Origin: Oscillospiraceae bacterium
Lineage (GTDB): Bacteria; Bacillota; Clostridia; Oscillospirales; Oscillospiraceae
Length of the DNA: 42,270 nt
Assembly (NCBI GenBank): GCA_024698225.1
Contig: JAILRK010000242.1
Location: 1-42,270 of the forward strand
Direction: 5' to 3'
Shown: piece after piece, positions 1 to 42,270 of the stretch
Layout of the letters: every line of letters begins with the position of its first letter
Numbering within the stretch: the stretch's first letter is position 1
Translations under genes and position numbers: made by a program
Notes under the pieces: model-generated
The model's database searches: none
The model's input: only the letters and a program-made list of their open reading frames with translations
Told to the model about the DNA's origin: nothing

Positions 1-2
1 CG

Positions 3-209
3 CAGCCGCTGGAGGCGCTGCTCTGCGGGGCTGCCGACGGGCGCGAGACCTCCGCCATCGCGCAGGTCTGTTCGCTCCTCGCCACACTGCTGCGCTCGGA
101 CGGGCTCTCCGCGCACAGCGACGACGAGCTGGAGCGCCACGCCTACGCCGTCAATGCGGGCATTGCGGACGCCTCGCTGCGCAACCTGCACGTCCTTGCC
201 GCCGTATGA
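3..209 (+). CDS. C-terminal fragment of a protein, probably DUF4037-domain family (5' truncated by window)
   Basis: Open frame 3..209 reads QPLEALL...LRSDGLSAHSDDELERHAYAVNAGIADASLRNLHVLAAV* with high-GC3 codons; the tail resembles clostridial DUF4037 protein C-termini (from memory). Confidence 0.5.
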   Translation, partial: QPLEALLCGAADGRETSAIAQVCSLLATLLRSDGLSAHSDDELERHAYAVNAGIADASLRNLHVLAAV

Positions 210-252
210 TGCGCGCGGACAGACGATTGCCTGCTTTTTATCTGTTTTTCTC

Positions 253-281
253 TTGCAGACGCGCTGCGTTTGCGGTATAAT
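253..281 (+). promoter_or_regulatory. sigma70/SigA-type promoter
   Basis: TTGCAG-17nt-TATAAT upstream of AGGAGG RBS and ATG 318. Confidence 0.65.
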
Positions 282-317
282 CCGGTCAGAACAATTCATC
301 ACCAAGGAGGAATCGCT

Positions 318-503
318 ATGAAGGAGTTATTGAAGAAGCTGCTGCTCTGCTGCGTTCTGCTCGCCTGCCTGTGCGGCTTTGGCTATCTGGTCTGGGTGCA
401 CCGCCGCGTCATCAAGGCGATGCTCACGGGTGAGCCGATGCCCGAGGTCCCGGAGAACTGCCCCGCACACCGCTTCTGCAAGAAGGAAGCCGCCGAAACC
501 TGA
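318..503 (+). CDS. small single-pass membrane protein, hypothetical (61 aa)
   Basis: AAGGAGG RBS 7 nt before ATG 318, own promoter and downstream hairpin; hydrophobic N-terminal helix, then HRRVIKA...CPAHRFC. Confidence 0.7.
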   Translation: MKELLKKLLLCCVLLACLCGFGYLVWVHRRVIKAMLTGEPMPEVPENCPAHRFCKKEAAET

Positions 504-519
504 CACGCACACATGCAAT

Positions 520-551
520 ATGCCGCCCGTCGGATTCCCGACGGGCGGCAT
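520..551. terminator. hairpin between convergent genes (probable bidirectional terminator)
   Basis: ATGCCGCCCGTCGG-attc-CCGACGGGCGGCAT, 14-bp perfect stem. Confidence 0.7.
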
Positions 552-581
552 TGTCATGTCCGCTCTGCGCCGCATGCGGCG

Positions 582-947
582 TTATGTTGTGTGCTCCGGC
601 GCTTCGGCCTGTTGCTTGGCGAGCGCCTGCTCCTCATTCTTGATTTCCCAGTGAATCAGGAAGGTCAGCAACCCGCGCAGCACGATGATTGCGCCGAGAA
701 TGCCCAGCTCCGCCCACTCGCGCACGACGACGGTGCGCAGCACCTCGCCGCCGAGCTTGAACTCCAGCGCCAGCGCGATGCCCTGCGCCAGCGTCAGGCG
801 GATTTCGGTGTCCCGCCGCATCCAGCGGATGAAGCATTTGACGGCGGTGAACACCAGCACGCAAATGCCAAAGAGCTCCATCAGCGTCGTGCAGAACGTC
901 GCAAGCTCATAGAGCAGGTCCTCCATCACAGCAATCCAAGCCGACAT
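582..947 (-). CDS. DUF1622 family membrane protein
   Basis: Signature IRLTLAQGIALALEFKLGGEVLRTVVVREWAELGILGAIIVLRGLLTFLIHWEI; start moved to ATG 947, which follows a purine-rich RBS. Confidence 0.85.
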   Translation of the reverse strand: MSAWIAVMEDLLYELATFCTTLMELFGICVLVFTAVKCFIRWMRRDTEIRLTLAQGIALALEFKLGGEVLRTVVVREWAELGILGAIIVLRGLLTFLIHWEIKNEEQALAKQQAEAPEHTT

Positions 948-1022
948 GTGACCACCGTCCTCTCGTGTTGTGGTTTCCAGTATAGCACAGCGGCGGCACG
1001 CTGTCGAGCGCAAAATGCACGC

Positions 1023-3068
1023 TCATCTCCCCCGTTTTCTCTGCCAGGGGCGCGGCGGGGCGGCGGCGCCGCGCTGGCGGCGAAAGCAGGCGTCGCAGAG
1101 GCGGCCGCGGTGGTGCAGGGGAAGCGCCTTGCCGCAGCGCTCGCAGAAGCGGATGTTGTTCTGCAGGCGATAGACGAGGATTTCGTTGATTTCCTCCGCC
1201 ACGCGCTCGCGGGTGTCGGTCAGCTTGTCCGCGTCCACGGCGCAGCCGAAGGCACGGGAAAACGAGAAGTACAGGTCGAGCTTGCGGTAATAGCGCTCCA
1301 GCTCCGGCAGCGTCGCGTCCGCGCCCTCGGCAAGGCCCGGCTGCTCGATGCGCTCGCCCCGGCTCCAGGCGCGCAGGAAGTCGAAGAACAGCTCCATGAG
1401 CGCGTCCTCCGTCTCGTCAAAGGGGATGTTCGCGGCGCGCAGCTCCTGCTCCTTGCCGAGCAGGAAGCCCTTCTCGCGCATTTTCGTTATCAGGGAGAGA
1501 TAGCGCGTGATGTCCAGCTTGCGGTAGGGCTCGACGGCGGGCAGCCTGCTCCACTCGGTCAGCACCTCCAGCAGGTCGAAGTCCACCGAGAGCACCAGCT
1601 CCGAAAAGCCGAGCACCGCGTACTGCAGCGGCGGCACCACCGCCTCCAGTCCCGCACGCACGGCGGCAAGGTTCTCCATCGCGCCGACGTAGCCCTTGTC
1701 ATACATGCCGTAGCGCCCGGCGCGCCCGGCAATCTGCCGGATTTCCTCCGGCTTGAGCGCGCGGCGCTCCACGCCGTCGTACTTCTCGGTCTCCATAAAG
1801 ATGACGCGGCGGATGGGCAGGTTCAGCCCCATGCCGATGGCGTCCGTGGCGACGACGTACTGCATGCGTCCGTCCAGAAAGCCGTCCATCTGCCGCCGCC
1901 GCGTGGCGTAGGGCAGCGCGCCATAGATGATGGCGGGCTCCTTGCCGGACTGGCGCAGGTCCTCCGCCGCGCTGAGCACGCCGACCTTGGAAAAGGAAAT
2001 CAGCGCGTCGCCCGGGCGGACGTGGTCGAAATCCACCGTGCGGGACATGCAGACCAGGGGCGTCTGCCGCCGGTGCAGCTCCACCTCATAGCTGTCGCCG
2101 CAGCTCTCGATGAGGCGGATGAGCAGGTTCTTCGCCTCGGGCGCGGCGCACAGATGCACCTCCTGCGCCTGCACGCCGAGGATGGCGCGCGTCCACGCGT
2201 AGCCCCGCGCGCTGTCGGCAATCATCTGGCACTCGTCGATGACCGCCACGTCATAGCGCGCGCGCAGGTCCAGCTTTTCGGCGGTGGCGGCGACGTGGGT
2301 GTCGCCCTCGCGCAGGTCCTCCTCCTCGCCGGTGGTCAGGGCACAGTCCACCCCGGCGTCGAGCAGCGTCTCCTGCGCCTCCAGCGCCAGCAGCCTCAGC
2401 GGCGCGAGATAGACGCCCGTCGGCGCGGTCTTGAGGCGCTGGAACCCGGCGTAGGTCTTGCCGGTGTTGGTGCCGCCGAGGTGCAGGATGAAGCGGCGGT
2501 GCATGGCGCGCGCCTCGGGATACTCGTCCTTCGGATTCAGCGCCAGCAGCAGCTTGAGACTGGAGCGAATCGCCTGCGGCACGTACCACACCGACCACAC
2601 CGCGCCCAGCCCGTCGGAGAGCAGGAGCTCGGCGGGAAAGCCGCGGCGGTCCAGCAGCTGCGCAAGCTCCGCCTCCGGCTGCGTCTCGGCAAAGTCAAGC
2701 CGTGCCTGCTCTGCCGCGGCGCGGAGCACGTAGGGATAGCGCTCGCAGACGTGGCGCGCCGTCAGGCTGTCCGGCTGTTCGGCGAGGAAGCCGGAGGCGC
2801 GGATGAAGTGCCTGAGCACGTCCCCCAGCCGCCGGCTGTCACAGTGCTGCTCCAGCGCGAGGAATTCGCCAAACCAGCCGGTCGCCTGCGAAATGCGGAC
2901 GCGCTTGCTGCTGCGCAGGTTTCTCAGGCGCGCGACGATGGCATAGTGGTACTTGCCCGCCAGCCGCCACGCAAGGCTGTGTTCCTTCGCCGCCGCGTCC
3001 CAGGCCTCCTGCAAATGCTGCGCGGTCCTCTCCGCACCGCTGCTTGGATGCTGCGCCTTGCGCGGCAT
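1023..3068 (-). CDS. Suv3-like superfamily 2 helicase with C-terminal Cys4 zinc ribbon
   Basis: GGTNTGKT, YLAPLRLLALE, IDECQMI, RGYAWTRA, ATDAIGMGLNL, QIAGRAGRYG; C-terminal CERC...CDAC. Confidence 0.88.
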   Translation of the reverse strand: MPRKAQHPSSGAERTAQHLQEAWDAAAKEHSLAWRLAGKYHYAIVARLRNLRSSKRVRISQATGWFGEFLALEQHCDSRRLGDVLRHFIRASGFLAEQPDSLTARHVCERYPYVLRAAAEQARLDFAETQPEAELAQLLDRRGFPAELLLSDGLGAVWSVWYVPQAIRSSLKLLLALNPKDEYPEARAMHRRFILHLGGTNTGKTYAGFQRLKTAPTGVYLAPLRLLALEAQETLLDAGVDCALTTGEEEDLREGDTHVAATAEKLDLRARYDVAVIDECQMIADSARGYAWTRAILGVQAQEVHLCAAPEAKNLLIRLIESCGDSYEVELHRRQTPLVCMSRTVDFDHVRPGDALISFSKVGVLSAAEDLRQSGKEPAIIYGALPYATRRRQMDGFLDGRMQYVVATDAIGMGLNLPIRRVIFMETEKYDGVERRALKPEEIRQIAGRAGRYGMYDKGYVGAMENLAAVRAGLEAVVPPLQYAVLGFSELVLSVDFDLLEVLTEWSRLPAVEPYRKLDITRYLSLITKMREKGFLLGKEQELRAANIPFDETEDALMELFFDFLRAWSRGERIEQPGLAEGADATLPELERYYRKLDLYFSFSRAFGCAVDADKLTDTRERVAEEINEILVYRLQNNIRFCERCGKALPLHHRGRLCDACFRRQRGAAAPPRPWQRKRGR

Positions 3069-3616
3069 CAGCGGTACACGACGGCGTGTGCAAGCGCCTC
3101 CGCCCGCTCCGCGCCGTCCAGATACGTCACCAGCGCAAGCGCAAAGTCGATTGCCGTGCCGACGCCGCGGCTGGTGATGACCGTGCCGTCCGTCACGGCG
3201 GACTCGGTCACGGCGGTCGCGCCGCTCAGTCTGCCCTCAAGCCCCGGATAGCAGGTTGCGCGCCTGCCCTCCAGCACGCCCGCCTTCGCCAGCACCGTCG
3301 GCGCGGCGCAGATGGCGGCGGTCAGCTTGCCCGCCGCGTGGAAGCGGCGCAGCAACGCAAGCACGCGCTCGTCCGCGGCGAGGTTGTTCGTGCCCGGCTG
3401 ACCGCCCGGCAGCAGCAGTGCGTCGTAGTCGTCAAAGGGCGTCTGCGTGAACGCGCGGTCCGCGCCGACGACGACGCCGTGCGCGCCCGTCACCGTTGCG
3501 CCGTCGTCCAGCGCGACGATGTCACAGGCGACGTCCGCGCGACGCAGCAGGTCCACGACGGTCAGCGCCTCCACCTCTTCAAATCCGTTTGCAAACAGCA
3601 TGGCAGTTTTTTTCAT
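3068..3616 (-). CDS. DJ-1/PfpI (ThiJ/YajL-like) glyoxalase III/deglycase
   Basis: GFEEVEA, LLPGG, AAICAAP nucleophile elbow, ATCYPG, TSRGVGTA. Confidence 0.92.
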   Translation of the reverse strand: MKKTAMLFANGFEEVEALTVVDLLRRADVACDIVALDDGATVTGAHGVVVGADRAFTQTPFDDYDALLLPGGQPGTNNLAADERVLALLRRFHAAGKLTAAICAAPTVLAKAGVLEGRRATCYPGLEGRLSGATAVTESAVTDGTVITSRGVGTAIDFALALVTYLDGAERAEALAHAVVYR

Positions 3617-3628
3617 AGTGCGTTCCTC

Positions 3629-4579
3629 CTATTGCATTCTGTGTGTTTCCATAAATTCCAGCACCTGCGCGCGGCTGCGCAGCGCGGCGGACGCGCCGAC
3701 TGCCGTGGCGCAGAGTGCGCCGCAGGCGTTGGCGAAGCGCAGTGCCTCGCCGCGGCTCGCGCCGCGCAGCAGCGCGGAGACAAAGCCCGCGATGAAGTTG
3801 TCGCCCGCGCCGGTGGCGTCCACGGCGGTCACGCCGTAGGCGCGCAGGCGGATGGTCTCGTGCGCGTCCATGTAGAGGCAGCCCGCGCCGCCCAGCTTCA
3901 CGACGACGCTGCCCACGCCATGGCGCAGAAAGCACTCCGCCATCGCCTCCGGCTCCGTCTCGCCGGTGTAGCGGCGCGCCTCGTCCTCGTTGGGGAAGAT
4001 GCCGTCCAGCAACGGCAGGCTGTCGCGCAGGTCCTCCAGCGTCAGCGTGCGGAAGTTCGGCAGCTTGGTATCGGCAAAGACCAGGCTGCCCTGCGCCTTC
4101 GCCGCCGTCACGACGGCGTGGACGACCGCGGGGTCGTCAAAGGGCGCGCGGAACAGCGAGGCAAGCGTCACCACGCGGCTCGCGCCCAACGCCGCGGCGT
4201 GGCGCTCCGGGTGGAAGTTGTAACGATGGGCGACGTTGGTGACGGAGCGGCGCGTGCCGTCCGCCGCAACCAGCAGCGTGGAAACGGGGGTTGCGTGCGC
4301 CGTCTCGCGCACGACCGCGCCCGTGTCCACGCCCGCGCGTGAGAGCGCGTCCTGCACCATGTCGCCCGCGGCGTCGGCGCCGAGGAAGCAGAGGATGCGC
4401 GTGCGCAGCCCCAGCTTCGCGCCCGCCATTGCCTCGTTGACCGCCTCGCCGCCGACGCTGAGCGTGCCGCTTTCGGCGCGGTAGCCCGAAGCGGAGACGG
4501 GAACGGGGTCAAAGCCGCGCACGATGGAGTCCACCAGCGCCGTGCCGACGCAGGTGAGGTCAAATGCCGCGCCGCTCAT
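3629..4579 (-). CDS. PfkB/ribokinase-family carbohydrate kinase
   Basis: GGEAVNEA, FPNEDEA, VVKLGGAG, DATGAGDNFIAG. Confidence 0.9.
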   Translation of the reverse strand: MSGAAFDLTCVGTALVDSIVRGFDPVPVSASGYRAESGTLSVGGEAVNEAMAGAKLGLRTRILCFLGADAAGDMVQDALSRAGVDTGAVVRETAHATPVSTLLVAADGTRRSVTNVAHRYNFHPERHAAALGASRVVTLASLFRAPFDDPAVVHAVVTAAKAQGSLVFADTKLPNFRTLTLEDLRDSLPLLDGIFPNEDEARRYTGETEPEAMAECFLRHGVGSVVVKLGGAGCLYMDAHETIRLRAYGVTAVDATGAGDNFIAGFVSALLRGASRGEALRFANACGALCATAVGASAALRSRAQVLEFMETHRMQ

Positions 4580-5508
4580 CCCGTCACGTCCAGGTCCAGC
4601 CCCAGCTCCCTCGGCTGGAAGCGCGGGCAGGTGTTCTCCGAGACGGTGATGACCGAGGCGGCGAGGTGCGTGCCGATGCGCACCGACGTGCGCAGGTCCT
4701 TGCCGTAGGTCTGCCCGATGGCGACGCCTGCGCAGAACGCGTCGCCCGCGCCGCTGGTGTCGCGCACGACGACGGACTCCGGCGGATAGTAGCCGCGCGT
4801 CCCGTCAAGCCCGGCATAGACCGCGCCGCGGCTGCCCATGGTGACAACCATGGAGGGGATGTTCGCCTTGACGATGCGCTGATACAGCTCCTCCGCCAGC
4901 GCCTCCGGCGCCATGTCGGAGAAATCGTCCACGAACAGAATGCCCGCCTCCTGCAGATTGCAGACAAAGCAGTCGATGGACTGCAGAAAGTCGCGCCGCT
5001 GGGAGGCAATCGCCATGTTCGACACCACGGCATAGCGCTTCTTGTTGTATTTTTTCGCATACTGGATGATGCGCTTGACGATTTCCTCGTCCATGTCGAG
5101 CTCCAGCACGACGCTGTCCGCATCCCGGAAAATGTCATCACCCTTTTCGTCGAGCAGCTCCACCAGCGCGTCCAGCGCCGGACGCTTGGAAATCGAGCCG
5201 GCAAGGTCGCCCGTGTTGTCGAACACGGCGAGCCAGATGCCCATGCCGTCCTTCCTTGTGAGCACATAGTCGGTGTTGACCCTGTGCTTGTTCAGCTTGT
5301 GCAGCACCTCCGTGCCGGACGCCGTGTCGTCCACGATGCTGACGAACCGCGGGCGCAGCTCCACGTTGGCGATGTCCTCCGCCACGTTGCGTCCCACGCC
5401 GCCGTGCACCATCTCCACCCGCCCTGCGTTGCGCCCGGTCGGATTGTACAGGTCATCGGGAAAGCCCTTGATGTCCAGAAACACCGCACCCACCACCACG
5501 ATAGCCAT
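4576..5508 (-). CDS. PfkB-family kinase (pseudouridine-kinase-like)
   Basis: GGVGRNVAEDIA, CNLQEA, VTMGSRG, DTSGAGDAFCAG; 4-bp overlap with the next gene. Confidence 0.88.
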   Translation of the reverse strand: MAIVVVGAVFLDIKGFPDDLYNPTGRNAGRVEMVHGGVGRNVAEDIANVELRPRFVSIVDDTASGTEVLHKLNKHRVNTDYVLTRKDGMGIWLAVFDNTGDLAGSISKRPALDALVELLDEKGDDIFRDADSVVLELDMDEEIVKRIIQYAKKYNKKRYAVVSNMAIASQRRDFLQSIDCFVCNLQEAGILFVDDFSDMAPEALAEELYQRIVKANIPSMVVTMGSRGAVYAGLDGTRGYYPPESVVVRDTSGAGDAFCAGVAIGQTYGKDLRTSVRIGTHLAASVITVSENTCPRFQPRELGLDLDVTG

Positions 5509-5679
5509 GGTTCGTTCCTCCCTGTTTCATTTTTCTATAGCATAGTCTTTTTTTCTCCGATGCGCAAGGAAAATCGCCGCACATCGGCAAAAAGCGGGCC
5601 CCGCTCGCCCCGGATACGCCCTGCGCAGGCGTCCGTCAAAATAAAATGCGAAAATAATATTATTTTTTTCGTATCACAC

Positions 5680-5708
5680 TTGACAAACCGATTTAAAGTA
5701 TTCATAAT
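5680..5708 (+). promoter_or_regulatory. strong sigma70 promoter of hup
   Basis: TTGACA-17nt-CATAAT preceded by an AT-rich UP-like tract. Confidence 0.75.
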
Positions 5709-5774
5709 TCCGGTGTAACGTATGCAATATCTCTATTTCTACATTTCTAATAACACAGACGGAGGAAACAAACC

Positions 5775-6047
5775 ATGAATAAGAACGAACTGATTGCCGC
5801 CATGGCTGAAAAGAGCGAGCTGAGCAAGAAGGACGCAGAGAAAGCGCTGGCTGCATTCGTTGAGGCTGTGTCCGATGCGCTCAAGGAGGGCGACAAGGTT
5901 CAGCTCGTCGGCTTCGGCACGTTTGAGGTCAAGTCCCGCGCTGCCCGCACCGGCATCAACCCCCAGACCAAGGAACCCGTTGAGATCAAGGCGTCCAAGG
6001 CGCCCACGTTCAAGCCCGGCAAGGCGCTCAAGGACCTTCTGAACTAA
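5775..6047 (+). CDS. hup: DNA-binding protein HU
   Basis: MNKNELIAAMAEK...VQLVGFGTFEV...RTGINPQT...PTFKPGKALKD; GGAGG RBS. Confidence 0.97.
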   Translation: MNKNELIAAMAEKSELSKKDAEKALAAFVEAVSDALKEGDKVQLVGFGTFEVKSRAARTGINPQTKEPVEIKASKAPTFKPGKALKDLLN

Positions 6048-6078
6048 TCCAGGCACCACAGCGGAACGCATCATACAA

Positions 6079-6116
6079 CGGCTTCTGAGGCGAAAACCTC
6101 AGAAGCCGCTTTTTTT
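6079..6116 (+). terminator. rho-independent terminator
   Basis: CGGCTTCTGAGG-cgaaaa-CCTCAGAAGCCG followed by cTTTTTTT. Confidence 0.9.
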
Positions 6117-6129
6117 CGCGCAAGTCGCG

Positions 6130-6561
6130 TCACAGTCCGTCCGCTTCCCCAAACACCGCGCCGTCAAGCCGCAGGATGTCGGCAAAGGGAATGCGCGCGC
6201 CGTCACGCAGCAGCAGCGCGCCGCCCACCGCGTCCAGTCCCCGCACCACGCCCGTCACGCTGCAATACGCGCCGCCCTCCTTGCGCTCGTCCGGGCGGAA
6301 GTAGGTCACGCGCACCTCCGGCGCGTCGGCAAGCCGCCCCTCCAGCAGGCGGAGCTTTGCGTTCAGCGCCTCGATGCCGCCCTCGGCCGGCTCAATGCGG
6401 CGCTCGGTCAGGCGGGCGGTCTCCTCGGCATCCTCCTCATAGCCGTCAAGCGCCTTGAACGGTGCAAACTGCGCGGCGCGCTCATACAGCGGCATCGGCG
6501 GATGGAGGCCGGAAACCGGGCGCGGCAGGTCAATGATGTCGTCATAGCTGTGCTCGTTCAT
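6130..6561 (-). CDS. YolD-like protein (Y-family polymerase accessory)
   Basis: YDDIIDLPRP..HPPM...RAAQFAPFKALDGY and VTYFRPDERKEGGAY; 4-bp overlap with upstream Y-polymerase. Confidence 0.85.
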   Translation of the reverse strand: MNEHSYDDIIDLPRPVSGLHPPMPLYERAAQFAPFKALDGYEEDAEETARLTERRIEPAEGGIEALNAKLRLLEGRLADAPEVRVTYFRPDERKEGGAYCSVTGVVRGLDAVGGALLLRDGARIPFADILRLDGAVFGEADGL

Positions 6562-8081
6562 GCCTTGTGCCCTCCAATCATTCCGTTGCGCTCGCGCGTC
6601 GTCGCGCCCTCCTCGAAGTTCATGCCCTTGAGGATGGCGTTCTTCCCGTACTTTTTCTGAATGGCGAGGATTGCGCCCTGCTGCCGCTTTTCCCTCTCCC
6701 GTGCGCGTTCCTCCTCCGCCGAGCGCTCCGCGGCGCGCCTGTAGTCCGTAAAGAGGTCCAGCTGCTCCGCCTCCTGCGGCGGCGTCTCCTGTCCCTCCGG
6801 CAGCACGCGCCCCGCCACGACGTAGACCCGCCGCACCAGCAGCGCCGGGTCCACGATGCGGTCATAGAGCCGCAGCGCGGCGGCGACCAGCTCCCGGGAG
6901 GACGAGCTGCGGCGCGGAAGGTTCTCCGTGCCATGGGCGTGCTTCGGCACGCGCCGTCCGTAGCGGTCGGCAACGGTCTTGCCGCGGTACTGCTTCCGGC
7001 GCGCGGGGTCGCTCAGGTTTTCGATGTCATAGCCCACGGTCAGCACAAGCTGGTCGGTGACAAGGCCCTTGTCCACCAGCTCCAGCGCCAGCAGGTCCGT
7101 CATCTCGTGCACAATCAGCCGTCCCCCGGCAAAGTCATAGGGCCGTTGGAGCACCTGCCCCGAGCCGAGGCTGTTCACCTCCGGGCGATACGCCTTGATT
7201 TCCTTCATCGTGCAGGGCTCATAGCCCCAGGCGTGGTCAATCAGAAGCTCGGCGTTGATGCCGAACAGCTCGTAGAGCAGCGACTCGTTGCAGTATTCAT
7301 AGGGCTTGCCCAGCGAGCAGCGCGCCACGTCGCCCATGGTGTACATGCCGTTCTCCGCCAGCTTTTTGGCAATGCCCGGACCGACACGCCAGATGTCCGT
7401 AATGGGTCTGTGCCCCCAGAGCAGGCGGCGATAGCTCTTCTCGTCCAGCTCCGCGATGCGCACGCCGTCCCGGTCGGGGCTCATGTGCTTGGCGACCACG
7501 TCCATCGCCACCTTGCAGAGAAAGAGGTTCGTCCCCACGCCCGCCGTGGCGGTGATGCCCGTTTCGGCGAGCACCGCGCGGATGATTTTCATCGCCAGTT
7601 CATGCGCGCTCAGGCGGTACGTCGCCAGATAGTCCGTCACGTCCATGAACACCTCGTCGATGCTGTAGATGTGGATGTCCTCCGGCGCGATGAATTGGAG
7701 ATACACCCGGTAAATCTGCATGCTGACCTGCTTGTAGCGCGCCATGCGCGGCGGCGCGACGATGTAGTCCAGCCGCCAGCTCGGGTCGCTGCGGATGGTG
7801 GGGTCGTCGTACTGCCCGACGCAGAGCCTGCCCTCCGGCACGCGGCGCGCACGCTCGGCGTTGACCTCCTTTACCCGTTGCACGACCTCAAAAAGCCGCG
7901 GCCTGCCCGGGATGCCGTAGGCCTTGAGCGAGGGCGACACCGCCAGACAGATGGTCTTCTCCGTCCGGCTCGCGTCCGCGACGACCAGATTCGTCCGCAG
8001 CGGGTCCAGCCCGCGGTCCTTGCACTCGACCGAGGCGTAGAAGGACTTGAGGTCGATGGCAATATACTTGCGCTCCGCCAC
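6558..8081 (-). CDS. Y-family error-prone DNA polymerase (ImpB/MucB/UmuC-like)
   Basis: YIAIDLKSFYASVEC, YSIDEVFMD, IWRVGPG, QLDLF clamp-binding motif, C-terminal IGGHKA. Confidence 0.92.
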   Translation of the reverse strand: MAERKYIAIDLKSFYASVECKDRGLDPLRTNLVVADASRTEKTICLAVSPSLKAYGIPGRPRLFEVVQRVKEVNAERARRVPEGRLCVGQYDDPTIRSDPSWRLDYIVAPPRMARYKQVSMQIYRVYLQFIAPEDIHIYSIDEVFMDVTDYLATYRLSAHELAMKIIRAVLAETGITATAGVGTNLFLCKVAMDVVAKHMSPDRDGVRIAELDEKSYRRLLWGHRPITDIWRVGPGIAKKLAENGMYTMGDVARCSLGKPYEYCNESLLYELFGINAELLIDHAWGYEPCTMKEIKAYRPEVNSLGSGQVLQRPYDFAGGRLIVHEMTDLLALELVDKGLVTDQLVLTVGYDIENLSDPARRKQYRGKTVADRYGRRVPKHAHGTENLPRRSSSSRELVAAALRLYDRIVDPALLVRRVYVVAGRVLPEGQETPPQEAEQLDLFTDYRRAAERSAEEERAREREKRQQGAILAIQKKYGKNAILKGMNFEEGATTRERNGMIGGHKA

Positions 8082-8115
8082 GGCAGCCGCCCCCTTTCTG
8101 TTCCGATGTGCTTAC

Positions 8116-8154
8116 AGGATAGCATAATGCACCCGAAAAAGCAAACGTTTGTTT
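8116..8154 (-). promoter_or_regulatory. promoter with overlapping degenerate LexA (SOS) box
   Basis: Minus strand TTGCTT-17nt-TATCCT with extended TG; AAAC-N4-GTTT at 8143-8154 overlaps the -35 (2 mismatches to GAAC-N4-GTTC). Confidence 0.55.
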
Positions 8155-8166
8155 TCTTTTCACCCT

Positions 8167-8206
8167 CAAACACAGGCGGCTGCCCTGCGGCAGCCGCCCG
8201 TGTTTG
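8167..8206. terminator. hairpin, likely terminator of the GH17 gene
   Basis: CAAACACAGGCGGCTGCC-ctgc-GGCAGCCGCCCGTGTTTG. Confidence 0.7.
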
Positions 8207-8253
8207 GTATGTTTGGTGTATAATGTTGTGGTCCGTCGTCATTCCGCGCGGCG

Positions 8254-10176
8254 TCAGCCCTGCAGGCGGAGCGCGGGAATCGACGCGCGCGTTGCGATGG
8301 CGGCGACCTCCGCGCGGGTGATGCTGCGCGCGGGCGCAAACGTTCCCGCGGCGTCGACGCCGCCGACCACACCCGCCGCGTAGAGCCGACGGACCGCCGC
8401 GGCGTAGCGCTCCTCGCCCGTCACGTCCGGAATGGACCGGGCCCCGGTCTTTGCCGCATAGGCCTCGTCCGGCAACGCTGCCGCCAGCAGCTCTGCCACC
8501 TCCGCGCGCGTCGCCAGACGCTCCACGTCGGCAGACTGCGCGTCGCTGAGCATCCCGGTCGCCAGCGCGTAGCGTACGTAGCCGTCGTACCACTTCGCAC
8601 CGGCGGGATACGCCACGCTGCGGGCGTGGTAGACGTCGTGCATACGGCAGGCAATGGTGATGACCTCTGCCATCGAGATGTTCCCCAGCGGGTCAAAGAC
8701 GCCGCCGCCCTTGCCGTTCATCAGGCCGATTTCATACACGGCGCTGACGTTATCCCGGTACCACGCACCCTCCGCCACGTCACGAAACAGGCCGTCGGTA
8801 TAGGTCAGCGTCTTTGTGAAGTTGTCCGTTCCGCAGCGCGCGGCTGCCGCGCGGAAGAACGCCGTTTCCGCAAAATCGCGCTTGAGCGCAAGGCCGCTGT
8901 CCATCATGCCCCAGTGCGCGCCCTCGACGCCCTCGTCCGCCGCCTTCCAGGGCTCGTCCGCCGCGTCGAACCACAGCACCTGCGTGCCGGAGGACAGCGA
9001 CCACGCGCGCACCGCCGCAAAGAACTGCGCCGCCTCCGCCGTGCCCGCCTTCGCCGCGCCGACGCCGGCGCCCTCCGTCGGCCAGCCCGTCTCGGAGACC
9101 ACAACCTCCTTGCCGGGGCTTGCCGCCTGCAGCGTGCGCATCGCCCCGGCGAGCGCGTCCACCGCGCCGGAGACCGGAACCCCCTCCCAGTAGGGATAGC
9201 TGTTTGCCATCAGGAGGTCGCAGGCGTCCCGCACGGCGACGTTATCCAGCAGCCGCCCCAGAACGTCCGCCGTGGTGACGGGAATGGACGGGTCTTCCAG
9301 CCTTGTGCGCACATAGTCCATGTCCGCAATCAGCGCCTCCGGCGTCAGGTCGCCGCGGTAGAGCGTCTCGCTGCCCACGCAGGCGACGCAGGCGTAGCCC
9401 TTGTTGCAGTGCTCAACCAGCGCGTCCAGCTCCTTTTTGTCGGCAGCGTCGTTGCCGGACAGCCACGCCGTGCCGATGACCTTGAGCCCGAGCGTGTGCG
9501 CAATCTCATAGGCGGGGTACAGCTCGCCCGACGCGCCGTAGAGACGGACCGTGTCCGCATAGTCCGCGACGGCCTCCAGTTGGTCACGAATCAGCGCGAG
9601 GTCCAGCCCGCCGCCGGGCGCGCCCGTGGTGTAGAAGCCGACGTTGAGCGCAAGCCTGTCCGCCGCGGGCGGCAGGACGGCGGGGCTGTCCACCTGGTCT
9701 GATGTCGGCGCCTCGCGCCGGGGCGAGACGGTGACGCCGCCGTCCGCCGTGCGCGTGATGTGAACGTGGTCCACCGCCGCCTGCTCTGCCGCCGCATAAT
9801 CCATCCCCGGCGTGAACGCCGCAGGCAGCAGCAGGACGTGCAGCGACGTCGCCTCGCGGTCCGACGCAATCGAGCCGTCATAGGAGACGGCAAAGCCGCC
9901 CTCTGACGAAAGCGCCACATACGGACGCTCCAGACTCGGCTTCGGCCAGAAGCTGTTCCACTGCGTCAGCTCCACGTAAAGCGTCACGCGATAGGCAGAG
10001 GGGTCAAAGGCGCTGCCATCCTGTGTGAAGGCAAGCCCTGTGATGGCGCCGCGCTCCCCGCAGGCGGGCACGGACGTAAGCGCGAGGACGGGCGTGCGCC
10101 CCGCCGCGAGGGCGCTCACGGGAAGCAACGCTGCAAGCAGAAGCGTTGTCAAAAGTACGCAAAGCTTTCGTTTCAT
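8254..10176 (-). CDS. secreted GH17-family beta-1,3-glucanase/glucanosyltransferase with C-terminal SLH domains
   Basis: Signal peptide MKRKLCVLL...VSALAA; VRLY, VGSETLYRGDL (acid/base), NSYPYWEG, VSETGWPT (nucleophile), ADEPWK, HWGM; SLH repeats FRDVAEGAWY...F.P..ITRAEVA; GGAGG RBS before ATG 10176. Confidence 0.85.
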   Translation of the reverse strand: MKRKLCVLLTTLLLAALLPVSALAAGRTPVLALTSVPACGERGAITGLAFTQDGSAFDPSAYRVTLYVELTQWNSFWPKPSLERPYVALSSEGGFAVSYDGSIASDREATSLHVLLLPAAFTPGMDYAAAEQAAVDHVHITRTADGGVTVSPRREAPTSDQVDSPAVLPPAADRLALNVGFYTTGAPGGGLDLALIRDQLEAVADYADTVRLYGASGELYPAYEIAHTLGLKVIGTAWLSGNDAADKKELDALVEHCNKGYACVACVGSETLYRGDLTPEALIADMDYVRTRLEDPSIPVTTADVLGRLLDNVAVRDACDLLMANSYPYWEGVPVSGAVDALAGAMRTLQAASPGKEVVVSETGWPTEGAGVGAAKAGTAEAAQFFAAVRAWSLSSGTQVLWFDAADEPWKAADEGVEGAHWGMMDSGLALKRDFAETAFFRAAAARCGTDNFTKTLTYTDGLFRDVAEGAWYRDNVSAVYEIGLMNGKGGGVFDPLGNISMAEVITIACRMHDVYHARSVAYPAGAKWYDGYVRYALATGMLSDAQSADVERLATRAEVAELLAAALPDEAYAAKTGARSIPDVTGEERYAAAVRRLYAAGVVGGVDAAGTFAPARSITRAEVAAIATRASIPALRLQG

Positions 10177-10236
10177 GTCCTTGCTCCTCCAAAACGGAAT
10201 GGATGGGCGGCGCACCGAATCGGGCGCCGCCGGGAC

Positions 10237-11148
10237 TCATCGGATGTTGTTACGCAGGCGGTACTCGTCGAACACCGCCCCCTGCGCGATGATAAAATCG
10301 CGGAACTGCGCCGCGGACGGCGGGAGATAGTTTTCCTTGTTCCACATCAGGTAAAGCCTGCGCTTGTGCACCCCCTGGAGCGGGATAACCTTGACGTTAT
10401 AGGGCGCGCCCCCCAGCGGCCAGGGCGTGATGGCGATGCCGTGGCCCGCGGAGACCAGCCCGAAAATCATGATGTCCTGCGCCGTCTCTGTCGTGATGCG
10501 CGGACGGATGCCGAGCTTGCGGAAATACTCATCCGACTGGCGGCGAATCTGGCAGTCCTTGCTGAAGGCGATGAAATTCTCCCCGTCAATCTCGCTGATG
10601 TCAATGCTCTCGCGGTCGGCAAAGCGGTGCGTCTTCGGCACCAGCAGAGAAAAGCTGTGCTCGCCAAGAAAGGTGCTGCCGACGCGCGGGTCGTCAATCT
10701 CCGTGGCAATCGCGAGGTCAACCTTGCCGTTGAGCAGCATCTCACGCAACGCATAATAGGTGGATTCCTGTCCGGTTTGCAGGCGCACGTCCACGCGGTT
10801 CGTCGCGGAGACGTAGCGCACGATGATGTCCGGCACAAACTGTGCCAGTGACGGGAGGCAGGCCAGCGTCACAATCCCCTTTTCCGGGTCGATGGCGTGG
10901 CGCAGCTCGGTCACGCCCTCGTCGAGGGAAACCAGCGCCTTTTTCACGTGGGGCAGAAACATTCTCCCGTAGGAGGAAAGCACGATATTGCGTCCGCTGC
11001 GCATAAACAGCTTGACATTCAGCTCGTTCTCCAGACTCTGCATCGCGTGGCTCAGGCTGGACTGGTTGACATTCAGCGCCTCCGCCGCCTTGGTGTAATG
11101 CTCCATCTCCGCAATCATCTTAAAATAGTACAACTGTTGAAGGTTCAT
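10237..11148 (-). CDS. LysR-family transcriptional regulator
   Basis: MNLQQLYYF...HYTKAAEALNVNQSSLSHAMQSLENELNVKLF.RSGR HTH; ~300 aa. Confidence 0.95.
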   Translation of the reverse strand: MNLQQLYYFKMIAEMEHYTKAAEALNVNQSSLSHAMQSLENELNVKLFMRSGRNIVLSSYGRMFLPHVKKALVSLDEGVTELRHAIDPEKGIVTLACLPSLAQFVPDIIVRYVSATNRVDVRLQTGQESTYYALREMLLNGKVDLAIATEIDDPRVGSTFLGEHSFSLLVPKTHRFADRESIDISEIDGENFIAFSKDCQIRRQSDEYFRKLGIRPRITTETAQDIMIFGLVSAGHGIAITPWPLGGAPYNVKVIPLQGVHKRRLYLMWNKENYLPPSAAQFRDFIIAQGAVFDEYRLRNNIR

Positions 11149-11224
11149 GTCATCTCCTCCTTCGCATATGTCGGCAGGACCGGCTGCTCAGGCGTCATGC
11201 GTATTCGTCATCTTTCGTGGATTT

Positions 11225-11253
11225 GTTATACCATATAAAAATTACTAATGCAA
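11225..11253 (-). promoter_or_regulatory. sigma70 promoter of the LysR gene
   Basis: Minus strand TTGCAT-17nt-TATAAC with TGn extension. Confidence 0.55.
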
Positions 11254-11355
11254 TAGCTGTAGAAGTTTTTTTCAATTTTTGGTGTTTCTTTGAACAGAAT
11301 GAACAAGAAATAGAAAATATGTCTGGTATGATAGTCCCTCTCAATGTACTCACGG

Positions 11356-11384
11356 TTGACTTTCCCGTGACAGATTGATAGAAT
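11356..11384 (+). promoter_or_regulatory. sigma70 promoter of moxR-VWA
   Basis: TTGACT-17nt-TAGAAT with TGn extension. Confidence 0.65.
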
Positions 11385-11415
11385 TCCTTCATATCAGCCG
11401 TACGGAGGTCCTCTT

Positions 11416-12231
11416 ATGAACAATACCTTTCAGGGAACGAAGAACTACGTCGCCTCGCCGGAGCTTCTGGGCGCGGTGAACATTGCCGCGGCGCTGGAAA
11501 AGCCGCTGCTCGTCAAGGGCGAGCCGGGCACGGGCAAAACGATGCTGGCACAGGCGGTGGCGGAGGCTCTGGGAAAGCAGCTCATCATCTGGAGCGTCAA
11601 ATCGACCACAAAGGCCCAGGACGGCCTGTACGTCTACGACGTGGTGCAGCGTCTGTATGACAGCCAGTTCGGCAGCGCCGGTGTGGACGACATCGCAAAA
11701 TACATCAAGCTCGGCAAGCTCGGCGAGGCGTTCTCCTCGGACGAGCAGGTGGTGCTGCTGATTGACGAAATCGACAAGGCGGACCTGGAATTCCCCAACG
11801 ACCTGCTCTGGGAGCTGGACAAGATGGAATTCTACATCCCCGAGACGAAGGAGACCGTGCGCGCAAAGCAGCGCCCCATCGTCATCATCACCTCCAACGC
11901 CGAAAAGGAACTGCCCGACGCCTTCCTGCGCCGCTGCATCTTCCACTACATCGCCTTCCCCGACCCCGAACAGATGGAGAAAATCGTGCGCGTGCACTTC
12001 GACCGGCTGGACGAGACGCTGCTGCGCCAGGCCATGGAGGCGTTTTACTTCCTGCGCGGCATTGACAGCATTGAGAAAAAGCCCTCCACCAGCGAGCTGG
12101 TGGATTGGATTCGCGCCCTGGAGCTGGGCGGCGTCGACCCGGCGCGCATCCGCAGGGAGATTCCCTTTGCGGGCGTGCTGCTCAAAAAGGACAAGGACGT
12201 TGCCGCCATGGAACGTCGGCTGGGCCGCTGA
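11416..12231 (+). CDS. MoxR-family AAA+ ATPase (CoxD-like)
   Basis: GEPGTGKT Walker A, LLIDEIDKAD Walker B, FPNDLL, TSNAEKELPDAFLRRC. Confidence 0.93.
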   Translation: MNNTFQGTKNYVASPELLGAVNIAAALEKPLLVKGEPGTGKTMLAQAVAEALGKQLIIWSVKSTTKAQDGLYVYDVVQRLYDSQFGSAGVDDIAKYIKLGKLGEAFSSDEQVVLLIDEIDKADLEFPNDLLWELDKMEFYIPETKETVRAKQRPIVIITSNAEKELPDAFLRRCIFHYIAFPDPEQMEKIVRVHFDRLDETLLRQAMEAFYFLRGIDSIEKKPSTSELVDWIRALELGGVDPARIRREIPFAGVLLKKDKDVAAMERRLGR

Positions 12232-13430
12232 TGTTCCTTCCGTTTTTCTATCTGCTGCGCGCGCGCGGCCTGCACGTGACCATCAGCGAGTGGATGACGC
12301 TGACACAGGCGCTGATGCTCGGCCTGCACCGCTGCTCGCTGACCGGCTTTTACGAGCTCTGCCGCGCGGTGCTCGTCCACTCGGAGGCGGACTACGACAA
12401 GTTTGACGGCGCGTTTCTGGAGTACTTTGACGGCGTGCCCTTCCCCGAGGACCAACTGCCCGAGGAGCTGCTGCGCTGGCTGAAAAAGCCCGAGGACGTG
12501 ATGCGCGCCTTCCGCGCCTTCCTGAACACCACGGACTACGAGAGCAAGAGCATAGAGGAAATCCTCAAAAAATTTGAGGAGCGTCTGCGCGAGCAGAAGG
12601 AGGAGCACAACGGCGGCGACTACTGGATTGGCACGCAGGGGCAGACCGAGTTCGGTCACAGCGGGCACACGCCGGAGGGTCTGCGCGTGGGCGGACAGGG
12701 GCGCTATCGCCGCGCGTTCCGGGTCGCGGGCGAGCGGCACTACCGCGACTTCCGCAAGGACAACACGCTCGATATCCGGCAGTTTCAGATGGCGTTCCGC
12801 CTGCTGCGGCAGTACTCCTCGCGCGCCCAGGGCGAGAAGACCGAGTTTGACGTGGACGAAACCGTCCGCGCCACGGGCGACAAGGGCGGCATGCTCGACG
12901 TGCGCTTCCGGCGTCCGCGCAAGAACACCGTCAAGGTGCTGATGCTGATGGACACCGGCGGCTCGATGGAGTACTACGCCAGCCTCTGCTCCATGCTGTT
13001 TCAGGCGGCACAGCGGGACAACCAGTTCAAGGAGCTGCACGTTTACTATTTCCACAACTGTATTGCGCCCTCGGTCTACAGCCAGCCGCAGATGCGGCGG
13101 GAGCATTCGGTGGCAACGGAGTGGCTGCTCAAAAACTACGGCAGCGAGTACAAGGTCATCCTCGTCGGCGACGCCATGCTCGACATGTACGAGCTGCTGG
13201 AAAAGCGCTTTGACTGGCGCACGAACGAGGAGCGCTACTCCGGACTGGACTATCTCCGCCGCTTTCGCGCACAGTTCCCGCACCTGGTCTGGCTCAACCC
13301 CGAGCAGCCGCCGGTCATGGGCGGACTGTGGGGCGAGAGCTACGGCAAGATTGCCGGGGAGGTCGACATGTATCCGCTCTCGGTCAGCGGGCTGGAGCGC
13401 GCCATGAAGAAGCTGCTGGTGCTCAAATAA
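12231..13430 (+). CDS. VWA-domain CoxE-like protein
   Basis: Start ATG 12231 overlaps the moxR stop (TGATG); HNGGDYWIGT, LMDTGGSM MIDAS, YYFHNC, ILVGDAM, WLNP. Confidence 0.88.
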   Translation: MFLPFFYLLRARGLHVTISEWMTLTQALMLGLHRCSLTGFYELCRAVLVHSEADYDKFDGAFLEYFDGVPFPEDQLPEELLRWLKKPEDVMRAFRAFLNTTDYESKSIEEILKKFEERLREQKEEHNGGDYWIGTQGQTEFGHSGHTPEGLRVGGQGRYRRAFRVAGERHYRDFRKDNTLDIRQFQMAFRLLRQYSSRAQGEKTEFDVDETVRATGDKGGMLDVRFRRPRKNTVKVLMLMDTGGSMEYYASLCSMLFQAAQRDNQFKELHVYYFHNCIAPSVYSQPQMRREHSVATEWLLKNYGSEYKVILVGDAMLDMYELLEKRFDWRTNEERYSGLDYLRRFRAQFPHLVWLNPEQPPVMGGLWGESYGKIAGEVDMYPLSVSGLERAMKKLLVLK

Positions 13431-13435
13431 GTTCC

Positions 13436-13466
13436 AAATGTCCGCGGCGCACGCCGCGGACATTTT
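13436..13466 (+). terminator. rho-independent terminator
   Basis: AAATGTCCGCGGCG-ca-CGCCGCGGACATTT-T right after the stop codon. Confidence 0.75.
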
Positions 13467-13565
13467 CCTTGCTATTCTGCGGAGAATGTCGTATGCTAAA
13501 TGGAGACCGAACATAAGAAAACAAGCGGGCGGGAAGCGCATTTCCGCGGAGCTTTGGAGGGTATT

Positions 13566-14843
13566 ATGGAACGAAACAGTCTGACCTACCGGACCTACGT
13601 AGAGATTCTCCGGCGCGAGCTGGTGTGCGCCATGGGCTGCACCGAGCCGATTGCCGTCGCCTACTGCGCGGCGGTTGCGCGCGCCACGCTGGGCGCGGAG
13701 CCGGAGCACATCCGCGTGCAGGCGAGCGGCAACGTCATCAAAAACGTCAAGAGCGTCGTCGTGCCCAACACCAACGGCGGGCGGGGCATCGCCGTCGCCG
13801 CGGCCATCGGCGTGCTCGGCGGCGACGAGGCGGCGGAGCTGGAGGTCATCTCCCACGTCCCAGAGGAGGCAAAGGCGCGTCTTGCGGCGTATCTTGCCGC
13901 AACGCCCATCGAGGTCTCCTCCGTCGAGTCCGACTGCATTCTCGACATCATCGTCACCGTCCGCGCGGGCGCGGACAGCGCGACGGTGCGCATCGCCAAC
14001 GAGCACGCGAACGTCGTGCACATCGAGCGCAGCGGCGAGGTGCTGCTGGACAAGGACCCCAACGCCGCACTGCAGTCCGCCGCGGACGAGCCGGACTACA
14101 CCCTGCTGAACGTGCACGACATCTGCGACTTTGCCGCCACCTGCGTGCTCGACGACGTCGCGCCGACGCTGCGCCGCCAGATTGCGCTGAACACCGCCAT
14201 CTCCGACGAGGGACTGCGGCACGACTACGGCGCGAACATCGGCAAGGTGCTGCTCACCACCGGGGACAGCCTGCGCGTGCGCGCCAAGGCGCGCGCCGCC
14301 GCCGGCTCCGACGCGCGCATGAACGGCTGCGAGATGCCGGTGGTCATCTGCTCCGGCAGCGGCAACCAGGGCATCACCGCCTCCCTGCCCGTCGTGGAAT
14401 ACGCCGCGGCGCTGGGCAAGAGCGAGGACGAGCTGCTGCGCGCGCTGCTGGTGTCCAACCTCGTCACGCTGCACGAAAAATCCGGCATTGGCCGTCTGTC
14501 CGCCTACTGCGGCGCGGTCAGCGCGGGCGCAGGCGCGGGCGCAGGCATCGCCTGGCTCTACGGCGGCGGCGAGGACGCGGTGGCGCACACGATTGTCAAC
14601 GCGCTCGCCATCACCAGCGGCATCGTCTGCGACGGGGCAAAGTCCTCCTGCGCGGCAAAAATCGCCATCGCGGCGGAGGCGGGCATCTTCGGCTATGAGA
14701 TGTTCGTCAACGGTCAGCAGTTCCTCGGCGGCGACGGGCTGGTGGTCAAGGGCGTGGAGAACTCCATCGCCAGCTTCAGCCGCCTTGCCCGCGTGGGCAT
14801 GAGCGAGACCGACCGCGAAATCATCCGCATGATGACCGAGTAA
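13566..14843 (+). CDS. L-cysteine desulfidase / serine dehydratase alpha-like (UPF0597, YhaM/CyuA family)
   Basis: AMGCTEPIAVA, SDARMNGC, GSGNQG, RLSAYCGA, CDGAKSSCAAK; GGAGG RBS before ATG 13566; TTGCTA-17-TATGCT promoter at 13469-13497. Confidence 0.88.
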   Translation: MERNSLTYRTYVEILRRELVCAMGCTEPIAVAYCAAVARATLGAEPEHIRVQASGNVIKNVKSVVVPNTNGGRGIAVAAAIGVLGGDEAAELEVISHVPEEAKARLAAYLAATPIEVSSVESDCILDIIVTVRAGADSATVRIANEHANVVHIERSGEVLLDKDPNAALQSAADEPDYTLLNVHDICDFAATCVLDDVAPTLRRQIALNTAISDEGLRHDYGANIGKVLLTTGDSLRVRAKARAAAGSDARMNGCEMPVVICSGSGNQGITASLPVVEYAAALGKSEDELLRALLVSNLVTLHEKSGIGRLSAYCGAVSAGAGAGAGIAWLYGGGEDAVAHTIVNALAITSGIVCDGAKSSCAAKIAIAAEAGIFGYEMFVNGQQFLGGDGLVVKGVENSIASFSRLARVGMSETDREIIRMMTE

Positions 14844-14874
14844 CCCACCTGTACCGGAAACGGAGAACAAGCTC

Positions 14875-15813
14875 ATGAACAGCCTGATCATCTGTCTCAA
14901 CGCCATTTTCCCGATTTTCTTCATCATCGCCGCAGGCTATGCCGCCAAGCGCGCCGGCATCCTCCGTGAAACGGAGGTCCCGCGCATGAACGCCGTGGCG
15001 TTCAAGGTGTTCATGCCCGCAATGTGCCTCTACAACGTGTACCACTCGGAGCTCTCCGCCGCACTGCGCCCCAAGCTGTTTGTCTTCACCTTCCTCGGCA
15101 TTCTGCTGGTGTTCGGCGCGGCGCTGCTGTTCGCCGTCAAATGCGTGAAGGACCGCTCCCGCCGCAGCGTGGTGGCGCAGGGGCTGTACCGCTCCAACTA
15201 CCTGATTGTCGGCGTGCCGTTCGTCTCGGGTCTGGTCGGCGAGGGCAACCTGGGCGCCGCCGCCGTGATGGGCGCGCTGGTCGCCCCGATGTTCAACGTG
15301 CTGGCGGTCATTCTGCTGGAGTCCTACAACGGGACAAAAACGAACAAGAAAAAGCTGTTGCTCAACATTGCGAAAAACCCGCTGATTCTCGGCAGCTTCG
15401 CGGGGCTGGTGCTGCTTCTGCTGGGCGTCACGCTGCCCTCGCCGCTGGAGATTGCCATACGCGACATGTCGCGCACGGCAAGCCCGCTGCTGCTGTTCCT
15501 GCTCGGCGCGTTCTTCCACTTTGGCGACGCGCGACAGCACTGGCGCGAGCTTGCCGCCGTCACCCTTGGACGGCTGGTCGTCATCCCCGCCGTCATGCTG
15601 ACGCTTGCCGTTGCGCTGGGCTTCCGCGGCTCGGACCTCGCCACGCTGGTCGCCGTGTTCGCCTCCTCCACCGCCGTCGCGTCGTTCACGATGGCGGAGC
15701 AGATGGGCGGCGACGCCAAGCTGGCGGGCAACATCGTCGTCATGACCAGCGCCTGCGCCTCCTTCACGCTGTTTGCCTGGAGCCTCGTGCTCAAGCTGCT
15801 GGCGCTCATATAG
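14875..15813 (+). CDS. AEC (auxin efflux carrier) family transporter
   Basis: ~10 TM helices; NAIFPIFFII.AGY, MNAVAFKVFMP, YRSNY, KNPLILG, MGGDAKLAG. Confidence 0.88.
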   Translation: MNSLIICLNAIFPIFFIIAAGYAAKRAGILRETEVPRMNAVAFKVFMPAMCLYNVYHSELSAALRPKLFVFTFLGILLVFGAALLFAVKCVKDRSRRSVVAQGLYRSNYLIVGVPFVSGLVGEGNLGAAAVMGALVAPMFNVLAVILLESYNGTKTNKKKLLLNIAKNPLILGSFAGLVLLLLGVTLPSPLEIAIRDMSRTASPLLLFLLGAFFHFGDARQHWRELAAVTLGRLVVIPAVMLTLAVALGFRGSDLATLVAVFASSTAVASFTMAEQMGGDAKLAGNIVVMTSACASFTLFAWSLVLKLLALI

Positions 15814-15835
15814 CCCTTCGTTCTCTTCTCGTAGC

Positions 15836-15867
15836 ACAGCTCCGCAAGCCGTGGCTTGCGGAGCTGT
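15836..15867. terminator. bidirectional terminator hairpin
   Basis: ACAGCTCCGCAAGCC-gt-GGCTTGCGGAGCTGT between convergent genes. Confidence 0.75.
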
Positions 15868-15898
15868 TGTTATGCTATTTGATTGTTTCGCGCGACAA

Positions 15899-17680
15899 TC
15901 AGCGGCCGAACTGGCAGTCGTTGTTGCCGGAGACGGTGGTCCACATCTCAAGCATGTTGATGGGGTCGTTGAAGTCGGCAATCCAACCCTCGCGGGCGAA
16001 GTCGAAGTTGCCGTTCTTGCGCTCCTGCAGGAAGACGTTCCAATCCTGCTGCTGGATGGTCAGGCCAATGCCGACGGCGCTGAGGTCCTGCTGGATGGAC
16101 TCGGCGATGGCGATGTGACCGGAGGTCGTGTTGGTCAGATACTCGAGCTGAATCGGCGTCTCGGCGGAGAGCATGCCGTCCTCGCCGAACTGGAAGCCGG
16201 CGGCCTTGAGCAGGGTGCGGGCGCGCTCCACAGTGGCCTCATAGTCGTTGGTGACGGCGTAGGCGTCGAAATAGCCCTCCTCGGCAGTCGCCTTGAACAC
16301 GCCGCCGTTGCCGTCCGCCATGCCCAGGGGGATGAAGGAGTTCGCGGCAACCTGACCGGTCTGGCCGATGTTCTCGCAGATGTAGTCACGGTCGATGAGG
16401 ATGGTGAAGGCCTCGCGCATGCAGGCGGCCTGCTCCGGGGTCTTGCCCTCGAAGACGCTGCTCTTGGCGTTGAAGGCGACGTAGTAGGTGCCGAGCTGGT
16501 CCACGATGTAGAACTCGGGGTTCTCCAGCAGGGAGGCGACCTCGTCGGTCGGGATGGAGTCGGCAAGGTCGAGGTTGCCGGCATTGTAGGCGGCGAAGAT
16601 GGCGGTGTCGTCGTCGGAGAGCATGAACTCAAGCTTCTCGACGGTGACCTTGTCGGCATCGTACCAGTACGGGTTCTTCTCATAGGTCATGGACACGTCG
16701 TGCGTCCAGCCGGTGCAGACGTATGCGCCGTTGGAGACGAAGCCGGCCTCCTGGCACCAGCCGCCGGGGCTGGTCTGCCAATCGGCATAGGACTCGACCG
16801 CAGACTGCTTGACGGGATAGAAGGCGGGGAACGCCATCAGGTCCTGCATGTAGGCGCAGGGTGCGTTGAGCTCGAAGACAAAGGTCTTGGCGTCGGGCGC
16901 GGAGACGGCGAGGTCGTTGGGATAGCCCTTGACGTTGTCAAACATGTAGGCATAGTCGGCAGCGGTGGCATCGCCGGCGGCGCGCTTCCAGGAGTAGACA
17001 AAGTCCTCGGCGGTCAGGTCGCTGCCGTCGGACCACTTGAGCCCGTCGCGCAGGGTGACGGTGTAGACCAGACCGTCGTCGCTGACGGTGTAGCTCTCGG
17101 CGCAGGCGGGGACGGTCTCGCCGCTCTCGTCATAGGCGTAGAGGCCGGAGAAGCTGTTGACCGCGAGGCAGGCGCCGTCCACGGAGCTGTTGAGCGCGGG
17201 GTCAAGGAAGTCGGGCTCGCTGGCGAGGTTGATGCGCATCGTATCCGAGCCGTTCGCCATGTTGGCAAACATGAAGTACTTGAAGCCATAGGCGTTGGAA
17301 TACACGCCGCTGACGTAGTCCTTCATCAGATAGATGTCGTTGTAGTAGTAGATGGGGATAACGCAGTTGGTCGCCATGAGGATGTCCTCGGCGTTGTGCA
17401 TCAGCTCGGCGCGCTTGGCAAAGTCGGTCTCGCTCTTAATCTGCGCGATCAGGGCGTCGTACTGCGCCCAGTCGGCAATCGGGTCGATGAACGCATCGCT
17501 GACCAGCTCTGCGGCATCGGGCACCTCCTCGGCGGGTGCCGCGGTCTCGGTGCTTTCGGCGGGTGCGGTGGTCTCGGTGCTCTCGGCGGGTGCAGCGGGC
17601 GCTTCGGTGGTTCCGCCGCCGCAGGCGACGAGCGCGAAGAGCATCACCAGAGCAAGAGACATGGCAAGAAACTTCTTCAT
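15899..17680 (-). CDS. oppA: oligopeptide ABC transporter substrate-binding lipoprotein (family 5), apparently circularly permuted
   Basis: Lipobox LVAC after MKKF...; EPDFLDPA, LRDGLKWSDGSDLTAEDFVYSWKR, SNGAY, KNPYWYD, GWIADFNDP; GGAGG RBS before ATG 17680. Confidence 0.92.
   Translation of the reverse strand: MKKFLAMSLALVMLFALVACGGGTTEAPAAPAESTETTAPAESTETAAPAEEVPDAAELVSDAFIDPIADWAQYDALIAQIKSETDFAKRAELMHNAEDILMATNCVIPIYYYNDIYLMKDYVSGVYSNAYGFKYFMFANMANGSDTMRINLASEPDFLDPALNSSVDGACLAVNSFSGLYAYDESGETVPACAESYTVSDDGLVYTVTLRDGLKWSDGSDLTAEDFVYSWKRAAGDATAADYAYMFDNVKGYPNDLAVSAPDAKTFVFELNAPCAYMQDLMAFPAFYPVKQSAVESYADWQTSPGGWCQEAGFVSNGAYVCTGWTHDVSMTYEKNPYWYDADKVTVEKLEFMLSDDDTAIFAAYNAGNLDLADSIPTDEVASLLENPEFYIVDQLGTYYVAFNAKSSVFEGKTPEQAACMREAFTILIDRDYICENIGQTGQVAANSFIPLGMADGNGGVFKATAEEGYFDAYAVTNDYEATVERARTLLKAAGFQFGEDGMLSAETPIQLEYLTNTTSGHIAIAESIQQDLSAVGIGLTIQQQDWNVFLQERKNGNFDFAREGWIADFNDPINMLEMWTTVSGNNDCQFGR
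17529..17593. repeat. 27-bp tandem repeat (~2.4 copies) encoding the APAESTET linker of OppA
   Basis: TCGGCGGGTGC recurs at 17529, 17556 and 17583. Confidence 0.85.
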
Positions 17681-17736
17681 TCTGAATACCTCCAATTTGA
17701 TTGTTTTTATAGCAACCCTTGCGGGATACTACCGGT

Positions 17737-18696
17737 TTATTTGACCCAGCAGGCAACCTGATGTCCGCCGCCGCGGTCGGTGAGCGTCGGGCACTCCTGC
17801 GCGCACTGCTCAGTGGCGTAGCGGCAGCGGGTGCGGAAGGGACAGCCGGAGGGCCGGTGCAGCGGGCTGGGCACGTCGCCCTCGAGAATGATGCGCTTGC
17901 GCGCGCGCGTCACGTCGGGGTCGGGGATGGGCACGGCGGAGAGCAGCGACTCCGTATAGGGGTGCTGCGGGTGCTCGTTGAGCTCGTCCGCGTCCGCAAT
18001 CTCGACGATTTTGCCGAGATACATCACCGCGATGCGCCGGGAGATGTGGTGCACCACCAGAAGGTCGTGCGCGATGAACAGATACGCCACGCCCAGCTTT
18101 TCCTGCAGCTCCTCAAACATGTTGATGACCTGCGCCTGGATGGACACGTCCAACGCGGAGACCGGCTCGTCGCAGACGATGAACTTCGGGTTCACCGCCA
18201 GCGCGCGGGCAATGCCGATGCGCTGGCGCTGCCCGCCGGAGAACTCGTGGGCATAGCGGCGGGCGTGCTCGGCGTTGAGCCCGACGAAGCTCATCAGCTC
18301 CAGCACGCGCTCGCGCCGTTCCTTGCGGTTGGCGCAGAGGTGATGCACGTCCAGCGGCTCGCCGATGATGTCCTCGACCGTCATGCGCGGGTCGAGGGAG
18401 GAATAGGGGTCCTGAAAGACCATCTGCATCAGCTTGCGCATGTGCGTGATGTTCTTCGCCGTAACCGGCTCGCCGTCAAAGATGACCTCGCCCGCCGTGG
18501 GCTCGTAGAGGCGGAGGATGGAGCGCCCCGCCGTGGTCTTGCCGCAGCCGGATTCGCCCACCAGGCCCAGCGTCTCGCCCCGGCCGACGGTAAGCGAGAT
18601 GTCGTCCACCGCCTTGAGGGGAATGGTCTTGCCAAAGCCGGTCTTGACCGGGAAATACTGCTTCAGATTCCTGACTTCCAGCAGGGTATCGTTCAT
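17737..18696 (-). CDS. oppF: oligopeptide ABC transporter ATP-binding protein
   Basis: [35 protein letters not shown]-terminal CPFRTRC...C...C. Confidence 0.93.
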
Positions 18697-19688
18697 TTCG
18701 CTCGCACCTCCTCATAGGCGTCTTTGACGTTCATCCAGCACGCCGCCTTATGCGCGCCGTTGATGGTCAGCTCCTGCGGCACCTCCGTCAGGCAGATTTT
18801 CATCGCCGCGCTGCAGCGGGGACAGAAGGCGCAGCCCTTGGGCAGGTTGAGCATGTTAATCGGCGTGCCGGAGATGGGCACCAGCTTCTTTTTCATGTTG
18901 CTCACGTTGGGGATGGAGCGGAGCAGACCCTTGGTGTACTCGTGCCGCGGGTTGTAGAAAATCTCGCGCGCGGTGCCGCGCTCGCAGATGCGCCCGCCGT
19001 ACATGACCACGATGTTGTCGCACATGTCGGCAATCACGCCGAGGTCGTGCGTGACGAGGATGACCGCCATGCCCATCTTCTTTTGCAGGGACTGAATCAG
19101 TTCGAGAATCTGCGCCTGAATGGTCACGTCGAGCGCGGTGGTCGGCTCGTCGGCGATGAGGATGTCCGGCTCGCAGGCGAGCGCCATGGCAATCATGATG
19201 CGCTGGCGCATGCCGCCGGAAAGCTCAAAGGGGTACTGCTTCATGCGCTTTTCCGCCTCGTTGATGCCCACCAGCTCGATGAGCTCCTTGACGCGCCTGT
19301 CCGCCTCCGCGCCGCGGCGCTCGGTGTGCAGCACCACCGCCTCCTTGAGCTGGTTGCCGATGGTGAACACGGGATTGAGGCTGGTCATGGGGTCCTGAAA
19401 GATGATGGAGCAGTTCTTGCCGCGGAAGCTCTGCATCTGCGACTCGCTCCAGGTGGACAGGTCCTGTCCCTTGTAGAGGATTTTGCCGCCGACCACACGG
19501 CCGGTCTCGGCAAGAATCTGCATGATGGAGTACGCGGTGACGGATTTGCCGGAGCCCGACTCGCCCACGATGCCCAGAATCTCGCCATGGTCCAGCGCAA
19601 AGCTGACGCCGTTGACCGCCTGCACCTCGCCGGCGTCGGTGAAGAAGGAGGTGTGCAGGTCCTGTACGCTCAGTAATTTCTCACTCAT
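18693..19688 (-). CDS. oppD: oligopeptide ABC transporter ATP-binding protein
   Basis: [38 protein letters not shown]; ATG 19688 after GAGG. Confidence 0.93.
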
Positions 19689-19693
19689 ATCGC

Positions 19694-20770
19694 TCACCTC
19701 TTCAGCTTCGGGTCGAAGGCGTCACGCAGACCGTCGCCGAGCAGGTTCAGGCTCAGCACAATCAGGCAGATGATGACCGCCGGGAAGACCAGCTTGTACG
19801 GATAGCTCTGCAGTCCCTCGCGCGCGGCGTTCGCCAGCGAGCCGAGGGAGGGCATGGGCGCCTTGACGCCGATGCCGACGAAGCTCAGGAAGCTCTCGGT
19901 AAAGATGGCGGAGGGAATCTGCAGCGCCGTGGAAATGATGATGACGGACAGGCAGTTGGGCAGGATGTGCTTGCGGATGATGCGCCCGGGCTTTGCGCCG
20001 ATGGCACGCGCGGCGAGGACGTATTCGTTTTCCTTGATGGAGAGAATCTGGCCGCGAATCAGGCGCGCCATGCTCACCCAGTACAGCAGCCCGAACACGA
20101 TGAACAGGCTCACCATGCTCGTGCCCATGCGGTCAAGGAAGCTGCCCGGAGGGAACCTGAGCCGCTCGTCCAGCACGACCTTGAGCAGGATAATCATCAG
20201 CATGTCGGGCAGCGAGTAGATGATGTCCACGATGCGCATCATGATAAGGTCCGTTCGCCCGCCCATATAGCCGGAGATGCTGCCATAGAGCATGCCGGTG
20301 ATGAGCACGATGATGGAGGCGAAAAAGCCGATGAACAGCGAGATGCGCGTGCCGTAGACCACGCGGATGAAGTAGTCGCGGCACTGCTCGTCGGTGCCGA
20401 AGATGTGGGGGAAGCGCTCGCCGCCGTTCTCAATGTAGCGCTGCTCCATCTCGCTGTAGGTAAAGGGGGCGAGGTTCTTCGCGCCCTTGTCACGCTTGCC
20501 GTTGACGGAGAGGATTTCCTCATAGCGGTAGGGCACGACCATCGGCGCGACGATGATGGTGATGAGGATGACCGCCAACAGGACCAGGCTGCCCACCGCC
20601 AGCGGGTTTTTGAACAGCTTGCGCATGCCGTCCTTGAAGAAGGTGGTGCTCTCGCTCATGACGTCCTGCTGCCGCTTCTCCTCCTCGGTGGCGGGCGCAA
20701 AGGACGCATCGGTAAACTTGCTCAGGTCGACCTGCGCGCTGAGGATGTTTTTCTTCGGAATGTCGTTCAA
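19694..20770 (-). CDS. oppC: oligopeptide ABC transporter permease
   Basis: HIFGTDEQCRD, EYVLAARAIGA (EAA loop), LLGDGLRDAFDPK; TTG start after GGAGG. Confidence 0.92.
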   Translation of the reverse strand: MNDIPKKNILSAQVDLSKFTDASFAPATEEEKRQQDVMSESTTFFKDGMRKLFKNPLAVGSLVLLAVILITIIVAPMVVPYRYEEILSVNGKRDKGAKNLAPFTYSEMEQRYIENGGERFPHIFGTDEQCRDYFIRVVYGTRISLFIGFFASIIVLITGMLYGSISGYMGGRTDLIMMRIVDIIYSLPDMLMIILLKVVLDERLRFPPGSFLDRMGTSMVSLFIVFGLLYWVSMARLIRGQILSIKENEYVLAARAIGAKPGRIIRKHILPNCLSVIIISTALQIPSAIFTESFLSFVGIGVKAPMPSLGSLANAAREGLQSYPYKLVFPAVIICLIVLSLNLLGDGLRDAFDPKLKR

Positions 20771-20787
20771 GGTGCTTCCTCCCTTCC

Positions 20788-21699
20788 TCAATCCAGCTTA
20801 ATCCGCGGGTCAACCGCCTTGTACAGCAGGTCGCAGATCAGGTTGGCGATGACCATCAGCGACGCAAGGAAGATGGTGGTCGCCATAATCATGGTGTAGT
20901 CGCGGTTGTAGATGGCGCTGACGAACTTGCTGCCAAGACCCCCGATGGTGAAGATGGTCTCAATGACCATTGAGCCGGTGATGATGTAGGCAATCTGCGG
21001 CCCGGCATAGGTGATGACCGGGATGAGCGAGTTGCGCAGCGCGTGCTTGAAAATCAGCTTGAACTTGGACACGCCCTTGGCGCGCGCCGTGCGGATGTAG
21101 TCCTGGCTGAGCGCATCGAGCATGCTGGTTTTGGACAGGCGCGTGATGTACGCCATCGGATACGCCGAGAGCGCGACGATGGGCAGCACGTAGTTCTGGC
21201 TGTCTGCGCTCCACACGGGAATCCACTGCAGCTTGATGCAGAACACCAGCAACAGCAGCGTCGCCAGGATGAAGCTGGGCACCGCGGTGAACAGCGTGGA
21301 GAAAAAGACAATCAGGCGGTCAGGCAGCCTGTTGCGCATCAGCGCGGCGGTGCTGCCGAAGACGGTGCCGAAAAACAGCGCCACCAGCATCGCGCTCACG
21401 CCGAGGCGCGCCGAAATCGGGAAGGACTCGCCGATGATTGCGCCAATCTCACGCCCGTTTTTCAGCGACACGCCGAAATCGCCGTGCAGAAGGTTGTTCA
21501 GATACAGCAGGAACTGCTGCACAATCGGCTTGTCCAGGTTATACCGCTCGTTGAGCGCCGCAATGGTCGCCTCGCTGAGTGCCTTTTCCTTGTTGAACGG
21601 CCCGCCCGGGACGGCGTGCATCAGGAAAAAGGTGATCGCACAGATGATAAACACCGTTACGACCGCGAGCAGGACCCGCTTGATGATATACTTTGCCAC
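20788..21699 (-). CDS. oppB: oligopeptide ABC transporter permease
   Basis: MAKYIIKRVL, PGGPF, GDFGVS, DYIRTARAKG, VDPRIK. Confidence 0.93.
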   Translation of the reverse strand: MAKYIIKRVLLAVVTVFIICAITFFLMHAVPGGPFNKEKALSEATIAALNERYNLDKPIVQQFLLYLNNLLHGDFGVSLKNGREIGAIIGESFPISARLGVSAMLVALFFGTVFGSTAALMRNRLPDRLIVFFSTLFTAVPSFILATLLLLVFCIKLQWIPVWSADSQNYVLPIVALSAYPMAYITRLSKTSMLDALSQDYIRTARAKGVSKFKLIFKHALRNSLIPVITYAGPQIAYIITGSMVIETIFTIGGLGSKFVSAIYNRDYTMIMATTIFLASLMVIANLICDLLYKAVDPRIKLD

Positions 21700-21814
21700 A
21701 GTGTTTCTCCCTTCGCAGTAGTTTGCTTATTTACGCTAAGCATAGATTTTACACCCATTATGAAAAAAATGCAATGACAGTTTTTGTGAAACTGCATATA
21801 TGCCCCAAAAAGTG

Positions 21815-21844
21815 AAGCAAGCCGGTCTTTCGACCGGCTCGCTT
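21815..21844 (-). terminator. rho-independent terminator of the symporter gene
   Basis: Minus strand AAGCGAGCCGGTC-gaaa-GACCGGCTTGCTT followed by cacTTTT. Confidence 0.7.
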
Positions 21845-21919
21845 GCGTTGCAGTTCTGAACTTCCGTCTGTTTTCCGCCGTATCGCAGCCGCTGCCGGCT
21901 GCCGATGCGGTACGGGGCA

Positions 21920-23371
21920 TCAGTCTTCCTCGGGCGCAAGCTCGGTGGTGCGCGCCTTCGGCGGCATGAGCTTGGAGAACACGAGGAAGAACACAAGCCC
22001 GACCAGAAGCCCCGGAATGATGGGCTGGCTGACTTTCATGCCGAAGAGCATGCCCTTGGAGATTTTCTCCAGATAGACGACGACCACAGACCCGGTAATC
22101 ACGGACGCGATGGTTCCGGCAAGGGAGCCGCCGGTCCAGTAGTGACCGAGCACATAGGGGAAGAAGGTGCCTGCGGCACGCAGCGTGAAGGCGAAGGTCA
22201 GAATGGCGATGAGGCTTGCCGGGTTGAACAGCGCCGCCGCCATGGCAATCAGGCTGACAACCACCATCGTAATCTGCGTCACGCGCATGACCTCCTTGCT
22301 GCCGGCCTCCGGCTTGAGGACGGCGCGGTAGATGTCGTTGGCGAAAATGGACCCTGCGCCGAGCAGGTCGGAGTCGGAGGAGGACATCGTCGCGGAGATG
22401 ATGCCCGCAAAAAGCAGACCGCAGATGATGGCGGGCATGGTGCGCACCGCCAGCACGGGCAGCGCGTAACGCGCGCCGACCTCCGCAAACTCATCGGCAC
22501 TGAACACGCCCATGTTGATGAGCGCGAGCGTGATGATGCCGAGGATGGCGGGCACGAAGGCATAGATGAAGTTGATGATGGCCGCAAGGATGGAGCCCTG
22601 TCTCGCCGCCTTGCCGTCACGGGCGGCATAGTAGCGGGAGACCGCCTCCTGGCCGACCGTGAACGTGGCAACGTACATGACGACCAGCGAGATGACCGCC
22701 GTCGGGCTGTAGCCCTTGAACATGTCGAACGTCTCCGGCGGGACGTTTGCCACAACGTTGCCCCAGCCGCCCGCCTCGCTGAGCGCGAAGGGGATCGCGA
22801 TGATCATGCCGATGACAATCATGAACACCTGCACGAAGTCCGTCATCGTCACGCTCCACAGTCCGCCCATGACGGAGTAGGTCGTCACGACCACGGCGAC
22901 GAGAACGATGGCAGGCTTATAGCCGATGCCGAGCATGGTGGAAAGGATGGTGGCGGATGCGACGAACTGACCCTCGGTCAGTCCGATGAGGGGAATGAGC
23001 ATGATGATTGCCGTGAGGACGCCGGCGCTCTTGCCGTAGCGGCGGCGGAAGTACTCCGGCACCGTCTTTACAGCGGACGCGCGGAATTTGGGAGCGAGAA
23101 ACGTGAGGATGACGAAAGCAATGCCCATTGTGATGATGTACCACGCCGAGGAAATGCCGTGGTTCTGCATGCCCTGCTGGACCACGCCCAGGGAACTGCC
23201 GCCGCCGATTTCCGTTGCGGCCAGCGTGCCCGCCATAAGGAACGGACCAAGACGGCGTCCCGCCAGCATGAAGTCCGTGTTGGTGGTGATTTTCTTGGAG
23301 GAATACCAGCCAATCCACAGCATGAACAGCAGATACGCTACCACGACCACGATGATGATTCCGTTTGCCAT
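21920..23371 (-). CDS. sodium:solute symporter family protein
   Basis: DFMLAGRRLG, TVPEYFRRRYG, GGLWSVTMTDFVQ, AGIISATMSSSDS; ~13 TM; ATG 23371 after GAGG. Confidence 0.92.
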   Translation of the reverse strand: MANGIIIVVVVAYLLFMLWIGWYSSKKITTNTDFMLAGRRLGPFLMAGTLAATEIGGGSSLGVVQQGMQNHGISSAWYIITMGIAFVILTFLAPKFRASAVKTVPEYFRRRYGKSAGVLTAIIMLIPLIGLTEGQFVASATILSTMLGIGYKPAIVLVAVVVTTYSVMGGLWSVTMTDFVQVFMIVIGMIIAIPFALSEAGGWGNVVANVPPETFDMFKGYSPTAVISLVVMYVATFTVGQEAVSRYYAARDGKAARQGSILAAIINFIYAFVPAILGIITLALINMGVFSADEFAEVGARYALPVLAVRTMPAIICGLLFAGIISATMSSSDSDLLGAGSIFANDIYRAVLKPEAGSKEVMRVTQITMVVVSLIAMAAALFNPASLIAILTFAFTLRAAGTFFPYVLGHYWTGGSLAGTIASVITGSVVVVYLEKISKGMLFGMKVSQPIIPGLLVGLVFFLVFSKLMPPKARTTELAPEED

Positions 23372-23426
23372 TTTCTTTCTCCTCTCTGCACAAATAATAA
23401 CGCACTTATGCGCGCTTGATGTGGTG

Positions 23427-23455
23427 ATTATAGCAAGCTCAAGCAACGCAGTCAA
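23427..23455 (-). promoter_or_regulatory. sigma70 promoter of the symporter
   Basis: Minus strand TTGACT-17nt-TATAAT with TGn; the -35 overlaps the MFS stop codon. Confidence 0.7.
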
Positions 23456-24672
23456 CCACGTTTTTCAGATTCGACCAACTTTTTTCCGTACAGCAGGAGA
23501 AGAAGCAGCAGCATGAGCGCAAGCAGGGCGACCAGCGTCAGCATGGCAGGGCGGTAACTCTGCGCAGCGTCATAGCTCCAGCCAATCAGCGAGGCGAACG
23601 AGGCGTTTGCCAGCGTACCGGTGAGCATGACCAGCGGAAACACGCGCCGATAGTTCGCCTGCCCGAATACGTCCTTGGTGACAAGCGCCGGAACCACCGT
23701 TGTCAGCGAGAAGGCCAGCCCCTCCAGCGCGCCGAAGAGCAGCGCCGCCGTTGCCGTGCGCGCGTGCAGCAGAAAAAGCATGCCCGCGGCAATCAGCGCG
23801 GCGTAGACCATGGCGGGACGCCTGACGCCGAAGCGCTCCGAGAGCGCGCCAAGGAGCACCTTGCCGCCCGCGTTGGTGATCATGGAGGCCGAGAGCATGG
23901 CGGCGCCCACCGAGGCGCTGAGCGCGAAGGACGCGGCGACGCCGGGCATGTGGCTTGAGAACACGGAGACCGCGTTGGCGGACACCACGAGCAGCAGCAC
24001 CCCGGGCAGACGCCAACCGCCGCGCTGCGCCTCTGCCGTCTCTGCCCCGGGCGCGTCCTCCGTCTGCACGCGCGCGCCGCCCAGCGGTGTGAGTGCGCGG
24101 TCCTCCGGCCGGAGCGCAACGGGCAGCAGGATGAGCGGCGCATACAGCGCCAGCCCGACCAGCGCCTCCGCCCGGTATCCCGCGCGCCAGCCCGCCGTCT
24201 CTATCACGCGGGCAAGCAGCGGCGAGAGCAGCGCGCTGCCAATGCCGCCCGCCGCCATTGCAACGCCGGTGACGATGCTGTTTCCGCGCACGAACCAGTT
24301 GTTGATGACCACCGTGCCCAGCACGATGCACAGCATGCCCGAGGCAAAGCCCCGCAGCGCGCACAGGGCGTACATCACCGCCAGATTCGGCGCCCAGCCC
24401 ATCAGCAGCGTCGCTCCCACGGCACAGAGCGCACAGGCGCGGGTCAAAACGCGAAAATTGTCACCGCGGATGATGCGCGGGGAGACGTACTCTCCCGCCG
24501 CAAGCAGCAGGTTGTTGACCGTCAGCGTCAGGCTGACCGCCCCGCGTCCCACGCCGAAGGTCTCCTCCATGGGTGTGAAAAAAAGACCCGCGAGGTTTTT
24601 CAGGCTCAGCGACGCGCCAATCATGCCGCAAACCGCCAGCCAGACCATAGCATATTGTTTTGGAATCCGCAT
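23452..24672 (-). CDS. MFS transporter (OFA/MCT-like)
   Basis: ~12 TM; GLFFTPMEETFGVGRG, INNWF, GWRAGY, GKVLLGALSERFG. Confidence 0.85.
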   Translation of the reverse strand: MRIPKQYAMVWLAVCGMIGASLSLKNLAGLFFTPMEETFGVGRGAVSLTLTVNNLLLAAGEYVSPRIIRGDNFRVLTRACALCAVGATLLMGWAPNLAVMYALCALRGFASGMLCIVLGTVVINNWFVRGNSIVTGVAMAAGGIGSALLSPLLARVIETAGWRAGYRAEALVGLALYAPLILLPVALRPEDRALTPLGGARVQTEDAPGAETAEAQRGGWRLPGVLLLVVSANAVSVFSSHMPGVAASFALSASVGAAMLSASMITNAGGKVLLGALSERFGVRRPAMVYAALIAAGMLFLLHARTATAALLFGALEGLAFSLTTVVPALVTKDVFGQANYRRVFPLVMLTGTLANASFASLIGWSYDAAQSYRPAMLTLVALLALMLLLLLLLYGKKLVESEKRG

Positions 24673-24835
24673 TCCATCCGCCCCCCAAAGTGCAAAGCTT
24701 TCCCTGCACTATACCCCTGTCTGCCGCCAAAAACAAGACAAACATCCCATGTTCTGCGCAGTTTTTCCGAAACTGTACTTGTCAGCCCCCCGCCTTCTTG
24801 CATATAATACCGCAAAAAGAAAGGAAGGATATTGT

Positions 24836-25297
24836 ATGAAGAAATCCGCAACGTATCTGCTCTGCGTGCTTCTCGTCGAGCTCGCGGGCTTCGCCGTCGG
24901 TATGCTGACGGCGGAGGGAACCCGCCTCTATGCCGACTCCATTGTCAAGCCCCCGCTCTCCCCGCCGGGCATCGTGTTTCCCATCGCCTGGACGCTGCTG
25001 TACGCGCTTATGGCAATCGGTCTTGCGCGCATGCTGCTCTCCCCCGCGCCGCACGGCGCGGCCGTCGTCCTGTTTTTCGTGCAGCTTGCGCTCAACCTCG
25101 CCTGGTGCTTCATCTTCTTCGGTGCGCAGCGCTTTGACCTTGCGCTCGCAGAGCTCCTGCTGATGGCGGCCGCCGTGGTCGCCATGACGATTCAGTTCGC
25201 CCGCGTGGACCGGACGGCGGCCTGGCTGCAGCTGCCCTACCTCGTCTGGCTGTGTTTTGCGACCTATCTGAACATCGGCGTGCTCGTGCTGAACTGA
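24836..25297 (+). CDS. tspO: TspO/MBR tryptophan-rich sensory protein
   Basis: KPPLSPPGIVFPIAWTLLYALM, QLALNLAWCFIFF, LQLPYLVWLCFATYLN; ATG 24836 after a GGAAGG RBS; TTGTCA-18-TATAAT upstream. Confidence 0.92.
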   Translation: MKKSATYLLCVLLVELAGFAVGMLTAEGTRLYADSIVKPPLSPPGIVFPIAWTLLYALMAIGLARMLLSPAPHGAAVVLFFVQLALNLAWCFIFFGAQRFDLALAELLLMAAAVVAMTIQFARVDRTAAWLQLPYLVWLCFATYLNIGVLVLN

Positions 25298-25326
25298 GGC
25301 AGCGGCAGAGTCCATGAAAAACGACC

Positions 25327-25355
25327 TTGCCATTTGCGGACAAAGCGCGTATAAT
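25327..25355 (+). promoter_or_regulatory. sigma70 promoter
   Basis: TTGCCA-17nt-TATAAT. Confidence 0.7.
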
Positions 25356-25388
25356 GGCGCTTAAAATGCGGATAAAGGGAAGTTTTTT

Positions 25389-26669
25389 ATGAACACAAAC
25401 GACATTTATCAGACCCTCGGCGTCAGCGGCGCGGTGCTTGCGTTCGGAGAGGGCGTGCTCTCGACGCTGGCGGAGCGCTTTGGCGCCATCGACGCCAACG
25501 CCGAGCTCGGACAGGCGAAGGTGCTCGCCGCCATGCAGAAAAACCGCGTCAACGCCACGCACTTTGCCGCCACCACCGGCTACGGCTACGACGACGCGGG
25601 GCGCGACACGCTGGAGCGCGTCTACGCCGACACCTTCCACACGGAGGCGGCGCTGGTGCGCCCGCAGCTCGTCTGCGGCACGCACGCGCTCGCCGTGGCG
25701 CTGAGCGCCAACCTCCTGCCCGGGGACGAGCTGCTCGCCATCTCCGGCAAGCCCTATGACACGCTGGAGGAGGTCATCGGCATCCGCCCCTCACCCTGCT
25801 CGCTGGCGGAATACGGCGTCAGCTACCGGCAGGTCGACCTGCTGGACGACGGCAGCTTCGACCTCCCCGCCGTCCGCGCCGCGGTGACGGAGCGGACAAA
25901 GCTCGTGCACATCCAGCGCTCCAAGGGCTACCAGACGCGCCCGACGCTCAGCGTCGCCCAGATTGGCGAGGCGATTGCGGCGGTGAAGTCCGTCAAGCCG
26001 GACGCCGTGGTCATGGTGGACAACTGCTACGGCGAGTTCGTCGAGCCGACGGAGCCGAGCGACGTGGGCGCGGACATGTGCGTCGGCTCGCTCATCAAGA
26101 ATCCCGGCGGCGGGCTTGCGCCAATCGGCGGCTACATCGTCGGCACACAGCGCTGCATTGACCGCTGCGCCTACCGGCTCTCCGCCCCGGGGCTGGGACA
26201 GGAGGTCGGCGCGAACCTCGGGCTGCTGCCCGCGCTGTTTCAGGGCTTTTTCCTCGCCCCCACCGTCACCGCCGCCGCCGTGCGCGGCGCGGTGTTCGCC
26301 GCGGCGGCGTACGAGCAGCTGGGCTTCCGCGTCGTGCCCGCCTCGGACGAGGCGCGCCACGACGTGATTCAGGCCATCGAGCTGGGCAGCGAGGCGGCGA
26401 TGTGCGCGTTCTGCAAGGGCATTCAGCAGGCGGCGCCCGTGGACAGCTACGTCACGCCCGTGCCCGCGCCAATGCCCGGCTATGACGCGCAGGTCATCAT
26501 GGCGGCGGGCGCGTTCGTGCAGGGCAGCAGCATTGAGCTCTCCGCCGACGGCCCGGTGCGGGAACCCTATGCGGTGTACTTCCAGGGCGGACTGACCTGG
26601 CCGCACGCGAAGCTCGGCGTGCTGCTGTCGCTGCAGAAGCTGCTCGACGCAGGGCTCATTCAGCTTTGA
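25389..26669 (+). CDS. PLP-dependent methionine gamma-lyase family / aluminium-resistance (YnbB-like) protein
   Basis: TTGYGYDDAGRD, GTHAL, GKPYDTLEEVIG, IQRSKGY, DNCYGEFVE, GSLIKNPGGG, GSSIELSADGP. Confidence 0.92.
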   Translation: MNTNDIYQTLGVSGAVLAFGEGVLSTLAERFGAIDANAELGQAKVLAAMQKNRVNATHFAATTGYGYDDAGRDTLERVYADTFHTEAALVRPQLVCGTHALAVALSANLLPGDELLAISGKPYDTLEEVIGIRPSPCSLAEYGVSYRQVDLLDDGSFDLPAVRAAVTERTKLVHIQRSKGYQTRPTLSVAQIGEAIAAVKSVKPDAVVMVDNCYGEFVEPTEPSDVGADMCVGSLIKNPGGGLAPIGGYIVGTQRCIDRCAYRLSAPGLGQEVGANLGLLPALFQGFFLAPTVTAAAVRGAVFAAAAYEQLGFRVVPASDEARHDVIQAIELGSEAAMCAFCKGIQQAAPVDSYVTPVPAPMPGYDAQVIMAAGAFVQGSSIELSADGPVREPYAVYFQGGLTWPHAKLGVLLSLQKLLDAGLIQL

Positions 26670-26670
26670 C

Positions 26671-26704
26671 ATCAAAAAAGACGGCTTGCGCCGTCTTTTT
26701 TGAT
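26671..26704. terminator. bidirectional rho-independent terminator
   Basis: ATCAAAAAAGACGGC-ttgc-GCCGTCTTTTTTGAT. Confidence 0.9.
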
Positions 26705-26723
26705 TGCTCTGTCATCTTTGCCC

Positions 26724-27224
26724 TCACAGCGGGATGTCCACCACCGACACGCCGCGCCGCAGCGCGTATTCGATGGTGTTGCGCGTTCCGCCGGGCAAGC
26801 CGTCGTGCGCGGCGATGAGCAGCGAGGCATGGTCGACCATGTAGCGGTTGCGCCGCTGCATGCAGCCGGGGCTGTAGCGCTCCGCCACCATCGTCTCATA
26901 GTCGCACTGCTCCAGCAGCGCGTGGTAGCGCGCACGTGCCGCCGCGCTCCAGCGGTCCGCCTGTGTGGGGCAGGGCAGCGCCGCCTCAAGCGTGATGTGC
27001 GGGTAGCGCTGCTTGAGCGCGAGCACGATTTCGCAGAAATAGAGGTCGCAGCCCTCCGCCATGCCGCAGATGAAATGCTCGCTCCCCTCCTGAATCGCGC
27101 TCTCCACGGCGCTGCGGATGCGCGCCTTGAGCGCAAGGCAGCGCATGTCGTCCTCGGCCTTTCCCCACGGCAGCTTTGAGGGGCGATGCCCCGTAAAGCA
27201 GCAGCTGCACTGTCTTCCCCGCAC
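26724..27224 (-). CDS. SLOG-superfamily YspA/DUF1273 protein
   Basis: CCFTGHRP, FICGMAEGCDL, CMQRRNRYMVDH, GGTRNTIEYA. Confidence 0.88.
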   Translation of the reverse strand: MRGRQCSCCFTGHRPSKLPWGKAEDDMRCLALKARIRSAVESAIQEGSEHFICGMAEGCDLYFCEIVLALKQRYPHITLEAALPCPTQADRWSAAARARYHALLEQCDYETMVAERYSPGCMQRRNRYMVDHASLLIAAHDGLPGGTRNTIEYALRRGVSVVDIPL

Positions 27225-27253
27225 GGCAAACGCCCCCCTTCTCTTTGCCTCAC

Positions 27254-27282
27254 AGTATAGAACAGACGTTCACATTTGTAAA
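27254..27282 (-). promoter_or_regulatory. promoter of the SLOG gene with a perfect LexA box in the spacer
   Basis: Minus strand TTTACA-17nt-TATACT; GAAC-AGAC-GTTC at 27260-27271. Confidence 0.75.
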
Positions 27283-27298
27283 GAACAATCTTTCTCTC

Positions 27299-27327
27299 TT
27301 GACAAATGCCGCCGCATCGTGTATTGT
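27299..27327 (+). promoter_or_regulatory. sigma70 promoter of the FMN riboswitch-ribU unit
   Basis: TTGACA-17nt-TATTGT about 20 nt before the aptamer. Confidence 0.7.
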
Positions 27328-27348
27328 AACGAATGAGAACTGAATCAC

Positions 27349-27463
27349 CAGTCTTCGAGGCGGGGCGAAACTCCCCACCGGCGGTACAGCCCGCAAGCGG
27401 CAGACATGTCGCACGAATCGGTGAAATTCCGATGCCGACGGTAAAGTCCGGATGAGAGAAGAT
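27349..27463 (+). ncRNA. FMN riboswitch (RFN element)
   Basis: TCTTCGAGGCGGGGCGAAACTCCCCACCGGCGGTACAGCCCGC...CGGTGAAATTCCG.TGCCGACGGTAAAGTCCGGATGAGAGAAGA matches the RFN consensus; lies upstream of an ECF S-component. Confidence 0.95.
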
Positions 27464-27472
27464 GTGTATTGT

Positions 27473-27540
27473 CACGCTCTTTTGCGTCATGCACCCGAAG
27501 GCTTGTCTTTCGGTGCATTATCGTAAAGGAGTGTTTTTTT
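27473..27540 (+). terminator. riboswitch expression platform: terminator/RBS-sequestering hairpin
   Basis: Imperfect long stem (core ATGCACC...GGTGCAT; CTCTTTTGCG pairs with CGTAAAGGAG) followed by T7 just before the ATG. Confidence 0.6.
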
Positions 27541-27542
27541 CT

Positions 27543-28160
27543 ATGTCCTCAACCGCAGCCTATGCCAAACAGGCGGCGCGCACGCACCGCCTCGCCGTTG
27601 CCGGAATGCTTTCGGCGGTGGCCTTCGTCCTCATGTACATCGAGTTCCCGATTCCCGCGCTGATTCCCGCGTTCATCAAGCTGGACGTGTCCGACCTGCC
27701 GGAGCTGCTGGCGGCGTTCGCCCTTGGCCCCGTCTGGGGCGTGGTGGTGACGCTGTGCAAAAACGTGCTCTTCGCCATCCTGCACGGCACCTCCTCGAAC
27801 TACGTCGGCGAGCTGTTCAACTTCCTTGCGGGCAGCGTGTTTGCCTTCACCGCGGGCGTCATCTATCACCGCGGAAAAAGCCGCCGCAGCGCGCTGCTCG
27901 GCGCGGTGGTCGGCGCGGCGCTGATGGCGCTGGTCTCCGTGCCGCTGAACTACTTCCTCGTCTATCCCGCCTACGTCAAGGTCTACGGCATGCCGATGGA
28001 GGCAATCATCGGCATGTATCAGGCAATCAACCCCGGCGCGGACAACCTGATGAAGTGCCTGGTGCTGTTCAACGTGCCGTTCACCTTCTGCAAGGGCATG
28101 CTGGACGTGCTGCTGTGCTTCCTCGTCTACAAGCCGCTCTCCCCCATTCTGCACAAATAA
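27543..28160 (+). CDS. ribU: riboflavin ECF transporter S component
   Basis: MLSAVAFVLMYIEFPIP..PAFIKLDVSDLPELL.AFALGP, VGELFNF, FNVPFTFCKG; under an FMN riboswitch. Confidence 0.9.
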   Translation: MSSTAAYAKQAARTHRLAVAGMLSAVAFVLMYIEFPIPALIPAFIKLDVSDLPELLAAFALGPVWGVVVTLCKNVLFAILHGTSSNYVGELFNFLAGSVFAFTAGVIYHRGKSRRSALLGAVVGAALMALVSVPLNYFLVYPAYVKVYGMPMEAIIGMYQAINPGADNLMKCLVLFNVPFTFCKGMLDVLLCFLVYKPLSPILHK

Positions 28161-28233
28161 TTCCGCAGCGGTTCAGGACGGTTACAACACGGTCCTGAGC
28201 CGCATTCTATGATGAAAGAAAGGCGCTGATTCT

Positions 28234-29256
28234 ATGCCGGTTACTCTCTTTTCCTTCGGCTCCCTCAGCGACGGCACGCCGGTGCCCGCCGCGCGCATCG
28301 AAACCTCCGCCGGCGCCGCCGTCACCGTCATCGGCTACGGCGCGGCGATTCAGTCCATCCGCGTACCGGACAAAAGCGGCACACCCGTCGAGGTCGCGCT
28401 GGGCTTTGACACGGCGGCGGAATACGAGACCGGGCGCGGTCACCTCGGCGCGGTCATCGGGCGCGTTGCCAACCGCCTCGGCGGGGCGGAGTTCTGCCTG
28501 AACGAGACGCGCTATCGGCTGGTCAAAAACAGCGGCGAAAACCACATCCATGGCGGCGTCCGCGGCTTTGACAAGTTCGTCTGGACCATGACGGCGCAGG
28601 ACGACGCCGTCGTGTGCGAGCGGCTCTCTCTCGACGGGGAGGAGGGCTACCCCGGAAACCTCCGCATCCGCATCACCTATCGGCTGACGGAGGACAACGC
28701 GCTGCACATCGTCTACGACGCGGACACCGACGCCGACACGCTGGTGAACCTCACCAACCACAGCTACTTCAACCTCAACGGCGGGGGCGACGCGATGGCG
28801 CACAGCGTGCAGATTTTCGCCGAGCGCTTCTGCGAAAACGACGAAAACGGTCTGCCCACCGGCACGCTGCTGGACGTGGCGGGCACGCCCTTTGACTTCC
28901 GCACGCCCAAGGCGGCGGGCGCGGACATTGCGGCGGAGCACGCGCAGCTGCGCCGCGGCAACGGCTACGACCACAACTACTGCCTTGCGGGGCGGCGCGC
29001 CGCCGTCGTCAGGGGCGAGCAAAGCGGCATCGTCATGACCGTGGAGACCGACCTGCCCGGCATGCAGTTCTACTCCGCCAACGGCCTGCGCGTTCAGCCC
29101 GGACACGGCGGCGCGATGATGGGACCGCGGCAGGCGCTGTGCTTTGAGACGCAGCTCTGGCCCAACGCGCTGCGCTGCTACGGCTTCCCCTCCCCCGTGC
29201 TGCGCAGGGAGCAGCACCTGCACAGCGAAACGGTCTACGCCTTCTCCCTTGCGTAA
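28234..29256 (+). CDS. galM: aldose 1-epimerase (galactose mutarotase)
   Basis: GRVANR, HIHGG..GFD, DGEEGYPGNL, NLTNHSYFNL, GYDHNY, CFETQ. Confidence 0.93.
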   Translation: MPVTLFSFGSLSDGTPVPAARIETSAGAAVTVIGYGAAIQSIRVPDKSGTPVEVALGFDTAAEYETGRGHLGAVIGRVANRLGGAEFCLNETRYRLVKNSGENHIHGGVRGFDKFVWTMTAQDDAVVCERLSLDGEEGYPGNLRIRITYRLTEDNALHIVYDADTDADTLVNLTNHSYFNLNGGGDAMAHSVQIFAERFCENDENGLPTGTLLDVAGTPFDFRTPKAAGADIAAEHAQLRRGNGYDHNYCLAGRRAAVVRGEQSGIVMTVETDLPGMQFYSANGLRVQPGHGGAMMGPRQALCFETQLWPNALRCYGFPSPVLRREQHLHSETVYAFSLA

Positions 29257-29261
29257 CCACA

Positions 29262-29296
29262 ACGGTCCGGCGCCGCAAGACGCCGGACCGTCTTTT
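29262..29296 (+). terminator. rho-independent terminator
   Basis: ACGGTCCGGCG-ccgcaaga-CGCCGGACCGT then CTTTT. Confidence 0.8.
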
Positions 29297-29299
29297 GTC

Positions 29300-29328
29300 T
29301 TGCTTTTTCCCGTGCCCGTTGGTATACT
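29300..29328 (+). promoter_or_regulatory. sigma70 promoter
   Basis: TTGCTT-17nt-TATACT with TGn extension. Confidence 0.7.
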
Positions 29329-29358
29329 GGGGTGTGACTTTTTTCCACGGAGGACGAC

Positions 29359-30114
29359 ATGAGCACGTTTCTGACTCTTGCCTATCTGTTTTTCATCGGC
29401 TCGCTGTTCGGCTGGGTGCTGGAGCTGGTGTTTCGCCGCTTCTTTTCCAGGGCAAATCCCGAGCACCGGTGGATTAACCCGGGCTTCTGCGTGGGCCCCT
29501 ACGTCCCGCTCTACGGCTGCGGGCTGTGCATCCTCTATCTGCTCGCCGCGTTGGGTGATGCGACCGGCTGGGAGGACAGCGCAGCGGGACGCGCGCTGCT
29601 GTTTCTCGGCATGGCGGTGAGCATGACCGCCATCGAATACGTTGCCGGCGTGCTCCTGCTCAAGCTCGCCAAGGTGCGGCTTTGGGATTACAGCATGCTC
29701 TGGGGCAACGTGGACGGGCTGATCTGCCCGCTGTTCTCGCTGTTCTGGGCGCTGCTGGGCGGCGCGTATTACTTTTTTGTCCACCCGCACATTCTCGACG
29801 CGCTGAACTGGCTGGCAAACAACCTTGCGTTCTCCTTCGTCATCGGCTATTTCTTCGGCGTGTTCACCATCGACGTCGCCTATTCGTTCCATCTTCTTGC
29901 GCGGCTGCGGCAGTTTGCGCAGGAGGAAGAGGTTGTCGTCAAGCTGGAGAACCTCAAGGCGCACCTGCACACGGCGCGTGAGCGCGCGCGGCTTTCCCAG
30001 CGTTTCTTCTTTCAACTGCACACCGTGCGCCCGCTCAGCGAGCATCTGCGCGAGGCGCTGGAGGCGCTGGAGCAGGCGCACCGCTCGGACGCCAACCGGC
30101 GGAGCCATTCTTGA
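29359..30114 (+). CDS. putative ABC transporter permease (CmpB/DUF1113-type membrane protein)
   Basis: FFIGSLFGWVLE, INPGFCVGPYVPLYG, IEYVAG, LWDYS, NVDGLICP. Confidence 0.85.
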   Translation: MSTFLTLAYLFFIGSLFGWVLELVFRRFFSRANPEHRWINPGFCVGPYVPLYGCGLCILYLLAALGDATGWEDSAAGRALLFLGMAVSMTAIEYVAGVLLLKLAKVRLWDYSMLWGNVDGLICPLFSLFWALLGGAYYFFVHPHILDALNWLANNLAFSFVIGYFFGVFTIDVAYSFHLLARLRQFAQEEEVVVKLENLKAHLHTARERARLSQRFFFQLHTVRPLSEHLREALEALEQAHRSDANRRSHS

Positions 30115-30131
30115 AAAAGGAGTTTATTTCC

Positions 30132-30587
30132 ATGCACTCAGACATTGCAACCCACAAAGCAGAGGAACTCAGCGGCGGCAACGCCTTCGCGGTCTACAAC
30201 CATCTCGAGGTCGAACACGTTGAGCAGGACTACGCCGTCTTCCGCCTCAACGTGCGCCCGGAGAGCAAAAACCCCTTCGGCTTTGTCCACGGCGGGCTGC
30301 TGGCGGGCATGGCGGACAACGCCGCAGGCTATGCCGCCCACAGCGACGGGCGCACCTACGTCACGCAGTCGAGCCACCTGAACTACCTGCACAACCAGGC
30401 GGAGGGCGTCATCCGCGCCGCCGGACGCGTGCTGCACCGCGGACGCACCATCTGCCTTGTGCGCGTGGACATCCTCGGCGAGGGCAGCACCCTGCTCGCC
30501 ACCGGCGAGGTCAGCTATTTCTGCGTTGACCCGGACGCACTCGAACGGCGCATGGAGCAGTCCGAGCAGACCGGCAAGGCGGTATAA
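30132..30587 (+). CDS. PaaI-family hotdog thioesterase
   Basis: NPFGFVHGGLLAGMADNAAG; AAGGAG RBS before ATG 30132. Confidence 0.9.
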   Translation: MHSDIATHKAEELSGGNAFAVYNHLEVEHVEQDYAVFRLNVRPESKNPFGFVHGGLLAGMADNAAGYAAHSDGRTYVTQSSHLNYLHNQAEGVIRAAGRVLHRGRTICLVRVDILGEGSTLLATGEVSYFCVDPDALERRMEQSEQTGKAV

Positions 30588-30601
30588 ACCGGACAGAGCG
30601 A

Positions 30602-30738
30602 ATCAAGCAGGAGGGGCACGTTGCGCCCCGTCCTCTCACACCACCACCGCGCGTACGGTTCCGTACACGGCGGTTCAACCGTATACGTGCAGAGACTCAT
30701 ACCGGTCAAGGATACTAATGTGCGCTCGCCGGGCGCAC
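30602..30738 (-). mobile_element. internally deleted class C (IIC) group II intron relic, 137 bp
   Basis: Minus strand: 5' GTGCGCCCGGC directly after a terminator hairpin; then an RT C-terminal remnant ISILDRYESLHVYG*; then domain V/VI TGAACCGCCGTGTACGGAACCGTACGCGCGGTGGTGGTGTGAGAGGACGGGG...CCCCTCCTGCTTGAT 3'. Confidence 0.85.
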
Positions 30739-30739
30739 G

Positions 30740-30781
30740 AAAGAGGGTGCAGAAAGCCTATCGGTTCTCTGCACCCTCTTT
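30740..30781. terminator. rho-independent terminator of the large surface-protein gene; intron target hairpin
   Basis: AAAGAGGGTGCAGA-N14-TCTGCACCCTCTTT. Confidence 0.85.
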
Positions 30782-30800
30782 GCGTGTTCTTCTGTTCTGC

Positions 30801-33800
30801 TTATTTGCAGAACCGCCAGAGCATCGTCGCAACGACCGCCCGGGTCGAGGCGTCGGACGGAGCAAGCAAGAGCTTGCCGTCCTTGTCGATGCCGTTCACG
30901 ATTCCGGAGCCGCACGCCCACTGCATTGCGCTCATCGCCCAACCGCTCACGCTGAACGCGTCGTCATAGCTGAGGATATTCGTATCCTCGCCGACGCTCA
31001 CGTCCATCTTCTTGTGCTGCGCGTAGCGATACAGGATGGCAGCGAGCTGTTCGCGGGTCACAGGGTCATTCGGGCCAAATCTGCCGTCCTCGTAGCCGTT
31101 GACGATACCCTCCGCGCTTGCCCAGCGGATTGCGGGACCGTACCACTGCTCGTTGTCTACGTCGGAGAACTCGCTCATGCCGACGTAGGCAGGGCTGCCT
31201 TCGAGCCTCCACAGCATCGTGGTGACCTGCGCGCGGGTGGTGGTGTCAGCGGGAGCGAACTTTCTGTCGCCCACGCCGTTCATCACGCCGTTTTCCAGCG
31301 CCCAATGTACGCCGTCGTGATACCATTCGGCCGCGTTCGCGTCGGTGAACTTGTCGATTGGGCAGCTCGCGTCCTTCGGGCAACCCTTCGCCAACTCTTC
31401 GTCGTACGCAATGACATAGTGAGAGAAGTGCGTTACGCTGAACACGACGTTCTTCCCGTCATAGCTCGACGGAACCTGCGCGTGTGTGCCATCGTCCGCA
31501 ACATACCACACAACGAGGCCCTTGCCGTCCTGACCGTCCTTAAGTGTGCAGGGGACGCTGAGCGTGGCAACGCCGCCCTTGAAGTCGCTGATGCGCGTGC
31601 CGTTGGACGTAATGCAGACGTCCACGACCTTCTGCACTTCCATTTCCTGCACGGTATTACGCTGTGCGTCGTTGAGACTGCTTTCGGAAACGACGTCCAG
31701 ATTGAGCCGGATATCCGTACTCTTCGCCGCGTCGATAATGGCGCTCTGCGCCGCCGCGTCGAACACGACGCTGCCGTCGGTCAGCGTGACCTGAAGGCTG
31801 CTGCCGCTTTCCTTGACCGCCTTGACGGTCTCGATGGGAATGACTACGGTCTTGATGTCCTTGGCGACGCCGCCGACGTCAATGGAGACCGTGTTCGTCG
31901 TTTCTGCACCGGCGGCAGCGTTGCTCTCCGTCACCTGCGCAAGCTGTGCGTCGGTCAACTTTGCGACCGTCACCGTCGTGCCACTGACGCTTGCCTTGAC
32001 GAGGATGGAGCCGGAGGCCGTGTCGCTCGTCACGGGAACGGTGACGCTGCTCGAGCTGCTGCCGCCGCTGCTTCGCGGCATCAGTTTGTTTGCCAGCGCG
32101 GAAAGGCTGACGATACCGTAACCGTAAGCGTTGTCATAGCCGGTTTCGCCCGCGTCCACGGCGGTCTGGCGCAGAAGCTCCTTGAATTCGTCCACGGTCA
32201 TGTCTTTGTTCCGCTGCTTGGCTGCCGCCGCCATCGCTGCCACAACGGGAGAAGCGTAGGATGTGCCGTCGGCGATCTTGCAGCGTCCCGAGAGAGACAG
32301 ACCGAGCAGAACAATATCGCCGCCGGGTGCGGTGACGAAGACCTTATCGTTCTTCGTGGAGCTGGTGCGCACGACACCGTTTGCTTCCACCGCGCCCACG
32401 CCGATGACACCCTCGCAGGCGGCGGGATAGACATACGCATCCTCCGTTGAGTCTGCCGTGCCCGCGTTGCCCGAGGCGGCGGTGATGATGACGTTTTTGG
32501 ACACGGCATAGGCAACCGCCTCGTTCAGCTCCTCCGTCTCCTTGACATCCATACTGGTGGTGATGACATCCGCGCCGTAAACATCCACGGCCTCGCGAAT
32601 GGCGCGGGCAACCAGCTTGCTGGACGCCCCGTCCGTATCCTTGTCGGGCGCTTTGGGAGAGATTTTCAGGGGAATGATCTCGACCCGATCCAGCAAGCCC
32701 GCCACGCCGAGCGCGTTTCCTGTTTTTGCGGCAAGGATGCCCGTAACGGCGGTACCGTGCCCGTTGTTGTCGATCAGTGCGCCAGCCGGCATTTCCTTGT
32801 CGTCGTCATAGTTATAACCGTCCAGAATGCGGCTGTAATCCAGATCGCCGTGCCGTCCCGTGACGCCGCTGTCCAGCACGGCGATTTTGATGCCCACGCC
32901 GCTGAGGCCGGAGCGTTTGAACGCCTCCGCGCCGATGAGCGCGAAGCTCTGCTGCTGGAGCTTGTAATAGGTGTCGTTATACGCGAGGCCTGTGGCGCGG
33001 ACGGGCTGCTCTTCAGTGATGGGTTGCGGCACACGGGAAACCAGTGCCACGCCGTACTGCTCCGCAGCCGCCTCGAGCGCGTCGCGCTTTGTCAGGCAGC
33101 CGATCGCGTAGGAACCAAGCTCCGCGAAGGCGGAGGCTGCCGCCCGCGCGGTTTCCTCGTCCGTAATTTCTTCAATCAAGGCGTCCACATGCGCGGCGGC
33201 GGAGCGCGAAAGCGCCTTTCGCGCCGCTTCCTTGATGCCCTCTGAGCTGTGGGTCGCTCCCGATACGGCGTCAACCTCCGCGGACTGCGCCTCCTTGATG
33301 GCACTGTGCAGGACGGAGGCGCTGTCGTAATAGGTAGCGGTATCCTTGCGATTGGTGCCCGTCACGGACGTGATTGCGCCGTCCGTAATCTCCACCGTCA
33401 CCGTCACGGAACCTGTTCCCGCATGGCCCGTGCCCTCGTCGGTATAGGTGCCGTCCGCCCATACCACATCCCCGTCGTCGGCGGTCAGGACGGGCTCCGT
33501 ATAGGCGGCGGAATAGAGGCCGGTGCAGAGGATGATACCGTCCACACCTCCGCCGTTGTTGTTCCACGCGGGACAACCTCCGCTTCCGTTGGATTCTCCA
33601 ACGGCAATCAGCTCACCGTCGCGGAGCGCCAGCGCGTTGATCCAGTCGCCCGCCGTCGTGCCGTAGTTCTCCGTCCAGACCAGTTGATCCTCCGCGTCGT
33701 ACTTGAGCAGAACGGCGTCCTCGCCGCCATAGCTGCCCCAGTCATAGCCCTCCGCGAGGCGGTCATCCTCGTGCATCATACCGGACTGGTTGGAAGCGAT

Positions 33801-35276
33801 GATGTACCCGCCGTCCGGCGTGGCGAGGATCGCCTCGGGTCGGCTGTCATTGTCGTTGATCGTGCCGAAGCTCGTCGCGTGGACCAGCTCGCCGTCGGCG
33901 CTGTAGTGTACGGCAAGCGTGTCCTTCACGCCCGTGACCTGCCAATTCTCATCGGTGTCGGCGTCGGCGGTGGACGTGCCGGTCACAGCCACGGAATCGT
34001 CGGTGAGCACGACGATGCCGCTGTATTCCGCCTTGATGTACTCCGCCGCGTCGGTGGGAACCACGCTTTGCGCCTCGCGTCCGGCGGAACGGTGCCACAA
34101 AAGCGAGCCGTCCGCGCCGTTCAGCTTGGCAATCACCGCGTTTTGCGCGTTCTTCGCAATGGCATCATAGCCGACGAGGTAGATATTGTCCTGACTGTCC
34201 ACCGCGATGTCCTCCAGCCGCTCGGACGGGCTGGAAATGTTGTTCGCGTTTTCGGAAACGCTGTAATTGTGAAGCGCCGTGTATTGCAGATTCCCATCCT
34301 TGTCAAATTTCACGACGATGCTGTCCGAGCCGCTGGACGCAACGCGGTTGGGAATCTCATCGTTCGTGCCGTCCTGCGGCTCCCAGAGCTGCGTGAGCGG
34401 CGCATAATTCACCCGATCCGTAGAGCTGGTGAGGTAACCGGACTTGCTGGCAGACCAGCCCGCCGCCACAAAGCCGCCATCGCTTGTTGCGGCGACGCCG
34501 TAGCCCTGGTCACCCGCTGTGCCGCCGATGCGGTAGTCCGTATAAACATCGGGATCGTTCGGGTCGATGACCAGCAGATACCAGCTCACGCCCTTGATGG
34601 TTTTGTCCTCCGAGTTGAAGGACTGCCTCCCCAACGCAACAATCCTGCCGTCGTTCAGCACGTCGATGCTCTCGAACACATCGACGCCGTCCGTCGCGTA
34701 TGCCTTGGCCCACTCCAGCTCATGGACGGCGTTGAACTTCATCAGGATCGCGTCGTTGTAGTTGGCGTTGCCGACGTGCTTCCATTCCGGCGAGTCGCTG
34801 TCGCCGAAGGAGTAGCCCATGGCGACAAAACCGCCATCCTTCGTGAATGCGACGCCGTGCAGCGCGTCCGTCTTCTCGCCGCCGTAGTTCTTTGAGCTTT
34901 GGAACACCGGCGCGGCATCCTCTGCCGACGCCGACGCCAGCGCCGATTTCACCGCTTCGCGAATGCCTTCGCAGCTGTGGGTCGCGCCGGAAACTGCGTC
35001 AACCTCCGCGGAATTGGCGGCAACGATGCTGTCCAGCATGGTTTTCGCCTTCTCCCAAAATACCTTTGTCTCCTTCTGATAGACGGTTTCAATCGCGGCA
35101 ATGCCTCCATTCTGAACCGTCACGCTCAGCTTGATGTCCCCATCATAGCCCTTGCCGACGCCGGTGTATGTCCCGTCCCGGTAGAATGCCGCGCGCACGG
35201 AAAACGGCAACATCCCCAACATCAGAACAATCGCCAGTGCTGTGGCAAAAAGGCGCTTTGTTATTTGCTTGTTCAT
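30801..35276 (-). CDS. 1491-aa cell-surface protein: signal peptide, FMN-bind, beta-propeller-like repeats, FMN-bind, S8 subtilase, Ig-like region, 3x SLH
   Basis: GAGGGAGG RBS before ATG 35276; two YxDGTYT...VDAVSGATHS domains; repeated W.K.YG..GGF...G units; triad VLDSG / NGHGT / GTSYASP; SLH FTDANAAEWY, FSDVDNEQWY, TREQLAAILYR, TRAVVATMLWRF. Confidence 0.88.
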   Translation of the reverse strand: MNKQITKRLFATALAIVLMLGMLPFSVRAAFYRDGTYTGVGKGYDGDIKLSVTVQNGGIAAIETVYQKETKVFWEKAKTMLDSIVAANSAEVDAVSGATHSCEGIREAVKSALASASAEDAAPVFQSSKNYGGEKTDALHGVAFTKDGGFVAMGYSFGDSDSPEWKHVGNANYNDAILMKFNAVHELEWAKAYATDGVDVFESIDVLNDGRIVALGRQSFNSEDKTIKGVSWYLLVIDPNDPDVYTDYRIGGTAGDQGYGVAATSDGGFVAAGWSASKSGYLTSSTDRVNYAPLTQLWEPQDGTNDEIPNRVASSGSDSIVVKFDKDGNLQYTALHNYSVSENANNISSPSERLEDIAVDSQDNIYLVGYDAIAKNAQNAVIAKLNGADGSLLWHRSAGREAQSVVPTDAAEYIKAEYSGIVVLTDDSVAVTGTSTADADTDENWQVTGVKDTLAVHYSADGELVHATSFGTINDNDSRPEAILATPDGGYIIASNQSGMMHEDDRLAEGYDWGSYGGEDAVLLKYDAEDQLVWTENYGTTAGDWINALALRDGELIAVGESNGSGGCPAWNNNGGGVDGIILCTGLYSAAYTEPVLTADDGDVVWADGTYTDEGTGHAGTGSVTVTVEITDGAITSVTGTNRKDTATYYDSASVLHSAIKEAQSAEVDAVSGATHSSEGIKEAARKALSRSAAAHVDALIEEITDEETARAAASAFAELGSYAIGCLTKRDALEAAAEQYGVALVSRVPQPITEEQPVRATGLAYNDTYYKLQQQSFALIGAEAFKRSGLSGVGIKIAVLDSGVTGRHGDLDYSRILDGYNYDDDKEMPAGALIDNNGHGTAVTGILAAKTGNALGVAGLLDRVEIIPLKISPKAPDKDTDGASSKLVARAIREAVDVYGADVITTSMDVKETEELNEAVAYAVSKNVIITAASGNAGTADSTEDAYVYPAACEGVIGVGAVEANGVVRTSSTKNDKVFVTAPGGDIVLLGLSLSGRCKIADGTSYASPVVAAMAAAAKQRNKDMTVDEFKELLRQTAVDAGETGYDNAYGYGIVSLSALANKLMPRSSGGSSSSSVTVPVTSDTASGSILVKASVSGTTVTVAKLTDAQLAQVTESNAAAGAETTNTVSIDVGGVAKDIKTVVIPIETVKAVKESGSSLQVTLTDGSVVFDAAAQSAIIDAAKSTDIRLNLDVVSESSLNDAQRNTVQEMEVQKVVDVCITSNGTRISDFKGGVATLSVPCTLKDGQDGKGLVVWYVADDGTHAQVPSSYDGKNVVFSVTHFSHYVIAYDEELAKGCPKDASCPIDKFTDANAAEWYHDGVHWALENGVMNGVGDRKFAPADTTTRAQVTTMLWRLEGSPAYVGMSEFSDVDNEQWYGPAIRWASAEGIVNGYEDGRFGPNDPVTREQLAAILYRYAQHKKMDVSVGEDTNILSYDDAFSVSGWAMSAMQWACGSGIVNGIDKDGKLLLAPSDASTRAVVATMLWRFCK

Positions 35277-35351
35277 AGATCCTCCCTCAAATTTTTTTAT
35301 TTGCACGACCACGAGGGTCGGACAAACCACAATCATGCTCCCGCCACGCCT

Positions 35352-35601
35352 TGTGAGCTCCGGCTAACAGCAGGCTGCTTTCCGGCAAAGCAACAGAAGC
35401 TCTGCGGCAGATTGTTAGTTTTTGCTAACAGCTAATCAGTAAAAAAAGGACTGTGAAAGCCCGGGTTCATCAAACACTTTGATATTTTTGGGTATGATAA
35501 CACAAGCTCCGGCAAAATGCAACACACAACTTGCCAGTCGCGACAATTTTTGTTAGCCGAAGGAAACTCTTGACAGCGCTCACGAGTTAGCATATACTAA
35601 C
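35352..35601. promoter_or_regulatory. divergent promoter region with four GTTAG-N6-CTAAC-type palindromes (DtxR/MntR-like operators)
   Basis: Sites at 35352-35369 TGTGAGctccggCTAACA, 35413-35430 TGTTAGtttttgCTAACA, 35552-35567 GTTAGccgaagGAAAC, 35586-35601 GTTAGcatataCTAAC; rightward TTGACA-17-TATACT (35570-35598); leftward TTGCAT-17-TATCAT (35522-35494). Confidence 0.7.
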
Positions 35602-35645
35602 CGCGATGAAATACAATATGGCACTTTGTAAGGATGGGAGGCGGC

Positions 35646-37175
35646 ATGAAGAAGCAGTTGATCCGCGCGCTGTTGTGCGCGCTGTTGCTTGGCGGGATAC
35701 TTGTCGGCAAGCCGTCGGCCCTCTCGGCGGAGCAGGTTGCCATGGACGGAGACTATACGTCCTCCGGCGAGGTAGATGTGGACGGGGGCTCCGGCTGGTC
35801 GTTTGACTGGTACACGTTTTCGCTGACGCTCAAGGTCTCCGGCGGCACGATCTCCTCCATCACGCAACAATTCACACAATTCCCCGACGACACCTACAGC
35901 GACGAGTGCCAAAGCAAAGCGCTTGCTGGACTGAGGGCGGAGCTGCTGGGAAAGCCTGCCACGGTAAGCGCTGTTGATTCCTATGCGGTTGACGCCGTCA
36001 GCGGCGCGACCTTTTCCTACCACGCCCTGCGCTCTGCCGTCCTCGAGGCGCTGGCAAATGCGCCGGAGGCGGCGAACGTAACGCGCCATACCGTGACCTA
36101 CGATCTGAACGGAGCGCCCGACGGAACGCTGACGGCGGAATATGCGGCGGGCGATCTTGTCGAGCCCATCGAACCCGTATGGAAGGACCATGTGTTCACG
36201 GGCTGGACGGGCGTTTCCCTGACGGACGGGAGCTTTCTCATGCCGGAACAGGACGTTACGCTGACGGCGCATTGGCTCAATACCGTTACCATTGGCGCGG
36301 GCGGCAGCAAGACCATCGTGCGGCGGGAGGGCGGCTATGCGCTGCGCGCGACGCTCGGCGGCGCGGAACTGCCACCTTCCGAGGACTGTCTGTGCCTTTG
36401 CGCGCTCTACGACGGTGCGGGCAGAGTGATTCTCGTCCGCTCCGCCGCCGTCACGGAGGGCAAGCCGTCATACGCCGATTTCGTGCTGGACGAGGTACAG
36501 ACCGGGTGGCGCGCCAAGGTCTTTCTGCTGCAGGAGGATGACGGTCTGCCGCTGGTGCGGTCTGCGGAGCTGCGCTTTGCCGATGCTTTCCCCGACGGGG
36601 TGTACTCCGGCAGCGCCCAATGCCTGTCCGACTATATCAACTATTTGGTCGATGTTGAAGTAACGGTGACGGACGGGGTCATCACCGGCCTCACGGATAA
36701 AACGCTGCGCACACCGATGTCAACGAGGGACAGGGAATGCTACGCGGCGGCGTGGGAGGATTTATATGGGCGTATCCTGTCCGGCAAGTATGCTGCGGAC
36801 GGCTTTGAAGCGGTAGACGCGGTCTCCGGCGCAACAATCTCCTCCAATGGGATCAACGCCGCCGTCTGCGACGCTGTGAGCGAGCAGCGCGTTCCCATGG
36901 AGCCGGATGATGCGGAGGTGTACGCCCCGGAGGGTATATCGCTCTACGCGCGCGCCTATCCCGTTGTCAAGGTCAAGGACGGAACAATCACTGACATCCG
37001 CGTCGTCCCCGCGCGTGACAGCGACGGAGAGGCGCTCTCGGCGTTTGCCGCGCAGATACGGGAGCAGCAGTCCGTCAATCTTCCCCTTCCTTCGCTCATT
37101 CAGGACGACGCCTACAGCGTGGCAAGCCTGATCGACCAGCTTTTATACGGAAAAGGGGTGCTGAACGATGGGTGA
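35646..37175 (+). CDS. secreted multi-FMN-bind (flavinylated) protein with InlB-B/Flg_new-type repeat
   Basis: GGAGG RBS, Sec signal ending ALSA; DGDYTS...VDAVSGATFS; TVTYDLNG...FTGW...MPEQDVTLTAHW; DGVYSG...VDAVSGATISS; degenerate third VKVKDGTITDI unit. Confidence 0.82.
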   Translation: MKKQLIRALLCALLLGGILVGKPSALSAEQVAMDGDYTSSGEVDVDGGSGWSFDWYTFSLTLKVSGGTISSITQQFTQFPDDTYSDECQSKALAGLRAELLGKPATVSAVDSYAVDAVSGATFSYHALRSAVLEALANAPEAANVTRHTVTYDLNGAPDGTLTAEYAAGDLVEPIEPVWKDHVFTGWTGVSLTDGSFLMPEQDVTLTAHWLNTVTIGAGGSKTIVRREGGYALRATLGGAELPPSEDCLCLCALYDGAGRVILVRSAAVTEGKPSYADFVLDEVQTGWRAKVFLLQEDDGLPLVRSAELRFADAFPDGVYSGSAQCLSDYINYLVDVEVTVTDGVITGLTDKTLRTPMSTRDRECYAAAWEDLYGRILSGKYAADGFEAVDAVSGATISSNGINAAVCDAVSEQRVPMEPDDAEVYAPEGISLYARAYPVVKVKDGTITDIRVVPARDSDGEALSAFAAQIREQQSVNLPLPSLIQDDAYSVASLIDQLLYGKGVLNDG

Positions 37176-38631
37176 AAAAACCATGACGAGGCGCGCATTT
37201 CTCCGCGACAGCGCCGCTCTGCTGCTGGGAACCGCCGCCGTCTGCGTATTCGAGAGGGCGCTTCCGCCTGACGCCGCGCTCGCCTTAGAAAACAGCGGCA
37301 CGGACATGAGCCTTTCCATCGTGCGCGACACCGACAAGTGTATCGCCTGCGGAAAGTGCGTGGAAATCTGCTCCGAGCGGCAGGGACTGAACATTCTGGA
37401 GCTGAGCAAACGGTCGGACGGCAAAACCGTTTCCTCTCTGAAAAACGCCTCATCACTGGCGGACAGCCGATGCATCGGCTGCGGGCAATGCGCGCGCCAC
37501 TGTCCCAGCGGCGCGATCTCGGTGCGGGACGGTCTGGGCTCGGTCAACGCAGCGCTGAACGACAGCCGCTACCGGGCGATTGTGTGGCAATTCGCCCCCT
37601 CCGCCCAGCATGTCGTCAGCGAGGAGTTCCATATGCTCGCGGGAACGGACGTATGCGGAAAGCTCGCCGCCGCCGTCCGCGTGGTCGATGAGAGAAGCAT
37701 GGCGGTCAGCACGGACTTCGGCGCGGACATCACCATCATGGAGGAGGCAACGGAACTGGTCAGCCGTCTACAGGAGGAAGCGTGGCAAAAGCCGTTGATG
37801 ACCTCCTGCTGTCCGGGATGGGTCAACTATGTCGAGCTGAACCATCCCGAGTTGATCCCGCATCTTTCGTCCTGCAAGTCGCCCATGGAAATGCTGGGCG
37901 CTTTGGTCAAGACGCAGATCCCGCAAAGGCTGGGCATTGCTGCCGAAGACATCTTCCATATCGCCGTCATGCCCTGCACAGCGAAGAAATACGAGCGCGC
38001 CCGCCCTGAGATGCTGACGGACGGCGTCCCCTCGGTGGACGCGGTGCTGACGGTGACGGAGTTCAAGAAGCTGCTTGAGCTCCACAATATCGACCTGTCA
38101 GCGTTAGAGGATGAGCCTTACAATGATATGTTTGCCGGAACCAGCGGCGCGGGGCGCATCTTCGGGGCTTCGGGCGGCGTCTGTGAGGCGGCGCTGCGCA
38201 CCGCGTATTACCTGCTGACCGGCAGCGAGCCGCCGCAGGTGGAGTTTATCGCGCTGCGCGGCAACGAGGACGTCAAAGAGTCCGAAATCACAATCGGAGA
38301 CCGCACCGTCCGTGTCTGCGTGGTCAACGGTATTGCAAACGTGAAGGGGATTGTGGAGGCGGTCAAGGCGGGAAGCTGCGCGTATGACTTCGTCGAGGTC
38401 ATGACGTGTCGGGGTGGTTGCTCCGGCGGCGGCGGAACGCCCGCGCTCTTCGGAGACGTCGGCGTCCGTCACAGAGGGCTGTACCGCTACGACAATAGCG
38501 CCTCCGTGCGCTCCAGCCACAACAATGCGACGCTGTCCAGACTGTATGAGGACTATCTCGGCTCGCCCTGCTCCGAGCTGGCTGAGGAACTGCTCCACAC
38601 CACCTACGATGAACACAGGGGGACGCTATGA
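37168..38631 (+). CDS. hydA: monomeric group A [FeFe]-hydrogenase with N-terminal Tat signal and 2x[4Fe-4S] domain
   Basis: TRRAFLR twin-arginine motif, h-region and ALA; CIACGKCVEIC, CIGCGQCARHCP; ADITIMEEATEL; L1 TSCCPGW, L2 MPCTAKKYE, L3 EVMTCRGGCSGGGG; fused small-subunit-like tail RSSHNN..LY..YLG.P.S..AEELLHTTY. Confidence 0.92.
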   Translation: MGEKTMTRRAFLRDSAALLLGTAAVCVFERALPPDAALALENSGTDMSLSIVRDTDKCIACGKCVEICSERQGLNILELSKRSDGKTVSSLKNASSLADSRCIGCGQCARHCPSGAISVRDGLGSVNAALNDSRYRAIVWQFAPSAQHVVSEEFHMLAGTDVCGKLAAAVRVVDERSMAVSTDFGADITIMEEATELVSRLQEEAWQKPLMTSCCPGWVNYVELNHPELIPHLSSCKSPMEMLGALVKTQIPQRLGIAAEDIFHIAVMPCTAKKYERARPEMLTDGVPSVDAVLTVTEFKKLLELHNIDLSALEDEPYNDMFAGTSGAGRIFGASGGVCEAALRTAYYLLTGSEPPQVEFIALRGNEDVKESEITIGDRTVRVCVVNGIANVKGIVEAVKAGSCAYDFVEVMTCRGGCSGGGGTPALFGDVGVRHRGLYRYDNSASVRSSHNNATLSRLYEDYLGSPCSELAEELLHTTYDEHRGTL

Positions 38632-38810
38632 AGATCGGACTGGGAGAGCTGCTGGTCGTATTTGCAGTGGCACTCGTTGTGATCGGGCCGGATAAACTGC
38701 CCGACTTCGCCCGCAAGTGCGGAAAATCGCTCGCACTGTTTCGAAAAGCCTATCGGGATGCGGCGGAGGAACTGACAGGCGAAGAGAGCGGGAAAGGAGA
38801 TGACGCTTGA
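38628..38810 (+). CDS. tatB: twin-arginine translocase TatA/TatB family subunit (TatB-like)
   Basis: MKIGLGELLVVFAVALVVIGPDKLP; 4-bp overlap with hydA; GP.KLP hinge is TatB-like. Confidence 0.78.
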   Translation: MKIGLGELLVVFAVALVVIGPDKLPDFARKCGKSLALFRKAYRDAAEELTGEESGKGDDA

Positions 38811-38989
38811 TGAGGATTGGAGCACCTGAACTGCTGCTGACGTTGCTGATTGTCGTGATTCTGTTCGGACCGAGCCAAATTCCGAAGCTGGGAAAGCTGT
38901 TCGGAACGGGTATCAAAGGCTTTCGGGATGGTCTGAGCGGAGGTGATTCAGAGGCTGGAACCAATGACGACACAGAAGAATGCAAGTAA
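38810..38989 (+). CDS. tatA: twin-arginine translocase subunit TatA
   Basis: MRIGAPELLLTLLIVVILFGPSQIPKLGKLFGTGIKGFR; FG hinge; TGATG coupling. Confidence 0.9.
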   Translation: MRIGAPELLLTLLIVVILFGPSQIPKLGKLFGTGIKGFRDGLSGGDSEAGTNDDTEECK

Positions 38990-39728
38990 CGCCGACGGGG
39001 AAATGAGCGTCGCCGCGCACCTGCGAGAGCTGCGGCGACGCCTTCTCACCTATCTCGGCGCGCTGGCGGTCTGTCTGCTCTTCGGGCTTCGCTATGCGCC
39101 GGAGCTGACGCGGCGGCTGCTGTCGCTCGGCGAAGCGTATTCCTACCGCTTTGTTTACCTCTCGCCGGAGGAGTTGCTGCTGGAATACCTCCGCATCAGT
39201 CTTGCCGCCTCGTTCTGTGTGACGCTGCCTGGATTGCTGTATGAGATCTGGATGTTTCTGCGTCCGGGGCTGAGGCGCGACGAACGGCTGGCGGTGCTGG
39301 TGGCGATGCTCTCTGGTACTCTTTGCGCGGCGCTGGGCGCGGCGTTTGCCTATCGAATCATGACGCCCTTCGTTCTGCGCTTTCTCTTTTCCCTGAGCGA
39401 CGGAATCGGCGTCGCATCCTCGGTGTCGGTACGGAGCTATCTTTCGTTCCTGCTCACGCAGCTCGCGGTCTTCGCGGCGGTGTTTGAGCTGCCGGTCATT
39501 CTGGCAATACTGACATGGTTCGGACTTGTCCGCGCGAAGACCCTGCGGCGCTTGCGCAAGCCAATCATCGTGCTGTGCTTTCTGCTCGCAGCGATCATCA
39601 CGCCGCCCGACCCCTTTTCGCAGATCATGGTCGCCGTGCCGCTGCTGCTGCTCTTTGAGCTGAGCATCGCGCTCTGCTCGCTGCTGGAAAAGCGTCACGG
39701 CAAAATGAAATCGAGCAGGAGAGGCTGA
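38964..39728 (+). CDS. tatC: twin-arginine translocase subunit TatC
   Basis: MSVAAHLRELRRRL, EIWMFLRPGL..E, FELPV, AAIITPPDPFSQ; start could be 39003. Confidence 0.93.
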   Translation: MTTQKNASNADGEMSVAAHLRELRRRLLTYLGALAVCLLFGLRYAPELTRRLLSLGEAYSYRFVYLSPEELLLEYLRISLAASFCVTLPGLLYEIWMFLRPGLRRDERLAVLVAMLSGTLCAALGAAFAYRIMTPFVLRFLFSLSDGIGVASSVSVRSYLSFLLTQLAVFAAVFELPVILAILTWFGLVRAKTLRRLRKPIIVLCFLLAAIITPPDPFSQIMVAVPLLLLFELSIALCSLLEKRHGKMKSSRRG

Positions 39729-39732
39729 GTAA

Positions 39733-39788
39733 GCCCCGTCCTCTCACACGTACCGTTCCGTACACGGCGGTTCAGCCGAATACGTGCA
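39733..39788 (-). mobile_element. second, more degraded group IIC intron domain V/VI fragment
   Basis: GCCCCGTCCTCTCACA-CGTACCGTTCCGTACACGGCGGTTCAGCCGAATACGTGCA is near-identical to 30625-30691 apart from an 11-bp gap and 3 substitutions; same strand; abuts a hairpin. Confidence 0.82.
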
Positions 39789-39822
39789 ACGACCATGGCG
39801 ATTTGCACCCGCCATGGTCGTT
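39788..39822. terminator. terminator hairpin
   Basis: AACGACCATGGCG-N9-CGCCATGGTCGTT between convergent tatC and DUF3783 genes. Confidence 0.8.
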
Positions 39823-39850
39823 TCCGTTTTGTCCGCCGGTTTTTCCATCC

Positions 39851-40240
39851 TCAGGGCTGCCGCTGCATCTGCTGCTTCATCAGCTCGTGCTCGCGCACGA
39901 CCTCCTGCATCAGGTCGCAGAGCGTCCAGTCCCGGTTGTGCTCCGTCAGCACCGCCTTATAGGGCACGGACACACCCGCGCGCCGCATGGCGGCAAGCAG
40001 GCGGTCAAGCTGACGCTCCCCGAGGCCGCAGAGCAGCATGAACGACTCCTGCGGCGGCGGCTCCGGCGCGGGCGCATCGTGCACGGCGGCGTTCGTGGAC
40101 ACCAGCCGCGCCACGCGCTCCCCCGCCTGCGCCTCGCCCACGGTCACGGTGAACAGCTTCTGCGCCAGCAGCACGCCGCGCAGTGCGCGCCCCGTCTCCG
40201 TGTCGCTGTCCAGATGATACAACAGCACCTTCGAGCGCAT
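39851..40240 (-). CDS. DUF3783 domain-containing protein
   Basis: FMLLCGL...QLDRLLAAMRRAGVSVPYKAVLTEHNRDW...L..E..REHELM; GGAGG RBS. Confidence 0.85.
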   Translation of the reverse strand: MRSKVLLYHLDSDTETGRALRGVLLAQKLFTVTVGEAQAGERVARLVSTNAAVHDAPAPEPPPQESFMLLCGLGERQLDRLLAAMRRAGVSVPYKAVLTEHNRDWTLCDLMQEVVREHELMKQQMQRQP

Positions 40241-40252
40241 ATCCGTCCCTCC

Positions 40253-40453
40253 TCAGCGTCTCTTTTTTTCCTTGCGCAGCCGTTTGGCGTGGCGCTTGCG
40301 CGCGCGCAGCACACCCAGCGTCGTGCTGACGCCGACGGCAAAGCGCAGCAGGTCGCGCGCGCCCACGTCCGCAAACACGCCGACGCCCTGATGCTCCGCC
40401 GCCGCGTGCAGGCGCTTTCCGTCCTTTTCGCTTTTCTCCGCCCAAAGCCTCAT
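40253..40453 (-). CDS. small hypothetical protein
   Basis: Exactly fills the gap in a tight minus-strand operon; GAGGGGG RBS; no recognisable motif. Confidence 0.5.
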   Translation of the reverse strand: MRLWAEKSEKDGKRLHAAAEHQGVGVFADVGARDLLRFAVGVSTTLGVLRARKRHAKRLRKEKKRR

Positions 40454-40465
40454 TTCGCATCCCCC

Positions 40466-41557
40466 TCAGAAGTCGCGCCCGTCCAGCGCCGCAAGTCCGA
40501 AGCGCACCGCGCGCTCAATGCGCGCGCGTCCCGCCTCGTCGGACGTCTCATACGCCTCGCGCAGCACACGCAAAAACGCACCGCGCAGCGAGTCCTCCTG
40601 CGCGCGCGCCCAGACGTCCTCCCGGATGCGTGTCTCGTCGCGCAGCTCCAGTGAGAAGCAGTCCGGGGCGAAGCGCTCCCGTATTGATTTTATGTCAACT
40701 CCTCGCTCGTCCGTCTCGCCCGTGAAGACCACGCGGAAGAGGTCGCTTGCCGCCGTCTCGGGCAGCGCCGCCTCCAGCGCGCGCTCGGGCGTCGTGTCCG
40801 TCACGTCCACGCGCAGGCTGCGATAGCGGCGGCGGGCAAAGGGCACAAAGCGGACCTCCGCCCTTCCCGCCTCCAGCGTTCCGACCAGCACGCCCCGCTC
40901 GTCCGTCTCGTCAAAGCCGCGTCCCTCGGGACAGCCCGCGTAGGCACAGAGGGTGCGTCCGAAGCGCTTCGCACCGTCAAAGCGGTGCACGTGTCCCAGC
41001 GCGAGATAGTCAAGGCCCGAGGCGGCAATCTCCTCCGGCGTGAGCGGGTTGTAGCGCGCCTCGGCGGCGTTCAGGTCGCCGTGGAGCACCATCACATGCG
41101 CAAGACCGTCCTCCGCCGCGGCAAAGCCCGCCAAAAGGCTGCTGTCCTGCGCGGCGGCGGTGAACGCCGCGCCGTAGACCGCGCAGCCCAGCTCCGGCAG
41201 CACCACGCGCTCTATCTCGCGCGTGCGGAAGATATGCACGTTCTCCGGCCAGGTCATGGTGGCATAGGGCGAGCGCGCGCTGTAATAATCGTGGTTGCCC
41301 GGGGCGATGAACACCTGCGCGCGCATGCTGCCCAGCGCGTCGCCGAGCGCCTCCAGCGTGTCGCGGTAAATCGTCGCCCCGTCGAAGAGGTCCCCCGCAA
41401 GGAGGACGAGCGCGATGTCATTCTGGTTTACATAATTCGCAAGGCGCTCCGGCAGACGCCGGACCTCGCGGCGGCGCTGCTGCGCGCGGGGCGCATCGAG
41501 CGCGGCAAAGGGACTGTCGAGGTGAAAATCCGCCGCATGAAGAAATCGAATCGCCAT
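40466..41557 (-). CDS. Mre11/SbcD-like (YhaO-type) metallophosphoesterase, DNA repair exonuclease
   Basis: FLHAADFHLDSPF, LAGDLFD, PGNHD, LHG, YLALGHVH, GCPEGRGFDE; start ATG 41557. Confidence 0.9.
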   Translation of the reverse strand: MAIRFLHAADFHLDSPFAALDAPRAQQRRREVRRLPERLANYVNQNDIALVLLAGDLFDGATIYRDTLEALGDALGSMRAQVFIAPGNHDYYSARSPYATMTWPENVHIFRTREIERVVLPELGCAVYGAAFTAAAQDSSLLAGFAAAEDGLAHVMVLHGDLNAAEARYNPLTPEEIAASGLDYLALGHVHRFDGAKRFGRTLCAYAGCPEGRGFDETDERGVLVGTLEAGRAEVRFVPFARRRYRSLRVDVTDTTPERALEAALPETAASDLFRVVFTGETDERGVDIKSIRERFAPDCFSLELRDETRIREDVWARAQEDSLRGAFLRVLREAYETSDEAGRARIERAVRFGLAALDGRDF

Positions 41558-41564
41558 CTGTGCC

Positions 41565-42047
41565 CTACACCGTTTCGTCCTTCGGCTTGCACACGTCCAC
41601 CCAGCCGGAAAAGCCGGAGGCGCAGCGCGCCAGTTCGTCACAGGTCATCTCAATGGCGCTGTTGGCGCTGCCCGCGGCGGGAAAGACCGTCGCAAAGCGG
41701 CGCAGGGACTCGTCGAGATAGACGGCGACACCCTCCGGCAGGGCAAAGGGGCATACGCCGCCCGGGTCGTGACCAAGCATGTCGTGCGCCTGGGCAAAGG
41801 TCAGGAATTTCGGCTTTGCGCCGAACCTCGCCTTGAATTTGCTGCTGTTGATTTTCCGGTCTCCGGCGGTCACGACCAGAATCGCCTTCTCACCGAGCAG
41901 GAAGCCCATGCTCTTGGCAATGCGCGCGCCGTCGACGCCGAGGGCGATTGCCGCCAGCTCCACCGTCGCGCTGGACAGCTCGAGCTCGCGGATGCGCTCC
42001 GCCATACCGAGGGGCTGCAGCTCCTCCCGCACCTTTTCAATTGACAT
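41565..42047 (-). CDS. YbaK/EbsC aminoacyl-tRNA deacylase-family protein
   Basis: SSATVELAA..LGV...RIAKS, GHDPGGVCPF, VYLDESL, VFPAAGS. Confidence 0.92.
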   Translation of the reverse strand: MSIEKVREELQPLGMAERIRELELSSATVELAAIALGVDGARIAKSMGFLLGEKAILVVTAGDRKINSSKFKARFGAKPKFLTFAQAHDMLGHDPGGVCPFALPEGVAVYLDESLRRFATVFPAAGSANSAIEMTCDELARCASGFSGWVDVCKPKDETV

Positions 42048-42071
42048 AACTATTATTTCTCCCAGTTATCG

Positions 42072-42269
42072 TTATCTGATATCCACCCGCTCGACCGCCG
42101 TGCAGAGCCCCGTCTCGTCGTCGAGGGTAAAGATTGCCCCCTGCAGCTTGCACGCTCCCTCCGCCGGACGGTAGCGTCCGGGCAGTCCGCCGAGGAAGCC
42201 CTCCACCGACTGCTTCGGCTCAACGCCGATGACGCCGCGCACGGGGCCCGTCATGCCGAGGTCGCTGAT
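42072..42269 (-). CDS. C-terminal part of a YmdB/TIGR00282 metallophosphoesterase (5' outside window)
   Basis: ISDLGMTGPVRGVIGV...F....P.R......LQGA..D..TG....VER. Confidence 0.85.
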   Translation of the reverse strand: MSDLGMTGPVRGVIGVEPKQSVEGFLGGLPGRYRPAEGACKLQGAIFTLDDETGLCTAVERVDIR

Positions 42270-42270
42270 G

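Follow-up and report, generated by a model that had tools for sequence, protein, structure and literature searches.

Group A [FeFe]-hydrogenases work in both directions. The periplasmic HydAB of Desulfovibrio is exported and has cytochrome c3 as its partner; the type is defined by two subunits, a signal on the small subunit, and the cytochrome c3 partner. Membrane-associated [FeFe]-hydrogenases are reported from Desulfotomaculum in which a Firmicute catalytic subunit carries a Tat motif and is proposed to face outward (PMC3569383, PMC4149029); they form three-gene units that include a cytochrome b membrane subunit (PMC4149029). Meheust 2021 (PMC8238504) and Huang 2024 (PMC11334425) described FMN_bind proteins that are secreted, bear several [ST]GA[ST] sites and SLH anchors, are linked to apbE, and have proposed roles in iron assimilation; in these systems electrons arrive from NapH-, MsrQ-, PepSY-, DsbD-, NQR/RNF-like, or DUF4405 conduits, or from an unknown source. 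In Fe(III)-reducing Clostridium, flavinylated proteins of the ApbE-NosR module are proposed to hand electrons on to Fe(III) outside the cell (PMC13134045). Finally, EqbA of Streptococcus equi ICESe2 is a short DtxR-family repressor without an SH3-like domain, with a Cys linked to its Fe2+ response; it also responds to Zn2+ and Mn2+, and its operator has been proven by EMSA (PMC3672683).

We analyzed a 42,270-nucleotide stretch of an Oscillospiraceae genome (contig JAILRK010000242.1, the window) that holds an [FeFe]-hydrogenase gene next to genes for FMN-site proteins and Tat components. The locus shares with Desulfovibrio HydAB and cytochrome c3 a group A H-cluster, two accessory [4Fe-4S] clusters, predicted Tat export, and a putative soluble outside partner. 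Unlike that system, a single self-signalled chain combines signal, large, and small domains in one ORF, the partner carries FMN sites with no cytochrome in the locus, and the operator is of an iron type rather than tied to sulfate respiration. The cytochrome b membrane subunit of the Desulfotomaculum units is present neither in the island nor beside the hydrogenase in other loci. No NapH-, MsrQ-, PepSY-, DsbD-, NQR/RNF-like, or DUF4405 gene turned up in the ORF scans of the window and of the loci of three other hosts (G1003, G1027, and G1365). The ApbE-NosR module differs in being dissimilatory, fed by NADH/quinone via a membrane protein, and without an exported hydrogenase. The EqbA regulon shares the operator core but controls a siderophore-like NRPS and importers and includes no hydrogenase. 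The flavin wiring does not fit the definition of any known system checked, while all of its parts have known folds.

The preliminary description of this DNA did not recognize the combination as described. Tat-signalled [FeFe]-hydrogenases had already been reported in Firmicutes, in Desulfotomaculum (PMC3569383, PMC4149029), and Tat export of such an enzyme is therefore not new in itself. For the flavin wiring, no description was found in the literature searched. The terms hydrogenase, hydrogen, and Tat do not occur in the main texts of PMC8238504 and PMC11334425, and the large gene-cluster table in supplement 1 of PMC8238504 may list such clusters unremarked.

Organization of the locus

A scan of the window recovered all of the ORFs that had been described, with matching domains. 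Two likely starts were revised, to 35276 (1491 aa) and 35646 (509 aa), each following a GGAGG site; the new lengths equal those of database entries P0214 and P0121, respectively. The genes lie in a 9.3-kb accessory island. In a sheep-gut contig from a relative the site is empty, with 30585 joined to 39875 and 47 letters in between, and GC3 is 0.76-0.79 for four island genes versus 0.83-0.92 for 12 other window genes. The features are as follows.

30586..39874, no strand: accessory island, whole unit, from the empty-site contig and GC3
30601..30696, minus strand: left copy of a ~95-bp direct repeat (repeat families D2, D5)
30740..30781, minus strand: terminator-like hairpin after the large gene (inverted repeat I13)
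30801..35276, minus strand: 1491-aa secreted protein with FMN domain, beta-propeller, FMN domain, S8 subtilase, and SLH anchor; an optional part
35414..35429, no strand: operator-like GTTAG-N6-CTAAC palindrome, 138 bp upstream of the large gene, matching the EqbA operator (PMC3672683)
35570..35598, plus strand: sigma-70-type promoter of the partner-hydrogenase-tat operon (TTGACA, 17 bp, TATACT; 11/12)
35586..35601, no strand: second GTTAG-N6-CTAAC palindrome, overlapping the -10 hexamer (motif scan)
35646..37175, plus strand: 509-aa secreted partner with FMN domain, InlB B-repeat, Ig-like domain, FMN domain, and C-terminal docking domain
37168..38631, plus strand: 487-aa single-chain group A [FeFe]-hydrogenase (Fe_hyd_lg_C, Fe_hyd_SSU, and two Fer4 motifs)
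38628..38810, plus strand: TatA/B-family gene, TatB-like, overlapping the hydA stop (TatA_B_E)
38810..38989, plus strand: TatA/B-family gene, TatA-like (TatA_B_E)
38964..39728, plus strand: tatC, the sole copy found in the genome (TatC, TIGR00945)
39709..39793, minus strand: right copy of the direct repeat (repeat search)

The left repeat copy bears some resemblance to the 3' end of a group II intron; the repeats matched no Rfam intron model, at the gathering cut-off or at E up to 1. The sole Rfam match was an FMN riboswitch. This riboswitch and a nearby ECF transporter were considered as members of the unit and rejected because both lie beyond the empty-site junction. A bovine-gut contig carries the large gene, the partner, and hydA together.

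All four DAVSGAT motifs are intact (34980-35000, 33252-33272, 35991-36011, and 36816-36836), and none of the 37 ORFs scanned in the window encodes a cytochrome, an NADH-binding subunit, ApbE, or HydEFG. The observation made in the preliminary description is thereby confirmed; its interpretation is supported in part.

The hydrogenase and its Tat genes

The hydrogenase scores 417.2 bits against the group A model TIGR02512 (cut-off 405.95) and matches PDB relatives at E 1e-80 to 1e-88. The model for bifurcating, NADH-dependent group A6 enzymes, NF040763, gave 509.6 against a cut-off of 765, with the match starting at profile position 135, and the island has no NuoF-like gene. The twin-arginine signal (37186-37203), both ferredoxin-type [4Fe-4S] motifs, and the three H-cluster motifs are intact. 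Among the 33 best full-length hydrogenase matches, which served as the set of relatives, the three H-cluster cysteine motifs are present in all 33 and the twin-arginine motif (S/T-R-R-x-F-hydrophobic, with h-region) is kept in 32; Pfam TAT_signal gave a weak match, on the G1132 relative. From this conserved signal, the island hydrogenase is likely to be exported by Tat.

TatC is well matched by TIGR00945 (172.9 versus 132.7). The two TatA_B_E genes score below their NCBIfam cut-offs (48.6 versus 56.5, and 51 versus 53.9), so the tatB and tatA labels are best guesses. Among 49 genus genomes, tatC was found in five. In all four of the other loci read, tat genes lie next to the hydrogenase (tatA alone was seen in G1132), and the gene arrangement suggests that the Tat genes of the island are dedicated to the hydrogenase.

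The system is rare, with four additional hydrogenase hosts in three wider samples. Among carriers, the P0031 and P0032 clusters are common, at 24 and 425 members. A pattern scan of species genomes gave 79 hydrogenase loci, all at 45% identity or less, and the host itself encodes two further group A hydrogenases. Our hydrogenase tree was a quick one that contained no Desulfovibrio or Desulfotomaculum sequence; one entry in it, P0050, appears chimeric.

The FMN partner and the predicted complex

The partner has two FMN sites and a third, C-terminal domain without the motif; in this docking domain, at about residues 425-505, PEGISLY (36927-36947) is invariant. Like ApbE-flavinylated multi-FMN proteins, it has several FMN_bind domains, more than one of them with [ST]GA[ST], and a signal peptide (judged by eye, as for all FMN proteins here), and its genome encodes apbE. 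On the strength of the motifs and of apbE, covalent flavinylation of the partner by ApbE is likely. The closest solved structure to the FMN domain is SaFMN3 (Z 11.7, rmsd 1.9, 89 aligned); with the whole partner model, the Foldseek list was filled by Ig folds.

Structure prediction supports the proposed contact between HydA and the FMN protein. The pair reached an ipSAE of 0.93, against 0.00 for the best control, a mark that 116 of 157 solved complexes and two of 215 mismatched pairs reached, these counts being only roughly valid here. Contacts agreed between runs by at least 98%, and partner pLDDT was at least 91. The partner is predicted to dock at the distal [4Fe-4S] cluster of the hydrogenase, through an interface that consists of PEGISLY on the partner side and, in the hydrogenase, of residues 59-66 and 113-114, which surround the first ferredoxin motif, with a modeled partner-binding loop encoded at 38446-38475. 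The hydrogenase loop at residues 427-428 (LF) is conserved in 24 of 30 aligned rows. It is missing from hydrogenases of the G1003/G1027 type, whose loci do not have this partner and carry another FMN protein in its place.

The genes also co-occur elsewhere, as had been anticipated, with partner, hydrogenase, and tat as neighbors in other genomes. Of the six partner accessions listed, five are numbered directly next to a hydrogenase accession, and in the G1365 locus, which was read directly and is the same record as one of these pairs, the partner adjoins the hydrogenase. The 7.2-kb contig of G1132 has no FMN gene. The partner had no match in 400 family genomes and 400 order genomes, and among 201 genomes of the order of G1365, only G1365 matched. 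A metagenome scan with the partner alignment gave 13 weak loci, none a true partner; the generic FMN motif swamped it.

Maturation of the hydrogenase

The preliminary description had proposed looking for apbE and hydEFG elsewhere in the genome and had named their absence as a refutation. In this genome (G000, 89% complete) apbE was found outside the window; hydE, hydF, and hydG were not found. In other hosts, apbE lies 5 kb from hydA (G1003) or within the hydA gene run (G1365). Since hydG occurs in only two of 49 genus genomes, and in one of the 17 near-complete ones, gaps in the assembly are no safe excuse for the missing maturases. Because of both observations, this copy of the hydrogenase may stay unmatured.

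The hydrogenase in this host might never be matured at all. It would then be a passenger, newly acquired or in decay, or an apo-protein whose only task is the relay or storage of iron-sulfur clusters. This reading, prompted by the missing HydEFG, we consider somewhat unlikely. It would fit the lack of a close relative of the island hydrogenase in 36 genus genomes, and the state of G021 (same genus), where tatC is 86% identical and a transposase-like ORF at the end of the contig interrupts the tat gene upstream of it. Against it, the reading frames and motifs are intact here and retained in relatives 82-88% identical, and hydG is present in three of the four other hydrogenase hosts (G1003, G1027, and G1365). 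The genome also lacks feoB, which all 48 other genus genomes have, and HydA homologues persist in each of the 36 genus relatives searched, though hydG is lacking. Hydrogenase-bearing clostridia without hydG are a reported puzzle (PMC9431212). Non-maturation concerns this copy and is compatible with our preferred explanation for the family, H2-driven iron reduction.

The operator-like palindrome

The 370-bp intergenic region holds two perfect GTTAG-N6-CTAAC sites, the second over the -10 of a promoter that was the one found by a scan in which 0.4 were expected. The sequence matches the EMSA-proven operator of EqbA (PMC3672683). A palindrome stands upstream of the hydrogenase in all five loci read, perfect in G1003, G1027, and G1365 and with one mismatch in G1132, these loci being homologous and hence not independent of one another. 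It also precedes feoA/feoB in G1003, G012, and G1365, a DUF2325-DUF3793-flavodoxin group, and apbE; some sites stand before genes of no evident iron role. In G000 the motif scored 9 and one letter-permuted control 7, and the perfect counts of two in G1132 and two in G012 are barely above those of the reversed control (two and one). A single short protein of the DtxR family is encoded in the host, and its metal-site motif contains a Cys. Given an EqbA-type core that lies at this promoter and also before iron-uptake genes, and given such a repressor, the palindrome is a candidate iron operator by motif match. The regulon is not covered in PMC13390469.

The host might offer another outlet for electrons from H2. 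They could pass from the partner FMN to RnfG or to an FMN-FMN-cytochrome c552 (NrfA-like) protein and conserve energy, which would be the flavin counterpart of the pairing of periplasmic hydrogenase and cytochrome c3 in Desulfovibrio. The genome encodes an Rnf operon and, together with ResB/CcsA and a Fer4_5 protein, an FMN-FMN-Cytochrom_C552 fusion, and cytochromes and flavinylation have been described as interchangeable (PMC8238504). Neither host locus (L131, L132), however, has the palindrome, even allowing one mismatch, and no respiratory gene lies beside the hydrogenase in five loci read, where the recurring neighbors are apbE, nusG-II, a Gx transporter, and SLH proteins. We consider such an energy-conserving chain unlikely.

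The large FMN/subtilase protein

In the S8 domain of the large protein, Asp and His are invariant in 25 of 25 rows and Ser is present in at least 90%; the fold is of the subtilisin type, as shown by its match to thermitase (Z 35.3, rmsd 2.1, 268 aligned). The protease was considered a core part and rejected, contrary to the preliminary description, because the hydrogenase-bearing genomes G1003, G1027, and G1365 have no match to it.

The wiring could instead serve as a general wall reductant that scavenges O2 or oxidants, or that reduces disulfides so that the subtilase digests proteins; the operator would then answer to the loss of Fe2+ from the repressor under oxidative stress. SaFMN3 in its reduced form reacts with O2 (PMC10339131), the FMN and S8 domains remain part of one protein in 25 homologues, and the model of the large protein packs them with the propeller (pTM 0.74). 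Both the reductant role and this account of the operator are improbable in our view, given that three hydrogenase hosts lack the protease and that the genes sharing the palindrome are those of metal importers and flavodoxin, not peroxide defenses.

Proposed mechanism

We favor H2-driven extracellular Fe(III) reduction for iron uptake, with a probability of roughly 55% on the sequence and model evidence. A short DtxR-family repressor loaded with Fe2+ would keep the operon off. Under iron shortage, the hydrogenase would be matured in the cytoplasm and exported folded via Tat, while the partner would leave via Sec and receive FMN from ApbE. Electrons would then run from H2 through the H-cluster, the two [4Fe-4S] clusters, and the partner FMN to other wall FMN proteins and Fe(III), and Fe(II) would be taken up by FeoB or by further importers under the same control. 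Such a chain could do without a membrane electron conduit, because the H2 fuel would diffuse in from the community. SaFMN3 has a midpoint of -184 mV (PMC10339131), and we calculate an H2 potential of -355 to -266 mV at 1e-2 to 1e-5 atm, so that H2 oxidation by such an FMN would be downhill. Points against this scheme include the maturases and feoB that were not found in this genome, and the response of EqbA to Zn2+ and Mn2+ as well. It would also be strange for a cell short of iron to make an enzyme containing 14 irons, and our analysis identified no Fe(III) acceptor.

The same potentials bear on the reverse direction, in which H2 would be evolved from FMN carriers as an outside electron sink at times when the cell lowers its use of iron-rich routes in the cytoplasm. 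Catalysis by group A enzymes can be reversed, the regulon includes a flavodoxin, and the host holds two other group A hydrogenases. FMN domains near -184 mV would, however, be too positive at gut H2 levels, no linked membrane conduit would bring the electrons, and consuming outside protons would presumably cost proton motive force; we regard H2 evolution as very unlikely.

The preliminary description had raised, as one possible use, that the reductant frees Fe(III) from proteins cut by the fused subtilase. The iron role gains from the EqbA-type operator upstream; the release step does not stand as a general one, and with the protease outside the core it would be at most a local add-on. Where present, the fusion would loosen protein-bound iron, the weakest step of iron reduction as proposed here.

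From the iron-type operator, the exported hydrogenase, and the docking partner together, it seems likely that some gut bacteria use ambient H2 for the reduction and capture of extracellular iron. More tentatively, the locus may represent a class of hydrogenase for nutrition rather than energy in gut Clostridia, in which community H2 drives a membrane-independent, all-flavin wall ferric reductase that is protease-fused in some hosts. The proposal would supply flavinylated wall proteins with an electron source that needs no membrane conduit, a gap named in PMC8238504, and the single-chain, self-signalled 487-aa hydrogenase with its small predicted docking partner would be a simple system for work on export and bio-electrodes. 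If hosts without hydEFG prove active, an unknown route to the H-cluster would be exposed. An iron-uptake role for a hydrogenase, if true, would link interspecies H2 to competition for iron, and H2 would become a currency of that competition in the gut and rumen.

Gene content and boundaries of the island

The preliminary description of a divergent locus, with an FMN/S8/SLH gene on one side and partner, hydA and tat genes on the other, was borne out by Pfam and NCBIfam matches and by intact motifs. The large gene matches two FMN_bind domains, Peptidase_S8 and SLH, and the partner two FMN_bind domains. The hydA product scores above the TIGR02512 cut-off as a group A [FeFe]-hydrogenase; its twin-arginine motif is intact, as are both ferredoxin motifs and all three H-cluster motifs. 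The island is completed by tatC and two TatA/B genes, the ends of the plus-strand genes overlap, and all four DAVSGAT motifs are intact.

Features of the island (30586-39874)
30601-30696 and 39709-39793, direct repeats of ~95 bp flanking the island
30801-35276, minus strand, FMN/propeller/FMN/S8 subtilase/SLH protein (the protease), probable start codon at 35276
35646-37175, plus strand, secreted two-FMN-site protein (the partner), probable start codon at 35646
37168-38631, plus strand, hydA

A contig from a sheep-gut run fuses position 30585 to 39875 with 47 letters in between, and thus in a relative the flanking genes occur without these 9.3 kb. The large gene, partner and hydA are bridged by a 3934-base contig from bovine gut (34165-38075), and a second contig runs from hydA to tatC, so the gene order does not stem from misassembly. 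GC3 is 0.76-0.79 in the island genes versus 0.83-0.92 in 12 other genes of the window. No close hydrogenase relative was found in 36 genomes of the genus (best 43% identity), and searches of 400 genomes from the family and 400 from the order gave no partner. The flanking repeats, which we take to resemble group II intron 3' ends, gave no Rfam match confirming that identity; they could be a vehicle for gain or loss of the island. Further copies lie on contigs C222, C187 and C10 of the host genome (G000), and their summed depth is high in gut runs. Outside the island by 2.4 kb, an FMN riboswitch (27347-27467; Rfam, 102 bits) precedes an ECF S-component (27462-28160) that is likely a riboflavin transporter.

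The hydrogenase family and its Tat signal

The best 33 hydrogenase matches are 470-521 residues long, with 46-88% identity over 96-100% of the query. None of the 33 has lost any of the three H-cluster motifs, and 32 carry RRxF[LIV] (30 by pattern, two by eye on printed ends); the exception, P0012, begins downstream of that position. In a quick tree, one starred branch holds 25 of 27 Tat-bearing rows and one probable chimera, the remaining two lie beside cytoplasmic enzymes of ~585 residues, and the host's two other hydrogenases are far from all Tat rows. The host has one tatC; within the genus, 5 of 49 genomes have the gene. A crude scan of the host genome for Tat-like starts returned this hydrogenase and one permease-like protein.

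More distant Tat-signalled [FeFe]-hydrogenases (P0102, P0117, P0033, P0248) lack the docking loop; one of them, P0102, stands for a common cluster of 39 members, one on 209 contigs. Other tat operons of the genus are preceded by Tat-signalled proteins of ~700 residues with a GVSGAT site (L185:8099-10237, L186:2121-4211), which, read by eye, are probably flavinylated fumarate-reductase-like enzymes. Tat-signalled [FeFe]-hydrogenases with cytochrome b occur in Desulfotomaculum genomes, according to PMC3569383 and PMC4149029.

The partner protein and its predicted docking

All 47 partner homologues contain FMN_bind, and none of 37 aligned rows departs from the last FMN threonine or from PEGISLY. 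The C-terminal 83 residues have only 9 matches (E <= 1e-10) among 1.84 billion representatives. For five of six listed partners the accession is consecutive with that of a hydrogenase, these pairs coming from Oscillibacter, Ca. Ornithomonoglobus and one further bacterium; several further pairs have longest contigs of equal size, a hint only. The modelled FMN domain resembles domain 2 of the solved protein SaFMN3 (Z 11.7, rmsd 1.9, 89 aligned), alongside an InlB B-repeat and an Ig-like domain.

Structure prediction of HydA with the FMN protein, as proposed earlier, favoured a complex. Partner residues 316-513 co-folded with the hydrogenase at ipSAE 0.93 (best control 0.00), with contact agreement of at least 98% between runs and partner pLDDT of at least 91. 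Among solved complexes 116 of 157 attain this mark, as do 2 of 215 mismatched pairs, a calibration roughly applicable here. The model supports binding, with predicted contacts from PEGISLY and the last partner helix to hydrogenase residues 59-66, 113-114 and 427-436, the first two of which presumably surround the distal [4Fe-4S] cluster. Residues 427-428 (LF) occur in 24 of 30 aligned rows; the six without them include hydrogenases of the G1003 and G1027 type, whose loci lack this partner. This counts as a single lineage-level change, not as many.

Other host genomes

Further hosts of the hydrogenase were G1003 and G1027 (2 of 251 genomes sampled) and G1365 and G1132 (2 of 398, G000 not counted). 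In G1365 a single run comprises a FeoB-associated/HMA gene, nusG-II, apbE, a 1578-residue SLH protein, partner, hydA, tatA and tatC. In G1003 and G1027 a gene for a dockerin-FMN protein is divergent to hydA, and tatAC, nusG-II and a Gx transporter adjoin; G1003 adds an SLH protein and apbE. These three loci and the consecutive accessions bear out the expected co-occurrence of Tat-signal HydA, FMN protein and tat genes. The tatA-hydA pair of G1132 is flanked by a transposase and an AAA gene, and no FMN gene was found on that contig. The host's own apbE, anticipated elsewhere in the genome, lies on a different contig with nusG-II and Gx, divergent from an SLH gene.

The propeller-FMN-S8 core of the protease has 25 homologues with varied anchors, and its S8 catalytic triad is intact. 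The model shows a subtilisin fold and a beta-propeller nearest CylK (Z 40.5, rmsd 2.6, 375 aligned). Three homologues have a longest contig equal in size to that of a hydrogenase or partner (94158, 25832, 26478). The propeller-FMN part had no match in G1003, G1027, G1365 or G021 (a genome of the host's genus) and only weak matches in G1132; the protease is an optional component. P0238 and P0240 are RnfD/NqrB-domain proteins in which FMN_bind stretches number up to 13.

An operator-like palindrome

GTTAG-N6-CTAAC occurs without mismatch at two places in the intergenic region, and one of these copies overlaps the -10 of a promoter that scores 11 of 12. The host genome has 9 perfect copies versus 0.8 expected from base composition, and the same half-sites with other spacers (0 to 15) total 2. 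The next best of 30 letter permutations scored 7, so the location of the sites carries more weight than their number. Upstream of the hydrogenase unit, G1003, G1027 and G1365 carry perfect sites; the site in G1132 has one mismatch. Genome counts against a reversed control were 14/0 in G1003, 6/0 in G1027, 5/2 in G1365, 2/2 in G1132 and 2/1 in G012, a further genome compared. The palindrome precedes feoA/feoB in G1003, G012 and G1365, and also DUF2325-DUF3793-flavodoxin, ZIP and HMA genes, ABC/ECF importers and apbE; some copies precede genes without an evident metal role. That the hydrogenase supplies a general wall reductant is an unlikely reading.

The core is the centre of the palindrome bound by EqbA, a DtxR-like repressor of Streptococcus equi responding to Fe2+, Zn2+ and Mn2+ (PMC3672683). 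The single host DtxR-family protein (124 residues) carries the Cys tied there to the Fe2+ response, its position matched by eye.

Hydrogenase electrons might instead feed a respiratory chain, which we consider improbable; the palindrome is missing from the host's Rnf and FMN-cytochrome c552 loci. L131 (G000 C30, 6529-8703) encodes a 724-residue RnfG-like protein that combines two FMN sites with a fused Cytochrom_C552 (NrfA-like) domain and is a candidate flavinylated nitrite reductase. Genes for ResB, CcsA and a Fer4_5 membrane protein come next.

At L187 (G021 C94), an 86% identical tatC and two perfect palindromes accompany an SLH protein and apbE-nusG-II-Gx, and at the contig end a transposase-like ORF interrupts the tat gene upstream. 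G021, which is 75% complete, yielded no close hydrogenase. Large SLH proteins that match PBP-Tp47 weakly (L135:7120-9921, L143:8868-13604) sit between the operator and apbE or the partner, and their DAVS[SR]AT motifs are possible non-canonical flavinylation sites. At L148 (G000 C248:4693-10966) the palindrome precedes an ABC transporter pair and a Trep_Strep/CbiQ ECF module, likely a metal or siderophore importer.

Proposed mechanism and maturation

We favour, at a probability of roughly 0.55, H2-driven reduction of Fe(III). An Fe2+-loaded repressor would hold the unit off; matured hydrogenase would leave by Tat, and its partners by Sec for flavinylation by ApbE. H2 would donate electrons that reach Fe(III) by way of the clusters and FMNs, and the resulting Fe(II) would be imported. 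The calculated H2 potential at 1e-2 to 1e-5 atm is -355 to -266 mV, and PMC10339131 gives -184 mV for SaFMN3. An H2-evolving electron sink outside the cell seems the least probable role.

The maturases hydE, hydF and hydG, expected elsewhere in the genome, were not found in G000, the main weakness of the iron-reduction reading. An assembly gap is possible, since the G000 assembly, at 89% completeness, is missing feoB as well, a gene present in 48 of 48 relatives. In the genus, hydG occurs in 2 of 49 genomes and 1 of 17 near-complete ones, and HydA homologues in 36 of 36 relatives searched; either those enzymes stay unmatured or the genus matures them by a different route. hydG is present in G1003, G1027 and G1365, and was not found in G1132 (73% complete). 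There is some chance, the smaller one, that the G000 copy is unmatured.

Two flavinylation surveys (PMC8238504, PMC11334425) connect flavinylation to iron assimilation, and their main text makes no mention of hydrogenase or Tat; PMC13134045, PMC9431212 and PMC13390469 were also consulted. Like the preliminary description, which did not recognise the combination, we found no report, in a search mostly of papers open without subscription, that links a hydrogenase to ApbE substrates or puts one in an iron regulon. The unit is genuine and rare, is kept in several clostridial lineages, and fits none of the systems against which it was tested. The wiring of hydrogenase to flavoproteins is well supported, and we strongly infer a probable role in iron.
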